Shown: one piece after another, positions 1 to 64,000 of the stretch | Numbering within the stretch: position 1 is the stretch's first letter | How the letters are laid out: each line of letters begins with the position of its first letter | Notes under the pieces: generated by a model | Databases searched by the model: none | The model's input: only the letters and a program-made list of their open reading frames with translations | What the model was told of the DNA's origin: nothing | Made by a program: the position numbers and the translations under genes | NCBI GenBank assembly: GCA_000002445.1 | Contig: CM000208.1 | Location: 3,264,001 to 3,328,000 of the forward strand | Direction: 5' to 3' | DNA length: 64,000 nucleotides | Origin: Trypanosoma brucei | Taxonomy: Eukaryota

Positions 1-905
1 GAAAGTCGTGGAGACATTTAGAGACAAAAAGACATATCAAGATGAGCGTAGCGATATCAAACATCCGACGGAAAGTAGGGCAGGTGCGAGGATTACTAAC
101 AAAAAAAAACGATGCGTGAACTTCGACTGCAAAAATGTGTCGTAGCACGTTTGGAACACGTTATCCTTATTCTGACTACAGTTAATCAACGGCGCATCCA
201 CTGGCGTACTCCTGCCACAATCTCGGACCGCCATAACCCTCCAGTCGGCGAATGCGTTTTATCTCTCTATCCTCATCCTCCAGCACTAGAGTTTTTTTTT
301 TTGTGACCGCAGCATGGCGTACTTTGAAGCAGTGGGTAGCCAGGGAGGGGGAAGAGAGTTGTGACAGCCACCTCGCACCCGCAGGTATGCTGTATTTGCA
401 CCTCCGACTTCTTAATCCCCCTAAAATGTACAGGACAATGTGGGGCTGATCGTCACCTCACCTCACTTCATCTCAACACACCCTCCCCACTACACGTGTT
501 CATGAATAGGAGAGGAAAGTTACCATACACCGTGATGTCATACCTAGCACTCAATTCGCTGGCGACCCAAGCAAACAATGAAACCAAGGCATTGCAATGC
601 ACAAAAACGATACGTAACCAAGGAAGGGTGCGGGGCACACACAATGTGCCTGGAGGTAACGTCCAACCGACACACAAGAGTTTTGGAAACTGCTTCTTGA
701 TGTCCTCCAGCCCTTTTACACCCAAATGAAGGTGATAAACTTCCTCATTCCCCCGAAACATACAGTTCATATGAGACCAATTGATGAAAAACGAAGAGGT
801 TGTGAACACATATGACCAACAATTAAATCCGTTTGCGCTGAGTCTTCACCTAAGGGGCGCTGACAGCCGTGAGAGACAAGGAATGCTTTGCAAAGCATTA
901 CTTTC

Positions 906-3125
906 CTACTTGGGAGGGTTTAGAAGCTTCATCTCTTCGTACCGTGACCCCGGTTTGCGAGCGCCCCTGAAGGTTCCGTACGCACTCTCTGGACTCATCG
1001 GATGATGATCCTCCTCCCCTATGTCAACATATGCCGCGCCATCAGGATGATCCTTAGCCTCTATGGGTGACATCTCAAGGGACGTAACATTCAAAATCGT
1101 AGCGCCGTCATGTGACCTTCCTGCGGAGAGGCCGGCATTAAATGCACGGTTGTAATGGTTGTTAAAACTTTGATACCTATCGTACAACTCCCTCGGAATA
1201 CGGTAGAGGCGCGTGGGGTGCAACACCACTGCATCATAATCTGGGATGTAGCGCTGCAGTTGCAGTGCACCTTCCCCCAACCAGTCGAAAGAACGCTGCT
1301 TCAACAGGGAGTTGCAGGAGGCGACAAGTACCTCTACCCTACCACCCAGTATTAGGGTGAACACAGATGATTCAACACCATTACGATATAACACGGCGCG
1401 CTCCTCTGTGGCGCGGGAAATGAGATCATTTGTGGAATTCGGTGCGTCTCGTGTGCCTTCAGTGTTGCCCGCGATCACCGTGCCACTCAGAGGAGGGTAA
1501 GAATTAGAGGGAGCTTCACCGCTTGGTACGGGTGCAGGGAACGTGTACTGATCGATTCCGCACTCGTCAAGCAACATCTTTACATACCCTGGGTGCCAGA
1601 GGTAGAAAGGTGGAACCGAGCGGGTCAAGTAGTACGCAACAGCCCAAATCTGCGCCTCTGTCAGGGTGCCATCACTGCCGGGCTGTACGTAGTAGGAATA
1701 GAAGTTCACTCTTGGAACTTGTGCAGGCTCTGAAAGCGGGGGTGGAACGCCGCAGAGATCCAGCAGCACCTCTCTTTCCCCCAAAACACTGTTGGTGTGC
1801 GCTGGGAAGTCATAACTATCATACTCGTCGTATATTTCTCCCTTTATAAGGGTTTCTAGTACATCTTCTAGTGTCACAATACCAATGATTTCTGTGTCAC
1901 GTAAAGCGGTACACTGATTCAAAGTGACAGACATGCTCATACTAATATTCTCATCTGTCAGTAAACTAACGGTGTCTGTACCCGAGACAAACAGCATCTG
2001 CGTCTCCGCGTGCTGAAACATCCTCAGGACTGTTGGCAGGGGAGTGTCCTTGTGCACTGCAAGGGCTGTCCGTGCACTCCCGTTGACGAACTCACCGATT
2101 GTCAACGGCGTTGCACCTTCAATCAGCGGCGGCATCGACAGCAGGTCCTTCACAATCAGAACATCACGGTACCCTCCCAATGTCTCCTGCACGGGAATGC
2201 GAGACCGTCCGCTCCGCCACAGAGACTCAATCAAACACGGCGTGAGAACATCATCCACCCTCACGGTGGTCACATCTTCCATAGGCTTCATAATGTCGCA
2301 GACTTTCCTCTCCTGGAAGTCCATCGCGGCAATGAGCAGCTTCAGTTCAGACGTTGCGAGGCCACTGCGCTCACCGTGCGCTTCACAATGTAGAATCATT
2401 AGCTTCCGCAGTTCATTGCGATCGTATATTTGACCAGCGTCGTGCGGCACCAAGCGGTCCAACAGTAGACCCAGTGGCATTGCTACGGGATAAACAAGGA
2501 CCCTTGCCACACGCACCACTGAGCACCCCGCCGCTGCAATTGCCAATGAATACTTGGACTTGCATATGGACATAGGGACGATCTCGGTAAAGATAAGAAT
2601 AAGTAAGGTGCTTACAGCAAACAATGCGATGCCTGGTGCACCGCCATTATCCTTGCACGCTCCACTGATATAGCTGAACTTACAGAGCAGCTCTGTGAGG
2701 GCGCCTAGCTGTTGCACCACGATAACATTCATGAGCATATTCGAGATGATAAGCGTGCAGAGAGTCACATGGCCCTGGCGGCGCAGAGGAAGTATCCGTG
2801 AGGCGTGCGTCCTGTCCGGCTCTCGACCACTACTTGCAATTATGCTCAACGTCAGCGTGTCCATGCACAAAATACCGATGGTTAGCCCGGCAAATATGGC
2901 GGAGAACGAGAGACACACCAATATTAAGATTACGTGGTCCAAGATGGTGTAAATATGCCTTTCCGTTTTGCGAATAGAGGCACCGCCAGAAGAGCTTGAC
3001 TCAGGCTCTTCTATGCCGTGCTCCCTAGCAGCTGCGACAAGGGGCAGCTTGACCACATGAAGCAGCAGTAGAAACAGAACCCCAGAAAGGATAGCGCGCG
3101 AACATCGCCTTACGCCAAATACCAT
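906..3125 (-). CDS. CNNM/CorC-type putative metal transporter (DUF21 transmembrane domain + CBS-pair domain), 739 aa
   Basis: Long minus-strand ORF with an ATG at 3123-3125. The N-terminal part has multiple hydrophobic helices (DUF21-like). The central tandem CBS-like segment (…GIVTLEDVLETLIKGEIYDEYD…) is followed by an acidic/Ser-rich C-terminus. Family assignment is from motif recognition only. Confidence 0.6.
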   Translation of the reverse strand: MVFGVRRCSRAILSGVLFLLLLHVVKLPLVAAAREHGIEEPESSSSGGASIRKTERHIYTILDHVILILVCLSFSAIFAGLTIGILCMDTLTLSIIASSGREPDRTHASRILPLRRQGHVTLCTLIISNMLMNVIVVQQLGALTELLCKFSYISGACKDNGGAPGIALFAVSTLLILIFTEIVPMSICKSKYSLAIAAAGCSVVRVARVLVYPVAMPLGLLLDRLVPHDAGQIYDRNELRKLMILHCEAHGERSGLATSELKLLIAAMDFQERKVCDIMKPMEDVTTVRVDDVLTPCLIESLWRSGRSRIPVQETLGGYRDVLIVKDLLSMPPLIEGATPLTIGEFVNGSARTALAVHKDTPLPTVLRMFQHAETQMLFVSGTDTVSLLTDENISMSMSVTLNQCTALRDTEIIGIVTLEDVLETLIKGEIYDEYDSYDFPAHTNSVLGEREVLLDLCGVPPPLSEPAQVPRVNFYSYYVQPGSDGTLTEAQIWAVAYYLTRSVPPFYLWHPGYVKMLLDECGIDQYTFPAPVPSGEAPSNSYPPLSGTVIAGNTEGTRDAPNSTNDLISRATEERAVLYRNGVESSVFTLILGGRVEVLVASCNSLLKQRSFDWLGEGALQLQRYIPDYDAVVLHPTRLYRIPRELYDRYQSFNNHYNRAFNAGLSAGRSHDGATILNVTSLEMSPIEAKDHPDGAAYVDIGEEDHHPMSPESAYGTFRGARKPGSRYEEMKLLNPPK

Positions 3126-3957
3126 TAAAATTTTTAATAAGTTAACTTTCCTTCGCTTCCTTTCGCTCCACTCTCAGTTACCAATCCCGATCATCGGTTG
3201 AAGAAAGAACCTTGGTATATAAAGCATGGAGACACGATACAACTGCGTGCGGTAGTGGTCCCATCTACACGTCAGAGAGACGTTGAACGCAACAAGGGAG
3301 AAGTTATTACGGAACAACAAGAAATATTTACGGAGTCAAAGCCACCACTGGCGCCGGCCACCTACCAGTCCTCGTGGTGGTACCCGCTGAGGAAATCTCA
3401 GCGCCGCAACCCTCATATGCTCACATGAAGAGAAGCACATTTATATATAACATAAGTAAAAATATATGTGCTCTTCCCTTGCTTCTTCATTTTGCGCTCT
3501 TGTTACGGCGTTGTTCTTTATGTTATCATTTTTTTTTTTGTAAAACAGCACCTGCTTATCTACACCGCGAAAATAAATATGGAAGGGGGGACGGGCCGTC
3601 ACCCGCCAATCAGTCATGCGGTGCCAGCACTGATGCCGTAACAGGTCGTAATTACCACCACCACTACCAGACGCTTTCAACTCCTTTCCTTCCCTCTCCC
3701 AAGAACCTTTGCGCAAATACGATTAGATGCATGTCCTCATTTGCTTACGTTTCTTCATTCAATCCTTTCGCCCCCTCCCCTCTTGCCCTCTAATTAATTT
3801 TCTTCTTCCTCATTTCTCACTTTTTAGTTACTTAGATATCACTGCATTTTCTCCAAGTGGATTAGGATGGACGCCACACACACAGTGAAATGATAAACAA
3901 GAATAGAAAAAACAAAAATCTGTAGAAGAAACAATTCACGGTAAAATAATAAATGGC

Positions 3958-3983
3958 ATATATATATATATATATATATATAT
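3958..3983. repeat. (TA)13 microsatellite
   Basis: Read directly. It lies ~830 nt upstream of the CNNM gene ATG, next to a minus-strand polypyrimidine tract at 3890-3957. Confidence 0.9.
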
Positions 3984-4588
3984 TGCAATCTGACAAAGGA
4001 CAAACACACAACGAAGACAGCGGCAACTGGAGATTGAGAAAGGAGTAGCTTCAGGTGGTATGTGCATTTCATATGGACAATAGTGTGAAAAATGCACGAA
4101 ACAGGTCCCCATAAACCAGCCCCTACAGCCGTCCGATGGAGAAATCGAATAGGGGAGATACAAACGGCTGCGAGCCACTTAGACATTGATTAGGCACAGG
4201 TGAGCCAACAAACTATAAGAATAGGAAAAGAAGAACAAGCACGAGAGTGAAATACAACCCCTGTTAGTGGTGATGTTATTTTTTCCCCCCATCCCACTTC
4301 AAGTAGTGCACTTGACCTAATAGTTGCAGAACGCACCTCCTGCGCACGGAAGATGTCTGAAGAACAGAGGCCCCAACGAATGGACGATGACTGTGCAGGA
4401 AGAGAAGGCATATCTCAACGATGCTTACACACATGCATATATACACAAATACACATGCATATACGCATCCTAACTAATATATTTCCCAATGATATTTCCC
4501 CCGCCGCCCCTTGTCACGGGTGCATTGGCTTTGGTCACAGCTCTCCCCTGCGATGTCTCGCTTTCCCTCCATTCCTTTTTACTCTTCC

Positions 4589-6007
4589 TCAAAACAGGCC
4601 AAATCCTGTGGCGTAATGCATTGGCCGTTTCCCAGGATGCGGCACGTGCGTGAATGTTGTGAATCTTGGTTTCATGTCACCGCCGGTAAAACGGATGAAT
4701 GCTCCCTTGTTGCCCATTTGGTCACAATAGTTTGGTGCGCTGAAGACTGTAATGCATTTGCCACCGTGTTCTATCTCGTACCCCTCGTCCTTTACCTCAT
4801 GAGAGCGTACGAGCAGTTTAAGGTTGTTATTGTTTAGGAACGTCTCGGTTACGTCCGGCCCGAAAGACAGGCAGCTCACCCCACGCTTACTTGGGGCTCG
4901 CCCAGGCATCGGCTGTGGATCGGACCACAGGCTTTCGCAGATTAGACCGCTCTCAGGTATATCACGGAATCGGTTAGGGTGTTGCAGGTCATCCAATGTC
5001 ACCTTATCCGAGGAGTAAAGACCGCCGTGCACTACAAACACCTCGTTGTTAATAATGTGACCGATTGGAAGACTGTTGAATACCTCCGTGAAGAGGCGAA
5101 ACATTTCGCTGTTGTACTTTTGGGTTACTTCCCCTTCAAACCCATACATTCGGTTCATGGAAACACCCTCATGGTTCCCACGAGATAAGAAAAAGTGATC
5201 CGGGTAAAGTACTTTGTACGCAAACAGCGTCATGATATTTTCAAATGAGTACGAACCGCGGTCCACAAAGTCACCGTTGAAAAGGTACCGGTTCGTTTCC
5301 AAGGGATTCCCGTTCAACTTGAATATATTGAGGAGATCGTAATACTGCCCGTGCGTGTCACCACACACTGTTATTTCTTCACCAACTGGCACGTTGATGG
5401 ACACAAAGTTAGGGCATTTTTTCAGAATCTTCTGCACCTCCAACAGGATAAATATGACGTCGTGCCGGTCAATGAGTTTCTCTAACCTGAAATGCTCCTT
5501 CATCGCTTCCACGAATTCTACGGTGACGGTTTCATTTTCGATACGAGGCCCATCGTAATCAGCACGCACACTGCCCAGTTTAATTGTCTGCGACAGAGGT
5601 GCCTCGTCTGGAGTCATAATGGCATTTTCAAAGTTGATTCGGCGTATTTCCTTCTTACAAAACTCCACCTTCGCCTGCGCATCGGAATTTTGTGGTGCCA
5701 AATCCACAACTTTCTTGTAGTTTGTCAGCGCCTGCTTGTGTTTTCCAAGGCTCAGATACGCGGATGCCTTGTGGTAATAGGCCTTTGCGAAGGTTGGCTC
5801 TATCCCTAACGCCGCATCAGCGTCAGCAAGCGCCGCACCGGGAAGCTCAGCTCTAAGCTCTGCAAGTGCACGGTTGCAAAACAATGTTGGCGTTTTTGTC
5901 AGTTCGATAGCCTTCGTATACATGTCAATGGCAAGGTGCCACTTGCGCTCACTAAAGGCTGCGTTTCCCAGCTGCTTCAGCTTGTCTGCTTCCTCTACCC
6001 CGGCCAT
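4589..6007 (-). CDS. PP5: Serine/threonine protein phosphatase 5 (three TPR repeats + PPP catalytic domain), ~472 aa
   Basis: N-terminal TPR region (KLKQLGNAAF…AYYHKASAYLSLGKHKQAL) precedes the PPP catalytic motifs GDTHGQ, GDFVDRG, GNHE, HGG and SAPNY. The track ORF extends upstream through a (TA)n repeat from a TTG. I trimmed to the first ATG (MAGVEEADKL) at 6005-6007. Confidence 0.85.
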   Translation of the reverse strand: MAGVEEADKLKQLGNAAFSERKWHLAIDMYTKAIELTKTPTLFCNRALAELRAELPGAALADADAALGIEPTFAKAYYHKASAYLSLGKHKQALTNYKKVVDLAPQNSDAQAKVEFCKKEIRRINFENAIMTPDEAPLSQTIKLGSVRADYDGPRIENETVTVEFVEAMKEHFRLEKLIDRHDVIFILLEVQKILKKCPNFVSINVPVGEEITVCGDTHGQYYDLLNIFKLNGNPLETNRYLFNGDFVDRGSYSFENIMTLFAYKVLYPDHFFLSRGNHEGVSMNRMYGFEGEVTQKYNSEMFRLFTEVFNSLPIGHIINNEVFVVHGGLYSSDKVTLDDLQHPNRFRDIPESGLICESLWSDPQPMPGRAPSKRGVSCLSFGPDVTETFLNNNNLKLLVRSHEVKDEGYEIEHGGKCITVFSAPNYCDQMGNKGAFIRFTGGDMKPRFTTFTHVPHPGKRPMHYATGFGLF

Positions 6008-6031
6008 CGCAACACGACCTTCCAGCCAATG

Positions 6032-6062
6032 CTTCAAGAAGCAAAGGAAAAGAAAGAACACG
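6032..6062 (-). promoter_or_regulatory. Predicted polypyrimidine tract plus AG trans-splice acceptor upstream of PP5
   Basis: The minus strand reads tgttctttcttttcctttgcttcttgaAG about 25 nt upstream of the PP5 ATG. This is a typical kinetoplastid SL-acceptor context. It is a prediction only. Confidence 0.3.
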
Positions 6063-6076
6063 TATTTAGCTGAGTC

Positions 6077-6099
6077 ATATATATATATATATATATATA
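6077..6099. repeat. (TA)11-12 microsatellite in the PP5 5' flank
   Basis: Read directly. It is ~70 nt upstream of the PP5 ATG. Confidence 0.9.
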
Positions 6100-6824
6100 C
6101 AATAATCATAGTAATAGAGAGGATATGCAAAGAGAATGATTTAAAGAATGCTAATGTGTTGGCATTTGCACGCACTCTCTCGGAAAAGTTGATAATGACC
6201 CCCCGTTCCCGCCACCGGCCAGTCCCTAACGCGAAGCTGTGGTGACCCACTTTGCATCCATGGCGCGTTAATAGAGGGAGGAAGGTGAGACCAGCAAAGC
6301 ACGCCTGAGAAATAGGAAATGAGTCGAGGAACTTCAAATAGTCGAAACCAACCCCACATGCATTACGGCAACCACGAAACGGAAGACTTCCTCGAGAACT
6401 CTACACTGCTAAAAAAAAACGTAAAAAGACAGCCGTCAGTAACGGCGGTTAGAGGGCCTCTCAAAACGACTTCCCGTGTTGCGACCCTAATCATGAAACA
6501 CAAGATCATCAAGATCCCAAATCTCCGAGGCACACACGCCCACCACCGTAAACAACATACGTATACATACACATATGAGCGAAACCGACAACATCACGTG
6601 TGGGGGACCTCACAAAAATAGTTTTGGGAATCACGAAGAGCAGCATCTGTCGGCACATGCAATAAGTAACCCACACAGTCGTGGACCTCCCAGCACCGCC
6701 TCAATTACAGTAAATTAACGTGAGGAAGTAAGGTCCTCCGGAATGTAGAGAAAAATCGTCGTAGCAAGAACCTGCGGCTGCACGCCAACCGTAGTCCACA
6801 TGTGTGGGCTAAAGATGTTTCGGC

Positions 6825-8915
6825 CTACACAACGCCCATGCTACCGTTAACGGGCGTTGCACCATAGGTGGGGTGTGCAAAGTTGGTTGTGTTGTAGTAT
6901 TGGCAATCGAAAAATCGCTCTAGCTCACCGCGCTGCAGCCGCTCCGTTGTTTCCTCAAGCGCGTCAAATACGTAGTCTGGGAAGTGGTTGGAAAACATCG
7001 ATGGGGAGCACACCACGGTTTGCACGTCGTCCGGAGTCTCGAATGTAGGGACAAACACGTTCTCCCGCTTGCTACAACAACAACATGGGATGCAGCAACA
7101 GCTTTTAGGAGTCCACCGCACCACGGCCTTGCGTAGGTGCACCAGCGTATATGGGGGAAACAGTTTCCTCTGATCCATAGGGAGTACGCACGCTTTGGAC
7201 TGCAACTGCGCTCGCACTGCCCTGCTTTCCTCTGAAGATAACGGTTCACACCTGCCCGCCGAGCTGTTCCGCCTTCCTAGAATGCATCTGTTCGCGAAAA
7301 TCAACGGTTTCGACATGTTGCAGCTCTCCAGCACGTCCAGCACTGATTCCCGGAGATCGTCAAAAGTGTGAGAGGCCGTCCGTGGGATTACATCGTTTCC
7401 GACAAAGCAGGCTAAGATAAAATCTTTGCTGTAGTGCGCAAGAGCCGGTGACATCAGCCCCCCAGGTGGTGAATACGCAAGGCATCGCAACCGCTCCCGT
7501 ACGCCCTCTTCTGTGGCGTAGAGCAAGATGCTAAGTACCGCGGCAACACCAGCACCAAGCGAGTGCCCCAGGACGACGAGTCTGTAGCTATTGAGCCCAC
7601 CATGCAGCACCGCCTCGAGCACACCCGACTCCCTCAGCTCGCGCAACACGTATTCAGCAGACCGTTTTATCCCCCCGTGAACATAATAGTCGTTGGCGCA
7701 CGCGCGTTCACTATTCGCCAGATCGGGAATAAACAGTGGCTCCGGGGTAGCCGTCACATCGGTTATGCAGTCGACAAATGAGAGCGTCCCACGGATTGCA
7801 ACAACAATGGATGCCGTCTCTCGGTCCAAAGCGACGTAGAACACAGGGCGAAAGAGAGCATTCCTCCAATTAGAAAGGATAATATCTTCCTCTGCAAGGC
7901 CACTCACCTTGAGGGCAGCCGTCAGATCGCAGAAGCAACCCGCCCCCTGGTGCGAGTTTGCACGCTTGCGGCAGCACATCTTTGGGTCGCTGCAGCACAA
8001 CTTCGGTAGGCCAGTACAGAGGTTCATATGAAGATACAGAAGACACCCATAAGCGGCCATGTAAAAACGGCTGTACTGCCGCAGTTCCACCACACACTGC
8101 CGTTGCTGTGAGGTTAGCAAAGGGAAGTAGCGGGCCTGGCTACTAACGCGCTCTTTGCACCCATCATCTGGTGGCGGAAAGCGAACGTGCGCCACACGCT
8201 CAAGAAGCACCCGCCGCTGTGCGTCGTGTAGCAGGATCATGCCCGCAAATATGTCGCTGGGCACCAAATCATAACCTTGAAAGAACGCAGCTAGAGTAGC
8301 TGCTGCATCCTCAAACACGTCATCGTCGTCTTCTGCTGGACGGAAGCAACAGCAACAAAGGAGGCGACACCGCCTGCCCCACAACATCTTGTACTCCTCT
8401 GAGTCCCCCCACTTGCGACCCCCATTGGGGTCGAATGAAAGGAGGAGGGAGATGACATGCAGCAGCGAAACCACGATATTGACGAGCAGAGATGCGTACA
8501 GGGAGCGTCTTGAAAATGGATCGCACATTTTCATAAACCCGTCATACAAGGAATACTTCAAAACAACGGAACTGAGCGGCAAACAACTTAGCGCCGTTGC
8601 TGTCGTCAAATAAAGAAGCGTGCCCACATGACGCCGCTTCGACACATGGAATGGACCACCACGACAACTCAGCAACGCACTAGCAAGGTGAAACGAAGCG
8701 CCAACACAGCTGATGATTCCAAGGGCGTACACACACCGTTCGTATTTTGGAGGAACTCCTGGGCATCCCTTCATGTCAACACTGAACCATCCGCCAAAGC
8801 GCGATAGTATAAGGGTCCCACTAGTAGTGAGAGCGGAGAAAAATACGAAGCTGGATAGAAAAAAATCATCAGTTCCAGTGCGCCACTTCCTTCCTAACCA
8901 TTGCAACGCCGGCAT
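6825..8915 (-). CDS. Class 3 (fungal-type / sn-1 diacylglycerol-lipase-like) lipase with N-terminal transmembrane region, 696 aa
   Basis: ATG at 8913-8915. Several N-terminal hydrophobic helices are present. A GHSLGAG nucleophile-elbow motif lies within a lipase_3-like segment (…YRLVVLGHSLGAGVAAVLS…). Confidence 0.6.
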   Translation of the reverse strand: MPALQWLGRKWRTGTDDFFLSSFVFFSALTTSGTLILSRFGGWFSVDMKGCPGVPPKYERCVYALGIISCVGASFHLASALLSCRGGPFHVSKRRHVGTLLYLTTATALSCLPLSSVVLKYSLYDGFMKMCDPFSRRSLYASLLVNIVVSLLHVISLLLSFDPNGGRKWGDSEEYKMLWGRRCRLLCCCCFRPAEDDDDVFEDAAATLAAFFQGYDLVPSDIFAGMILLHDAQRRVLLERVAHVRFPPPDDGCKERVSSQARYFPLLTSQQRQCVVELRQYSRFYMAAYGCLLYLHMNLCTGLPKLCCSDPKMCCRKRANSHQGAGCFCDLTAALKVSGLAEEDIILSNWRNALFRPVFYVALDRETASIVVAIRGTLSFVDCITDVTATPEPLFIPDLANSERACANDYYVHGGIKRSAEYVLRELRESGVLEAVLHGGLNSYRLVVLGHSLGAGVAAVLSILLYATEEGVRERLRCLAYSPPGGLMSPALAHYSKDFILACFVGNDVIPRTASHTFDDLRESVLDVLESCNMSKPLIFANRCILGRRNSSAGRCEPLSSEESRAVRAQLQSKACVLPMDQRKLFPPYTLVHLRKAVVRWTPKSCCCIPCCCCSKRENVFVPTFETPDDVQTVVCSPSMFSNHFPDYVFDALEETTERLQRGELERFFDCQYYNTTNFAHPTYGATPVNGSMGVV

Positions 8916-9282
8916 TCTACGAAATAGACGTGAGGAGAAGAACGCAAACTTTCAATAACTGCAAGAATGGACACACCAGCGTGTTAAGCAACCAGTGGAT
9001 GCAGCAGAACCCTGGTACACCATGCACAATAACCCCCCGAGTAAAAGCAACATTAATGGCTAAACCGAAACCCAGTGGCTGTCATTCACCACCGCTCAAC
9101 GCAAAATGCACCCTTCCCGACTTACGGTAGACGGCAAATAAAGTATCAGCAACATCATATGAATTAGAACAGTGTCCCAGGTAGATATTGCACCATGCCT
9201 CGTCCGTGTGGCAACTTAAAGTGCGACACGCAGCGGGCATATTAACAACCGAGCATTAACATAACCATAGCACATGTGTACG

Positions 9283-10020
9283 CAAGTACGAGCAAGCACA
9301 ACAAACACCTGGTGGCACAATAAGGAATATCACAGGGAAGAAACTAGAAGAAAGGAGGATAGACGGTGTGTACACAAGGCACCGACATACTCGCCTCGCC
9401 TCTTGGAAAGCCACCACCCACAACGCACCACCAAAAAGGCATGCCGTGGCTACGGGCCTCCTCAGAAATAGAAGGTAACACTGAAGAAACAGCAATGGGG
9501 GAAATTACTGCAGGTACGTGTCAGTCAAGTACAGCACTCTCGCTGAAAGCGTTGGTATCAATCAGCACTAAGTTGTCACTCAGTCGCGCACTACAACTTC
9601 TGTCCTCATACACAGCCATGCAGCAGAACATCTCCACCACATGTATCACCCCACAATGCATGCAAAGCACGGTGTGGGGCGGTTGTATGGGCGTCGATAC
9701 AGCAACAGTGAATAAAGATGCAGTGTAAACACACATAGCAGGAAGGAGTTAGGGACGGTAAATGCCGGTACAATCAACACCGCTGCTCAACATTTGTACA
9801 CATTCAAGAGTCCTCATTGGATGTGTCGGTCCGCCTGTCGTTAGACAGTTTCTCATCGTCGCAGCGGTGTCGTGCCCATAACATGTCACATTTCGCATAG
9901 TCCAATGATCCAAGAGTCAAAAGAGAAGGGAAAAAAGAGTAACGAGGGGAAGAAGGGAGGAATCAGATAGATTGGTAAACGCAAAGTTGGTTTCTCGCTC
10001 ATGATGGGTCGTCAGTGCGC
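9283..10020. repeat. Copy 1 of a ~740-bp dispersed direct repeat (second copy at 63101-63840, ~99% identical)
   Basis: Direct reading of both stretches shows they are collinear, with about 7 single-base differences. Flanks diverge immediately outside. There is no poly(A) tail and no obvious target-site duplication. The short ORFs inside are preserved only because the copies are near-identical. Confidence 0.85.
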
Positions 10021-10631
10021 ACTACAACTGCAGTCACATCACGCAGAGTAAACGCTATTGGAATATCTCCGCCTCCTGAAATCGCCCCACAACGATTTCT
10101 GCACATGTGAGGCGTTAGACAGAGACGTTGTACTTGATATCAGTGTAAAATAAGGACCATGTTGGCACGGAAAAGACAAGACAATGCAGTTGTCATGACA
10201 TCTTTTCACTGATGCATCCCCTATTCGCATAACTGTTACGTAAACATAATCACACATTACTCATAACACAAGTTGCTAGGACAAGCGACTTCACTACACG
10301 GTGTTGCTACGGAAACATACCTCACTGTGCTAACATACACTGCATCAGAATGCGATTACATGCATCTCAGCGTCACCTGGAAATCTGGGATACAATCGCA
10401 TCATACACTTGTCTAGTTTCGTAAGCAATGAGTTCTTGGTCACATACCACAGGTAATGTACTCTCTCAAATGAAAATATTGTGATGAGCACCGCTCGAGT
10501 ATTCTGCAATGATTCCGTTTGTCGACTCACAATGTGACGATGGAAAAGAATGAGGATATCAAGTTATTGCATTTTAGGTTTTCATGTCAACTAGAAAATC
10601 AGAGAGCCGACACCACATCCCCTCAGTATCT

Positions 10632-12686
10632 CTACGCAACTAGCTCCGTATCCATTGCCTTCACCGCCGGAATACAATATTCAAATGAAAGCAGAACAAT
10701 ACCAATATCCCACGCGTCGTCACAGGGCCCCAAGTTGTTTTCGTGTATAAACGGTAATTCACATTTTTGGTTCGGTATTTGTGAGGTGCGCTTGGAACGG
10801 CTCCGTCCAACTTCAATTAATCCCTCATAAACGCCAGGCTGTAGGTGAGAAACTCTCGTTACCATTTCACCACTGTTGAGTGAATAAGGTGTACGGTTAG
10901 TTTCTACAACATGTGGCATGTGTTGGTCCTCAGTTCCGGGGATGCATAACGTTGCAGGGGAATCTTTTGCGTCTGCAAGTGGCGACAGTGCCTCACAATA
11001 GGGGAGAGGGTGACCACAGCACCCAATAAAACTGTTGATGAAGGAAGCCGCGGAGCACTTTGATGAAATAGATAAAAATATATCAATAACTTGCTTTAAG
11101 AAGTCACATTCGACTGAAGTTTGCTTGCAATGCTCACTGGACCAGGAGTACATCATTTCCACGGCTGCGTTGATTTCAACAAAAAGTAAAGGTTTTTTAT
11201 CTCGGTGAAGAGAGTCTGTTGAAGGCAATGAAACGCGACCAAAGTTTACCGTCACGTGCTGATGTGGAAATACACGCCATTCCCCCAACTCTTGGAGAAC
11301 AAAGATGACTCCTCCACAAAGAGGTCCTTCCTGCCGGGAAGCAGACACCACATTTTCCGTATTTCCATATTCGGGTATAAAGCATGCCCCCACAAGAGAC
11401 TCATTGGAAATAGGGTATCTTTGCAACACCTCAGCTTCAGAAAGGACAAACCACGGAGGGCAGAGATGCAAGAAGAAACCGCAACAGTCAAAGTGAAAAG
11501 GAAGATTGCGTACCGTGCCACCATGTCGCAAGCATAGTTTGCGTTCGGATATTTCGGTCATTGTGAACCAACAGCATGGCGTTGAAGCTAAGTGGATTTG
11601 GGCATCATCATTTTCCTCCATATCTTCATTGTCCATACGATTCTCAAGCTGTACAGGCTCTCCTGTAGCAGCCCAGTAGTTCAGGACCCGGCCTGCATGA
11701 AACGAAGAGTAATTAGCGGAATAACGTCTCTGATTTGCCCGATCACTGAAATCCACATTCATCAATGTGATATCCTCCTCAACATGAAATTGGTGAATGT
11801 CTTGCATTCGTGGAAGGAAATATTTTGAAAACGGTCCACGAAACGGAACAATCCATGCACGCCAATAACCAGTTGAATCGGAACTAGAAGCTGGCAGCTC
11901 TATCTCTGAGGACGAAAAAATATCATCAAAAAACCATCCATCTTTCTCCCACACAATATGACCTGAATAAGGTGTCTCCACAGCAGAAACTGTCGAGACA
12001 GATTCAGCAGCAAGTGATGGTTTGCTTTCCAATGCTGCTACCATATTCTGATCCATTAGATTTGATCCTTTAGACAGTTGGTGAAGAAACTGCAACCCTC
12101 CTTCGGTGCGTCGGAGCTCTTTCTGAAGCAAACGAGTCCTCATACAATCAGCAATATTCAGCCGCTGTTCGCAACGAAAGAGTTGAATAATGATTGGTGT
12201 CGGTGATGCACCGGGAACCTCCGAGGGTTCCACGCTAACCTTCGTAGTAGACAACAGCAATGACTGAGCGGAACTGCTCCCCACACACCAATCACGCATT
12301 GATGGAACAGGGTTTGCTGAAATCGTGGGGTACCTGAAATTCCCGTCATTTATATAATTCAGAAGCGTTTCTTGCACCCCTTCCGGACAGTAGTAGCAAG
12401 GCGTAGCAGACAGAGGCAAAAGGGAATTCGGCGCCACGGTGGGACATCGTGTCTCTCCTGTTCTCTTAAGAAAATCTCCCCTCTTCCGCAATACAATATA
12501 CCCCCATCGCAGCATCAGTCGAGGTAGACACGGAAATGCACTCCGCAGAGCCTCCGCCAAACTATGGAAGGAAATAAATGTCATTACAGTGCAGAGGCCC
12601 CTTCCCCACCCTACTTGTGACAAGAACAGAACACATGCATCACACATGCAAAAGATAAAAATATATACGTCGACACAAAGTACCAT
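10632..12686 (-). CDS. Hypothetical protein (Cys-rich central region), up to 684 aa; true start uncertain
   Basis: Long uninterrupted minus-strand ORF with an ATG at 12684-12686. The first ~30 residues are low-complexity, read through a TA-rich tract, so the real start may be an internal Met (M35 or M58). No family recognised. Confidence 0.5.
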   Translation of the reverse strand: MVLCVDVYIFIFCMCDACVLFLSQVGWGRGLCTVMTFISFHSLAEALRSAFPCLPRLMLRWGYIVLRKRGDFLKRTGETRCPTVAPNSLLPLSATPCYYCPEGVQETLLNYINDGNFRYPTISANPVPSMRDWCVGSSSAQSLLLSTTKVSVEPSEVPGASPTPIIIQLFRCEQRLNIADCMRTRLLQKELRRTEGGLQFLHQLSKGSNLMDQNMVAALESKPSLAAESVSTVSAVETPYSGHIVWEKDGWFFDDIFSSSEIELPASSSDSTGYWRAWIVPFRGPFSKYFLPRMQDIHQFHVEEDITLMNVDFSDRANQRRYSANYSSFHAGRVLNYWAATGEPVQLENRMDNEDMEENDDAQIHLASTPCCWFTMTEISERKLCLRHGGTVRNLPFHFDCCGFFLHLCPPWFVLSEAEVLQRYPISNESLVGACFIPEYGNTENVVSASRQEGPLCGGVIFVLQELGEWRVFPHQHVTVNFGRVSLPSTDSLHRDKKPLLFVEINAAVEMMYSWSSEHCKQTSVECDFLKQVIDIFLSISSKCSAASFINSFIGCCGHPLPYCEALSPLADAKDSPATLCIPGTEDQHMPHVVETNRTPYSLNSGEMVTRVSHLQPGVYEGLIEVGRSRSKRTSQIPNQKCELPFIHENNLGPCDDAWDIGIVLLSFEYCIPAVKAMDTELVA

Positions 12687-13760
12687 ATATTAACAGCGCA
12701 CATAATCATGAACTCATGAACGCAGCGATATTCATATCCTGCAAGAACAAAGAATATACCCAATGAAAAGGTATCAATCATCTTTTGACTGGAACCAGGC
12801 TACTTTGATCCAACCCTATCAAACTGGTATGGGTAAAAACGTACCAGTTATTATGACACCTAGATAACACCATGTATTTGAGTGTTGATTATTTAGCCGT
12901 TCACACCAATCACCAATGGCAGAAGTCCGTAGAGTAACTGGCAAAACCAAATCAGTTGTGTTCACGCGTAGCATATACACCATACCGTGCAACTAATAAC
13001 GGTACCGATATGCCATTCACACTCACACATCCCACAGATTCTCCACGCTATCTGTCACCGTGCTTGGCACTTTCACAAGTTCCATCTGCTTCAGCTATGC
13101 TACTTCAGTACCACTAATTGTACAAACATATTCCGTGGCGTATGCCCACACAGACACACACACGTGATAATCCTACTGAAAAGAGGCAATGTGAAGAAGT
13201 AAAAACACCGATGAAAGCAATACAAAAACAGCGAGTGGGGAAGGCGACCTACCCGAAAAGAAACATTAAAACGCACATTAACTTTTTTCTAATGGAAAAC
13301 AATGGGTATCATATCAATGGACGAAAATAATTAAAAAAAGAATAACAATGCAGGGCAGTGAGCAGAACCATACAATGAGTCAAATGGGAATGCAGCAGCA
13401 GCCAACCACGGTTGCAGCAAACATGTCGCCTCGATGTCTCAATCATAACCCACGTATGGTAGTCTGTGTTACCCTTGGGTTCATACGCCCTCCTAAAGAA
13501 ACAAGTTGTAAAATGTTATACTACGCCGGAAACTATTTATTATTATATCCACTCTCTCCACAGAACCAATCACTCTCTCGTTATTAACACACTAAATTAC
13601 GGAATAAAAGTTAGACATTAGTGTCACAGCGCTCTTCAGATGTTAAGGGGTTTCGATATTAGCGAATAGAATGAGGAGTAAAAAGAGAGTCAAACATATC
13701 AAATCATAAATAACAAATAACCAAATATGAGAAGAAGGGGAAGAATAAAGCATCATGTAC

Positions 13761-14107
13761 TCATTTAGTTATATCAGACACCACCTGCCCACCATGACGC
13801 CGCACGAAATCCAGACGGCGGGGCACCAGGAATGCCTTCCCTTTGCCAAGTCGGAAAAAGATGGCAACGGCAAGAAGCCCGCTTAGCATGCCAATAACGC
13901 TACCAGCCACTACATCACCGCTGTGGTGACGATTGTCGCGTAACCGACGAAGTTGCGGGAGAATGCACGGTCTCGGCATGTGTTTTTTCTCTTAATACCT
14001 TGCAATATTTTTCCACTACATGATAGCTGCATCGCAACTGTTATTGAAGGTGCGGTTTGGTGCGGAAAAGATGTGGTGAAGGCCTCAATCCGCATAATGG
14101 ATTGCAT
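13761..14107 (-). pseudogene. Degenerate, frameshifted relic of a PAP2-family lipid phosphatase gene
   Basis: ORF 13761..13979 encodes …LRRLRDNRHHSGDVVAGSVIG…IFFR…LVPRRL…. This is collinear with the C-terminal SRxxxxxHxxxD region of the intact PAP2 at 61662..62660 (SRTRDNRHHFSDILGGSVIG…IFFR…LVPRRL). Immediately upstream, in a different frame (13910..14107), lies SFPHQTAPS, matching a decayed SFPSGHSSC (PSGH) motif. No intact N-terminal half is present. Confidence 0.45.
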
Positions 14108-14518
14108 CCTGCCGTCGCATGCCGCTAGCGTTATTTCATCTCTTCCCTTTCTTCTGCCGAGTTGTTAGAGCTGCATTTAAGCCTTATGTACCTTTACTTT
14201 TTTTTTCTATTCTTAAAGAACACTCAGCCCTCCTTATAGTCTTAGCGGTTGAGCAGGAAATCAGCATAAATAAAGAAGTGCGTCAATACTTGCCATATTG
14301 GCTGTTGCGACGAGAGGAAAGTGGAAATTTTTGTTTCTCTGCAGTAATACTGCACGTTTTCCTCCTTTCTTTTCCTTGATTTTTTTCAGTAGAGTACTAA
14401 TTAATAATAGGTGTTTAGTAGTTTCCTGGTTACTCATAATAATAATAAGTGAATAATATGTCAACAGAGGGAGGGGGAACGAGTGATGATAAAAAAAAAA
14501 GGAGGATTTCAGCATTAC

Positions 14519-15514
14519 TCACAGATATTCCAACGAGTAACCGAACACCATCTTTATTGCATCGAAGAAGTTTGCTCTCCACCCTTCCTTCACGTTCTGC
14601 AGTTCACCCTCCGGAATGCCCACCTGAGCAAACTCCAGCAACGTCACCCCCTGTTCTTCTTGTTCCAGCGACATGACAACGGAGCTGTGGATGCCGCTCG
14701 GCCAACTGCGAAGCCTCCATTGCATCTTAATTAATGAATTTGGCACCACTTCAACAAAGAAACCCGTGATGACTCCACCAAGGAAGTCAAATATGCCTCC
14801 CGAGCGGGGGTCGATCTTCGCGGGGGCACGCGTGTATACTGAGGCTCGCTGCTCATTCATAAGCACAGTGAAGAGCTCCTCAACAGGAATTCTCCACCGC
14901 ATCTTCCACGAAAAGTTTGTGGACGATACATTACCACCTGCTGAGCTCGTTGTAGGTTTTTCGTGGGTGCTTGCCGACTTGTTATTCTGTGGAGGTGGGG
15001 GCGGCAGCGATGATCCGTTCTTCAGGTTCTTACCGATTTGATAGGTCTCAAACAACTCTTCGAAGTATTTGGTGATGACGCCACGGACTGCTGCACGACC
15101 CTTCGCACGCACGACAGCCTCAGCCCTCTGCGTCTCATCTTTGTTATCCGTTGTCGTAACCACGATATCGTACTCGTCGCGGAAGCTATCGTGATCAACC
15201 TCTGGAACAGTCATCTTACCCGACACCTCCTTCTCACCGGACCACTTCAATGTTAGTTTAAGTTCAAAGTAACACATCATCTTTCCTTTGCGCTGTGCAA
15301 CCGTCACGTCTCCAGAGATTTCACTCACCTCCGAAATGTGAAGGTTGTAACCATCGTCATCGCTGCATAACTTGAAGTTGTTAAGTCTGCGCTTGAGTTC
15401 CTCATGGCAGTCGTTGGAGAGGTCCCGTTCTTCCCAGTGCCAAGCGTTCACATTCTGTCCATCCTTACGGTCATTCACAATCCAGCGCGGATCTCCTTCA
15501 CCTATACGCGCCAT
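14519..15514 (-). CDS. Aha1-type activator of Hsp90 ATPase (N-terminal Aha1_N + C-terminal AHSA1/START-like domain), ~332 aa
   Basis: The N-terminus MARIGEGDPRWIVNDRKDGQNVNAWHWEERD matches the Aha1_N signature (RW…R.DG.NVNNWHW.E). The Pro/Ser-rich linker and C-terminal domain fit AHSA1. The track ORF begins at a TTG. The first ATG is at 15512-15514. Confidence 0.7.
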   Translation of the reverse strand: MARIGEGDPRWIVNDRKDGQNVNAWHWEERDLSNDCHEELKRRLNNFKLCSDDDGYNLHISEVSEISGDVTVAQRKGKMMCYFELKLTLKWSGEKEVSGKMTVPEVDHDSFRDEYDIVVTTTDNKDETQRAEAVVRAKGRAAVRGVITKYFEELFETYQIGKNLKNGSSLPPPPPQNNKSASTHEKPTTSSAGGNVSSTNFSWKMRWRIPVEELFTVLMNEQRASVYTRAPAKIDPRSGGIFDFLGGVITGFFVEVVPNSLIKMQWRLRSWPSGIHSSVVMSLEQEEQGVTLLEFAQVGIPEGELQNVKEGWRANFFDAIKMVFGYSLEYL

Positions 15515-15542
15515 GCTCTGCCACAAAGTTGGTTAAGCTGTG

Positions 15543-15562
15543 ATATATATATATATATATAT
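15543..15562. repeat. (TA)10 microsatellite ~30 nt upstream of the Aha1 ATG
   Basis: atatatatatatatatatat read directly. Confidence 0.9.
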
Positions 15563-16313
15563 TTCTCCTCGTTGGACTGTTCTGCCTCGTTAGACTTGAC
15601 TCCTCTTTGACACCGTTTCACTTAGCGCCCGGAAGATTTGAAAATATCTTCTCCCTTCTTGTCTTTTTTTTTCCTAGTTGTTATGAGATAAGATCTTTCT
15701 ACTTCCTTTTTTGTCTTGTTTAAACGCCCCTCTACCTCTTGAATCCTTTTGACCACTTTACACGCCGCTATCGAATAGGAAAAATTTTCACATAGGGGAA
15801 AACGGTATACTTCTTTTCACCTGTTTAAAGTAGTTCTTTTGCTTTATTCCGCACCTGCACACAAGTATATACCATGCGCACACGCGTGTGTATGAGTACA
15901 ACCTCGTTACCTTCTTATGTGCTTCTGTTGCCGTTCAAAGTTAATTTCCGCAGCTCCCGCTTTTAGCGACACCCACACCCCACCGGTGTACAGCGGTGCC
16001 CGCACAGTAACGTTGTTGCTGATTTCCTTTCAGTTCGTTTCGGTTTAACGGCGCTCGATGGGACCGGTGGAAGCATTAATAAACAAAAAAAGAAGGCAGA
16101 AACAATCCGGGTGAACTGATGTGTCACGCGACATTGCTTCTGTCGCACAAAACCTTAATTGGCTTCTTTTCTATTTTTCCCCTCCATTCCTTTACCGCTT
16201 CTTTTCACCCAATTTCACTATTTTTTCCCCCCAGTGGATGCAATCTTTCCTAGGCACAGATGGGCATTCATTAAGTGTCGCGCCGACTATTTGCTCCCTT
16301 CCCTTCAAAATCT

Positions 16314-17447
16314 TCAACATTTATTTTCAACCTCTTCATCAACATTGTTCTCCTCCGTCTCCACATTCGAGCAATCAATGGCGTCACCATCCTCGTTGTT
16401 GTTGCTTTCGCCGCCGTTGCCATTACTGGCGGCTTCTTCACCGCTTATGTTGGCACCTTCATTGTTACAATTGACTTCCATGGGACAGGAGACAGAATCC
16501 GACTCGGTTTTCATGGGCAACGTCGCGGATTTCTCGGGTTCCGTGTCTTCCCCCCCTTCGATCTTTCGCCGGGAGTGGCGATGGCCCTTTTCACCCTCCT
16601 CGTCGGACGAACTTTCTTCGCTTCCCGAAATGGAGCCCGTACGCCCCTCCTTTAGATTGCGCTCCGCCAGTTTACGTTCGTACTTTTCGGCGTCACGGCG
16701 GACGACGTCAAGAAACTGCTTTCGTTGTACCTCGCGCAGTTTCAGTGTCTCCTCAGGTGGTTGAGGGTTTGCCGGCGGGCGGGTGTACGGCGCTGGACGA
16801 CCGAGTGGCCCGCCAGCATAAACACCGCGCGGTGCACCCCACGGCTGCTGCGGGGGCGGGGGGACGTACGCCATTGGGGCTGTTGGTGGCATGACATGCA
16901 TACCTGGAGCCGCAGCTGGTGCCTGAGGAAGGAGACTCGCCATAAGCACCTGTTGCTGCTCTGCAGTGAGGTTGTTTACATCTATGGCGCCCTGCTGCAG
17001 GAGCTGAAGGAGAAGAGTGGCACCCTGTTGCTGCTGCTGTTGAACCATACCAGGCAAGAAACTCGCAGGAACAGACACGGCAGGCACTTGAGGTTGTGAA
17101 GGAACTTGTGGATGCTGACCCGCGCTGCTCGCAGTATTGCTGGCGGCGGGCGCAGGGGTCGGGTTGTTGTTGTACCCTTCAGGCCTGCCAACGTTACCCT
17201 TGCTAATACCAACCTTTATTTTCCTTCCAGCTAGTGTGAATCCGTTGTACTTCATCGCTCGCGCACGATCATCCTCGGTGGCAAAATCAATAAAACCGTA
17301 GCGATACGGATCCTCGTCACGACCATTAAGGGAACAATCAACAATAGTGCCACATTGGGAAAAGACCTGACGGAGAACCTCCAACGTCACACTTCTGTCA
17401 ATATTACCAATGTAACAGCCAAACCGCTGCTGTCCAACATGCGCCAT
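16314..17447 (-). CDS. RNA-binding protein with a single N-terminal RRM, Gln/Pro-rich middle and acidic Ser-rich C-terminus, 377 aa
   Basis: ATG at 17445-17447. The RRM has RNP-like motifs (CYIGNID…; YGFIDFATEDDRARAM). The low-complexity QQQQQ/PPPPQQP region is typical of kinetoplastid RBPs. It may correspond to a T. brucei RBP between PP5 and GSK3, but I cannot confirm that without a search. Confidence 0.7.
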   Translation of the reverse strand: MAHVGQQRFGCYIGNIDRSVTLEVLRQVFSQCGTIVDCSLNGRDEDPYRYGFIDFATEDDRARAMKYNGFTLAGRKIKVGISKGNVGRPEGYNNNPTPAPAASNTASSAGQHPQVPSQPQVPAVSVPASFLPGMVQQQQQQGATLLLQLLQQGAIDVNNLTAEQQQVLMASLLPQAPAAAPGMHVMPPTAPMAYVPPPPQQPWGAPRGVYAGGPLGRPAPYTRPPANPQPPEETLKLREVQRKQFLDVVRRDAEKYERKLAERNLKEGRTGSISGSEESSSDEEGEKGHRHSRRKIEGGEDTEPEKSATLPMKTESDSVSCPMEVNCNNEGANISGEEAASNGNGGESNNNEDGDAIDCSNVETEENNVDEEVENKC

Positions 17448-18534
17448 CCGTTCGGCGCTTGCCTTTGTGTGTACTTAGAACTTAGGCAGACACCAAGAAA
17501 GGAAGGTCTCGGTTGAGTGCAACAATTCAAAATAGGGACCTCTGTTTCCCCGCAGTCGTTCCCACCCCTCAAAAAAAAAAAAATACCACCACCACCACCA
17601 ACAATAACAACAAACACCCCACCCTTACTTTTTGTATTTGCCTTCTTAGTTATTTTCTGATTTGTCACTTTCCTCCGTTAATCTTTTTTATCCTAATGCC
17701 CTCTGCGATTACCTTTTCGTCTTGCTTTGATGGTTTAGCTATCTATTTTCTAGGCTCCGCTCCGCCTTTAGTCGTTACCCTGCGCCTTATTATTAGTTAT
17801 GTCTATTATCACCACAGCTGTTACTGTTATTGTCCGATTTCGTAGATAAACCTAGTACCAGACTTCAGAAATTACCTTGTGGAAGCTAGCTCCTAGCATA
17901 AGGGTTGAAAGCAAAATAAATTTTAAAAAAGCAAACAGAGAAGTGTGGGTAGTAAGAAGGGAAATGATATAACAGTGAGGTGCAAAGAATAAAAAGGAAA
18001 AGGAGAACGGTAGCACTATCGATACTCCCCATCACTTTTCCTCCTTCTCCCTTTATAGTCCCAAGTATTGTACTTTTGTGGGGGAAAGGCAGGCCAAGGA
18101 GCTGAAGTGGGGGTGGGGGGAAAGGTGATGATGAAATGCTGATGTCAACAACAGTATATATAAACTGATGTGCAATTTTTTTTATAAATTATTTCGCTGC
18201 CGTACAAGAAATGCACATATTACACGATTATATTACAAAACACCGGTGTCGATGAGGCGACTTTCACCAATCTCAGCACTCCTACTCTCCCTCTTTCCTT
18301 TGCAATCCCTTTATTTTCCTCCCTTCTTTGAAATGCTGTTGAATATTAAACACTTTAAAACTTCGGTGACACTGGTGGTGAACGCTTTTCTCCTCTCCTC
18401 TCTCCTCCACATTCACACAACCCCACACGCGTACACCGTTATGTAATCGGAGAAAAGAAAGTACCGAACATGATATAAGTCCATCTGCAGCTTCCAGATC
18501 CGTAGACCAGCCATACGAGGGCAGGCGTGTACAT

Positions 18535-19431
18535 TTACGATGTTTTTTGCGAAGACTGCGATGACTCCTCTACGGCCTTCCGCTTGCCTACAGCCCTTTT
18601 CTCGCGTCTAGCCGAAGCCTTCAACTCCTGTGCCAGGTAAGCGGCAAAGGACTCCTTGTTCATAACTTCCATCTTCTGATACACGTTACGATGCCGCTCC
18701 ATGAATAACTGCCGTGGTGGGTGGAAATCAAAGGGAGCTATGTGCTTGAGAACATCCCTCACATGCTCCGTTTTGTTGATGATAACGTCACATAGATCCT
18801 CAATACACAGCACGTTGTACTCCCCGAGTGCCTTTTCTAGCATGAGATTGCCATTGATGAGTCGTTTTGTTTTTGTTTCTTCATTCCAAAGAGCCCCACG
18901 TGTACGTAGCAACTCGTTTAGTTGCGCTGGTTCGGGGTGGCCAACAACAGAAAAGGGGCCTAACTGCTTTACAAGTGGGTCGGTGAAGGGGTTCAAACAT
19001 AAAAGTCGTGCAGAGTAAAGTTTCCTAAGCCCTAACCGGCCGAAGGCCAAAGCAACTTCATGTGGTATCAACTTACCGCGCGCCCGGACAATCAGTACGA
19101 CCCGCGAGTCTTCAAGGGACTTTCCGTACTCCTCTTCTCCCATTCGCCCTTTCTTACCTGTTGCCTTCTCACCGATCTTTTGAAACAAACGCCCTTGCTT
19201 TTCCCTCAGTTGGGCGCGTTTTAATATCGTCTGCGCACTGATAAATTTCTTTGTGCTGAGCTTTCGCTTCCTCTTAGCGTCTATTTTGGCCTTGTGTCGC
19301 TCACGCCGCTCCTGCAGTTTGTCACGCCGGAGCACGCGATCTACGCGGAGCTGCTCGACAGATTTGCGCTGCAGAAGAATGGTTTCCTTCACACGCTCTC
19401 CCGGGAGCCATTTAGGAGGGTTTTTACCCAT
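18535..19431 (-). CDS. uL30 (L7/L30)-family protein with a basic N-terminal extension, probably ribosome-biogenesis factor RLP7-like, ~298 aa
   Basis: The C-terminal two-thirds aligns by eye with the L7/uL30 core (VLIVRARGKLIPHEVALAFGRLGLRKLYSARLL…ICIEDLCDVI…FDFHPP). There is a KR-rich N-terminus. I trimmed the start to the ATG at 19429-19431 (MGKNPPKW). The track start lies inside a TA-rich tract. Confidence 0.65.
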   Translation of the reverse strand: MGKNPPKWLPGERVKETILLQRKSVEQLRVDRVLRRDKLQERRERHKAKIDAKRKRKLSTKKFISAQTILKRAQLREKQGRLFQKIGEKATGKKGRMGEEEYGKSLEDSRVVLIVRARGKLIPHEVALAFGRLGLRKLYSARLLCLNPFTDPLVKQLGPFSVVGHPEPAQLNELLRTRGALWNEETKTKRLINGNLMLEKALGEYNVLCIEDLCDVIINKTEHVRDVLKHIAPFDFHPPRQLFMERHRNVYQKMEVMNKESFAAYLAQELKASARREKRAVGKRKAVEESSQSSQKTS

Positions 19432-20572
19432 AGCAACTGCACAAACTGAATATATATGTATAGAAATATATATGTGTATGTATGCAACGCTGAAACTTTG
19501 GATGAAGCACGAAGCCGAAATGGGGCGCCCTCTCAACGGGAGATGTTACGCTAGCCTTCACTAATACATTGTTTTTTTTAAATACGAGTATGAGAAGTTT
19601 AGATGGAAAATGTGAAGAAGGAAGAAGCAGCTAAATCGAATAGAGTAACAGCAAGGGATAAACACAGGCGAATGTGCAGCGGTTACGGCGGGGAGCCAAT
19701 CCATGAACGAGTGCTCGAGAAAGTAAAGTATACGCACACACAAAAAAGACAAAAACAGCACGTTGCCGCTGTACCCGCTCCAGTTTCTGTTGTTTATCGC
19801 CTCCCTTCCTTTTGTTTATTTTTTTTATTATTACATTTGCCCTTCTACCGTGCGACGCCCCCACCGACAGCAACAAACAAAAAGGCGTGCGGAGTATGAT
19901 AATAATATATGTGAAACACGTGCACTTGCGAGCGGGTAGAATAATTTAACATTTTTTTTTTAGTCGTACGTAACACGAGAAAATCATATGCGACACACAC
20001 CACCACAAAGAAAAAAAAACAAGAAACGAAAAGAGTAAGACAACAATAAGAAGACGATCAGTAGCCGCACATCTATTTGCCAACCTGGTACAAAAACCTC
20101 ACAATAAGGACGAACATCAACGTAACGAAAAGTGGAATAAACTAATTTTTTCTCCCCTTTTGTTTGATATGAAGAAAAAAACTTGGGAAGAGGAGGGAGG
20201 TCATACAAATAAAAAGGAAATGGTTGGTGCAAAACGACGATCGGTTCTCCATCATGCTTCCTCCCATCTCCCATCACTTGCCTCATATGAAAGCACTGGA
20301 ATAAACTAATGCATATTTCAGTGGCATTAGCACCCCAGTCGGCATTTGCTGCGGCAACGGTATTCGGCTCCCGCTACTTTCGCTTATCTGAGTCAACCAA
20401 CATTCAGCTAAACATTATGGTCAACTCCCCCTCTTCCTCCACGTATTAGGTAAAACGCATTTTGCCTCATGCCATTGGCAGAGCTGAATTAGCGTGTATA
20501 AAAAAAAATATATGAACTTTTACATGGACTTGTGTATTTTATTAAAGGGAAAAGGTGGGGAAGACGATCCCC

Positions 20573-22357
20573 TTAGTGGCGCAGAAGCTTAAGTTCAAGA
20601 GATATTTGCCCCTCAGGATCGAGATTCATATCACCACGTATAATATCACCGGGGGCTGCCGCAACCTGGCTAAGCATGATTCGCAAAGTTCCCATGAGTC
20701 GGTCCTTTACAAGGTCATTTTTGTCAAGTATGGATATGTGCAGCACATCGCTGCGAATGTCGTACACCTCCAATGCCGCCTCAAAGTTGAAATCAGGGTT
20801 GAGGGTTGAACTAATATACGGGGATTTGCGTGTTTGCTTGCGCAGCTGTAACTTGACGTATGGGTCGGAGACCCCAATAGTTTCTTTGTTCTTCAGATTC
20901 CTGCAGCGTTGCACCGTGACGAAAAGCGTTCCACCCCCGTGGTTTTCAACACCATCATCGTTCGGCACCGTCGAGCGAGTGCTTGGAGGTACGATCGCAT
21001 CGCTTGTCGACTTCAAACTATTCGCAAATGATTCCGATACCGCACGCGACGGCGCCTGTTGGGGAGCGGAACCTGTTGTAGTTGTCCCACCGGTGTTATA
21101 CGGTAAAAACTCAGGCATGATTAATAGCTTCGAGCGAACTGTTGTCCTTGAACCGGATGTTTTCGACATCATGCAGGTGTATTCGCGGCCTTTGCTCTCC
21201 ACCAAGGACTTCACAGGCACAACACACTCACCAATTAGAACGTCGTACCCAGGCACATCAAAATACATCCAAAAATGCAAGGTGAGTTCTGTGTCGTACA
21301 AAATGAAACTAAATACGTCACTAAACGTCGTGTCCAACCCGCTGTAGATATTGCTTTTCAGAAGCCTCTTCTTCGGGTCTTCACCGGACATCAACAGTTT
21401 GATGTAATACGGCGTCTTCGCCCGGTCAGACACGTAGCGGTGGTACCACTCGTTTGCCCGCAGAAAGCGAATGCGTAGAGTTCCCATAGCAGAGTCAGCA
21501 AGAGAAGTGTCCATTTCATATCCCTGTACTATTGGAAAGGTCCACCTTTTGGGATATTGCATCATACCAACCAATGTCTTCCGGAAGAAATTGTCCAGAA
21601 AGGAACCCACGGCTGGTACGGCATCCAATGCCACTCCACCTGCTGAAATGTCGAAATTGAGCATCCATAGTTTCATAATCGAAACAGACATGTTCCCGAA
21701 GCAGGGCCACACGGAAACATATGGAAATAGCACAACTCTTGTTTGCATGCTGAGTTGCAACCGACGCACGTGGACGTTCATATCCGGACCTGGCATATCT
21801 AAATGAATAACAATGTCCATATCACTGTCCCATGTCATCGTAACATCCAATATCGACTCCTTCTCCCGACTGGGATGATACTGGATACCGGTGATTACGA
21901 ATGGTTGGCTGCCCATAGTGCACTGTTTGAGATTCATGCTGTAAATAAAAGAAGGCTTATAGGTCTCAAGAAGTGGTTCAAGGCAATTCTTCACCGTTGT
22001 CGCTGTCGCTTCGGAGATAGGTTTCCACATTTCGTTAATGAGGGAGTTCAACCACTGGACATTGTTCGCGCTGGGGTTGATGAGCCACTCAGGTAAATCC
22101 CTTTCAAGAACTGTTTTCATGAACTCCTTGTCCCTCATAAGACGGTGGGCATGAAGAATGTTGAATGCCGTTCTTTTGCCCTCCTTTCGAATCAGATACG
22201 ACACCGCACCGACGACCAGAGCAACTTCCACGAGCAAAACGAGTCCAATGGAATAGATGCATCGCAGTACAAGCCACGCAATTACCACCGCCAGAAAGAT
22301 GTGACTGGGGTTATTGAGCTCACCGAAGCGCTGCATCAGTTCATTTGCCTTTTCCAT
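20573..22357 (-). CDS. Extended-synaptotagmin/tricalbin-like protein (N-terminal TM hairpin, SMP lipid-transfer domain, C-terminal C2 domain), ~594 aa
   Basis: A hydrophobic N-terminus is followed by an SMP-like segment (WLNSLINEMWKPISEA…). The C-terminal C2 is GGGTLFVTVQRCRNLKNKETIGVSDPYVKLQL…ISILDKNDL. The first ATG (MEKANELMQ) is at 22355-22357. The track start is a TTG. Confidence 0.65.
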   Translation of the reverse strand: MEKANELMQRFGELNNPSHIFLAVVIAWLVLRCIYSIGLVLLVEVALVVGAVSYLIRKEGKRTAFNILHAHRLMRDKEFMKTVLERDLPEWLINPSANNVQWLNSLINEMWKPISEATATTVKNCLEPLLETYKPSFIYSMNLKQCTMGSQPFVITGIQYHPSREKESILDVTMTWDSDMDIVIHLDMPGPDMNVHVRRLQLSMQTRVVLFPYVSVWPCFGNMSVSIMKLWMLNFDISAGGVALDAVPAVGSFLDNFFRKTLVGMMQYPKRWTFPIVQGYEMDTSLADSAMGTLRIRFLRANEWYHRYVSDRAKTPYYIKLLMSGEDPKKRLLKSNIYSGLDTTFSDVFSFILYDTELTLHFWMYFDVPGYDVLIGECVVPVKSLVESKGREYTCMMSKTSGSRTTVRSKLLIMPEFLPYNTGGTTTTGSAPQQAPSRAVSESFANSLKSTSDAIVPPSTRSTVPNDDGVENHGGGTLFVTVQRCRNLKNKETIGVSDPYVKLQLRKQTRKSPYISSTLNPDFNFEAALEVYDIRSDVLHISILDKNDLVKDRLMGTLRIMLSQVAAAPGDIIRGDMNLDPEGQISLELKLLRH

Positions 22358-22909
22358 GGTTGCTCGAGGGTACCACACCGACTCTTTTGATAAATATGGC
22401 AATTTCGCTGGTTCGAATGGGTATATATATATGTATCTGGATTCAACTCAAACACCGAACTGAACACAGAAGGAACCTAACCGGATCCTTTCCGCGTTAC
22501 CGTCCCTCCCCGTTTGCGCTCAAATATCAGAAGCTGCCGTCGGGGGTCTTCCTATTTTTCCCGTCCCTTTGGTGTTATCCCCTGTCTTTCTTGTTAACAG
22601 AGCTTGCTCACCCTCGCTCTCCCCCCCCTTTCGTTTTGTTCTTATATTTAGCTGTTTTTTCCTAATATGAGATGGTATTGCTTGTGCCTTCACCGTGATG
22701 GTGAATGCAAGTAACGACAAAATTCATTGCGAAAAAGTGCCACATAAAGAGAAGTTGCAGAAGGGAGAGAACTTTACACTCAGTAGAATAATACGTGTGC
22801 ACCAAACCATCTCTATGTCAATATACCGACTTGGGGAGTCCCAGCACCTCCATGACACACCAGAGTACAAAGAAACTCTTCTTCACTCCCTACTTTCATA
22901 TCGTTACAG

Positions 22910-23797
22910 CTAATCGAAGTGGGCAGTTACCCATTCGGCCGCAGTATTGATTTCAAGTAGCACATCTGCCGCCGCGCATAACCACCACAAACTGCCCGAA
23001 CTCACTGAACTGGAGGGCAGCCGCTCCTTCCATGCAAATAGTTTGTTAGTGCGGCATGGCGAAATGAAAAGCGCCCAATTAGCGTTGTGAAGCTGCCTTA
23101 AACCTAATGTAGCAGTAGAAATAGTTGATCTCCCAACTTCAGAAAATAGCTGTTCCAGGAGTTTCTTTCCTTCTGGAACGCGCACAACCGACGGATCAGC
23201 GCCCACTACGAAGCAAACGACACCACCACGACTCCTATGGAGACCACTTTGGCTACGATTGGACACACGCATGCCGGCCTCAATAATCGACGAAATGTTC
23301 GGCACGTGAACTATGGTGGGAGGCGTAAGTTCGTTACTGTCATCCCCCGCTGCAACCGGGAACCGACGGGCTTTCAAACGATATGAGCGGGTCGAGTCGT
23401 AACCGTCGAAAGGACGCATTGGCACTACCCACTGCCACCGCCCCGTTCCAATGAGCTGTTCCATCACTTCCGTTTCACTCCCTTCTGTTCCCTCAGGGAA
23501 GTTTATGATTAACGCATCCGTTGGAGCGACTGATAGTTCTATCTGATTATTCTTCTCAGCACCCTTAGCAACCTGATGCTGTGGGAGAAAATGCATTCGC
23601 AACGTGTAAGTCGGGCTGATTGTCACAGTGTTACCATCCGAAGACAGTGGATGAACGATGTTTTCGTCGCTTGAGGAACCACTCAACTGTGAATACCCTT
23701 GCATGGTGCAGCAATATAGGACGTAGGAGTGTACAAAAAAAAGCATCACGACGACTAGTGGGCGTCCATCAAAGAAGTAACGCCACGGCACCGGCAT
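22910..23797 (-). CDS. Hypothetical protein with N-terminal signal/TM segment, ~295 aa
   Basis: ORF on the coding strand of the unit. The first ATG (MPVPWRYFF…VVVMLFFVHSYVLY) is at 23795-23797. No recognisable domain. Confidence 0.4.
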   Translation of the reverse strand: MPVPWRYFFDGRPLVVVMLFFVHSYVLYCCTMQGYSQLSGSSSDENIVHPLSSDGNTVTISPTYTLRMHFLPQHQVAKGAEKNNQIELSVAPTDALIINFPEGTEGSETEVMEQLIGTGRWQWVVPMRPFDGYDSTRSYRLKARRFPVAAGDDSNELTPPTIVHVPNISSIIEAGMRVSNRSQSGLHRSRGGVVCFVVGADPSVVRVPEGKKLLEQLFSEVGRSTISTATLGLRQLHNANWALFISPCRTNKLFAWKERLPSSSVSSGSLWWLCAAADVLLEINTAAEWVTAHFD

Positions 23798-24077
23798 TCC
23801 CCTGCGGACCTCCAAACACGTCTCCACCAACAGGAAAACATATCAAATGCCATCCGTAGATAAATCAAAAGGGTTATGCAACATGAGGAAATAGTGGGAG
23901 CGGGGCTGTGAAACGGAGTAAATGAACTTGAGAACAAGTGCACGCAGCAGCATATGAAAAGAAGCAACCATCGTTTGGGGTTCCACAAACCTCTCCCTGA
24001 CCAAATCAAGGGTATTATTACACCTTCATTTGCACAAAACTTCGCATTTATGGACCCTTCAAGAGCCTTTTTTTCCC

Positions 24078-24731
24078 TTAGTTCAAGTGATCATCGGGGG
24101 AGAGCAACCGCTTCCGCTGCCTTCGCAGATGCTCTGCGAATCCTTCATCATCGGCTTCCATCTCAGCCACAGCCTTCGGCTCTTCGAAAGCAGGGCTGTC
24201 CTCTTTTCGCCCGCCACGCATCTCACGTAGTACCTCATCTTTCACGAAACTGGGTACGGTGGGGGAAGCAAGAATTTGACCAGCCTCAAACCAATAGTTT
24301 TCGCCCGTCGGAGAACCATCATGTGTGTGCCGACGCGTATTTTCATCCTCCGTGTGCGCCCGCATCAACCGCTCCGATGCTACACCACTCATATAACGTG
24401 ACAACTTCTCACTGTAGTGTGTTTGTTGATACCGTGTTAAACCACGTGGGTCCTGATCCCCAATGAGGCGCTGGGCCTCACGCATGAACAAACGGAACTC
24501 TGGTTTATCATTCATGATGCTCTCGAAGTAAGCTGCCGCCTCTTTGGTATGCCTTCCTTCCTCAACTGCCCTCGAGATGTGTGTTTGCATCCACTCACTA
24601 CTCGTGTCACGCTCAACAGCGTCCGAAACCGGTCGTTGACCTCCACATTCCGGAGCACCGTGTGGAGACCATTGTGAGTTACATCTGTGTTGCGGACCGA
24701 ATCGAACGGTAAAAACTCGGTGACACCGCAT
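24078..24731 (-). CDS. Hypothetical protein, 217 aa (basic N-terminus, acidic C-terminus)
   Basis: ATG at 24729-24731. Same strand as neighbours. No family recognised. Confidence 0.4.
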   Translation of the reverse strand: MRCHRVFTVRFGPQHRCNSQWSPHGAPECGGQRPVSDAVERDTSSEWMQTHISRAVEEGRHTKEAAAYFESIMNDKPEFRLFMREAQRLIGDQDPRGLTRYQQTHYSEKLSRYMSGVASERLMRAHTEDENTRRHTHDGSPTGENYWFEAGQILASPTVPSFVKDEVLREMRGGRKEDSPAFEEPKAVAEMEADDEGFAEHLRRQRKRLLSPDDHLN

Positions 24732-25213
24732 TTAAACCGAAAGATGCCTCTAACAATACTCGCGTATTCGTGCTTTTTTTCCCCCCTCCCCTTGTAGCGA
24801 CGTGAGGAATAAACCCTTGCGCTTGACTTATTCTTAGCGCACCCGCAGATGAGCGGTCCACTGCGCAGAGGCTGGACGCATTTATAGGTATACACATACG
24901 TGCGCCATAACCGAGTCAATGTTCAAAGATGAGAAAGTGAAACAAAATAAAACTACGTAGAGTAACAATGCGGAAAAACACCCGCCGCCGCCACAAACAC
25001 CACAAATTTCCTTCAGGTAACCCTAAATAATTAACCCCAACAAAGTTACCAGACACACACTCAAAAAAAAAAAAAAATGTCACAGGCAGGGTGAGAAAAG
25101 ACACCATTTAACGGGAGGTGGTTGTTCTCTCAACCTTCCGCGCACTTTAGCACTCAGCTGTTCATTTTTCAAACCCCTCAAAACGTTACTACAAGTGATA
25201 AATCCATACGCAT

Positions 25214-25555
25214 TCACTCCCGAAGCGAGAAGTGAGTAGGAGAAACGTTATACTTATAAATGTAAACGTCTGGTCGGTGGTGCTTACGATGGGCTTCAAT
25301 TTCTTCCTCAAAGTACGGCTCCTGCGCAAAGCTACTGGGAAGGGGATCGCCAAAGTTTGACCGCGCGAGTTTTGCGAAGGCACCCTGTTTTTTCTCTGTC
25401 GTGTGAGGAGCCCAACTTACGCGCCTTGCGTGACTGATGGCCTCCTTACTAAAAAAATCTTCCGTGCGCACGGAAAGACACCGTGTGGCTGCTGTCAGCG
25501 ATGAACCGTAGCAACTCACCGCCACAGATCGCAGACGCACGCCTCGCAGGACCAT
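25214..25555 (-). CDS. Small hypothetical protein, 113 aa, with Arg-rich presequence-like N-terminus
   Basis: ATG at 25553-25555. MVLRGVRLRSVAVSCYGSSLTAATR resembles a mitochondrial targeting peptide. The call is weak and based on length and strand only. Confidence 0.3.
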   Translation of the reverse strand: MVLRGVRLRSVAVSCYGSSLTAATRCLSVRTEDFFSKEAISHARRVSWAPHTTEKKQGAFAKLARSNFGDPLPSSFAQEPYFEEEIEAHRKHHRPDVYIYKYNVSPTHFSLRE

Positions 25556-27141
25556 CTACAACTTTCCCTCGTTCCATTTGTTTGACATTGTGTCATTTTA
25601 GAAAAAAATAATAAAAATGAATAAGCAAACAGCTGCAACTATGCCATAAACTGACGGCACATATCACACAACCACAGTGGAGACGAAAGAAGTAAACAAA
25701 TGGAAGTGGCACAACACCACCACCAAAAAAAAAATAAGCAACTGTTAGGAGCGGGTGGAGGAGATCGATGGCAGCATCAAATGTTACACGCACAAAAAAG
25801 ACAAACACGCGGCACCCAACCCCCGGCCCTCACGTGGTGACAACTGAACTTTCTGTACAACTCAGAAATAAAGGATTAATTACGGAACCGCCTCGTGGCA
25901 ATCCACACATCCGTCATTCATTAAAATATGCAACAAACGGTGTAGTCATCAGAACCACGCACCCGAAGGTGCTCAACTGCTCATTTAGTTGCGCAGATTG
26001 TGAAAGGACTTCGGAACCGTCTGCTCAAACTATTTTCCCATCCTTCATCGCCGTTTAAGGGGTCGCTTTGCCTCAGAATGTCGTTGCATAACAAAGAGAA
26101 GGAAAGAAAAGGAAAAATAAGATACTTTGGGGTATCTCTCTATTCTCAAAAGTAGCTATGAGTGCGTTATAGTAAGCACAAACAGAAATTATATATATAT
26201 ATATATATATATGTACTCCCATGTTCACGCACCTGAAAGTGAGACAATGACACGGTTGGGAGAAGAGAGGGGAAGACAACAACAAAATATTAATCATGGG
26301 GCCCAGCAAAAAAAAAAAAAACAGCTTTACAGAGGGAAATACAGAAGAACAAGTAGGGAAACAGCAGTAAAGCACCAACACACATACACATCACAAGAGG
26401 TAAAACGAATAAATACAAAAACAAGTACCATCACCACGCACAATCAAATACGGCAAATCGTTTAAGCACAGAAAAAGAGGCGACGCACTTTTCTTTCTTT
26501 ATTTTCTTAATTTTTTTCTTGTTTATTGTTGTTGTTGTTGTCTTTATTCTCACCCCCGCCCTTTCTTTCTTTCCCTCACATTTTCGGAGTCTCCTGTATT
26601 GAAAATGAGAGAAGGGAGGTAAGGGTAAAACCCACCAAAAGGGTGGAGACATGCCCACCCGCTTAAACCCACAAAAGGTGTAAAACTCAAAGGAGTTGAA
26701 CAAGACACATACACATGAAGCATAGCCGTGGTAAATGCGACAGGGAAGAAACAGAGGCACATATCGAATAGAATTTTCTTTTTTTTTTTTTCTCGCTCAG
26801 TGATGGCGTAACCTCACCCCCCTCTGTGTTTTATATAAAAGCAAGAGAGTTGAAAGGGTACACATTCAGGGAAAGGAAGGGAAGAGAAAGGGAGGAGAAG
26901 GGGAACCCACTACCACGAATCCCCTTGAAATATATTCTTTCCAAAATAGACACAATCTAAAGGTGCCGCTGGAATTGCATACATGCTTCCATGTTCGTTC
27001 GTCTGCGGGAAAAAAGTCCAAAAGTAACACTCTTCTTTATATTCCCCACCCTCATTTACCACTACTTTCCACCATCCTTTGTTGTTTCACATAATCAAAA
27101 GGCACTGATAGAAAAAAAAGTGAATATATCCGACACGTTGG

Positions 27142-27146
<5 letters not shown>

Positions 27147-27177
<31 letters not shown>
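27147..27177. repeat. (TA)15 microsatellite in the spacer downstream of GSK3
   Basis: Read directly. A similar (TA)n lies at 26190-26212. Confidence 0.9.
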
Positions 27178-27183
<6 letters not shown>

Positions 27184-27666
27184 TTATTTATATGTATGCA
27201 TGTGCAAGTTTAACAGGAGTACCTTTGTGAGCGCGCAAGGAGTTTCCTTCAACCATCACCACGGCACGCTTCATTGCCCTAAACGACAGCGTCATGCGTT
27301 TCACCCAAGTACCGCCAGCCAAAATCCCACCTACAGCAATTATACTTTTATATTCATATCCTTCTTAATCTTTTTTAGCTCCTCTCTTCCCCACACCACA
27401 TAAGAGTCACATTGTACACTGTTAGTTGCTTCGTTCACCTCACACCGCACCTCACCTCACCTCGCCTTTCCTTCTCCCCCTTTCCTTCCTTTCCCTTTTC
27501 TCGTCTCACATTGCAAGTTTACAGTACCCGATGAAACAAAACGGTCACAAGAGAAGGAAGCGAAGAAGAATAATAACAAAAAAAGAAAGGAGGAAAAGGC
27601 AACGGCAAGGAGCTCATCCATTCAACAATAGTAATAATGATAATATTAAAAATAAGAGGCGGGGTC

Positions 27667-27698
<32 letters not shown>
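27667..27698. repeat. (GTT)10 trinucleotide microsatellite
   Basis: gttgttgtt… is read directly. It generates spurious poly-Q/poly-N ORFs on the minus strand (27519..27971). Confidence 0.9.
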
Positions 27699-29153
27699 TG
27701 AGGAGGTGAAGTGAAAAGCACATATACAGAGAGGGAGATCAAAACCAGTCTTTTCTCCTTTTCCCTCAGTACACATCCTCGATCGGTGGCGGTAGTGCGT
27801 GATAAGGAAAACAAAAACCGCAAACATTACAAAAATGAGAAACCGGAAGCACTGAAAATTGTCGGTGTGTACAAACGAACGCCAGACGCAGTGGTACACA
27901 GACCCTACCGAACCTACGTATGTAACCAGACATGCATATATTAATATATTTATATATATGCGTAAGAGCAAGCGTGTAAATGTAATATAAATATATTAAG
28001 AGACTGTTGCTCCTTCCTCTCATGCATAAATCCGGTAAAGAGATGTGGGGAATAATAACTCCCCTCCCTTCACTCTCCACACATAGGCTCAAGGAAACAA
28101 CTACAGAGGTACATGCAACACCCCTGAAGTTGTCAATTACGTTCAAGCACCGAAGTTTTAAAGCCGTGAGTGAAAATTTAAGTGAGAAAACGAGACATAA
28201 AAAAAAATGTGCAGATGCAAGAAGTGCTACAGGAATGCTGAGACGTCAGAATGATTCATCTTCCATTTGTCTCTGCGTACAACCTCAAAAATCCCCCACC
28301 ACACAGTAAAACAATGAAAAGATTGAAACAAGAGAAGAAAAAGAAGTGATTGCAGAGAAACAACGTCAGAATATTAAATACAAGAAACAAAAGGAGAAAA
28401 CGAAACTGTCAAAATCCGCGTCAAGTTGCAAATAGAGAAGGATACGAAAAGTCACTCGTTGCCCTTCATACCTTTCCTCTTCTTTCCTTTTCTCTTTCCA
28501 CTGCACTAGCTATTCTGGATGACATTACATCGTACATGTGAGGAAAGGCGTGGGTTTGTGTGACTGCTACGCCAAACTCTCGGGTCCTCTGTCGTCACCT
28601 TCCCTCACTCCTCTGGAAAAAAAAACCCAAACAAACGAACAAAAAACCGCCCATTCTTTTGTCTTTTTTCTTATTAATTTATGTGCATTCCTTCTTTTCC
28701 TTTCTCTCAGTTCAGTTCACTTCACTCCCTCTTTCGTTCCCTTCTCTTAACCTCCTCGCCGAACATTAACAATCCCTGTACATCATATTAATAAAGCACT
28801 CCGAAACCTTGTCCCCATTTCCATCTTGCCGCCTCCCTTTTTCTTTTCTTCCCGTGCCACACCTACTTGCTTCATTTTTCTCTAACATATCAACTGTTTC
28901 CATTTGTATCCATGCCTTTGCGCCAGAATTTATTTACTCTCCTGTGTTCGTACTCTAATCATCTATATCTCTCTCTCTTCTCTTTAGAACTAAAACACCA
29001 ACACGAAATAACAAAGATACGCTGCGTATACATTACAATTTCACACTCTTCTCGCTATTAACTCAACAAATCACACCCAAAACATACTGCAGCATCCCTT
29101 CCCTTTTCGGTCCTTTTTCCAACACCTTCGAACACAACTTAAAACACGACCAT

Positions 29154-30212
29154 TTACTTCTTCAGCAGATACTCCCGCTGCGCCTCCGTCATGGCCTCCA
29201 CTTCATCAGGAGTGAACTGATACAAATGCGCTGGGAGGGGATTACCACTGGGAAGCTTCGTTGTTGGCTCCCGCAGCTCATTGAAAAAGGGATGACAGAG
29301 TGCATCCAGAGGTGTAATGCGCTGATCAGGTACGTACTTAAATATTTTTCCGCACAAATCGTACACCTCGGCAGGAAGTGGCTGCTTGAAGACGTTCTCC
29401 CACGGTGTTGCTTTGGCATTTGCATTAATCTCTGTGCTACTCCCATTCAATTTGTGCAATTCCTCCTTCGTTGGTTTTCCAAGTATTTTAACAATCTCAC
29501 GCAACTGCCCAGAAGTGTTCTCACCGCAGAATATCGGTTCACCAAGAAGCATTTCGGCAAATATACAGCCAACCGACCATATATCCACGGCAGTGGTGTA
29601 GAACTGATTGCCAAATATGAGCTCCGGAGCGCGATAGTAACGCGAGCAAATGTAGGCCACATTGGGCTCATCTGCCGCAAGCCTCTTGGCACTTCCAAAG
29701 TCACACAGTTTCAATTCCCCCGTTTGCTCGTCAACGAGAACATTATGTGGCTTGATGTCACGGTGGCAAATGTTGATCACGGGGATGTGAAGACAGGCGA
29801 TACTCCGAAGCAATTGGAACATGAACACCTTCACCAGTATTAGTGGAGGATTTGTCATGCGACGGTAATAGTTCCGGCACGTGCGGTGCAGCGTTTCGGG
29901 GACAAATTCCATCACCACATTGAGATAAACATCGTTGCGCCGTCCTTCCCCACCGACTGTGTAGAAGTAATTCTTCAACATCACAATGTTAGGATGGCGA
30001 AGTCGTGCTAAATGCTGCATAATTTGCAACTCTCGGTTTTTGAAGCGCGGATCTTGTATCACCTTCTTAATTGCTACTAGTGACCCCGTGCTTTTGTCGC
30101 GTGCAAGTTGAACGGTGCCAAACGTTCCCTGTCCTGCCACTCGCTCCACGGTGTACTTTTCCATCTCCTTGTAACTGCGGTCGTCCGCAGCATCGGTAAG
30201 GTTGAGCGACAT
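29154..30212 (-). CDS. GSK3: Glycogen synthase kinase 3 (short form), 352 aa
   Basis: Complete protein-kinase domain: GQGTFGTV glycine loop, VAIKKV, HRDIKPHN, DFG, the SRYYRAPE activation segment with the GSK3-specific YICSRYYRAPELIFG, and a CMGC insert. The length and N-terminus (MSLNLTDAADDRSYKEMEKYT) match my recollection of the T. brucei GSK3-short. My hand count of the ATG was off by one. I kept the track coordinates. Confidence 0.9.
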   Translation of the reverse strand: MSLNLTDAADDRSYKEMEKYTVERVAGQGTFGTVQLARDKSTGSLVAIKKVIQDPRFKNRELQIMQHLARLRHPNIVMLKNYFYTVGGEGRRNDVYLNVVMEFVPETLHRTCRNYYRRMTNPPLILVKVFMFQLLRSIACLHIPVINICHRDIKPHNVLVDEQTGELKLCDFGSAKRLAADEPNVAYICSRYYRAPELIFGNQFYTTAVDIWSVGCIFAEMLLGEPIFCGENTSGQLREIVKILGKPTKEELHKLNGSSTEINANAKATPWENVFKQPLPAEVYDLCGKIFKYVPDQRITPLDALCHPFFNELREPTTKLPSGNPLPAHLYQFTPDEVEAMTEAQREYLLKK

Positions 30213-31926
30213 GTAGTGAATAGTGCGATTTTGAAAACAACAACAACACCAAAAAAATAATTTGATAAAGGAATAAATAAATAGAATAAATAGTGATAAT
30301 CAATCAGTGAGAGAGGAAGCAAAAGCCGCCGATGTCAAACTGATATTATGCCAATGACCCAACGTTAGTGGGCGTGACCGACGACCTACTTGCCCCTTTC
30401 TTTCTTTCTTTTTGTGTTGTTTTATTTTAGTTTGGTGTTATTGTTGCTGTTTTTCGACCAGTCAAGGGAACGCCTAACTTATCTACACCCCGTTCGTTGA
30501 ATACCTTTCCCTGCTATTTTCTTTTTCAGTTTTTTTTTTTTTAAATCCCCCTTGGAGGTGTTTGTTCACTCCTTAACTCTTCTCTCTAACCGCTGCTACT
30601 GTTGTTTCCTTCTGTGCAAATATTTGCTTACCTTCTTTTTTTCCTGTTATTTTGCTTTTGATTCAATTCTCGTGTGGTTGTTCGCTTATGTTAAGTTGTA
30701 TATTAATTTCTTTGTTCCCCTTGTTTTGATCTGGTTCTTTATTTTCTTCTTCCCTGTACTGTCCCCTAAAGATTATTCGAAAAACAGCCGGTGGATCCAC
30801 ACGGCGGACGTAAAAGAATGAAGGTGAGGAAAGTGGTTTTAATGCCGCTACATAGATAGTTTAAAGCACATGCACAGACATACGTGTGGTGGTATCAACC
30901 AGGGTGATGAATTAGAGCGGAAAAACAATAGCAAACAAGCAAGCAAGATTGAAAAAGAAGAAAAAAAGGGAGGGAGTGAAAAATAGTTTCGCAACAAGAG
31001 CAATTAAATACAGAACAAAAGGTAGTGGCTAACCAGAAAAGAAAAGGAAATACCATAATCAACCGGTGAAGGAGAAAGGCACCAGAAAGATAAAGACAAA
31101 GAAAGAACAAGGGGGAAGGAAGAGGAAAAGCGTTGGTTGGAACTATCCGCATGCTGAGAATAACGTTCACTACACCGTTGCGACGCAGTTTACCACTGGT
31201 TTAGGGAAAGCCAGGCGACCAGCACATAACCGTCTCTGGCACAACAAAAAAGACAGTGACATAAACACGAAAAACACGGAAGACGCCACACTATAACCTC
31301 ACTCTTCACTCAACAACACCACCACCAACAAAAAAAAAAAAACAAACCAAATTAAGTCGGAAAACATTAAAAAGTAAAAAAGAAAAAAGAAAAAAACAGT
31401 TATGGCACTTTAGCCCTCCCCTTCCCGCCTCCCCCATCAAAATTACCTTTTAAATCCTTCTTGTGTACCTTCCCATTAATTCCTAATCTTTACCCCTTTA
31501 TCGTTCTTCATCTTACTTTCTGTATTATTCTTCGACTTCTAAGAGAAATAAATTTTCTCTTATATTCACTCACTCCTCTAATCGTTATTCCATTCCCTTT
31601 ATTTTCTGTTGTTTCTTATCGCCCGTTACTCACGCGGAGTGGCTTTCATATACATGCATGCGGTCACAAAACCAAAAAAAAACAAGAGGGAAGAAATAAC
31701 ACACGGCTACGTTTGAAATATTTTTATTGTTGGCATCATCATTCCCCATGGTTACATATTGACAACAACGCAAAACAAAAGGGACCACGGAAGCAAAACA
31801 AAGAAGCAACAATTTTATTTGACAATATCTATAGCACCGCCCCCCCCTCCTCTTGCTCTTCCTTCCTTCCTTTATTTCTTCTTTTCACTCTTTTACATTC
31901 TTCTGATTCGCTTTTGTTACTAACGT

Positions 31927-31947
<21 letters not shown>
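31927..31947. repeat. (TA)10 microsatellite
   Basis: Read directly. It sits in the spacer between the 680-aa hypothetical gene and GSK3. Confidence 0.85.
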
Positions 31948-31957
<10 letters not shown>

Positions 31958-32396
31958 GATAATAATAATAAGGGAATAAGGAAGAAGCAACCTCCGCTCT
32001 CCAACACCACATGCCTCCATTTCCCTCTTCTTGTTTAACCAGTCGGGTTTCTGCTTATCCATTTATTGAATTATATCAATGGTTGATATAAACAAGGGAA
32101 ATATATATATTATCTTCATCTTGCTTATTAACTGTCTCAGAAACTCCTGTGGATGTAAAACAGAACGGAGCGATGAAGGAAATGAGCAAACAAACAAATT
32201 ACGGTCACCATCGACGCCTTATCATCGTCTCTCTCTCTCCCTTACAGGTGCTGGTTATTATTATTTCCCTCCCCCTTCGTTTTTCTCCCTTCTTTTTTTC
32301 TTTTTGTAGAGAAAATATACATTTATCCCACCTTTTATAACTTCCTTTCTGGGAGAATTCTCATGGCATCAATTTTACCTACCCACTTTAACCCAT

Positions 32397-34439
32397 TTAC
32401 GCGTTGCGAACACCTTCAACTCGCGCGTAGATAATTTCACTTGGCTGCGTGGTCCCGTTCTGCATGGCAACACCGAAGGGCAAGCAGACGTCACACCCGA
32501 ATTCCAAGAGTTCCACAACCTCCAAACGGAGGTCTTGCATTTCCTTCAGAAAGTTGGCCATGATCTCGTCCCCTTTCGTCCTTTCCAATACAACGTTCAC
32601 GGCGTCTTCGCCCTCTTTGGTATTCACACCGGCGGCCTCCCGTTTGAGTAGCTCTTGCTGCATATCCTTCGCCCACGCAGCAGCTTCTGCACTGGCACGG
32701 ACAATGTCGCGGGGAATGTCGACAACGGGAGCGCATGCACCAATTCGCGCCTTCTCGCCCTTGTGCTTCTCTTCCACAGTCATCATGCCACTATTTGGCG
32801 CGTACGGACGGAAGATGTCAATGACTATCTCAGAGAAGTTTTTGAGAGCGTAGTTAATCTTCAGCCGTGGTGAAGCAAGGTGATCGATAACGCCCGTGCG
32901 CAGAGACGAGGGCAGTCGGCTGTTGCTGCTGAAGGCATTGTTAAGCACCTCAAGCATCCGTGTTGGCATACGCCGTAGCCAAAGCACAGCATCTGCCGCT
33001 GCTGGATCGGTTAACGAAACGGCAACATCTTGCCGTGGGGGAAGAAGGCGTTGCAAAAAGGCTTTTGCAATGTTGAATGCGCTCCGCTTCGCGTCCTCCA
33101 AATCCTTCAGATCGCCAAGGTCAGGAACAGCGCACTCTAGCTCAATGCGCGTCCCCAGAAGGGACATTGCAAGAATGACGGAATGCATAAAGCCGATTAG
33201 CTGCTCCGGTTGGGATGCCGAAGGGCGGCCCGATTTGCTCTTAACCGGGGATGTAGGTTCAAAGAAGTGCTTCCCTTTTGTCATTCTCACAAGGGCGTCT
33301 ACAGCCTTGAGACCGACGGTGATACCATGGTCAACTACACCATCCACTCCAAATAGTTTGGCGATGCGTTTAATAGCCGGCTTGATGAGACCCTGAAGCA
33401 TATATTCACGGTCCCGCTCATTTCCCCACAGTTCCACAAACGGTTGCAACGTGGAGAGGAACAGTGGTGAGACGACAAAAACGTTGATCTTCATGGGAAC
33501 ATGGTTGCTTCCCCCAACGTTGCCTCCGTTTTTCGGTGGAATCACGAAAACCTCGACACGTGTGTCAATGTTGTGTAGCAGCATTTCCACGGCGACTGCA
33601 AACTTCTGGCCGTCCTCACCATCTTCGCACCACGGAGCTTTCTTGGCCGCCTCCCTTGCGTTCTCCATCTCCTTCCGAACCCACTCCACCACAAGGGCGG
33701 TTATTTTTGCGGCGACCTCTCTCGGGTTGGTTATCTGCTCACCGCTTTGACCCTGAACATTAACCACAGCGGAAATCCTCATAAGTTCCAGAACTGTCCC
33801 ACTACACGGCTCCCTACGGAAGCACAGCGATAGGGAACGAAAGTTCTTTCCGGGAATGCAACGCAGGTTCGGCGCAGAGGCATTACCCTTAATGGACTTG
33901 CCCTTGTCTGTTTTCTTTGGTGGCTCCCACGGCCTCGGCCTCCCATTCAATTCTCCGCAAGCGGTGCACTTCTTGCAGTGCTTCTTTACCCACTCGTGTG
34001 TTCCCCGTATCTCGTTGCGGCTGATAACAACAACATCTGTCGTCCGTGTCGCGGAGCTACTCGAGCTTAACGTGGAGGGTTTCTTGTCGCCACCAGGAAC
34101 AACAGCTTGTACCGCGGCCGCCAAAATCTTCCCCAAAACAACGCTGCTTTTGCCTGTAGAAGTTTCAAGTCCCTCCTCAATGGAGTAAAGAATGTCATCC
34201 ACAGCTTTGCAACCGGTGTCAATCTCCGCAAAGTTAGGTGCGGCATTACCAGCCAGCATTTGTTGACTCTTCCGCCCACGAAGCTCAGACACACGCATGA
34301 TAATATCCTGTGTGTACTGTTGCTGCTCCGCGACTACGGACGCAAGTGACTCACGCTGGGACCGTAACTCTTCCATTGCTTGCTCATGTTTCTCCTTCTC
34401 ATCACGTATCGCCTGCTGCAACTCCGCTATGGTTGCCAT
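32397..34439 (-). CDS. Conserved-looking hypothetical protein, ~680 aa (coiled-coil N-terminus; internal CxxC…C motif)
   Basis: Long ORF. The track start is a TTG. The first ATG (MATIAELQQAIRDEKEKHEQ) is at 34437-34439. No confident family. Confidence 0.55.
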   Translation of the reverse strand: MATIAELQQAIRDEKEKHEQAMEELRSQRESLASVVAEQQQYTQDIIMRVSELRGRKSQQMLAGNAAPNFAEIDTGCKAVDDILYSIEEGLETSTGKSSVVLGKILAAAVQAVVPGGDKKPSTLSSSSSATRTTDVVVISRNEIRGTHEWVKKHCKKCTACGELNGRPRPWEPPKKTDKGKSIKGNASAPNLRCIPGKNFRSLSLCFRREPCSGTVLELMRISAVVNVQGQSGEQITNPREVAAKITALVVEWVRKEMENAREAAKKAPWCEDGEDGQKFAVAVEMLLHNIDTRVEVFVIPPKNGGNVGGSNHVPMKINVFVVSPLFLSTLQPFVELWGNERDREYMLQGLIKPAIKRIAKLFGVDGVVDHGITVGLKAVDALVRMTKGKHFFEPTSPVKSKSGRPSASQPEQLIGFMHSVILAMSLLGTRIELECAVPDLGDLKDLEDAKRSAFNIAKAFLQRLLPPRQDVAVSLTDPAAADAVLWLRRMPTRMLEVLNNAFSSNSRLPSSLRTGVIDHLASPRLKINYALKNFSEIVIDIFRPYAPNSGMMTVEEKHKGEKARIGACAPVVDIPRDIVRASAEAAAWAKDMQQELLKREAAGVNTKEGEDAVNVVLERTKGDEIMANFLKEMQDLRLEVVELLEFGCDVCLPFGVAMQNGTTQPSEIIYARVEGVRNA

Positions 34440-34676
34440 TTGTAAGGGGTCCTCAGTAAATGCCAAAGAACGTGTACTGATAAGCGAATGAATATGTACC
34501 TATTGTGATATCACACATTGGACAGAGAACAAGGGGAAAAGGATTCGTTTGTTTTTCGAATGAAAACAATACCACACCGAAAAGGGATCAGAAAGGACAG
34601 GGACGCGCACAATCCTTGTGCATAAAACACACACCAAATTACCAAACCACACAGCGCATATACACATAGTGGTGGC

Positions 34677-34695
34677 ACACACACACACACACACA
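34677..34695. repeat. (CA)9-10 microsatellite
   Basis: Read directly. It is ~240 nt upstream of the 34439 gene start. Confidence 0.85.
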
Positions 34696-37237
34696 ATACA
34701 AGACAATTTTTCTCTTACGTGTGTCGTTTTGGTGGGAAGAGGGAGGAAAAAAAAAAGGGGTTCCCGTCCAATCGTAATATCAGCGGGCGCACAGGTGCAA
34801 CTTGGGTAACGGAGAAGTTATAATTATTATTGCAGTGAAAAATACCGCGGAGAAGAGAGGAGTTAAGTGAACCACTCCCATGCTTTTCTCTTCGAATACC
34901 TTTGCCTTTCCTCCCCCCCCCTTCACCTCCATTTCCCCCTCATTTTCATTCCCTCACGTACTTTGCCGCCCCGTAGTCTTTCACCTTCCCCCCTCCCCCA
35001 TACGCGCGCACACACTTGCATCGCTTCATCCTCTTTCATTACTTCTTCTCTTAATGGTTGAACTTATTAAATAAAAATTTACTCAGAGCTTACCGTTTTC
35101 ACACAAGCATGGGCACCTTTCCCACTTAAAGTTCACGTTAATCTTAAACCCTCCTAAAGGTTGACATATTAGACGCAGGTTACATCACACCCAATGAGAG
35201 GAACTACGAAAATGAGAAGGAAAAACAGACGAAAGAACCTCCCCTCTCTTGCCCCCTTACGTCTCGGTTGATAATGATAGAAATATATATGTATATGAAT
35301 ATATATAAATATGTATATGCATACGCATACACATGCTACATATATATATATATGATGACACAACTCTAGTGGAGTATGCCTCTTCGCCTTCTCCAACCGC
35401 ACAAACTGCGCACCCACACGAAGAGGCGAAAGGAAAAAAAAAAGGAAAGCTACCAAATCAAAGAAAAGCAGAAATCAAAAACAGTCCGTGCGGGATGATC
35501 ACCACCCGCATAATTAAAATTTAATAAAGCAGTGTTGATGAACTTAAAAGGCACATGCGAGAGAGGTGTGATGGCAACAAAAGAGCTGAAAAGGATTGTA
35601 GTTACGCAAACACTCACGGGTACAAATGTGCATCGGCTTCTTTTCCCCAGCACTGATCTTCACAGCATTGTATTCACCGCATTAAAAGAAAGAAAACATT
35701 TCAAAAAGATGAACTAACATAGAGCAAAGGGCAAAGGCGAAACTTACAAGAAGCTCATCTGCAGCGACCGCCGTCACGCAGCGGTGCCGAATTTCCCCTC
35801 GGTTTTGTTCCTTTTTTCATTGCCTCTCCATGGTGAGTGGTATACATACTGCGTACTGCGTCCATAAGATAAACACGAAACACACCCGTACTACACATAC
35901 AAACAGAGAGATAAAGGCTTGATAATATATTTATATAATATATAACACAACAGAAGCACGTGTGTCATCAAAGATACACGCCGACTGTGAGATCACGTGA
36001 ACCTATCGTGTTGTCTTCTCTTTCGCGCTTTTCCGCACAAACGCGTGAGGTCTTGGTCCCCCCTTCCCCTTCCATATTTAACCCGGTTACCTCCTAAACG
36101 CACATGAAACCAATTTTTTTGCCCACTGGCATTCTGCCCCCATCCCTTATTTATCCGCAGATAAACATAACTCAGGTCACAGCGCCCACAAGACCATATC
36201 CGGAATCAACCACTCTAGAATGTAGGAACATTATCTTGCACAAAAATGCTGTTACTTCCCTTGCTCTCTTCCTTTTGACCGTCTTTTTATTTACTCCCAT
36301 TGCCTCTCAATTCGTTGAATTCTGCTACTTCAGCTTCTAAGTGAATCATGAAAAGAAAGAAAACCAGAGGAAAGCGCGAGGAGACGCGTCGCGCGTAATG
36401 AGGCATACCAGACACGCACCTCCCCTCTTGGGAACCGACGGGCAGCTGCTCTCCCTTCCTTTCTCCACGCTCTGCTCATCGCTTCCAACATAAAGCACGC
36501 ACACACCCACAGCAATGTGACAACACCGGTCTCTCCTGCTCCTATGCGCCTCTTCATCGCCCTGATTTCCTAGCTCTACTTAGTTTTCGCTAGTTCTCCG
36601 TCCATTTTTAAAAAAAATTTTAATGAATCATTAAATGTGTGTAGTCCTATCCCTCTCCCCTCCCGTCCCGTTTATCCCACACTCCGTTTCCGTTTTTTTT
36701 GCTCCAAACTTTACCCCCCCCCCACACACACACACATCAGTGAGGGGGGAGCTTGAACCATCCACTGTAACCTTACACCAGGATCACAGCCCTTCCCAGC
36801 TCCTACAACAGTCGAAGCGCCGAGTTTTGCAATGGCAAAACATACAAGAGAATGTTCCTCCCCCACTTGCTTATGAACACGCGATCGGCCGAACTGACAA
36901 GTTTGTGAAAACACCTCATAGGGAATCCCTTTAAGGTATGCACAACTCCTCAGGAGCGGCATTGACATGAAATAATAAAGCTGAGCTCAGCCAGTGCCAA
37001 CGACATGGCTGCGGAGAGACTGGGTGGTTGCACAGCTTGGGAAAATACACTCATGTACATTCCTGAAGTGAGGGCTAAAGAGATGACAGTGCGTGAACAT
37101 CATCAGAACGGGGTAAATCAAAGGGCATGAAGCAAAAAAGTTCACGCCGGACACCAATACACACATCACAAGAGAGTAAAGGTGCAGAGTACGGCCATAT
37201 CATCACTCCAGGGTTGGCCATAACAGCCTTTGTATCT

Positions 37238-38533
37238 CTACTGAGAACAATCGGCGTTGGCTGCCTCGCCCGAGGTTTGGGCAGGTGCCGCGGTGTACTT
37301 TTCGCGGACCTCGTCTATCTGAATGCGTGACCCTCCAGACCCCTTCTTTCCCTTGCTCGACTCTAACAATTTTGCCACCGTTGCCTTCACATTACCACCC
37401 GCCTCTTTTATGGCGTCGTGATCCAACTGCACGAAGGAAAAGGTGCGTATAACGTTGGTGTCCTTCTTATCATTTTGGGAAAGTAATTTCACAAGCTTAA
37501 CGGGGGCCATTGGCTCCACCAGGTCGCGTACAGTTTGCTCCGTTGCAGTGGGAGGCAAACCCTTCACAATGACGTCATAAAAAACCACGAAGCGACTAAG
37601 CGTCCGCCCCTCCGCATCCTTCCCCTTGCTGCGATTGGGACCCTCCCTACCGTTTGGTTTGCCTGAGGACCGGTCACTCGCTTCTTTTCCGTTCTTCTCA
37701 CTGCCATCGCGCTTTTTCGCCGTCGCACCCTTCTTTGCCCCCGTAGAATCCTTAGTCAGCGCTTTTGCGCCTTCTCGCTGGGGTTCGCTCGCTTTCACCC
37801 GAACTGGAGGCTCCTCAGCGTGGTCTTTGACCCCCTTCGCCACAACGAGTCGAGGAGCCACCTGACTCGCATTGCTACCTACTTGTTTCCCTAACTTGAT
37901 GGCTTCCGCAAAACTTTTCGGCCTCCGTGTCTCTGCCTCAGCATCGGGAACAGCGGGTGCACCAGAGTCAGCCGGTTTCTCCACCGCAGCTTCGGCCGCC
38001 GGTTGAGTCGTTGAACTCACCCTCTGGGCGGCGACCGCAGCCCTCGACGGAGCCAAGTCCTCCATGGGTGGTAGTTCCTCCTTCGGTGATTCCTGAGCAA
38101 ACATTGGCGGTGTCTCGAGCGCCCACCGCTTCTGTGCTTCTTCTGACGGGTTGTTTATCCGCCTGTCACGCACCACCCCGAAACTTCCAGGATGAGCTTT
38201 GTGTTCCATGAGCACAACTTCGTGGGTAAAGTTGTGGCTGAGGGTTGGCGATACGGTGAGCACCCCCTGTATTGTGAGAGAAATATTTCCATCGCTCCCC
38301 ACCTCCGATGAGAGGCTGACGATATTCACAACGGCGTCAACCAGAACGGGGTACAACCGGTCAACAGCCTCCCGTATCGCCTTTACGCCGGTGGCTTTGT
38401 GCCCAAGGTGCTCAAATGAAGCGTCCTGCACGTAGAAGTTTGGCAACTCACTCGGTTCCCGCACCAACTTCGTGTAGTACTGTTGAGTGAAACTAGCGCC
38501 AACACGCCGATGACGGTCGCTAGCCTCAGACAT
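37238..38533 (-). CDS. G3BP-like RNA-binding protein: N-terminal NTF2-like domain + C-terminal RRM, 431 aa
   Basis: ATG at 38531-38533. The N-terminal ~120 aa (FTQQYYTKL…FEHLGH…LTIQGVLTV) has the NTF2 fold signature. A disordered Ala/Pro/Glu/Lys-rich linker follows. The C-terminal RRM is RFVVFYDVIVKGLPPTATEQTVRDL…IRTFSFVQLDH. Confidence 0.65.
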   Translation of the reverse strand: MSEASDRHRRVGASFTQQYYTKLVREPSELPNFYVQDASFEHLGHKATGVKAIREAVDRLYPVLVDAVVNIVSLSSEVGSDGNISLTIQGVLTVSPTLSHNFTHEVVLMEHKAHPGSFGVVRDRRINNPSEEAQKRWALETPPMFAQESPKEELPPMEDLAPSRAAVAAQRVSSTTQPAAEAAVEKPADSGAPAVPDAEAETRRPKSFAEAIKLGKQVGSNASQVAPRLVVAKGVKDHAEEPPVRVKASEPQREGAKALTKDSTGAKKGATAKKRDGSEKNGKEASDRSSGKPNGREGPNRSKGKDAEGRTLSRFVVFYDVIVKGLPPTATEQTVRDLVEPMAPVKLVKLLSQNDKKDTNVIRTFSFVQLDHDAIKEAGGNVKATVAKLLESSKGKKGSGGSRIQIDEVREKYTAAPAQTSGEAANADCSQ

Positions 38534-38891
38534 TTAAATGTCACCTCTTCCCCTTCAGAAACTTCCCCTAATCCTCCCCAAACGGAAATGATAATGAGAA
38601 AAAGAAAAAGGCTACGCGGGCAGATTAGACAACAATTCAGTTCAAGCGCAGTTGGCTACATCATAACTGGGTGATGATGTCAGTAGCAAAGGAAAGAACA
38701 AGTGTTCAAAAATTTACCCTTGAACGCATCCCTCGGTCAACACAGCCACCAAATCCTGTGGCTTCCGCCCCCAAAGTACACCTGTAGCCTTCGAAACCCC
38801 TTCACACGAACATCCACAAAACGTTCGTGAAGTGCATGTTTAACATAACAATCACAACGGCGTCTTCACTTGGCACCACACTTCCCTGAAG

Positions 38892-39233
38892 TTAATTCGA
38901 TGTTCCGGACGACGGTTCTGCCCTACTCCCCGCGCCCGGCCACAGTAGCGCAGTCCGTTCCTCCGGGGTCATTACTAGTTTTGCATCTAGAAATTCTTGA
39001 AAGTCCATTACAGTCCAATGGGAGTGAACGCGCGCACACTTGTCGCAGCGGCAAGTCACCAATGTCCCAGTCAACCCCGTGCAGTCACGTCGCTCACGGT
39101 GATAACTGCGGCAGTGTGCGTCCGAATCAAAAAGAATAGGGTTGGGAATGGGCTTGTAGCCCTTCGCGTACCTCTGAATGGTTTGGCAGTTACCACAACG
39201 GATAAAATACTTTTGGAAAAAGCGACTAGACAT
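38892..39233 (-). CDS. Small putative zinc-ribbon protein, 113 aa
   Basis: Clean ATG at 39231-39233. It has paired Cys motifs (CGNC…HC…CRCDKC) spaced as in a treble-clef or zinc ribbon. It is on the transcribed strand, between two larger genes. Confidence 0.4.
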   Translation of the reverse strand: MSSRFFQKYFIRCGNCQTIQRYAKGYKPIPNPILFDSDAHCRSYHRERRDCTGLTGTLVTCRCDKCARVHSHWTVMDFQEFLDAKLVMTPEERTALLWPGAGSRAEPSSGTSN

Positions 39234-39515
39234 ATTAGCGGAAACTTGCTGTGTCCTGTAAAACAGGTACTACACTAACCGCTGTGACGAAGCCACTGGA
39301 AATTAGTGGCAATAAAGGAAGGCAAATAAACGAGTGATGAGCAGTGCAGTAGGAGTATGGTTTTTATTCACAAACACAACACAACACAACTCACAGAATG
39401 CAAATACCCACGAAGAGGCACTGCGAACTGCTGGGTATCCGCACGGTTATAAGAAATACAGAAGGGAGAACAACCGAAACAAAGAAGAAGCGAAGGTCAA
39501 GTAACTAAACACCGC

Positions 39516-40301
39516 TTAGCAAGCCAACCTCTTCCTCCGCGGGATGGGTAGTTGTTTGCCCCGCTGTCCACCCAACTCTTCCATGGATCGCTCCAACCCA
39601 AGGAACTGACCACTGCGCGAGACTTCCTCTGCGATGGGAACCATATTTGGTCTCCACGAACATGACGGACAGTATGCCGACCAAGCCACAATGTCAGGGT
39701 GCAAAGTACATTGCCCTGCCTCTACTTGCCCCGTACGACTGCGAATAGTTGACCTGTATGACCCGCCACAACCGCGGCAAGTCCACTCCGCATAAAATTT
39801 GCTTGTTACTGCTAACGTAGCCAAATTATCCCGCTTGCCGTTGTCCACGAGCTGCTCAGTTAATTCAGGAGCCGCTTGCGATACGGGCGGGCTTCCGTGC
39901 TGCTCCCCACGCACCTCTGACGGATATTTCTTCTTGCAGAAGTTACAGCCTGCGTGATATTTGGTTCGAACAGAAACGTTTTTACGATAACTGGAACCAC
40001 AAAAAGAGCACTTCCAGTAGATCCGTCGGTGGTCGTTCCAACGTATGTCCGACAGAGCGACATTCAGTTCCTCCTCCGTCCGTTTCACGTCGATGTCGGA
40101 GATTACAGCACTGTACCTGTTGGAAAAATTCAGTAAGCGATTCGAGTCTCGAGTAACCCAGTTGACACCCTTCATTGGAAGCTTCCTTCCCACGCTGTAG
40201 CTGAGAAACATGGACCCATAGCGCATGTTCGGCCATACACTGGACCAACGGGACTTCTGTTTGAACTCCGCAGCTCGGAGAATAAAGTTACGGTTGAACA
40301 T
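39516..40301 (-). CDS. Hypothetical protein with two tandem zinc-ribbon-like repeats, ~261 aa
   Basis: The track ORF starts at a GTG. The first ATG (MFNRNFILRAAEF) is at 40299-40301. There is an internal duplication: W-x-C-x2-C-G-x-SYR-x…C-x2-C appears twice (WKCSFCGSSYRKN…CNFC and WTCRGCGGSYRST…CPSC). Confidence 0.45.
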   Translation of the reverse strand: MFNRNFILRAAEFKQKSRWSSVWPNMRYGSMFLSYSVGRKLPMKGVNWVTRDSNRLLNFSNRYSAVISDIDVKRTEEELNVALSDIRWNDHRRIYWKCSFCGSSYRKNVSVRTKYHAGCNFCKKKYPSEVRGEQHGSPPVSQAAPELTEQLVDNGKRDNLATLAVTSKFYAEWTCRGCGGSYRSTIRSRTGQVEAGQCTLHPDIVAWSAYCPSCSWRPNMVPIAEEVSRSGQFLGLERSMEELGGQRGKQLPIPRRKRLAC

Positions 40302-41530
40302 TGCCGTACTTCTCCGTTGAAAGTGTGGCTCCCTACCGCAGACCTCCCTCTCCCCTACAACCTTACTTCCCTTCACTCCTCCGTCAAACGGCTACCACAC
40401 TAAAGATATTACGAACGGCCCCACTACGGATATATGTTGCTAAGAACGAAAAATACCCAAACGTATTCTGCAAGGTCAGTGGAGTCCCACCGTCAACCCT
40501 ACCTAGCGCTCTTGCCTCTCCGCGTCCGATGACGAAGAGTTGGACAACAGAGCCGCTAACTTAGGCACTATTTACCCTATTCGTTGCTCCGGTTTATTTT
40601 CAGTCGGAGGATAACGGCGCCTCCTTGTCCGTTGTGGTGAATAATGGTGGAAATGCAAGAAAAAAGAAAAACGCAGTTCACCCAACGGGTGTGCACATGC
40701 GTAAAAAAAAAAGCATAAGAATACATTTCAAGACGATGTTGCAAGCGATAAAATTACAGTAATAAAAAAAAGTGGGTGGAGTACCTACACAAACACTCAG
40801 TTACACACTCCCTGTCACTACAAGTTGGTGGAGGACCTTCGCTTGTGTACCCATCCACGTGCTAGTGAGTATTCGAAGGCACATGTTCTTGTTCAGGTTT
40901 TCCACACAACAAACATGGGAGTGGGCAATAAATATGTGACGCGGTCAAATAAGTGGCAGGGAGTAGATAGGGTTACACCTACTGGGGAAATGGAAGGTAT
41001 GTAGTGGTAACAAGGTACACGAGGAAATATGCTTCAAACAATAACAGGTGAAGGAAACACTGTGAAGCAGACATCACACGATACAAACACAAAACGTGAG
41101 TAGCCCAAGACGTAGCATATATCATATACGTGTATTCATATATATATATAAACATATGCAACCTGTTTCAGGCAAAATTAACGCATCTGATTAAGTACTT
41201 CTCCCACCGGATGTGAGTACACTTCAGTAGCACCGATGAGGTTATGTGGCAACACACACATTCTTCCGTTTGACCCCGTATCGCACCCCTTGTAGCATGT
41301 ACTCCGTTGGCGTTGCTACCGCTGCTACTCTCCCTTTACCTGCTCATAACGGCTGGATGTGATTGACGACAGTTAGGGACCGGGTAGACAGAAATGCGCG
41401 CCAACCTGACACTACCTTAATTGTAAGACCCCTCCTTGCCACACCACAGGAAAAGCCAGTGGACACGAGACTGGATGGAGCCGAAAGAAATATTCCGTTT
41501 GTGTTGTTTCACCGATGGCACCACTTTGGC

Positions 41531-42253
41531 TCATGCAACAAGTGAGTTGTTCATGAGCGGCTTCGGTGGAGGTGGTTTCCTGGGCTCTTTTGGCATCGGT
41601 GCCCGTCGCACCGCCTCGTGCCGCGGAGGGAAAAGCATGAAGAGAACAATACGCAGCGTCACGAACAGGGCAGACCACATGAGGATAACCCGAAACCATG
41701 CCTGGAAGAATTCTTCATTTCCTGCGAATGCTCTGCGGCGTGGATCCTTGGATGTAGCCTCTTCAGTCCCGTCGTCATCACCAAACGGATCTTTCCTCAC
41801 TTTGCCAGTATGCATTTCCTCGTAGAACTCGTCGTAACTAATTCTGCTCTTATGTTGCCGCGTGGTAAAGCGGAAGTTGCTGTAGCGGTTGGCGTTGGTC
41901 GTGCCTCCTGCACCGTCAGTACCACCATTCGAATCCTTGGGTATCCATATCCCGCTCTTTACCTGTTCATACGCCATTTGGATTTCCTGAAACTTTTCAT
42001 GGGAACCACCCGGTGCGTCAGGGTGATGTTTTCTGGCAAGCACGCGATACGCCTTCTTAATGTCCTCCTTAGAAGCTCCTTGCTTAACGCCAAGCACAGT
42101 ATATGGATTTTTCACTTCACTGGCGAGGCGGAGCTGAACGAATAGCGGAGCTGCGCCCATCGCACCGGCTGCCATCCGCCTTGAGGAAGTTGGCGTCAAC
42201 AGCCTGCGGCAGGTCCTACCACCTACAAACAAACAGCACTGACTACGCCACAT
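41531..42253 (-). CDS. DnaJ (J-domain) protein with Arg-rich presequence-like N-terminus and C-terminal transmembrane helix, ~240 aa
   Basis: J domain [35 protein letters not shown]…[11 protein letters not shown] with an HPD tripeptide. The C-terminal hydrophobic stretch is [18 protein letters not shown]. The first ATG (MWRSQCC…) is at 42251-42253. The track start is a GTG. Confidence 0.65.
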
Positions 42254-43753
42254 TTTACAGGCCCAGGAATAAACAAGTGGGTCGCGCAGGCTCCCTCCTC
42301 CTTGTTGCACTGTGTGCTTCTCTCACTTGCTCCTTTAAAGGGGGAAAACTATCGTTCGCTGATACTGTGTTGCAGCCGCCACCGTGTTACAGACTTATCT
42401 GGTATTAGTGTGTGATCGTTAAATCTTTTCTTAGATGTGTTTTGAATAAACCTTATGGAGGTCACCTGCCTTCTGCTCCCCTTTTATTTTGTTAACCTGC
42501 TCCTAACACCACTTTGTCCGCCAACTTTCTGGCAAACCTTCTCTTAACAATTATCCTCGTCGATGGTAACCTGTTACTGCGAGGCACTTACACGGAGGGA
42601 TTGCTGTAACAGGCAGAGTACAAACCGCACGTGCAACGCAGTCGGAGCCACAACTGGTCTCAAGTGGTCTCTCCGAGTTCTCACTTCCTACGACGTAATA
42701 TTTTGGAAAGAAGCAATAACAAGAATGAAAGTAATATAAGGGGGAAAAGAAGTCATGTTCGCTTATCTCACTTCCTTCTACCACTCACACGCAGCTACTG
42801 TTGTTGATTCACGTTTATATGTTAGTTTATCCACCTCTAAACGGCAGAGAAGACCGAAAGCAATGCGCAAACTCTGCATCATACCCACACCCTCACCACA
42901 CTCACGTATTTTCCATATTGATGGATCTTTTGAGTGGAGGAGAATGCAGCAGCAAGGAGGGAAGAAGGACATAGTATACATATTAGCGGAACCGCACGTG
43001 ACCGGATTGTTTTCCGGCACGCACAACCATATTCCAGCAGTAAGCCAAGCTAAAGCGTACGTAACGGGGGTTCGAGGCCTCTGGGAAAGAAAAGTAAAAA
43101 AAAAAAGAAAGAGGAAACAAAAAAAGTGGACCGGAACGGAATAAAAAGAGAAGAGAAATGAAAACGGCCCCCCCCAGTAGAAAAATATGGACAACGATCA
43201 CGATATGTGTTGCTTTAAACTCCCGTACTTACCCTCTTCGAATGTTACGCACCAAATGTATCTTTTATTGGTTTACCCCACCTTATATTGTACCGCACAT
43301 AACGCGAAGGTCGCAACCCTGCCACCACCACCTCCCTCCATCCCCAACGACGTGACGAGTAATGTTTCAGAGCAATCCCTTCAATGAGTTGCTCTTTACA
43401 CCATTGTTGGCACTGTTACTACTTTTACCGGCACATACTCACATTACTATACGAGGTCGGGGGATAAAATAACACAAACCAGTCAACAGTGGGGGTGACG
43501 GTCCGCTCTCACCACCACTTCCTTGGTATGCACGATGACAGACAGGCAAAATGGTGTAAACAAATCGCTCGAGAATGGGGTGTGCGTTTGTAACGGTAAA
43601 AAGTGTATTGGAGGGGGCACCGGAGGGAAGGAAACAGGAGATAAGAAAAAAAGACGGCGTTGAAGCAAAAAGATGTGGGGAAAGACAAATTAAGCCCACT
43701 CGCAGGTACCCGATGAACCCCCCCCTTCCATGTCTATGGGCACATCTTATACA

Positions 43754-44782
43754 TCAAACACGTGCTTTGCCACAGTTTGAACAAAACTTGCTTTGAGGAG
43801 AACGAAATATAGCTGCGCAACTGCCGCAGTGTGGTGGCAGCGGCTGAACGGGGGTGGGTGCCGAAGCTCGAATGCTCGGCAGCAGTCCTTGCTGTGGTGA
43901 ATTATTGTGCGAAATCGCACCTCTAGATGATCCGATGCGGGGGGTACATTGGCCTTGCTTTCTGTCACACGTGGGGCCACTCAACACCATCTCCCGCACG
44001 GACCATTCAACGTTGCCGAGGGGAAAGAACTCCTCCCGAACCGGTAGTCCACGCTTGATGCGGTCCCCCTCCAACTCAAACACCGTCTCGTGAGCCTCAC
44101 CATTGCAATCGCAAACTACACACAGGAAATGGCTTTCGAACATTCCGCAATAACAGTCCTTGCAACGCCGGTTTTGAGGGTCATGCCTCAAATGACCGTG
44201 GCCACATCGGCACTTTGCAGACCACTGCGATGGGTTCCAGCCGGACCTGCGCGTCAGCCACCCCTCACCTATCTCCTCCGGCTCATTTGGCATATAAACA
44301 TAATGAGGGCAAACACATGAACCACATTTAGGGGCCACCAGCCGACCGCGTGACTGTCGTGGCTCTTCGTGTTCATCTAGTGTATGACCGCAGAAACATC
44401 GATGCTTACCACCAATACGAGCACAGAAATCAGTATTGGCACCGGAGAGCTTGGGTTTCTCACATCTCCATAGCACGTACACTCCCGTCGTCAAAGCTTT
44501 CTTTGCCGCATCGTTCTCCAACCTTAACATTTTCTGAGACTGAGCGGACGGACCAAAGCACTGGATGCCCTGAAGCACCTGCTTTTCAGATGTCGCGTGC
44601 TTCTGGAAGTTCTCTTGTATTATGTTCTTGGCTCGACTTGCGAGATCACGGATTTGCTCGTGTACTTCATCGCTGTTGGCCACCTCTCCGTACCGAGGGG
44701 TGTTCGTCATTTGGAGGGACCCCCGCGGGTCCGTTACCTTCCCACAACCACTAGGGTTACCCGCATTAGACAAAAGACTCAT
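43754..44782 (-). CDS. Cysteine/histidine-rich hypothetical protein (multiple putative zinc-binding clusters, C-terminal zinc ribbon), ~342 aa
   Basis: The first ATG (MSLLSNAGNP) is at 44780-44782. Dense Cys/His patterns are present (CRCGHGHLRHD…CKDCYCG…HFLCVVCDCNGEAH and C-terminal HCGSC…CSNCGKARV). Confidence 0.45.
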   Translation of the reverse strand: MSLLSNAGNPSGCGKVTDPRGSLQMTNTPRYGEVANSDEVHEQIRDLASRAKNIIQENFQKHATSEKQVLQGIQCFGPSAQSQKMLRLENDAAKKALTTGVYVLWRCEKPKLSGANTDFCARIGGKHRCFCGHTLDEHEEPRQSRGRLVAPKCGSCVCPHYVYMPNEPEEIGEGWLTRRSGWNPSQWSAKCRCGHGHLRHDPQNRRCKDCYCGMFESHFLCVVCDCNGEAHETVFELEGDRIKRGLPVREEFFPLGNVEWSVREMVLSGPTCDRKQGQCTPRIGSSRGAISHNNSPQQGLLPSIRASAPTPVQPLPPHCGSCAAIFRSPQSKFCSNCGKARV

Positions 44783-45341
44783 CAGCAGCCGCACGAATTA
44801 TCTCCAGGTTGAAGGATGGAGTGAACAGAATATGTACGTCCGTGCAAGCACGAAGGATACTGAAAACGATGCACTCGGTTCTGATGTTGCACCTCTGGTA
44901 AGCCAGAGAACCTTCAAATAAACAAATAGAAAGAAAGAAAGAAGTAAATTTGCTACAAATTCAACTAGAATAACGTCGCCGTTCGGCTACACCACACCGC
45001 GGAACCCTCATATACGGTAAAGTTCCCTCCTGCGAGGGAAGAAGAAAGCCCGATATTTCGTTTCGCACACTCACATGAGGGGCGCCTTTAACATGCTTCT
45101 TTTTTCTTGAGGACGGGGACCCGCTCCCCTACCTCCACCGGGAAAATAATAACAACAGTTAATCAATTACCGTATACCAAGATATTCGATAAGCCGCGAT
45201 TTTCTCCAACTGTGGAACTACCAAAAAAGAAAAAAAACACTGTTGCTGGAGAAACCCCCTAAGGTCACAACCAACGCCTGGATTAGTCCATATAATTTCT
45301 TAGCATAAGGAGTGTCACGCCAAAAACAAAGACCGCTGGGA

Positions 45342-46484
45342 TCAAATAACCTCTTCTAGAAACGCAGACCGGGGCACCTCAAAACATTTAGAGAGGGGCA
45401 CATCTTTCATTAGCTTCCACGTCACTGCTGCTGCACACAGTTTCGTCACCACATCCGCGTCACGGATGTCGTGATAGCCCTCGATAATCCCTTCGGTGCG
45501 TGTGTTATGTCTTTCCTCTGCTCGGTTTATCGATAATGCCGTCGGAAGATCGACGATACCGTTAAACACTGCAAGGGGCAAAATGAGGCTACTGGTAAAC
45601 TGCGCCGCTACACATAGTGCGACTACCTGGTACGGGTTCATAGACATCGCTAGAAGTGCGTCACGAACTTTGAAGGTCGCTCTCGGGGGAATTAGAGGGT
45701 GCCCAATGCCCACAATACGTGGCACACTCACCTCGAACGCGTGTGAAAACCACTCCGTAACGGGGTTGATGGTACGGTCCTGTTCTTCCACTATAGGGGG
45801 CGATCGAAAGTACATGTTGTCATTCTGATAGAAGGACATTAAGTAGTCGATGCGAGGTGTGATCATTTGCGGCGCGACAGTCAGAGCTCCGCTGCACATG
45901 TCACTCAAAGGCATCAAAAGTTTGTTCAGATAATCCTTTTGTTCTGAAAACTCACGGGCGCATGCATACGCCATGGCCTCGCTGGGAATCGCCAAAACCC
46001 CCCTGGACTCAAATGCCTTTACCTTACGGCCATCCACGAGCACAGTGTACCAACCTTCATGCTCTTCGTCCAGTTTCCGCACATCAACGTCCTTCCAAAA
46101 AACGCGAACTGCGGCGCGCGATGACTCACGAAGGGAGATGTCCATTTGATAAAGCGAATCCTCCTCTAGCACTCGACTTTCCTCCTTCTCCTGTTTATCC
46201 AGTTGTTGGAACAACTTCTCCAGCTCTTCTGGCTCCATTTTAGACCACTCCTCCACCTTGCGCTCTAGTTCAGCTGTAGACAATTCAGCGTGCGCACCAG
46301 GGTCACGGGGAATGCTCTCAAGAATGGCAGAAGTGTCAATGCCCGCGCTGATGCGCCGCTTTGGTTTCTTCGGCGCTACATGAAGTCCGCAGCCGTCATG
46401 TGCGGAAGAACAGAGACGTTGAGGACCGCCGGATAGGCACCAGTGTGCTGCAAGAAAGGTATGAGGCCGTAAAAACTTTCGCAT
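45342..46484 (-). CDS. ATP12/ATPAF2-family F1-ATPase assembly chaperone, ~380 aa
   Basis: The signature block WYTVLVDGRKVKAFESRGVLAIPSEAMAYACAREFSEQ fits the ATP12 consensus (W.V.LDGR.LKTP….L..PS..LA.AIA.EW..Q). The presequence-like N-terminus is MRKFLRPHTFLAAHW. I trimmed the start to the ATG at 46482-46484. The track start is a GTG. Confidence 0.6.
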   Translation of the reverse strand: MRKFLRPHTFLAAHWCLSGGPQRLCSSAHDGCGLHVAPKKPKRRISAGIDTSAILESIPRDPGAHAELSTAELERKVEEWSKMEPEELEKLFQQLDKQEKEESRVLEEDSLYQMDISLRESSRAAVRVFWKDVDVRKLDEEHEGWYTVLVDGRKVKAFESRGVLAIPSEAMAYACAREFSEQKDYLNKLLMPLSDMCSGALTVAPQMITPRIDYLMSFYQNDNMYFRSPPIVEEQDRTINPVTEWFSHAFEVSVPRIVGIGHPLIPPRATFKVRDALLAMSMNPYQVVALCVAAQFTSSLILPLAVFNGIVDLPTALSINRAEERHNTRTEGIIEGYHDIRDADVVTKLCAAAVTWKLMKDVPLSKCFEVPRSAFLEEVI

Positions 46485-47101
46485 GACAAGCACTACCTCC
46501 TCCTTTTCGAAATGCTAACTGTGTACCCACCAGTAACAACAGGCAGCTGAAAATGCTATACTGCGACTCGTTAAGTGGGCTGGGGCCCTTTCCTCCTAAG
46601 CATGGAAGAAGCACGTTTATAGTCACAAAAGAGTCAGATTCACAATTATAATTAGGTTGGTTCCAGGGAGAGAGAGAGACAAGGTATATGCCAAAACAGA
46701 ACTCAGGTTTGTTGCACGTGACTACAATATTGTTATAATTATTTTTTTTCGTCCTGCCCCGACGGTTTAACGATGCCGGACAGCCGCCCCGCGTAAGCCG
46801 GTAGGAATAACAGAAGGAGGTGGGGTGCCGCCCCGAAGAAAGGAACGCAAATTTGAGAAATATTTCGTATGTACAAACGGAGAAGGACAGCCACATAACA
46901 GGCACAGACACAGCCGCATAATTGGCAGCAAATATTGTCGTGCTGTCATCGCGCAGCAGTAATATGTTCCCCTCATGTTACTTTCACCCTTCCTCTTTCT
47001 CTCTCCTCCATCCCAGATAGACACCGAGAGTCAGTTTCAGGAAGGAAGTTCGTTTTTCTCCTTCCAACTGATGGGACATACCCCCCTCGGTTTTGGTGGA
47101 A

Positions 47102-48061
47102 CTAGAACAAATCGTAACGTAACTCTACTGGGATCTTATCCCGATCCTGCTCACAGAAAAATTCGTCCATTTTCCACTCACGGACTGCGTTTGGACGGTT
47201 CACGGCATCGAAGTGCGCGGGTTCAGAGAGTGGTTGGGGCAAACTCAGTCTCTCTGGACCGTAATTGAAGTCATAAAATGATTTCTGGAGCAGCGTTACT
47301 TCCCCGTTTTCTGGCCGACATTTCGAGTCCTTGAGCACCTCAAGGAACTCAAACGTCCAGCGCGTGATGACAGTGAAGCCTGATGGGGGGTCAAGGTGGT
47401 GCGAGTAGCTATCCAAATGCGCTTCGGAAGAGGCGAGGCAAACGACATTTGGTGCTTTTATCTCAAGACACAAGGAAAGCGCACGGCATGTGTCAACAAG
47501 AAAAACTAGTTTACGATATCGTCGCTGTTCCCACATCATCATGAGGGTGTCCGCAATGTCTGTTGAGCTCATGAACTCCGAGTCCTGAAACTTGAAGAAT
47601 TTCTCAGCTGAGTGGCCAGCAGCGTAAATGATTATGTTCGAGTTCTCGTCGGTGTCGAGACGCCGTGAAGGAGGAGTATTCTCATCATATCGGCCCTGCA
47701 GGACGCCAAGGAACCGGCGAACACCGACATCGTAGCTCGCGTAGTCCACTCTAATATTGCAGCCGTATAGATTCGGTTGCTCCGCTTGGGCAGGTGCTCC
47801 GTAAATTGTCGCTGGGTTGGGTTTGCGGGGATCGCAGGCGTAGCTATCGCTAAGAAAGACAAGGATGTGGTCGTCATCCATCCCGTGTTTTCGACACAAA
47901 TGGTACATGGCCAGCGCATTCGTTGTATGACGGAGATTAAAGAAGTAACGGGAGGAGGACAGGATGACGGCCCAGGTGTTGGTTTTATTCATACCATGAA
48001 AGCCTTCCGCGGCCGGCGCTAAGAAGAGGTTGGCCACGAGCCACAGTAACATGGGCAACAT
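47102..48061 (-). CDS. GPI8: GPI-anchor transamidase catalytic subunit GPI8 (C13 cysteine peptidase), ~319 aa
   Basis: C13/legumain-like core. TNTWAVILSSSRYFFNLRHTTNALAMYHLCRKHG carries the catalytic His. The catalytic Cys lies in VFLVDTCRALSL. The signal peptide is MLPMLLWLVANLFLAPAA, with the first ATG at 48059-48061 (the track start is a TTG). The length matches what I recall for kinetoplastid GPI8. Confidence 0.85.
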   Translation of the reverse strand: MLPMLLWLVANLFLAPAAEGFHGMNKTNTWAVILSSSRYFFNLRHTTNALAMYHLCRKHGMDDDHILVFLSDSYACDPRKPNPATIYGAPAQAEQPNLYGCNIRVDYASYDVGVRRFLGVLQGRYDENTPPSRRLDTDENSNIIIYAAGHSAEKFFKFQDSEFMSSTDIADTLMMMWEQRRYRKLVFLVDTCRALSLCLEIKAPNVVCLASSEAHLDSYSHHLDPPSGFTVITRWTFEFLEVLKDSKCRPENGEVTLLQKSFYDFNYGPERLSLPQPLSEPAHFDAVNRPNAVREWKMDEFFCEQDRDKIPVELRYDLF

Positions 48062-48721
48062 CACCTTCCGGTTGCAAAAAACGAATGCTGGAAATAAATA
48101 TGCAAGCGCCTGATCCAACTAATCGGATACTATGTACTCAACCTAAGTGCCGTCGGTTTCTCCTTCCACGTCAGCACACTTCAGGTTAATGCAACCCTTT
48201 ACCAACTCTTCCCTTGCCACTTGTTTGAAACCTTTGTGCCTATCCTCGTCCGTGCTGGTGCGAACCCAGTACTCGGTGATGGGGACTACAACTTAAATTT
48301 CTTATTTAACTTGACTATCTAACACTTTTCTTCGTGTCACTATGGTGGGAAAACGAGGATTTTCTTTTTAAAAAAAAAAGCGAACGAAGGTGAAGCAAGC
48401 GGTACCTACTGTTCGACGCTCAAAATGAAGCGGATCAAACACCGCAACCTCGGAACTGTTCCCATCGTACGGAACCCAACCAAACACAAACGGGTATGTA
48501 TCTAAGGATCTTAGACTGCACATTTTGATGATATTGCCACCAATGCTGAGAAACGGGCACATGCCGACTCATTCCGGTCCCCCCCCCTCGCAAGTGGCTA
48601 CGAGTGGGGCACATATCACTCACCCGCAACGAATGCTCCCACAAGGGAAAAGTGCGCGCGAATACACTGACGCCCCACCAAATTCTCCGTATTTTCTTAC
48701 TGTTTTAAGGGCTGACAGCTA

Positions 48722-50026
48722 CTACGTCAGAAGGCGCTCACTGCTATCCATCTGCTGCAGCCGCGGAGGCATCCGCATATGGGTGATGGGTATTTCATAC
48801 TCGTTGGCGCAACCGAGAAACGAATGGGCCGTCGAACACCCTTTCCCGTCACTGCCTGCCGAAGACCCCATGGGGCCGTTCCGCCAAATCATATCAAACC
48901 CACCGACACGCACCTCGTCGCCCGTTCTCCGTTTCTCGAGGTCAACAACATTGAACATATCCTCAAGCAGGTTAAACTTCAGGTGGTAGTCGGCAGGCGT
49001 TTCGGCTGAGAGTGATGGCGAAGCATTCGTTTCTATAAGCCACGGATGCAAATCACTGTCAATCATGATATCGTAACCGTAAAGTTCAAAGCAGTGTTTG
49101 TCCTGGACAATTACCCTCTGCACAGCATTCAAGGAACGGAGAATCATATTCTGTATGTCGTCAAAAAGCTTCTGCGCCACCTGGACCCCACACGACGCTG
49201 TAATGTACTGCCTCAGGTTTCGAAGCCCATACTTGCACCCAGAGGAGGGTGTATATTTCGGGTTCGTTTTCTGCACGGCAACATTTGTTACGTGAATAAA
49301 TGTGTTATCAATATCTTTGAGGGAAAACCGCTGGTGGCAGAAGCGAGCAAAACCCGTGCGATGCAACCACACTGTCAGAGGCGAGTAGGAGGTTACGAGA
49401 ACGTACACACGCAGGTCATACTTCTTTCCACCGACCAAATGAGGGTTCTCAATATAACGCTGTGCTAGGTACGGTTCCACTTGCTCTGTGCCGTACGTGG
49501 AGCCACACTTTTCACCGTTAAGGCCGCCCTGTCGGGCCTTGTATTCCCTGCGCCACTCTGATATCTGAGATATTTTTGAGAAAAGGAATATGCCTTTTCC
49601 CTGTGCCTTCGCGGGGGGCTTCATAATCCAAACCGCATTGGGCTGACGCCGGAATTCCATCTCAAAAAGTCCGTAGTCCTGTGGAAGAGAAAAAGTTGTG
49701 GGAAAGAAATCGAACTCCGTTGCCTCCTCCGACCGGCCCTCACGCTCCAAGGTCTTGCGCATCCGCTTCAAATTCTTCACCATGAGATCCTTTCGCGTTA
49801 GTTCAAAGTGATTACGAAAGTGATTAATCCGCTGTGCATCGTCCAAACGCACATGGTCATACGCTTCACGGATCCAGCACACGTCAGCCCAAAAGAGGTC
49901 CCAGGCAAGTTCACTATCCGTCTCCAGCCAACCACGACTGCGCATCACGTCAAGCACTGTATTGCGCAGAAATGTACGGAAGCGTATTGGACCTACCCTG
50001 CCCCGGCGCTCCCCTACCGCCGGCAT
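48722..50026 (-). CDS. Tubulin-tyrosine-ligase-like (TTLL) enzyme, 434 aa
   Basis: ATG at 50024-50026. TTL-domain blocks are present: WIMKPPAKAQGKGIFLF (ATP-grasp P-loop-like), YLAQRYIENPHLVGGKKYDLRVYVLVTS and HPWLIETNASPSL. Confidence 0.7.
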   Translation of the reverse strand: MPAVGERRGRVGPIRFRTFLRNTVLDVMRSRGWLETDSELAWDLFWADVCWIREAYDHVRLDDAQRINHFRNHFELTRKDLMVKNLKRMRKTLEREGRSEEATEFDFFPTTFSLPQDYGLFEMEFRRQPNAVWIMKPPAKAQGKGIFLFSKISQISEWRREYKARQGGLNGEKCGSTYGTEQVEPYLAQRYIENPHLVGGKKYDLRVYVLVTSYSPLTVWLHRTGFARFCHQRFSLKDIDNTFIHVTNVAVQKTNPKYTPSSGCKYGLRNLRQYITASCGVQVAQKLFDDIQNMILRSLNAVQRVIVQDKHCFELYGYDIMIDSDLHPWLIETNASPSLSAETPADYHLKFNLLEDMFNVVDLEKRRTGDEVRVGGFDMIWRNGPMGSSAGSDGKGCSTAHSFLGCANEYEIPITHMRMPPRLQQMDSSERLLT

Positions 50027-50621
50027 TGAAAATGTCCTGCCCTCCAGCTAACAAGCGAAGCCTGGGTATAATAAATAAAATTTCTTCACTCACACCCGCA
50101 CACAAAACGCACCAAGTGCGCAGTGTTTCCGCTTAGAGAATCCTCTGCGATGGACTAATATATGAGTGCGAATATACCTTTCTGTGTGTTGCGGTCCGTA
50201 CGCTTATGTTGTGAGTGGGGAGGGAAACAAATAATAGAACAATCAAAAAATAATACGACAGGGGAAAAAGATAGAGCATCAATATGCTAAAACAACAAAC
50301 GGAGCAGCGACTCCTACTGGTGGGTGCCTACGCATGATGTCCAGCATGAATGCACACCCCCCACACACACAAAAGCAGTGAGTGTAATGACGACAAGCTA
50401 ACAAAACCATGCTGTTAGGTCAGCACATTTTGCCAACTAATCGAGCACACAAGCCTCCCCATGGTGTTCACAACCTCATGTCAACACTCTAAGACCAATT
50501 GATCCCGCACCGGTGGCGCGCCGAGTGACGTGTAAGACATCACAACCAGCACACGACTGCACGCGTAAGGGGGAGGGGCAGTGTAAGGTATACCGTCAAC
50601 TTTCATCGAAAGCCGCAGCGT

Positions 50622-53600
50622 TTACCAAGCCGATAGAGTTTGAACCTTAGAGGTTAGACCAAAAACCTGCACGTAAGAGTGGAGCACATCCCCCCTTCCC
50701 GAACGAAGTAGCGTGTGAATGTGACGCAAACGCACGCGATGATACGCGGAACAAAAATCTAGGAGCGCACCCATTCTTGCTGAACACAGGGAAGGAGACC
50801 ACTCGAAGCATGTAGTGAGCATCTTGAAGCACAACTCAGATTCACTTTCCTCCATAGAAGGGCAACCAGCAACGTGCACTGCCACTTCATGAAATATGTC
50901 ACCGATAGTCTGTTCTTCTATAAGGGGCACACTCCCATCGTAATCATCTTCATGATTTAGAACCGTGTCAACCGTTGCGAGTATCTCTAAAAGAAATGTG
51001 TTACCAAGGCATCGCACCAGGTACGTTAAGAGGAGAGTCCAGCAGTTACCGGCATTCAGCTGCGCTCGAATCTGTGCTCCAAAGTACCCCTTCGATGAAA
51101 GAGCAGCCGTGATAGTATTAAACACAGTTTTGCGCCGCTTGGTGTGCGACATGATCAACTCAACCGGGGTAGATATTACAGCCACCAGGAACTGATAGAA
51201 CCTTGAGAGGAATTCCTCGTTGTACACCAGCACAACACCCAAGTTGCACCACTCGCCATCAATCAGACTACTCATAATACTGGACATGTTGTACACCAAA
51301 AGTTCGTTACTCTGTGAAAAGGGCGGCGACTGCAAAAATAACTCGGAATTTGTTTCGGTAATGCCATACGAACCTACGCCGGCACGCAAGGCAAATGTGG
51401 CGAAACTAAACAAACTATAATGTGCTTCACACGCCTTGTCGTCATGTAATAGTCCCTTCGCCAAATCGCACAACCTCGCACACAATTCCACCAACAGAGG
51501 CACAATCGTGGCATCCGCACACAACAGATCTTCAAATATAGCGTGACTTTCACTAACGGCATCAAGGAGCCAATAAAGGGGTTCTGGCTGATGAATACCC
51601 TCAGCAACAGCGATAAGGTCCCCAATTAGAATATGCGAATTCGACACTTGCCGGGCACCCTCAATTATGTTGGCGACGATGCGCGGAAACAGGTCAAACG
51701 TCGGGAAGCCAGCATAGTGGCGCGACTCCACAAAGAATGTCAGGGCGGTAAATAGCCCCGACCTCGCTGCCCTCTCCTCTTTAGGAAAATCACCGCCAGT
51801 CGTACGCAACAGGAAAATGCGGTCCTCTTTGACTGCTGTTAAAAGTGACGTCATCTTACCTGAAGACAAAAAGCAACCGCGTACACCCTGCCCTAGAACT
51901 TTCATTAAAAGGTTGTTCGCATCGGAAACAAGAACGGCCTTGTCACTGTGGTACATATACACATAACGCACAAGACTTGCTAGAATCTCATAAAACTCTC
52001 GGTACCCCTCGTGTTGCGACTCGTACACGCAGCCACAATAGAAGAAGAGAGAACGCAGTACCCCCACGTGAATCTTCGAGTTGCTCACCCCCCAGTCGGT
52101 AACATCACTATTGAAATCGCCCTCGCACACGTTACCAACAGAAGCACCGTCTACGTCTCCACTATCCATGTCCATGAACGAAAGTCCTTCTAAAAATGCT
52201 GTTGTGAGGGTGTCTGTGGCAGTCACGAGACCCTGTGCAAACTGTCCGATGATATCAATCACTTTGTCACCGTTCCGCGCCGTGTCGTTAAGCATAGCGA
52301 TCGCCACGGCAGCAATAATGACAGAGAGACGAGAAAGGCAGACGTGTGTGATAAAAAGAAACACATTTGTTTCCTTCAAAGCACAGGGTAGTGCATCTTG
52401 GTTGATTGCAAGAGACAGCATAAGTTCGCCCAGTCTCTCCTTATCACCCGACCCACGCAGCTCTACGCATGCTTCATACTGCTCAATTGTGGTGACTAAT
52501 CGCTCCACGATTAAACTGTACAAATCTATTTGTTCACAAAAAAACATTTCCGCTATAGGGAGTAGTGTCTTCTCGTTGTGTAACATGACACCTACATCCG
52601 ACCGAAGTTCATTGGAATCCTCCTGTAAATGGGCCTTGCTAACAACGTTCTCAAAGTAACACTGCCCAACCCGGAGAAGTGTTGATGCAAGCGGTAACGC
52701 CCGTGGATCCTCGCATCCTTGACCATTTAAGGCAACTACGCGCGGAATTACCCGATCACCGAATAGGTAGAAGAGATGCATGACCTCCCGCCGGATTTCC
52801 TCCTCATCATCATCCCAGCGGTCTAGCAACCCCTGAGCAGCTCCCGCCCACATTTCAATCAACTGCGGACGGTTGTACAAGTACACTGACACCTTCCCCT
52901 CATCGCGGTCGAACACGTTAACAAGTAGCGTGCAACTTAACTGTAGCAAGTGAGTGAGGCCAGTAGAAGTATATAAAGTCAACAGGTCACCGGTAAGTTC
53001 CAGAAACATGTCGTTTAACGCGTTTCGTGCGCTGAACCATTCTGGATCAAGACAAACAATAGCTGATACCACGCGTAAAAGCTGCGCGCACTGCCCACCT
53101 AACTCCATTGTCGGATCGGCGAGCAGCGCCCGCCCACAACTCTGGGCAGCGACCGTTAGAGCGGGAAACCAGCCGGATGCGTCCTCCAGAAAAACGCTGT
53201 CGTGTGTGGTCAGCCGCACAGTGATCAAAGGCTCTGCTGGGGAAGAAGGAATCGACTCGAGGACCGCACAGCAGACCTCCAGTGCGGTTCGCCCATGCTC
53301 GGCGATATGTCCTACTCCTAGTTGAAAGAATGACGGAAGGATGTCGTGGACAAACGCCGTGCGAAGGTAGCCTAATGTTCCTTTGGATTCCTGCTCTGCA
53401 ATATGGTTGATCACTACTAACGCACACTCCAACACATCCTCTGTGGGGAAATGTCCAGTAAGTTCTTCAATAATGTGATCGCCGATCCCCTTTGAGCCCG
53501 CATCGAGCGTGACTACCGTTAACCGCCAATTAATATAAAAGGCAGCCGCATAGATCGCGTACAACTCGTTCCTCACATATGACGGGAGCGCCTCCTCCTG

Positions 53601-53882
53601 CTCTCGAATCCTATTAAGGTAACTCAAAACGTAACTCTGCATATCCCTTCTCTCTTGAGGGCCAAGCTCATTGCTCACAATATACCGCAATGCCTTCCCG
53701 ATGATGAACCGCAAATAATTACTAGTAGCCTGCGGTAGCAGCAGCTTCAAGGCTTCATAGTTGTCATAGCAGCTCATGGTACGGAGCCGAGTCGCCGCAC
53801 GATCCCGGACAGTTTTATCCGGTGCCTTTAGCATTTCTTCGGCAAGTTGGGAGAGCACCCCAATATTCATCTGATCCATCAT
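50622..53882 (-). CDS. Exportin-7 (RanBP16)-like karyopherin-beta, ~1086 aa, all-helical HEAT/ARM repeats
   Basis: The N-terminal importin-beta-N-like region (…LLLPQATSNYLRFIIGKALRYIVSN…RRDMQSYVLSYL…) resembles the XPO7 N-terminus. Size matches the ~1087-aa XPO7 family. The first ATG is at 53880-53882. Confidence 0.6.
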   Translation of the reverse strand: MMDQMNIGVLSQLAEEMLKAPDKTVRDRAATRLRTMSCYDNYEALKLLLPQATSNYLRFIIGKALRYIVSNELGPQERRDMQSYVLSYLNRIREQEEALPSYVRNELYAIYAAAFYINWRLTVVTLDAGSKGIGDHIIEELTGHFPTEDVLECALVVINHIAEQESKGTLGYLRTAFVHDILPSFFQLGVGHIAEHGRTALEVCCAVLESIPSSPAEPLITVRLTTHDSVFLEDASGWFPALTVAAQSCGRALLADPTMELGGQCAQLLRVVSAIVCLDPEWFSARNALNDMFLELTGDLLTLYTSTGLTHLLQLSCTLLVNVFDRDEGKVSVYLYNRPQLIEMWAGAAQGLLDRWDDDEEEIRREVMHLFYLFGDRVIPRVVALNGQGCEDPRALPLASTLLRVGQCYFENVVSKAHLQEDSNELRSDVGVMLHNEKTLLPIAEMFFCEQIDLYSLIVERLVTTIEQYEACVELRGSGDKERLGELMLSLAINQDALPCALKETNVFLFITHVCLSRLSVIIAAVAIAMLNDTARNGDKVIDIIGQFAQGLVTATDTLTTAFLEGLSFMDMDSGDVDGASVGNVCEGDFNSDVTDWGVSNSKIHVGVLRSLFFYCGCVYESQHEGYREFYEILASLVRYVYMYHSDKAVLVSDANNLLMKVLGQGVRGCFLSSGKMTSLLTAVKEDRIFLLRTTGGDFPKEERAARSGLFTALTFFVESRHYAGFPTFDLFPRIVANIIEGARQVSNSHILIGDLIAVAEGIHQPEPLYWLLDAVSESHAIFEDLLCADATIVPLLVELCARLCDLAKGLLHDDKACEAHYSLFSFATFALRAGVGSYGITETNSELFLQSPPFSQSNELLVYNMSSIMSSLIDGEWCNLGVVLVYNEEFLSRFYQFLVAVISTPVELIMSHTKRRKTVFNTITAALSSKGYFGAQIRAQLNAGNCWTLLLTYLVRCLGNTFLLEILATVDTVLNHEDDYDGSVPLIEEQTIGDIFHEVAVHVAGCPSMEESESELCFKMLTTCFEWSPSLCSARMGALLDFCSAYHRVRLRHIHTLLRSGRGDVLHSYVQVFGLTSKVQTLSAW

Positions 53883-54639
53883 CAACTATCGCTTCCCACC
53901 TCCCTACACCACGTCCGAAGATTGCACTTTTTACTTCCTCCCTTCCACCTTCTCTGTTCTTGTATTTTTCAGCTTTTTCTCCGTACAAATATGTGGAATT
54001 CTGTCACTAATTGTTTCGGTGGTGACGTAGAATCAAGTAAAAAAAGGACGTACGCACCGACCTTAGAGGATTAAAAGATAACAAGAACAAACAAGTTTTG
54101 AGTATTCGGCAGCATGTCAGGTATTTAAGTCCCTCAATGAGATGGAGACTGGCAGAGCGGTGAAGTGGAAATATATATTATACTCACCCTCAAACTTATG
54201 CAACGCAACTTCCCACCCCACGCTGCAGTCTCACTAAATCTATGCACAATCCTCATTTTACATGTTGTGCCGTGTCGGGCCTCATCCTGGATATTCATTC
54301 GTACAGTGCACCTCCCTACAAGCTCCACCGATATACAGATAATGGGTAGGGCCCACTCCGTAATATGGGTTACATCTGGAGTCGGCCAAAACAAATTTTC
54401 ATTCAGTTTTGTGAATGGTGGAAGTGTGGAAGAACGCCAACAAACAAAATGATAAGAGTTTTCCCACGTATACGATCTATTATAAACACAGAACAAAACT
54501 AGGTGACACTCACGACCCGCTCCATCGATACAACAAATAAAAAATAACGTGGACACCTAGAGAAGGTGGAAATAACGTCAAAACCAAAAGCTGGCGCCCT
54601 CATGTGCAGCACATCGATTGGGTAAAACCTTCCTGTACA

Positions 54640-56463
54640 CTAAGTGTGTTGCCTTATGGGTGATCTATCCGGTTCATCACATCTCTTGTCTAACCGATAT
54701 AGACCAAACCTGCGTCCCCTTGGACTCGGTATGGAGGTGGATTCATCACTGCCGCTGTACTTTGTGAGGGGCTCCGCGGGAGGCACCACAAATCGGGTAG
54801 GCGCGGCAAATGCGCCGCGACACTTCCAGACACTGTCATCGACGGTAAAATGCCTTGGAGGTAACTCGGTTCGTGGGCGCACGGGCGAAAGTGTCAGTGG
54901 CGTGTGAGACGCTATCATGGCGGCCATGGGAGGCGATTCCATCACTCGCCCTGACGTCGACACACGCGTTGGTTCATAAAGTTTTCGCCTGTGCCAAAGA
55001 TGGGCTGCCAGCATCCAAAGTACGCGTCCATAGGAGAGCGTAACGGCACAGTTAACCTGTTGCTCTCGGAAGTGTGCCGAGACTAACACGAATATGACCC
55101 AGTCTACTCGGCTCGCAAACTCCAACACCACAAGCCTACCTGCCTTCAGAGTCTCTGCACATTCTGGATCTATACCACAGCCGCCAACATTAACATGATT
55201 AGGGGAATTTATTAGAAATACGCGATATGGGCGGCTCATTCCCTCAACGAACGCCGAACACGAATGACTAATTAGTAACCGCCGCGCTGCAGAACCGCAC
55301 ACTACACAGCCAACGTTCAGCGAGGTATTGGGGCCTATCACACCATAAGGACACAACAAAACTACCTGGGACATCAAAATGCGGTGAATCACCGGGCCTT
55401 GTCGCGTTTTAGCTCTTGGCAAATACCCACGCCCCTCGGTCCACTCCTGTTCTGTATCTTTCTGACATGGCCGCTGTGATTTCGAATTCCGCGCCCAAGT
55501 TTCAACCGGAGATGTAACTACAGCATCTGCAGATTTTGATGCAATCGACGCCTCTTTCGCCCCGGTTGTTAAGGGAACCAACTCCCACTGATCTGACAAA
55601 AGGTAAAGCATCTTCAACTGGGGGGGTTGGCCCTCCGGTTGAATAATGCTCACGATCAGTCCATGCTTCTCAGCCATTATCACCGCCTGCGTGACAAACG
55701 GTAGTGATAAGCTAGTCGAGCTGCCGCATGTGAGATTGTGGCTTTCACACGATGAAGGAAGCTCAATCGGAGGAGCGGGAATAGGGCACCTCTTTGTACG
55801 GCGAGTGGAGCCCTCCACTTCATCAGGGCTACTCATTGGCGACAAAGATATCTCAGGTATGCTAATGGTAACTTTTGAACGCTCCCCTGATCGGGTGTAA
55901 CGCCGAAGGGTTGGCCCACTGGCCATTAAGGTGGTGACGCCGGGTGAGGTGACTCGGGGAGGGGTCGAAAGGCAACTTCTACCGTTGAAGTGACGAAGCG
56001 AGGGGGAAGAAAATTTGTTGCACGGGGATTTTGCAATGTAGACCCTCTCGGGGGTATTCATCAGCATTTCAGTGTTGGCGAATTCACGTCGGTTTTGGCT
56101 CACCGGTGAACTATACCGACTCCCTAAGTACGGCCCTCCCGTTTCCGCCTCCTCTGAACAGTAACATTGCGGGGCTTTTCTGCGTGGTACCACACCCGCA
56201 CGAAGTTTGGCTGCACGCCTAGTGCTGGTACTGCTACACGGTGCAGGAACGCGCGGAGAGGACTCACCCGGTGGCTCCTGCAACAGTAGTGACGGATATT
56301 TCCTATCCAAGGCCTCGTACACACTGCACCTGTTAGCATAACTAGTGTCGTCACGCTGACGAGACTGTTCAAGTGTTTTATTGATCTCTTCTATAAAGCC
56401 ACCTAGACAACACTTAAAGTGACTCGCAAACTCGTCGTATGGTGAACCCATTCGTGGACGCAT
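54640..56463 (-). CDS. Hypothetical protein, 607 aa; disordered Ser/Pro-rich N-terminal half, globular C-terminal half with a C-x5-R-like motif
   Basis: ATG at 56461-56463. The C-terminal region contains VVCGSAARRLL (Cys followed by Arg at +6). That is reminiscent of rhodanese/CDC25 or DJ-1-type folds, but the assignment is not secure. Confidence 0.45.
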   Translation of the reverse strand: MRPRMGSPYDEFASHFKCCLGGFIEEINKTLEQSRQRDDTSYANRCSVYEALDRKYPSLLLQEPPGESSPRVPAPCSSTSTRRAAKLRAGVVPRRKAPQCYCSEEAETGGPYLGSRYSSPVSQNRREFANTEMLMNTPERVYIAKSPCNKFSSPSLRHFNGRSCLSTPPRVTSPGVTTLMASGPTLRRYTRSGERSKVTISIPEISLSPMSSPDEVEGSTRRTKRCPIPAPPIELPSSCESHNLTCGSSTSLSLPFVTQAVIMAEKHGLIVSIIQPEGQPPQLKMLYLLSDQWELVPLTTGAKEASIASKSADAVVTSPVETWARNSKSQRPCQKDTEQEWTEGRGYLPRAKTRQGPVIHRILMSQVVLLCPYGVIGPNTSLNVGCVVCGSAARRLLISHSCSAFVEGMSRPYRVFLINSPNHVNVGGCGIDPECAETLKAGRLVVLEFASRVDWVIFVLVSAHFREQQVNCAVTLSYGRVLWMLAAHLWHRRKLYEPTRVSTSGRVMESPPMAAMIASHTPLTLSPVRPRTELPPRHFTVDDSVWKCRGAFAAPTRFVVPPAEPLTKYSGSDESTSIPSPRGRRFGLYRLDKRCDEPDRSPIRQHT

Positions 56464-57130
56464 CTATATAAGGATCTAAAAAAAAAATGTATGTATATCT
56501 ACGTATGCAGTTTAAAAAATGTAATGAATATTTCCCACCCACCACACTTCTTGCCTATATATCTTTCCCTTCCCCCAAAATCTCCACGACGGTGAGGTCC
56601 GCAAGACAGTAAATACTTGATGTTTGGGCTTCCCTTCCCCCCACTACCTCTCGGTCTCACAGTTCGTTAGTTAATATTATATTCCTACCCTTCTATAAGC
56701 CCGCCCTTGCTTTTGGGGCGGTGACGACAAAAAAAATATGTGCACCACCCGTCTATTCTTCGATACCGTTTCGTTCCGGTCCTAAACGGGGAAACTCCAA
56801 GGCAGAACCAGCACCAAACGAGGGGAATCAAAAAGAGGGGAAAAGAAAAGTTACGTATATGTACGGAAGGAGAGAAGCACATGCGGCAAATCAGCAAGAA
56901 GAGAAGCACTTCACAATGCAAGAGAGAAAATCGCAAAAGTACACGAGCTGGTAAGACCAAGTTACGGTTCTTAAGTTATAAGTCGTTCCAAGCGCTAGAA
57001 GTGCTCAACCCCCCTCCTCCCAGTTGTGATACGCGACCTTCACAAAGAGGAGCCGCTGTAAGCAAGATCGAGTTTTCAAAAACCCAGAGCGATCACAAAA
57101 ACGCGGTTCTCACGCGACACCAACTTTGCA

Positions 57131-57134
<4 letters not shown>

Positions 57135-57175
<41 letters not shown>
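57135..57175. repeat. (CA)20 microsatellite abutting the stop codon of the nucleotide-sugar-transporter gene
   Basis: The 41-nt cacaca… run is read directly. The NST stop (TAG on the minus strand) is at 57175-57177. Confidence 0.9.
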
Positions 57176-57178
<3 letters not shown>

Positions 57179-58254
57179 TGATGTTCCTCTCCTTTCGAAG
57201 TTTGCCCCGCTGCTGTATGATGCGCATGCGAATCGTACTTGTTGTACAGCACTGCCGACAGAGTTATCAGGGTAGCCCCCACGATAAATAGCAGTGTCAT
57301 GGGCGTTTCCCAGATGAAATATGATGCGATGCCGCTTAATATCACTGCGCCCCCTGTAGCAAATGTTTTGAGAATGTTATCGGCATACTTCATCGCCGCG
57401 GAAACGAGCAACCCACCGAGCGCATTCAAGCAAACAAGCGCAATAGTAAGCCACTGGTCGTATCCCTTCCAGAATCTGAACGGCTCGCGCCCCTGACCCG
57501 CATTGCTCCCATATGAGGGGAGCACGTCAAAAATGAGCATGGCTAATGCAGCGAAAAGAATACCGAACCGAGAAAGCTGGATGTTTCGGGTTGCCAGAGA
57601 TGGTTTCGTTGTTTTGGCAAGCTTCTCGAAATACACTGATGCGTAACTTGAAGATAATGCAGAAATGAGGCACGCCAGTGTCCCAACCACTGGACGCTGA
57701 GTAGCGGTGGTAGCTGTATGTCGCGGATTAGATCCCTGCGCCTGCGTTAACAGAACACCGATTGAAAGCAAAAGCAACGAAAGCCACTGCATGGACGACA
57801 AATGCCGTCCCAACATGTATTTCGACAGTAGTGCGGTAAACGGAAGCTTCGTCTGTGATAACACCTGGAATGCTGATGCCTCCAGGTTGGCAAGACTGAG
57901 AAAGATTAGGTAGTTCTGCGACACGAAGAGGAAAGCGGGTACAAGCAACTCACGTGCCTCTTTGCAGAAGCAAACACCCCACAGCACCGTAAGAAATCCA
58001 CCACCAGAAGGAGTGTTCATGCACGCCGCGTTGGGCAGAGCCGTCGAGCACTTGCCACCCTCCTGTGATAAAAGGAAAAGACACACCACCATTTTCAAAA
58101 TTTCTTGATTCAGCACAAGCGTAGAGGTGTGGTAACGTTTCTCTGGAGGGATGTTAATTCTAGAGTATCGTGTTAGCACCACCAACAAGCTATTTTGCAA
58201 CATTAGTACCACAAGACTGATTGACGCAGCCGAAAGCCATTTAACGGAAGGCAT
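57175..58254 (-). CDS. Nucleotide-sugar transporter (SLC35A / UDP-galactose transporter family), ~359 aa, ~10 TM helices
   Basis: Multi-pass hydrophobic profile with NST-family blocks (…QNSLLVVLTRYSR…, …YQVLSQTKLPFTALLSKYMLGR…, …KYADNILKTFATG…). The ATG is at 58252-58254. The preceding track Met is a GTG. Confidence 0.7.
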
Positions 58255-59075
58255 CACCGGTTTAAAGTTTGCAAGCAGCTTTCACACCTCGAATCCAATT
58301 TTGAAACACGCAACAGGTCTGAAATTCCCTTTCAACAGAAGGAAGAGCGACCGGTACAGTTTCCCCCCCCCCTCCCTTTTGGGTTTCTTGGCGGTGGGGA
58401 GCGACGACTACACCTCTTCCTTTTTGTATTCCTGTGAAACACCGTCCCTTGGTACTACTGTATGCTCGACCACAGCGAGGTAAAGCCACTGAATAAGGTG
58501 GGCGTAAAGATCAAAGACACCTAGTCGAATGCGTCCAACACATAAACACAAACACGAACACATACGCTCGTGGGTACACAAAAATAAAAACACACATGTA
58601 TTGGGTTTAAAGTTCACGCTTTCCCCTCTTCCGCACAGAGTTTGGCGGCCTAACACTGCATCTCAACTATTACGTGCATGCCCTACACGTCCTTCGTGTT
58701 CTTCATAAAACACTCCCTCCTTCCTACCCGTAACATTATAAAGAACGCAAATCCTCACCGTCCTCACAACGGCCAATAACGATCTGCGCAAAAAACAAAA
58801 AGAAAGATACCGTTTTCATTACTTTGAAAATGGCAACCACGACCTGCTGCACTCATCTAAAACATAGCCTTAACTACTTTACCTCTACCTCCGCTGACAA
58901 AAAAAAAAGCTCGGAGTCGCCGCGGTGTCGAAACGTGACACCCCTTGCGCCCCATGGCGCCACGTCGAACGATCTCCGCATCACCACACTAACGTCCTTT
59001 CGTCTCCCCACCATGCCGAACTGTACTAGACTATGCGACTAAAGTAATGATTCACCTTTCCCACTCATAATATCA

Positions 59076-59678
59076 TTACCACTGCTTCTTAATTTCGGGA
59101 GGCACCGGCTTCTTCTCCCAAGGTGTATACTCCCTTTCATATCCATTGCTATTGTCGCTAACAATCTTACGATGATCATTAACACGTTTGTGCAACCACT
59201 CTGAGAGTTCGACTACGTCTGTTGTTGCCTCCCAACCTGGGCGTTCCCGCACTGGCCGCTTGCCCTCGGCGTAGTCCCTCGTTTTCATTCGTGCTTCACA
59301 CCTTTTCTTCTCAGCTATATTCGCTGCCGCTATCCCGCTGACCGAAGTTGTTTGTTTTCGGGCGTGTTCAAGCGACGACTTTACGCCAGCAACAAACGAC
59401 GCTGCGGCCCGGGCGGTTGGACGCGGGACATCTAATTTGTGCGGGGGTGGAGAATCCATAGATATCACTTCCAATGTATGAATATGCGGTTGAAGCAGTT
59501 GCCATTTGGACCCGCTTTTCGTGCCGGTTTTGTGAACCGTGACATAACATTTTCCGGGGCCTGGTGGGGGCGGAGGACGGCGCTCCATCACCCACTGAGG
59601 TTCAAGATGGGCAGCAGCCTTCGAGGTGGGGAACAACTCGCCGCCACCACCACCCAGGCGGAGAAATGTCCTACGCAT
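59076..59678 (-). CDS. Hypothetical protein, ~200 aa (Gly/Pro-rich N-terminus)
   Basis: ORF on the transcribed strand. The first ATG (MRRTFLRLGGG) is ~18 nt inside the track ORF, whose start is a GTG. No domain recognised. Confidence 0.35.
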   Translation of the reverse strand: MRRTFLRLGGGGGELFPTSKAAAHLEPQWVMERRPPPPPGPGKCYVTVHKTGTKSGSKWQLLQPHIHTLEVISMDSPPPHKLDVPRPTARAAASFVAGVKSSLEHARKQTTSVSGIAAANIAEKKRCEARMKTRDYAEGKRPVRERPGWEATTDVVELSEWLHKRVNDHRKIVSDNSNGYEREYTPWEKKPVPPEIKKQW

Positions 59679-59984
59679 ATTGGATGAACTGTGCACACAA
59701 AAATGTAAAATAGTAGAATTTAAAGGTAGGGAAATTAAAAAAAAAAACTCGTTCGCGTGGGGGTATCAACAGTCAGCGCCGTGGAAAGACGTGGAGTTGT
59801 AAGTAAAAGAATTAACGGAAACCATAACGATGACAACGCGAGTGCAACAGTGAGCGAAGAAGTGATAACGTGCAGGGTGGCAGCTAAAACAATTTGGGGA
59901 ATGAAACTCAAATACGCAGCGACAGCTCCACACATACACAAACGTACCAACAGTAAAGGCAATGGAGTAGCCACACTGGGGACG

Positions 59985-60356
59985 TCATCCTTTTCTCATT
60001 GCATGATTGCCCGTTTCGACAGCCTCGTTAAGTGTATGAACGCTTATTTGATCTTCTGTACTCTGAACCTTTATGCGCCGCCTCATGCCGTATTGCCCTT
60101 TCACGTAACTATTATGGGGGAGGGGCGCAGGGACGTTGGGTGTTCGGGAGTAGAGCTCACGCTCAGCCCTCTGCTCCTCCTCATATCGGGCGTCCATCTC
60201 AGCTCGGTAGGAGCGAAGTTTTTTCAATGGCTCGATCCCCTCCTGTAGTTTCGGTGGGGGAGGGCCACCTTGCACAAAGGATCGACTTGCAGCCTCCGTA
60301 ACTGTCGCAGCGTCCGACCGCAACAGACGCAGTGCAGGCGACGAAAAGCACCACAT
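59985..60356 (-). CDS. Small hypothetical protein, ~123 aa (Glu/Arg-rich helical segment)
   Basis: ORF directly upstream of the previous one on the same strand. The first ATG (MWCFSS…) is at 60354-60356. It could be a separate small gene or the decayed 5' part of the neighbouring gene. Confidence 0.25.
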   Translation of the reverse strand: MWCFSSPALRLLRSDAATVTEAASRSFVQGGPPPPKLQEGIEPLKKLRSYRAEMDARYEEEQRAERELYSRTPNVPAPLPHNSYVKGQYGMRRRIKVQSTEDQISVHTLNEAVETGNHAMRKG

Positions 60357-61661
60357 CCACACGCACTTCGTCTCTGACCTTTTAGCAGTGATTGTTACAC
60401 CCTACAGAGCACGGGGAAAAGCGGGAGTTCTGGAACAGTGACTCCATGTGGCCCCAAGTGGGGTAGAGACATGGAACAAAACCATCAAAATCCACATCAC
60501 TCGAAGGTGCAACGAAAGCCACACTCATGAAACCACATTCTTTAACCCCCTTTTCCGCAAACGAAGCCAACGGGAGGGGGGGAAAAAAACAACAGCCAAC
60601 TGCTGCTGCTCTTCCAAACCGGCAGGCACACAAGTATGTATCCTCTGTAATTTGTGGACGTCAGCGGCCTTAATGTACCTTTGATGGTTAATTATTCCCT
60701 TCCACAGCCCCTACCCCCTCCAACGTGGAAGCGTAACAATAGGAAAGGGGGGAAAACCCTACAAACTGCGGAGTGTCTGCACGATGCCACCGCGGCCGCC
60801 AACCCTCCGAATCTTGCGAAGTTAGTTGTTGCGACCGCACTACGAACAGTACAAAACAACAGCACACGAGTACTAAGCGTTGCTGGAAGCACCACGCAGC
60901 CCTGTGCTGGGACCACGAGCGTTCTTACTGGTTAGCATCATAACAACACCTTTTTTGAGTACTCATTTGTGCCTCACTTCGCGTTTGGAGTCCAAAAGAG
61001 CTGTACCCTTTTCCCGTGGGTAGCTCTTCCATACAGCGTAGAATGGAACGTCGTACAGTCAGTTGGGGACACGCGAGGGAAGACCACACGACAATGCCAG
61101 TATTCAACAAACAATGTACACTTGGGTGCATGGCTCCACTACCACCACCACCGGTGCCTCAAACTTTCGACTCATGTGGGCGGCCGCTGACAACTTTCCA
61201 ATTTAAACTGCGTTTGCAAATGGGACATGAGACGGCATTCGACGTGGTGCTGAGAATTCTTTTGTGGCAAACGGTCCCGGTAACGCCGCGGCGCAAATTG
61301 GGCACCGCGGATGTGACGGCTGGAGGTCTCTCCACCCAACAAAAGGCTCAAATCATGTCTGGCGAATAAAAAATAAAAAGAAGAGAACGAGCAACGGCAA
61401 ATTTGTGTGATATTACTTTAAGGGGGAAAAAAACTCACATAGCGAATCAAAACCGCCCTTACAATAACGAAAAGAAGTTGCCAGTCATTTAACATAGACA
61501 AGACACACATTCCACAAGAAAAAGATAGAAATACATGTTTTTTTTCTTTTTAAAGTGTGGGAGGACATCCCAACACCTTTTTCAGGGACTCCCCACGAAA
61601 TTTTCTAAGCAAAACAGAGTTGCTAGAAAAAAAAATTGTACCATGAACCGGAGAGAACTGC

Positions 61662-62660
61662 TCAAACAGTATCATTGTCGTTTGGCGATCCGCTACGGCG
61701 GCGGGGCGGCTCCAGACGGCGGGGCACTAGATAGCCTTCACCACTTCTCACACGGAAGAAAATATTAACAGAGAAGGCACCGATGACCAGACCGATGACG
61801 CTTCCACCCAAAATATCGGAAAAATGATGACGATTGTCACGGGTCCTTGAGGCCGCAACACATATCGCAAGATAAATTGGAAACATGCTTAGGATGATAC
61901 GCCACACGGGGCCGCTGTTAAAAGCACGTGATAAACCAAGGAAATACATTGTCAGTGGCGTAAATGCAGCAAATGCGCAGCTGCTGTGACCTGAAGGAAA
62001 TGACAGACGGCCTTCTCTGGCGAGGCTGCACGCATTTGACGGCGGCGATGTCGCATTAAAGCCCTCACGCCTCAACCGATCAAGGAAATCGGGACGAAGT
62101 CTTCCAGCGTAAATTTTAAGTACATCGACAATACCAAGCGAAAAGAAAAAGGCGAAAACCACTGAAAGAATCCACAGGTTAATCACCTGATCGACAATAA
62201 ACTTTCGCTGCACCTTCCTCTCAAAGGAAGGAGCTGGTGGTAGATTTTCCAAGCCATTGCGTTCCCTCACAGAAGCGCCGCCTCTGTTGGCGGCTCTCTC
62301 TTCCGACAAAACGTTCGTAGAAGACGTGATGGAATTAGATGATGGTTCAGGCAATTGCTCGTCCATATACCACTCCCCTACCGGGGAGTAACGCTCACGC
62401 ATTTTCTCGATTATAAAGATAAATAAACATGATACAAGAGCCATAACTACGAGACTCCAGTCAGGGAAAGTCTCCTTCTCGGCAAATGAGTTGTTGATAC
62501 TCAGATCGTCCCACGAGAATGTGCGGCAGTATGGGCGGATCAGTCTCCCGAGGAGAAATCCAGTTGCACCGAAACAGAAAGCGACAAGGTAATCCAACAA
62601 CCGAAGCACTTTCGCATAGTACAAGTAAACGGCAAAAGAGGAACGACCTCCAGTGGCCAT
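61662..62660 (-). CDS. PAP2-superfamily lipid phosphate phosphatase, 332 aa, six TM helices
   Basis: ATG at 62658-62660. All three PAP2 motifs are present in order: KIYAGRLRPDF (K-x6-RP), SFPSGHSS (PSGH), SRTRDNRHHFSDILGGSVIG (SR-x5-H-x3-D). Confidence 0.75.
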   Translation of the reverse strand: MATGGRSSFAVYLYYAKVLRLLDYLVAFCFGATGFLLGRLIRPYCRTFSWDDLSINNSFAEKETFPDWSLVVMALVSCLFIFIIEKMRERYSPVGEWYMDEQLPEPSSNSITSSTNVLSEERAANRGGASVRERNGLENLPPAPSFERKVQRKFIVDQVINLWILSVVFAFFFSLGIVDVLKIYAGRLRPDFLDRLRREGFNATSPPSNACSLAREGRLSFPSGHSSCAFAAFTPLTMYFLGLSRAFNSGPVWRIILSMFPIYLAICVAASRTRDNRHHFSDILGGSVIGLVIGAFSVNIFFRVRSGEGYLVPRRLEPPRRRSGSPNDNDTV

Positions 62661-63100
62661 TTTCGCACTTCTTGAAATGATTAATTACTCCCAAGAACTA
62701 CGACTTGTATCAAACACGGGGGAAAGCAAGATGTAGAGAGCACTAAAGGAAGACAACAAACTCGGAAAGAAAACACCAGGCCAGAAAATAGGCGGTCTTT
62801 CACTACCACCAAACAGCAAACATCACACAACCATACCGTCTGCAAATGCATTATTATGAAACTCAGTGCGCTGCGCCACATTGGCACGGTAACAAGAGGC
62901 ACACGGCACAAAAAAAGACCATACCACACAACTGCCACCCACAATAACATCTACAAGCCGACAACACGGGGCTCAGCTTTAACGATACTGACAAGTGCAC
63001 TCCGGTAAGTGTAGTGATATTTTTCAAGAAGCATAACATAAGCCTCACTTCTACACCACCGATAACGCGTGCAAATAAGCCTGGCGGTGAAACTCCAACG

Positions 63101-63840
63101 CAAGTACGAGCAAGCACAACAAACACCTGGTGGCACAATAAGGAATATCACAGGGAAGAAACTAGAAGAAAGGAGGATAGGCGGTGTGTACACAAGGCAC
63201 CGACATACTCGCCTCGCCTCTTGGAAAGCCACCACCCACAACGCACCACCAAAAAGGCATGCCGTGGCTACGGGCCTCCTCAGAAATAGAAGGTAACACT
63301 GAAGAAACAGCAATGGGGGAAATTACTGCAGGTACGTGTCAGTCAAATACAGCACTCTCGCTGAAAGCGTTGGTATCAATCAGCACTAAATTGTCACTCA
63401 GTCGCGCACTACAACTTCTGTCCTCATACACAGCCATGCAGCAGAACATCTCCGCCACATGTATCACCCCACAATGCATGCAAAGCACGGTGTGGGGCGG
63501 TTGTATGGGCGTCGATACAGCAACAGTGAATAAAGATGCAGTGTAAACACACATGGCAGGAAGGAGTTAGGGACGGTAAATGCCGGTACAATCAACACCG
63601 CTGCTCAACATTTGTACACATTCAAGAGTCCTCATTGGGTGTGTCGGTCCGCCTGTCGTTAGACAGTTTCTCATCGTCGCAGCGGTGTCGTGCCCATAAC
63701 ATGTCACATTTCGCATAGTCCAATGATCCAAGAGTCAAAAGAGAAGGGGAAAAAGAGTAACGAGGGGAAGAAGGGAGGAATCAGATAGATTGGTAAACGC
63801 AAAGTTGGTTTCTCGCTCATGATGGGTCGTCAGTGCGCAT
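63101..63840. repeat. Copy 2 of the ~740-bp dispersed direct repeat (pairs with 9283-10020)
   Basis: Collinear and ~99% identical to copy 1. The differences I can see are g/a at the aggatagRcgg position, caagtac/caaatac, ctaagtt/ctaaatt, ccaccac/ccgccac, catagca/catggca, ttggatg/ttgggtg and one G in the gaaggg(g)aaaaa run. Confidence 0.85.
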
Positions 63841-64000
63841 TACGACCGTTCTTTCCACTGCATGCTTGAAAAAGGAAAGATCTTCAAGCTCATTTTGTAA
63901 TTTCAGTGCGGCCGCTGGGATGAACACTATCCTTGGTGGTGTCTCCCCTTTTGCGGTGTGGCAATTCCGTATACAGAGCAATGGACGACGAATCTCGACG

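What the first reader, a model, noticed from the sequence alone, without database searches (positions are those of the whole stretch)
9283..10020. ~740-bp, ~99%-identical direct repeat in two intergenic spacers (second copy at 63101-63840)
Two non-coding stretches are collinear over ~740 bp with only about 7 substitutions, in the same orientation. Their flanks are unrelated. One copy lies between the lipase gene and a hypothetical gene, the other just upstream of the PAP2 gene. There is no poly(A) tail and no target-site duplication. I also see no similarity to what I remember of the ingi/RIME ends, so it does not look like a classical retroposon. Near-identity implies either very recent duplication or ongoing gene conversion. 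The ~120-aa and ~71-aa ORFs inside are conserved only trivially. It could be an unclassified dispersed repeat family, a relic of a segmental duplication boundary, or a conserved regulatory or ncRNA module.
Basis: seen in the sequence. Interest (0 to 1): 0.6.

Follow-up and report, generated by a model that had tools for sequence, protein, structure and literature searches.

The report
Duplicated snoRNA gene cluster TB10Cs4
The 742-bp repeat is a second, partial copy of a well-studied Trypanosoma brucei cluster of small nucleolar RNA genes (TB10Cs4), kept almost identical to the first copy 54 kb away by sequence exchange, so it is a known kind of element and not a new repeat family.

Summary
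Window 9280-10021 and 63098-63839 are collinear over 742 bp, with 7 substitutions (all transitions), no indels and unrelated flanks.

It is not an anonymous repeat. The window is T. b. brucei TREU927 chromosome 10, and all genes here are on the minus strand. On that strand each copy carries four snoRNA genes of the published cluster TB10Cs4:
- C/D snoRNA TB10Cs4C3, which matches the published primers exactly.
- H/ACA-like TB10Cs4H3 and TB10Cs4H4 (Rfam 81-88 bits).
- The C/D snoRNA between H3 and H4, presumed to be TB10Cs4C4.

Each copy also carries the 3' two-thirds of one more C/D gene. Locus A continues upstream with that gene's 5' part and TB10Cs4H2, so copy B is a partial second copy.

Both loci are present in T. 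b. gambiense and T. b. equiperdum. T. vivax has its own 789-bp, 99.1% identical pair: one copy in the same CAP-Gly/PAP2 spacer, the other near the lipase. Between the two species the snoRNA genes are only 66-80% identical. Within T. brucei, no informative site separates A copies from B copies, and the repeat's edge differs between strains. This points to ongoing gene conversion and away from one recent duplication.

The element is already known. The concerted-evolution detail is a modest addition.

The parts
9280..10021 (-). Repeat copy A. This is the downstream 742 bp of the complete TB10Cs4 snoRNA cluster, lying between the 684-aa hypothetical gene and the lipase gene.
63098..63839 (-). Repeat copy B. 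This is a partial second copy of the cluster in the CAP-Gly to PAP2 spacer. Every feature inside it sits at the copy-A coordinate plus 53818.
   Evidence: the same locus is present in T. b. equiperdum IVM-t1 (L002) and T. b. gambiense (L005)
10063..10128 (-). H/ACA-like snoRNA TB10Cs4H2. It is present at locus A only, just outside the repeat. It is a single hairpin followed by an AGA box.
   Evidence: Rfam RF01862, 78.7 bits against a gathering score of 50; fold z-score -3.6. No H2 hit at locus B.
9960..10046 (-). C/D snoRNA next to H2, called 'CDx' here; by position it is probably TB10Cs4C2. C box GUGAUGU at 10042-10036, D' box CUGA at 10015-10012, D box CUGA at 9966-9963. The repeat boundary (10021/10022) cuts through its D' guide, so copy B (63778-63839) holds only the 3' part and has no C box.
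   Evidence: Boxes read. The C box and a 21-nt stretch spanning the D' guide and D' box are conserved in T. vivax, 21/21 identical. Alignment of the A and B boundary.
9919..9962 (-). Polypyrimidine tract between CDx and C3, present in both copies. It is a plausible trans-splicing/polyadenylation signal for the snoRNA precursor.
   Evidence: Sequence. That precursors are trans-spliced and polyadenylated comes from PMC6562600. Its use at this site is inferred.
9782..9865 (-). C/D snoRNA TB10Cs4C3 (copy B at 63600-63683). Terminal stem GCUGC/GCAGC, C box ACGAUGA at 9859-9853, D box UUGA at 9790-9787.
   Evidence: The published silencing primers match exactly in both copies. It is 80% identical to the T. 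vivax homolog, with both guide regions 100% conserved.
9630..9695 (-). H/ACA-like snoRNA TB10Cs4H3 (copy B at 63448-63513). The A/B difference at 9636 turns a G-C pair into G-U in the lower stem.
   Evidence: Rfam RF01533, 81.4 bits (A) and 86.1 bits (B) against a gathering score of 45. Both copies give the same predicted fold.
9508..9623 (-). C/D snoRNA between H3 and H4, presumed TB10Cs4C4 (copy B at 63326-63441). C box AUGAGGA at 9609-9603, D' CUGA at 9583-9580, D CUGA at 9524-9521, terminal stem CUGCA/UGCAG.
   Evidence: Boxes and terminal stem. It is conserved in T. vivax at L012 2682-2798, including the D' guide. The 5th nucleotide upstream of D' is C, which fits the published Gm target. 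The name is assigned by position and has not been checked against a published sequence.
9401..9463 (-). H/ACA-like snoRNA TB10Cs4H4 (copy B at 63219-63281, identical sequence).
   Evidence: Rfam RF01534, 88.4 bits in both copies against a gathering score of 50; fold z-score -3.25.
9280..9400 (-). 3' tail of the unit, with a polypyrimidine tract (about 9363-9334) followed by AG dinucleotides. No snoRNA was recognised here. The last 18-25 nt (9280-9305) are repeat sequence in TREU927 and T. equiperdum OVI, but not at locus A of T. b. gambiense or T. b. equiperdum IVM-t1.

Best explanation
The repeat is the snoRNA gene cluster TB10Cs4 of Trypanosoma brucei chromosome 10, present at two loci 53.8 kb apart within the same minus-strand polycistronic transcription unit.

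Locus A, upstream of the lipase, carries the full set: H2, a C/D gene (CDx), C3, H3, a C/D gene (presumed C4) and H4. Locus B, upstream of PAP2, carries a collinear partial copy: a 5'-truncated CDx, then C3, H3, C4 and H4.

From published work on trypanosomatids, the clusters are transcribed by RNA polymerase II as part of the polycistron. The precursor is trans-spliced and polyadenylated at the polypyrimidine tracts, and the individual snoRNAs are then cut out. The H/ACA-like RNAs guide pseudouridylation of SSU rRNA (H4) and LSU-alpha rRNA (H3). C3 guides two 2'-O-methylations near the 3' end of SSU rRNA and is also needed for LSU precursor processing. C4 guides a Gm in SSU rRNA and is implicated in ITS2 cleavage.

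Inferred from the comparisons made here, the two loci stay about 99% identical because of repeated ectopic gene conversion (concerted evolution) and not because of one very recent duplication. A likely consequence, which is inferred and untested, is a doubled gene dose for C3, H3, C4 and H4, two of which are abundant rRNA-processing snoRNAs.
For: Identity of the element:
- Rfam covariance models hit at full length on the minus strand, far above the gathering scores, in both copies: TB10Cs4H4 at 88.4 bits and TB10Cs4H3 at 81-86 bits. TB10Cs4H2 (78.7 bits) lies 42 nt outside copy A.
- The published TB10Cs4C3 silencing primers (PMC6411936, supplementary table) match exactly at 9844-9863/9784-9803 and at 63662-63681/63602-63621.
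- The window is TREU927 chromosome 10. The lipase is 100% identical to Tb10.05.0120 and the PAP2 is 100% identical to XP_827876.
- The H/ACA genes fold as single hairpins followed by AGA, with z-scores of -2.9 to -3.7.
- The C/D genes have box motifs and terminal stems, and their guides are conserved in T. vivax.
- Pol II polycistronic expression with trans-spliced, polyadenylated precursors is.

Gene conversion:
- Both loci sit at the same positions in T. b. gambiense and T. b. equiperdum IVM-t1.
- Over the 716 shared positions, within-genome A-B differences are 7, 10 and 3. Orthologous differences are 6-9 for A and 6-15 for B. None of 9 parsimony-informative sites supports an A-versus-B split, and 3 unite the two copies of one genome.
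- The 3' edge of the repeat is polymorphic between strains.
- T. vivax has its own pair, 789 bp at 99.1% identity and about 49 kb apart. One copy is in the orthologous CAP-Gly/PAP2 spacer.
- T. brucei and T. vivax snoRNA genes are only 66-80% identical, and the spacers between them do not align.
Against: - The name C4 is assigned by position and by the fit to its published Gm target, not by a published sequence. The original cluster map (Liang et al. 2005; Fig. 4 of Michaeli et al. 2012) could not be read here.
- rRNA complementarity could not be tested because no T. brucei rRNA sequence was available to the tools.
- The gene-conversion inference within T. brucei rests on 9 informative sites. 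Some sharing between paralogs could come from assembly or polishing cross-talk between the two copies.
- Gene order in the unit differs between species: T. vivax has C4-H4-C3-H2-CDx-H3. The lipase-side copy also sits one gene further upstream in T. vivax. Simple tract-by-tract conversion between two fixed ancestral loci does not explain this easily.
- Published read counts show no dosage effect: two-copy H3 is about as abundant as one-copy H2.
Confidence: 0.9

Rival explanations
1. The pair is the product of a single recent segmental duplication in T. brucei. The 7 differences are simply mutations that accumulated afterwards, with no later exchange between the copies.
For: Identity is very high, the repeat has no indels, and its edges are sharp. 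The two copies are collinear.
Against: Both loci are already present in three T. brucei-group lineages. Paralogs within a genome are no more diverged than orthologs between strains. No informative site separates A copies from B copies, and the repeat edge differs between strains. T. vivax has an equivalent 99.1% pair, with one member in the same intergenic spacer.
Confidence: 0.07
2. The second copy was re-created independently in the T. brucei and T. vivax lineages by recurrent duplication from one locus into the other. Under this view there was no continuous concerted evolution of two ancient loci.
For: The gene content and order of the duplicated segment differ between species. The lipase-side copy lies on opposite sides of the hyp684 gene in the two species. 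T. theileri and T. cruzi have no copy at either locus.
Against: This requires the same CAP-Gly/PAP2 spacer to be hit twice. If pre-existing homology there guided the event, it is gene conversion by another name. The T. brucei strain data show exchange after the loci already existed.
Confidence: 0.2
3. The unit is a non-autonomous retroposon or some other unclassified dispersed repeat (RIME-, ingi- or SIDER-like) that only happens to overlap snoRNA-like sequence.
For: It occurs at two dispersed intergenic sites in the same orientation.
Against: There is no target-site duplication and no poly(A) tail, and no further copy in the 64 kb. About half of the unit is accounted for by five snoRNA genes, whose boxes and guides are conserved in T. 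vivax. One edge cuts through a snoRNA gene instead of ending at an element terminus.
Confidence: 0.02
4. The repeat is an assembly artefact or encodes small proteins (the 120-aa or 71-aa ORFs).
For: ORFs of 54-120 aa exist in the unit.
Against: Both copies, each with its own flanks, are present in three independent assemblies, one of them long-read. The ORFs have no Pfam match above threshold. The longest ORF is antisense to the transcription unit, and the ORFs overlap the snoRNA genes.
Confidence: 0.01

Closest known systems
T. brucei snoRNA cluster TB10Cs4 (Liang et al. 2005 nomenclature; Michaeli et al. 2012, PMC3273796; Chikne et al. 2019, PMC6411936)
   Same: It is this cluster. The organism and chromosome are the same. 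The Rfam families RF01862, RF01533 and RF01534 are named after its members, and the published TB10Cs4C3 primers match exactly.
   Different: Nothing differs for copy A. Whether the literature counts copy B as a second repeat of the cluster could not be checked, because the figure that gives copy numbers is not held as text.
Tandemly repeated snoRNA clusters of trypanosomatids (for example TB6Cs1 and TB11Cs2 in T. brucei, or the Leptomonas collosoma clusters)
   Same: They also mix C/D and single-hairpin H/ACA-like genes. They sit in Pol II polycistrons, are processed from trans-spliced and polyadenylated precursors, and have repeat units that are homogenised.
   Different: Here the two copies are not in tandem. 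They are about 54 kb and roughly 25 protein-coding genes apart, and the second copy is truncated.
Concerted evolution of dispersed multigene families by ectopic gene conversion (for example rDNA, or tubulin and other tandem or dispersed arrays in trypanosomes)
   Same: Paralogs within a species are about 99% identical, while orthologs between species are 66-80% identical. The tract boundaries vary between strains.
   Different: This family has only two members, and the tract is short (about 0.75 kb). The mechanism is inferred from sequence patterns only.
ingi/RIME and SIDER retroposons
   Same: They are also dispersed and found in intergenic regions.
   Different: This unit has no poly(A) tail, no target-site duplication and no element termini, and its content is snoRNA genes.

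Membership tests
Rfam RF01533 (TB10Cs4H3) and RF01534 (TB10Cs4H4) | Covariance-model score at or above the curated gathering score, with a full-length match | tested here: met
   H3 scores 81.4 and 86.1 bits against a gathering score of 45. H4 scores 88.4 bits in both copies against 50. All matches cover the whole model on the minus strand.
Trypanosomatid H/ACA-like snoRNA | A single hairpin with an internal pseudouridylation pocket, followed by an AGA box about 3 nt from the 3' end | tested here: met
   The CM alignments show the hairpin and the terminal AGA (...CCAAGA and ...GGAGAU). MFE folds give the same hairpins with z-scores of -2.9 to -3.7. The one A/B difference in H3 keeps the pair, changing G-C to G-U.
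Box C/D snoRNA (TB10Cs4C3) | Sequence identity to the published RNA | tested here: met
   The published sense and antisense silencing primers match both copies with no mismatches. The published northern probe GTACACATTCAAGAGTCCTCATTGG can also be read on the + strand of both copies.
Box C/D snoRNA (general) | A 5' C box (RUGAUGA) and a 3' D box (CUGA) brought together by a terminal stem, plus internal D'/C' boxes | tested here: met
   C3 has ACGAUGA ... UUGA with stem GCUGC/GCAGC. The presumed C4 has AUGAGGA ... CUGA with stem CUGCA/UGCAG. CDx has GUGAUGU ... CUGA. The T. brucei C boxes deviate by 1-2 nt, while the T. vivax homologs of C3 and CDx have the canonical GUGAUGA.
Box C/D snoRNA (general) | A guide of 10 nt or more complementary to rRNA, ending next to D or D', with the target at the 5th paired nucleotide | not testable with these tools
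   No T. brucei rRNA sequence was available. Indirect support: the guide segments are 100% conserved in T. vivax, and published targets exist (C3: two Nm near the SSU 3' end; C4: a Gm in SSU).
Box C/D snoRNA, copy B of CDx | An intact 5' C box | tested here: not met
   The repeat starts inside the D' guide. Upstream sequence at locus B has no C box, and the guide is degenerate. This copy is probably a pseudogene fragment.
Non-LTR retroposon (ingi/RIME/SIDER) | A 3' poly(A) or A-rich tail and a flanking target-site duplication | tested here: not met
   There is no A tail at either end. The longest direct match between the flanks is 4-5 nt.
Concerted evolution / gene conversion between paralogs | Paralogs within a genome are more alike than orthologs between lineages, and site patterns contradict an ortholog tree | tested here: met
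   T. brucei A/B are 99.1% identical and T. vivax A/B are 99.1% identical, against 66-80% between the species. None of 9 informative sites supports A versus B among three T. brucei-group genomes. Caveat: the number of sites is small and assembly cross-talk is possible.

The most novel reading that the evidence does not exclude
Two dispersed copies of the TB10Cs4 cluster, about 50 kb apart in one polycistron, have existed since before T. brucei and T. vivax diverged. Ectopic gene conversion has kept them about 99% identical in each lineage throughout that time. Conversion-tract edges are still moving between present-day T. brucei strains, possibly under selection for a double dose of the rRNA-processing snoRNAs C3 and C4.
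Probability: 0.5. Interest if true: 0.35.

Novelty: already known. Interest (0 to 1): 0.22.

Why it matters
The main value is correct annotation. The repeat should be labelled as snoRNA genes, with TB10Cs4C3, H3, C4 and H4 present in two copies per haploid genome, and not as an unknown repeat.

There are practical consequences:
- Knock-outs or genome edits of TB10Cs4C3 or C4, both used as models for trypanosome-specific rRNA processing, must target both loci. That is four alleles.
- Published probes and RNAi constructs cannot tell the two loci apart.
- Short-read assemblies break at this repeat. Two examples were seen here.

The evolutionary side is a small, clean example of concerted evolution between non-tandem ncRNA gene copies in a genome without individual gene promoters. 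It may interest snoRNA and trypanosome-genome specialists, but it does not open a major question.

Tried and rejected
- Reading the unit on the + strand as ORFs. The 120-aa (+) ORF and the 71-, 79- and 54-aa (-) ORFs have no Pfam family above threshold, so this was rejected.
- The bacterial-type promoter/terminator scan gave nothing above shuffle expectation, and it is not relevant to a trypanosome anyway.
- A search for a third or relic copy in the window found none.
- A search for a relic of H2 upstream of copy B found none in TREU927, IVM-t1 or gambiense. A faint similarity seen is not significant.
- A search for the alternative 18-nt edge patch of gambiense/IVM-t1 elsewhere in the window gave no match.
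- A search for snoRNAs in the region upstream of H2 (10130-10632) found only one weak C/D candidate and no convincing H/ACA hairpin.
- Attempts to read Liang et al. 2005 for the original cluster map and copy number failed because the paper is not held. The supplement of Michaeli et al. 2012 is not held either.
- T. congolense loci could not be fetched because no contigs are on record. Exact-protein look-ups of TREU927 genes mostly failed even though the window is TREU927.
- The T. theileri and T. cruzi loci contain neither the H/ACA genes nor the C/D guide motifs. They therefore date the arrangement no further back than the Salivaria.

Full report
**1.

A MAFFT alignment of the two stretches with 100-nt flanks, the repeat finder and a base-by-base comparison at a fixed offset of 53,818 nt all agree. 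Window 9280-10021 and 63098-63839 are collinear over 742 bp, in the same orientation and with no indels. They differ at exactly 7 positions: 9363, 9529, 9572, 9636, 9737, 9821 and 9931. All are A/G transitions on the + strand.

Identity stops abruptly at 9279. At the other end it fades over 10022-10030, where 6 of 9 bases match. Beyond that the flanks do not align. No third copy or relic is present in the 64 kb. There is no target-site duplication, since the flanks share at most 4-5 nt, and no A-rich tail.

**2. Context: a trypanosome polycistron on the minus strand**

Every long ORF in the window is on the minus strand. Copy A lies between a 684-aa hypothetical ORF (10632-12686) and a class-3 lipase gene (6825-8915). 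Copy B ends 438 nt upstream of the ATG of a PAP2 phosphatase gene (61662-62660).

The lipase is 100% identical to T. b. brucei TREU927 Tb10.05.0120 (XP_827851). The PAP2 is 100% identical to TREU927 XP_827876. The window is therefore TREU927 chromosome 10, and the repeat has to be read in the minus sense.

**3. What the unit contains**

An Rfam scan of the whole window at curated thresholds gave five hits, all on the minus strand and all to trypanosomatid H/ACA snoRNA families named after one T. brucei cluster:
- TB10Cs4H4 at 9401-9463 and 63219-63281 (88.4 bits each, gathering score 50).
- TB10Cs4H3 at 9630-9695 and 63448-63513 (81.4 and 86.1 bits, gathering score 45).
- TB10Cs4H2 at 10063-10128 (78.7 bits), which lies 42 nt outside copy A and has no counterpart at locus B.

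The CM alignments and MFE folds show the single hairpin followed by an AGA box that is typical of trypanosomatid H/ACA-like RNAs, with z-scores of -2.9 to -3.7. The one A/B difference inside H3 (9636) changes a G-C pair to G-U and leaves the fold unchanged.

Between the H/ACA genes lie C/D snoRNAs that Rfam does not model.
- **TB10Cs4C3, 9782-9865.** It has the terminal stem GCUGC/GCAGC, the C box ACGAUGA and the D box UUGA. The silencing primers published for TB10Cs4C3 (PMC6411936, supplementary table) match both copies exactly.
- **Presumed TB10Cs4C4, 9508-9623.** This C/D gene between H3 and H4 has C, D', C' and D boxes and a terminal stem. The fifth nucleotide upstream of its D' box is C, which fits the Gm target published for TB10Cs4C4. 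I assign the name by position only.
- **CDx, 9960-10046.** This third C/D gene follows H2 directly. The upstream edge of the repeat (10021/10022) falls inside its D' guide, so locus B has only the 3' two-thirds, with no C box and a degenerate guide. That fragment is probably dead.

H2-CDx and H3-C4 are themselves old paralogs. The two C/D genes have near-identical D' guides, and the H2 and H3 models cross-hit at 22-25 bits.

Two polypyrimidine tracts, at 9962-9919 and about 9363-9334, make up most of the remaining spacer.

**4. How it works**

This part rests on the literature, not on tests made here.
- Trypanosomatid snoRNA clusters are transcribed by Pol II within polycistrons. [quoted passage not shown] That accounts for the polypyrimidine tracts.
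- TB10Cs4H4 and H2 are assigned to pseudouridines in SSU rRNA, and H3 to one in LSU-alpha (PMC4855143, table S1).
- TB10Cs4C3 guides two 2'-O-methylations near the 3' end of SSU rRNA. Its silencing causes 5.9- and 5.1-kb LSU precursors to accumulate and lowers 5.8S and srRNA4 (PMC6411936).
- TB10Cs4C4 is proposed to guide a Gm in SSU rRNA and to act in ITS2 cleavage as a functional analogue of U8 (PMC3273796).

The mature RNAs from the two loci would be identical for H4. They would differ by one nucleotide in H3 and C3 and by two in C4. Published probes and RNAi constructs therefore cannot tell the loci apart.

**5. Recent duplication or gene conversion?**

Both loci, each with its own flanks, were recovered from two further assemblies:
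- T. b. gambiense DAL972 (L004, L005).
- The long-read T. b. equiperdum IVM-t1 assembly (L003, L002).

The pair therefore predates the split of these lineages and is not an assembly artefact.

Over the 716 positions that all six copies share, the differences are as follows:

| Comparison | Differences |
|---|---|
| A versus B within one genome | 7, 10, 3 |
| A versus A between genomes | 6-9 |
| B versus B between genomes | 6-15 |

Of nine parsimony-informative sites, none separates A copies from B copies. Two unite TREU927 A with TREU927 B, and one unites IVM-t1 A with IVM-t1 B. Four group IVM-t1 A with the gambiense and IVM-t1 B copies.

The downstream edge of the repeat is also polymorphic. 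In TREU927 and T. equiperdum OVI, copy A matches copy B as far as 9280. In gambiense and IVM-t1, copy A carries an unrelated 18-nt patch from about 9297, with 13 of 18 positions different, and a further difference at 9305. Copies that evolved independently after one duplication would not show these patterns. They are what exchange between the loci produces.

Two caveats apply. The number of sites is small, and read cross-talk during assembly or polishing could imitate some of the sharing.

**6. Outgroups**

In T. vivax (GCA_021307395.1) the Rfam models find H4, H2 and H3 upstream of the PAP2 ortholog, at L007 9156-9770, in the orthologous CAP-Gly to PAP2 spacer. They find the same three genes, with identical scores, on the lipase side at L012 2830-3440.

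The two T. vivax copies form a 789-bp direct repeat. They are 99.1% identical and lie about 49 kb apart on the same contig. Homologs of C3 and CDx lie inside that repeat, and a C4 homolog lies just upstream of the lipase-side copy.

Between T. brucei and T. vivax the snoRNA genes are only 66-80% identical, although the guide segments are perfectly conserved, and the spacers do not align. Each species thus has its own near-identical pair. This is the hallmark of concerted evolution.

Two complications remain.
- Gene order differs. T. vivax has C4-H4-C3-H2-CDx-H3, and T. brucei has H2-CDx-C3-H3-C4-H4.
- The lipase-side copy lies upstream of the ortholog of the 684-aa gene in T. vivax but downstream of it in T. 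brucei.

Recurrent re-duplication between the loci, or descent from ancestral tandem arrays, therefore cannot be excluded.

T. theileri and T. cruzi keep the same protein-gene synteny but show no TB10Cs4-type snoRNA or guide motif at either locus. The two-locus arrangement can thus be traced only within the salivarian trypanosomes.

**7. Comparison with what is known, and verdict**

The element is the published cluster TB10Cs4. The membership tests were met: the Rfam gathering scores, the single-hairpin/AGA architecture, exact primer identity for C3, and C/D boxes with terminal stems. Complementarity to rRNA could not be tested here. The retroposon criteria (A tail, target-site duplication) were tested and not met.

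The early T. brucei snoRNA screens were, in their authors' words, biased towards snoRNAs in repeated clusters. The repeated nature of this cluster was therefore very probably what led to its discovery, but I could not read the figure that gives copy numbers.

Its suggestion of an unclassified repeat family is not. The finding is ordinary and already explained. What this analysis adds is a minor point: the non-tandem arrangement, the truncated CDx at locus B, and the evidence for ongoing gene conversion with a parallel pair in T. vivax.

Noticed in passing
window 9635/9636; L001 position 1; L008 position 1 (= L007 9858): Two short-read assemblies end a contig exactly at a base that distinguishes the two repeat copies. 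T. equiperdum OVI contig CZPT02001895.1 starts at window 9635, next to the A/B variant at 9636. T. vivax contig NLFJ01000365.1 starts at the T. vivax A/B variant at L007 9858.
   Followed up: yes
window 9529 (copy B 63347): One of the seven A/B differences (C in copy A, T in copy B, minus sense) is the fifth nucleotide upstream of the D box of the presumed TB10Cs4C4. That is the position which would pair with a methylated nucleotide if this guide is used. The segment is not conserved in T. vivax.
   Followed up: partly
window 10336-10412 (minus): There is a candidate additional C/D snoRNA upstream of H2, with AUGAUGC followed by two CUGA motifs. Its fold z-score is only -1.4 and it is not conserved in the T. 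vivax loci. The published numbering (C3, C4, H2) implies that further cluster members lie upstream, but none was convincingly identified in 10130-10632.
   Followed up: partly
L012 2798-3582 and 3922-5475, against window 9280-10128 and 10632-12686: The lipase-side snoRNA copy lies between AHSA1 and the ortholog of the 684-aa hypothetical gene in T. vivax. In T. brucei it lies between that gene and the lipase. The snoRNA gene order within the unit also differs between the two species.
   Followed up: partly
L009 10001-12481 and L010 10001-12273: T. theileri and T. cruzi have two tandem PAP2 genes downstream of the CAP-Gly gene and no snoRNA signals there. T. brucei and T. vivax have one PAP2 gene plus snoRNA copy B. 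T. congolense protein names suggest that a second PAP2 (TCIL3000_10_11530) lies next to the lipase (TCIL3000_10_11520).
   Followed up: no
window 3955-3997, 6074-6116, 15540-15582, 27140-27192, 31925-31979, 41135-41177: (TA)n microsatellites recur in several intergenic spacers of the window.
   Followed up: no
L001 3619-4956, against window 4589-6007: The PP5 phosphatase gene is called as 441 aa in the T. equiperdum OVI record and its translation differs from the window's, whereas it is 472 aa in the window, in gambiense and in IVM-t1. This is probably an annotation or frameshift difference in that assembly.
   Followed up: no

What the first reader, a model, noticed from the sequence alone, without database searches (positions are those of the whole stretch)
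13761..14107. Frameshifted relic of a second PAP2 lipid-phosphatase gene, paralogous to the intact PAP2 at 61662-62660
The C-terminal catalytic motif region (RDNRHH…D…GSVIG…IFFR…LVPRRL) is conserved in one frame. The upstream PSGH-motif region survives only in a different frame, decayed to SFPHQTAPS. No N-terminal half is present. This looks like a decaying paralog, roughly 50% identical at protein level and so old, not a recent copy. Both the relic and the intact gene lie within a few kb of a copy of the 740-bp repeat, but in different relative order, so this is not a simple tandem duplication. Alternatively this could be a genuine short gene encoding only the C-terminal PAP2 segment.
Basis: partly seen in the sequence, partly recalled or inferred. 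Interest (0 to 1): 0.5.

Follow-up and report, generated by a model that had tools for sequence, protein, structure and literature searches.

The report
PAP2 gene fragment at duplication edge
The 72-codon ORF is the already-annotated Trypanosoma brucei gene Tb927.10.13700: an almost exact copy of the last 61 codons and 3'UTR of a full-length lipid phosphatase gene about 115 kb away, cut off where a 4.9-kb duplicated block ends, so it is an ordinary truncated duplicate and not an old decayed gene.

Summary
The PAP2 C-terminal similarity at 13761-13979(-) is real (tblastn E=1e-13 to the intact PAP2; Pfam PAP2 E=3e-5). The claimed frameshifted 'PSGH' remnant (SFPHQTAPS, 13910-14107) is chance. 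[quoted passage not shown] It does not derive from the intact PAP2 at 61.6 kb. It is 60/61 identical to the C-terminus of a third, full-length 330-aa PAP2 (T. b. gambiense CBH16518.1; inferred Tb927.10.13400), located outside the window. A 4.9-kb block (window 13946..9046) is duplicated at 98-99% identity between the two loci. It holds the PAP2 3' end, its 3'UTR, a 684-aa gene and a snoRNA cluster. The block's edge cuts the PAP2 CDS at codon 270, with no homology beyond. The same junction occurs in four T. brucei-group assemblies. T. vivax, T. cruzi and T. melophagium have no PAP2 next to AHA1, so the fragment was probably born truncated. The two copies evolve in concert. The product lacks catalytic motifs C1 and C2 and cannot be a phosphatase. 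Practical consequence: the two 'LPP' epimastigote markers from 3' scRNA-seq share a near-identical 3' end and are not independent.

The parts
13761..13979 (-). [quoted passage not shown] It is a chimeric ORF.
   Evidence: Exact-sequence look-up; name and ID in PMC10270622; adjacent to Aha1 = Tb927.10.13710.
13761..13946 (-). PAP2-B-derived part: codons 270-330 plus the stop codon of the parent gene. Contains R-x5-H-x3-D (the C3 motif without its Ser) and the last transmembrane helix.
   Evidence: 60/61 aa identical to P0007/P0123 residues 270-330; DNA 99.4% to L001 and 98.3% to L002.
13947..13979 (-). Eleven N-terminal codons (MPRPCILPQLR) supplied by locus-specific, non-PAP2 sequence. An in-frame stop lies 4 codons upstream of the ATG.
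   Evidence: Frame translation; junction alignment.
13946..13947 (.). Proximal boundary of the duplicated block, at nt 807/808 of the 993-nt parent CDS. Identical in TREU927, DAL972, T. b. equiperdum and T. equiperdum OVI.
9046..13946 (-). 4.9-kb duplicated block shared with the full-length PAP2-B locus about 115 kb away (T. b. gambiense L002 10808-15705).
   Evidence: blastn 98.3% (window vs L002) and 99.1% (L004 vs L002); sharp distal end at ~9046.
12687..13760 (-). Duplicated PAP2-B 3'UTR and intergenic region. Only 2 differences in the first ~720 columns between the two T. b. gambiense copies.
10632..12686 (-). 684-aa gene with no Pfam hit, inside the block. It is ancestral at this locus: a homologue lies between AHA1 and the lipase gene in T. 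vivax.
   Evidence: tblastn vs L008: 28% identity over 542 aa, E=9e-55.
9285..10128 (-). Copy of the '740-bp repeat' = snoRNA cluster TB10Cs4 (H/ACA snoRNAs H2, H3, H4), inside the block.
   Evidence: Rfam gathering-level hits; blastn.
13947..14518 (-). Locus-specific spacer (AHA1 3'UTR and possible trans-splice signals for the ORF). Unrelated to PAP2.
   Evidence: Shuffle test; polypyrimidine/AG scan.
13910..14107 (-). 65-aa ORF containing 'SFPHQTAPS'. A chance ORF, not a PAP2 remnant.
14519..15514 (-). AHA1 (Tb927.10.13710), 331 aa from the annotated ATG. The upstream neighbour.
61662..62660 (-). Intact PAP2-A (XP_827876.1), a family member but not the parent of the fragment. Positional orthologue of T. 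vivax P0003.
62653..63846 (-). Region upstream of PAP2-A, 97.7% identical to the region upstream of PAP2-B. Includes the second TB10Cs4 snoRNA cluster copy (63116-63846).

Best explanation
The ORF is the truncated end of a segmental duplication. Shown: a 4.9-kb block is present twice on T. brucei chromosome 10, about 115 kb apart. It contains the last 186 nt of the full-length lipid phosphate phosphatase gene PAP2-B, that gene's 3'UTR, the next gene (684 aa) and a snoRNA cluster. At the AHA1 locus the block begins inside the PAP2-B coding sequence at codon 270. By chance the unrelated sequence upstream provides an in-frame ATG and 11 codons, giving a 72-codon ORF that annotators named as a phosphatase. 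Inferred: the 684-aa gene was already at the AHA1 locus, as it is in T. vivax, and a second copy lay next to PAP2-B. Recombinational repair or gene conversion between these copies used the PAP2-B locus as template and ran past the end of homology into the PAP2-B 3' end. The snoRNA-cluster repeats supplied extra homology. The break was then sealed to non-homologous sequence downstream of AHA1, so the fragment was born truncated. Later gene conversion keeps the two blocks nearly identical. The peptide has one transmembrane helix and an incomplete C3 motif, and it lacks C1 and C2, so it cannot be a phosphatase. Because it carries the parent's 3'UTR, any mRNA made from it would share the parent's epimastigote-specific regulation, and short 3' reads cannot reliably tell the two genes apart.
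For: Identity with a full-length gene: 60/61 aa to residues 270-330 of P0007/P0123. Block: L002 10808-15705 = L004 10034-14938 at 99.14% = window 13946..9046 at 98.3%. Proximal junction is 100% identical below 13946 and random above it. No residual homology upstream. Distal end is sharp at ~9046. The same junction is found in four assemblies. Synteny: T. melophagium and T. cruzi have AHA1 - amine oxidase - lipase. T. vivax has AHA1 - homologue of the 684-aa gene - lipase - PP5. No PAP2 is found by tblastn in any of these loci. T. congolense AHA1 is TCIL3000_10_11950, while its PAP2 genes are _11530 and _11760. Concerted evolution: the two T. b. gambiense copies are 99.42% identical, versus 98.45% for TREU927 vs gambiense at the same locus. 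At 57 sites the gambiense full-length-locus copy groups with the gambiense and equiperdum relic copies against TREU927, while only 10 sites are unique to the full-length locus. Motifs: C1 and C2 absent, the Ser of C3 replaced by Arg, one hydrophobic segment. Pfam score is below the gathering threshold. Expression: in Vigneron 2020 Dataset S1, Tb927.10.13400 shows fold changes 8.7/19.8 and Tb927.10.13700 shows 9.9/23.0, from 10x 3' v2 reads mapped to TREU927, while AHA1 is not significant.
Against: The direction and order of events are inferred, not shown. The ancestral position of PAP2-B could not be fixed: the T. vivax co-orthologue (a tandem pair beside NMT) shares no flanking genes with the T. 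b. gambiense PAP2-B locus within +-10 kb. No TREU927 330-aa protein is in the protein collection, so equating the parent with Tb927.10.13400 rests on indirect evidence: the shared misspelt product name 'Phosphatidic acid phostphatase', its listing as an LPP gene, and a co-regulated downstream 'hypothetical protein' Tb927.10.13410. Microhomology at the junction is at most 4 nt (CGTC) with a 2-nt offset, which is not significant. L001 (T. equiperdum OVI) is probably a collapsed consensus of both copies, so it was not relied on for the conversion argument. Cross-mapping of scRNA-seq reads is an inference, since no reads were examined.
Confidence: 0.85

Rival explanations
1. Decay in place. A complete PAP2-B gene once sat between AHA1 and the 684-aa gene, the whole unit was copied to the other locus, and the 5' three-quarters of the original were later deleted.
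For: The 684-aa gene is ancestral at the AHA1 locus, so the block at this locus is not simply an insertion. The ancestral site of PAP2-B is unresolved.
Against: No PAP2 lies next to AHA1 in T. vivax, T. cruzi or T. melophagium, and none is adjacent by gene numbering in T. congolense. AHA1-to-684-aa-gene spacing is 1.83 kb in T. brucei and 1.7 kb in T. vivax, leaving no sign of a lost gene. There is no trace of PAP2 sequence or frameshifted remains upstream of the junction. This scenario also needs more steps.
Confidence: 0.1
2. A genuine short gene. The 72-aa single-pass membrane peptide is translated in epimastigotes and has a function of its own, for example binding to and modulating the full-length LPP. 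This concerns function and does not contradict the duplication origin.
For: The ORF is intact in four assemblies. It is annotated as a gene and reported as an epimastigote-enriched transcript. Polypyrimidine tracts followed by AG exist upstream. The AHA1 transcript behaves differently, which suggests a separate mRNA.
Against: With <=1.5% divergence among strains, ORF intactness has no statistical power. Identity to the parent is maintained by gene conversion of the whole 4.9-kb block, non-coding parts included, not by selection on the peptide. C1 and C2 are missing and C3 has lost its Ser. Transcript counts may come from the parent by cross-mapping. No protein-level evidence was found.
Confidence: 0.07
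3. Assembly or sequencing artefact that creates an apparent truncation.
For: The block is a 99% repeat, and a short-read assembly does break there.
Against: An identical junction is found in the independent chromosome-level assemblies TREU927, DAL972 and T. b. equiperdum. The T. equiperdum OVI contig also reads 31 nt across it.
Confidence: 0.01

Closest known systems
Full-length PAP2-B lipid phosphate phosphatase of the T. brucei group (T. b. gambiense CBH16518.1, T. equiperdum SCU70130.1; inferred Tb927.10.13400 in TREU927)
   Same: The last 61 codons are 98-100% identical. The stop codon, 3'UTR, downstream 650/684-aa gene and snoRNA cluster are the same. Both fall in the same 90% protein cluster.
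   Different: The parent has 330 aa with C1 (KVYAGVLRP), C2 (PSGH) and C3 (SRLRDNRHHSGD). The fragment lacks residues 1-269 and starts with 11 unrelated codons.
Intact PAP2-A in the window (61662-62660; XP_827876.1)
   Same: Same Pfam family, with 55% identity over the C-terminal 53 aa. Its upstream 1.2 kb is shared with PAP2-B.
   Different: It is not the source of the fragment. It belongs to a different orthologue group (T. congolense 10_11760, T. vivax P0003) in the tree.
Partial (truncated) duplicated pseudogenes or gene fragments at segmental-duplication boundaries, a general and well-known class (own knowledge)
   Same: A high-identity block whose edge falls inside a gene, leaving a 3' fragment with the parent's 3'UTR. 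Concerted evolution with the parent.
   Different: Here the fragment acquired an in-frame ATG, is annotated as a protein-coding gene, and is used as a stage marker.

Membership tests
PAP2 / type-2 lipid phosphate phosphatase (Pfam PF01569) | Motif C1, KxxxxxxRP | tested here: not met
   Absent from the 72-aa product. Present in PAP2-A (K182) and PAP2-B (K180).
PAP2 / type-2 lipid phosphate phosphatase (Pfam PF01569) | Motif C2, PSGH | tested here: not met
   Absent from the product. The proposed out-of-frame remnant SFPHQTAPS is not distinguishable from chance.
PAP2 / type-2 lipid phosphate phosphatase (Pfam PF01569) | Motif C3, SRxxxxxHxxxD | tested here: not met
   RRLRDNRHHSGD: the R-x5-H-x3-D part is kept, but the Ser is replaced by Arg because the junction falls just before the Arg codon.
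PAP2 / type-2 lipid phosphate phosphatase (Pfam PF01569) | Whole-domain match above the Pfam gathering score; multi-pass membrane core | tested here: not met
   24.0 bits versus a 27.2-bit cut-off, covering profile positions 94-128 of 130 only. One hydrophobic segment, residues 23-41, Kyte-Doolittle 2.34.
Segmental duplication with a truncated gene copy at its edge | Two copies longer than 1 kb at over 90% identity, at separate loci | tested here: met
   4.9 kb at 98.3-99.1% identity, about 115 kb apart on T. b. gambiense chr10.
Segmental duplication with a truncated gene copy at its edge | Abrupt loss of homology inside the parent CDS, with no residual similarity beyond it | tested here: met
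Segmental duplication with a truncated gene copy at its edge | No gene at that position in outgroups (derived state) | tested here: met
   No PAP2 in the AHA1 loci of T. vivax, T. cruzi or T. melophagium. For T. congolense this rests on gene numbering only.
Expressed functional micro-protein gene | Translation, or purifying selection on the peptide | not testable with these tools
   Only transcript-level reports exist, and they are confounded by the shared 3' end. Divergence is too low for a selection test.

The most novel reading that the evidence does not exclude
The fragment is not inert. Either the 72-aa peptide (the last LPP transmembrane helix plus the His/Asp half of C3) is made in epimastigotes and modulates the full-length LPP, or its mRNA, which carries a duplicate of the parent's 3'UTR, acts as a second target or decoy for the RNA-binding proteins that give epimastigote-specific expression. 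In either case the fragment would be retained for that reason and not merely dragged along by gene conversion.
Probability: 0.06. Interest if true: 0.5.

Novelty: already known. Interest (0 to 1): 0.2.

Why it matters
The main value is as a correction. Tb927.10.13700 is annotated as a phosphatidic acid phosphatase and is used together with Tb927.10.13400 as two of five epimastigote marker genes, the 'LPP genes' (PMC7007551, PMC10270622, bioRxiv 10.1101/2023.01.09.523188). It encodes only a non-catalytic 72-aa tail, and it shares a ~99% identical 3' coding end and 3'UTR with the other marker. In 3'-end single-cell data the two are therefore not independent, and their counts may be split arbitrarily between the loci. 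The locus is also a clean small example of ectopic duplication and gene conversion within a trypanosome polycistronic unit, flanked by dispersed snoRNA-cluster repeats. It does not reveal a new kind of system.

Tried and rejected
(1) A database search with the 72-aa ORF alone found nothing because the word index is too coarse for so short a query. The relation was recovered by BLAST against hits of the intact PAP2. (2) tblastn of 120 PAP2 proteins against 12.6-14.6 kb in all frames gave only noise outside 13761-13979, so the frameshift idea was rejected. (3) Exact look-ups of the window's AHA1 ORF from its TTG start (335 aa) and of the 650-aa form of the neighbouring gene found no record, because the annotated starts differ. 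As a result the TREU927 copy of the parent locus could not be fetched. (4) I tested whether the T. vivax PAP2 tandem locus is syntenic with the PAP2-B locus. It shares no flanking genes, so the ancestral site of PAP2-B remains open. (5) I looked for an amine-oxidase remnant in the window, since that gene follows AHA1 in stercorarian trypanosomes. None was found. (6) Using the T. equiperdum OVI contig L001 as an independent 'full-length locus' copy was dropped after L013 showed the assembly breaks at the repeat. (7) The primary LPP paper (Alves e Silva 2016, PMC4824234) is not in the library. (8) Junction microhomology is too short to support any claim.

Full report
OBSERVATION. The ORF at 13761..13979 on the minus strand (72 aa: MPRPCILPQLRRLRDNRHHSGDVVAGSVIGMLSGLLAVAIFFRLGKGKAFLVPRRLDFVRRHGGQVVSDITK) exists as described. 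tblastn of the intact PAP2 protein (61662..62660-, 332 aa) against the whole window gives a single secondary hit at 13946..13788, with 29/53 identities and E=1e-13. Pfam PAP2 matches at E=3.4e-5, but only over profile positions 94-128 of 130 and at 24.0 bits, below the 27.2-bit gathering score. So the C-terminal similarity is real.

None of 120 kinetoplastid PAP2 proteins gives a meaningful tblastn hit outside 13761-13979. The 572 nt between the AHA1 stop and the homology edge score 12 against the 5' part of the true parent gene, versus 11.6+-1.3 for shuffles. The 65-aa ORF scores no better than 155/500 and 92/500 shuffles against PAP2 N-terminal parts.

IDENTITY OF THE LOCUS. The 72-aa sequence is an exact database entry: XP_827853.1 / EAN78741.1 / Q388M9, 'phosphatidic acid phosphatase alpha, putative', of T. 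brucei brucei TREU927, on the 4.05-Mb chromosome 10 record. The intact PAP2 is XP_827876.1. The upstream neighbour is AHA1 (Pfam Aha1_N + AHSA1), which is Tb927.10.13710 (PMC9538636). The fragment is Tb927.10.13700 (PMC10270622). The same 72-aa gene is annotated in T. b. gambiense DAL972 (CBH16580.1) and T. b. equiperdum (RHW68878.1).

THE REAL PARENT. Among PAP2 homologues the fragment is not closest to the intact gene in the window (55%). It is 60/61 identical to residues 270-330 of a different, full-length 330-aa PAP2, here called PAP2-B: T. equiperdum SCU70130.1 (P0007) and T. b. gambiense CBH16518.1 (P0123). In T. b. gambiense chromosome 10, PAP2-B lies at about 3.156 Mb (locus L002) and the fragment at about 3.271 Mb (L004), roughly 115 kb apart.

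DNA comparison shows one colinear block: L002 10808-15705 = L004 10034-14938 at 99.14%, and = window 13946..9046 at 98.3%. The block starts at nt 808 of the 993-nt PAP2-B CDS. It runs through the stop codon, the 3'UTR and intergenic region, the next gene (684 aa here, annotated as 650 aa in gambiense) and a ~840-bp repeat. It ends sharply at about 9046, 130 nt upstream of the lipase_3 gene.

At base resolution the relic and full-length loci are identical from GGTTACGCGAC... (window 13946) downward and unrelated above it. The ATG and first 11 codons of the ORF come from the unrelated upstream sequence and happen to be in frame. There is therefore no frameshift and no decay: this is a breakpoint.

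The identical junction is present in TREU927, DAL972 and T. b. equiperdum (CM010681). The T. equiperdum OVI contig that carries AHA1 also reads 31 nt across it before the short-read assembly breaks at the repeat. That excludes an artefact and dates the event before these lineages split.

DIRECTION AND HISTORY (partly inferred). AHA1 loci of outgroups were fetched. T. melophagium has RRM - AHA1 - amine oxidase - lipase_3 - PP5 - CNNM. T. cruzi has RRM - AHA1 - amine oxidase - two small genes - lipase_3. T. vivax has RRM - AHA1 - (uncalled) - lipase - PP5. tblastn finds no PAP2 in any of these loci. It does find a clear homologue of the 684-aa gene between AHA1 and the lipase gene in T. vivax (28% identity over 542 aa, E=9e-55). 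T. congolense AHA1 is TCIL3000_10_11950, while its two PAP2 genes are _11530 and _11760.

So the 684-aa gene is ancestral at this locus and PAP2 is not. The PAP2 3' end must have been imported from the PAP2-B locus, where a second copy of the 684-aa gene lies immediately downstream of PAP2-B. The most economical reading is recombinational repair or gene conversion between the two copies of the 684-aa gene that copied past the end of shared homology into PAP2-B, and was then joined to non-homologous DNA downstream of AHA1. Any microhomology at the joint (CGTC, with a 2-nt offset) is too short to count as evidence.

The alternative is that a complete PAP2-B once sat here and lost its 5' part. 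It cannot be excluded, because the ancestral site of PAP2-B is unresolved. In an NJ tree, PAP2-B and the chromosome-8 paralog are co-orthologous to T. congolense 10_11530 and to a T. vivax tandem pair beside NMT, but that T. vivax locus shares no flanking genes with L002. This alternative needs more steps and has no support from outgroups.

CONCERTED EVOLUTION. Across the block, the two T. b. gambiense copies differ less from each other (99.42%) than the same locus differs between TREU927 and gambiense (98.45%). Using chromosome-level assemblies only, 57 variable sites group the gambiense full-length-locus copy with the gambiense and equiperdum relic copies against TREU927, and only 10 sites are private to the full-length locus. 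Variation therefore sorts by lineage and not by locus, as expected from continuing gene conversion. Sequence identity cannot date the duplication, and the perfect state of the ORF says nothing about selection on the peptide.

WHAT THE ORF CAN AND CANNOT DO. PAP2/LPP enzymes are defined by motifs C1 (KxxxxxxRP), C2 (PSGH) and C3 (SRxxxxxHxxxD) in a multi-pass membrane core (established family knowledge). PAP2-A and PAP2-B have all three. The 72-aa product has neither C1 nor C2. It keeps only R-x5-H-x3-D of C3, with the Ser replaced by Arg at the junction, and it has a single hydrophobic segment. It cannot be a phosphatase, so the name 'phosphatidic acid phosphatase alpha' is an annotation by partial similarity.

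EXPRESSION LITERATURE. Vigneron et al. 2020 (PMC7007551) used 10x Chromium 3' v2 reads mapped with Cell Ranger to TREU927. [quoted passage not shown]
- Tb927.10.13400: fold changes 8.7 and 19.8; means 1890/218/95.
- Tb927.10.13700: fold changes 9.9 and 23.0; means 1451/146/63.
- Tb927.10.13410, the gene next to 13400: follows more weakly.
- AHA1: unchanged.

Later papers use both genes as separate markers or 'LPP genes'. The misspelt product name is the same as that of T. equiperdum P0007. Together with the LPP label and the co-regulated neighbour, this is my basis for equating PAP2-B with Tb927.10.13400 in TREU927. That is an inference: the TREU927 parent locus lies outside the window, and no TREU927 330-aa protein is in the protein collection.

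The two gambiense copies differ at only 2 positions in the first ~720 nt of the block, which covers the 3' CDS and proximal 3'UTR. Read-length tags from the 3' end will therefore often be ambiguous or be assigned by strain SNPs. The parallel behaviour of the two 'markers' is expected either from cross-mapping or from a shared regulatory 3'UTR. Polypyrimidine tracts followed by AG exist between AHA1 and the ATG, so a separate trans-spliced mRNA is possible but not shown.

THE 740-BP REPEAT. Rfam identifies it as the snoRNA cluster TB10Cs4. H/ACA snoRNAs H2, H3 and H4 lie at 10063-10128, 9630-9695 and 9401-9463, and H3 and H4 occur again at 63448-63513 and 63219-63281, all on the minus strand and well above gathering scores. 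The cluster is known (PMC3273796). One copy lies inside the duplicated block downstream of the 684-aa gene. Another lies upstream of PAP2-A. In gambiense, further copies lie upstream of PAP2-B and downstream of its 650-aa neighbour. The link to the mechanism is inference.

VERDICT. This is a real but ordinary feature: a truncated, non-catalytic 3' copy of a lipid phosphatase gene at the boundary of a homogenised 4.9-kb segmental duplication, already annotated as Tb927.10.13700. The frameshift, the parent gene and the 'old decaying' reading do not. The useful by-product is a caution about annotation and about using 13400 and 13700 as independent stage markers.

Noticed in passing
window 9285-10128 and 63116-63846 (minus strand): The '740-bp repeat' is the snoRNA gene cluster TB10Cs4 (Rfam hits TB10Cs4H2, H3, H4). 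At least four dispersed copies exist on T. brucei-group chr10: two in the window and two more at the PAP2-B locus in T. b. gambiense (L002 8715-9557 and 14723-15453).
   Followed up: partly
window 62653-63846 vs L002 8814-10008: The 1.2 kb upstream of intact PAP2-A is 97.7% identical to the region upstream of PAP2-B. The identity ends 8 nt into the coding sequences, which are themselves only ~66% identical. This is a second sharp duplication or conversion boundary, at the start codon. The two LPP genes therefore share a 5' flank and probably the 5'UTR and splice-acceptor region.
   Followed up: partly
L010 11480-12922, L012 11397-12851 vs window 8915-14519: Stercorarian trypanosomes (T. cruzi, T. 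melophagium) have an amine oxidase gene (Amino_oxidase/NAD_binding_8, ~480 aa) between AHA1 and lipase_3. T. brucei and T. vivax have the unrelated 684-aa gene at that position and no amine-oxidase trace.
   Followed up: partly
window 10632-12686; L002 12064-14119; L003 11681-13348: The 684-aa gene with no Pfam hit is annotated with different lengths in different copies and strains (684-aa ORF here, 650 aa in T. b. gambiense, 555 aa in T. b. equiperdum). The gambiense PAP2-B-locus copy has a frameshift near the N-terminus relative to the window, and protein identity is only 93.7% despite ~98% DNA identity. One copy may be degenerating, or the true start may be the internal Met.
   Followed up: no
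L001 (CZPT02001361.1) and L013 (CZPT02001250.1): The T. equiperdum OVI short-read assembly breaks 31 nt inside the duplicated block at the AHA1 locus and holds the block only once, attached to the full-length PAP2-B. That contig is probably a collapsed consensus of both copies.
   Followed up: yes
L007 10001-12418 (T. vivax SOPI01000403.1): T. vivax has a tandem pair of 327-aa PAP2 genes beside N-myristoyltransferase. In the tree they are co-orthologous to T. brucei PAP2-B plus the chromosome-8 paralog, so the LPP family has been rearranged repeatedly in African trypanosomes.
   Followed up: partly
window 57135-57175: A short simple-sequence (dinucleotide-type) repeat matches L002 7490-7525 at several offsets. 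It lies at the 5' end of the nucleotide-sugar transporter ORF (57175-58257).
   Followed up: no
protein collection, cluster of P0007: No TREU927 330-aa PAP2-B protein is in the collection, although Tb927.10.13400 is used in the literature. The GenBank TREU927 protein set may lack it or hold a different model.
   Followed up: no
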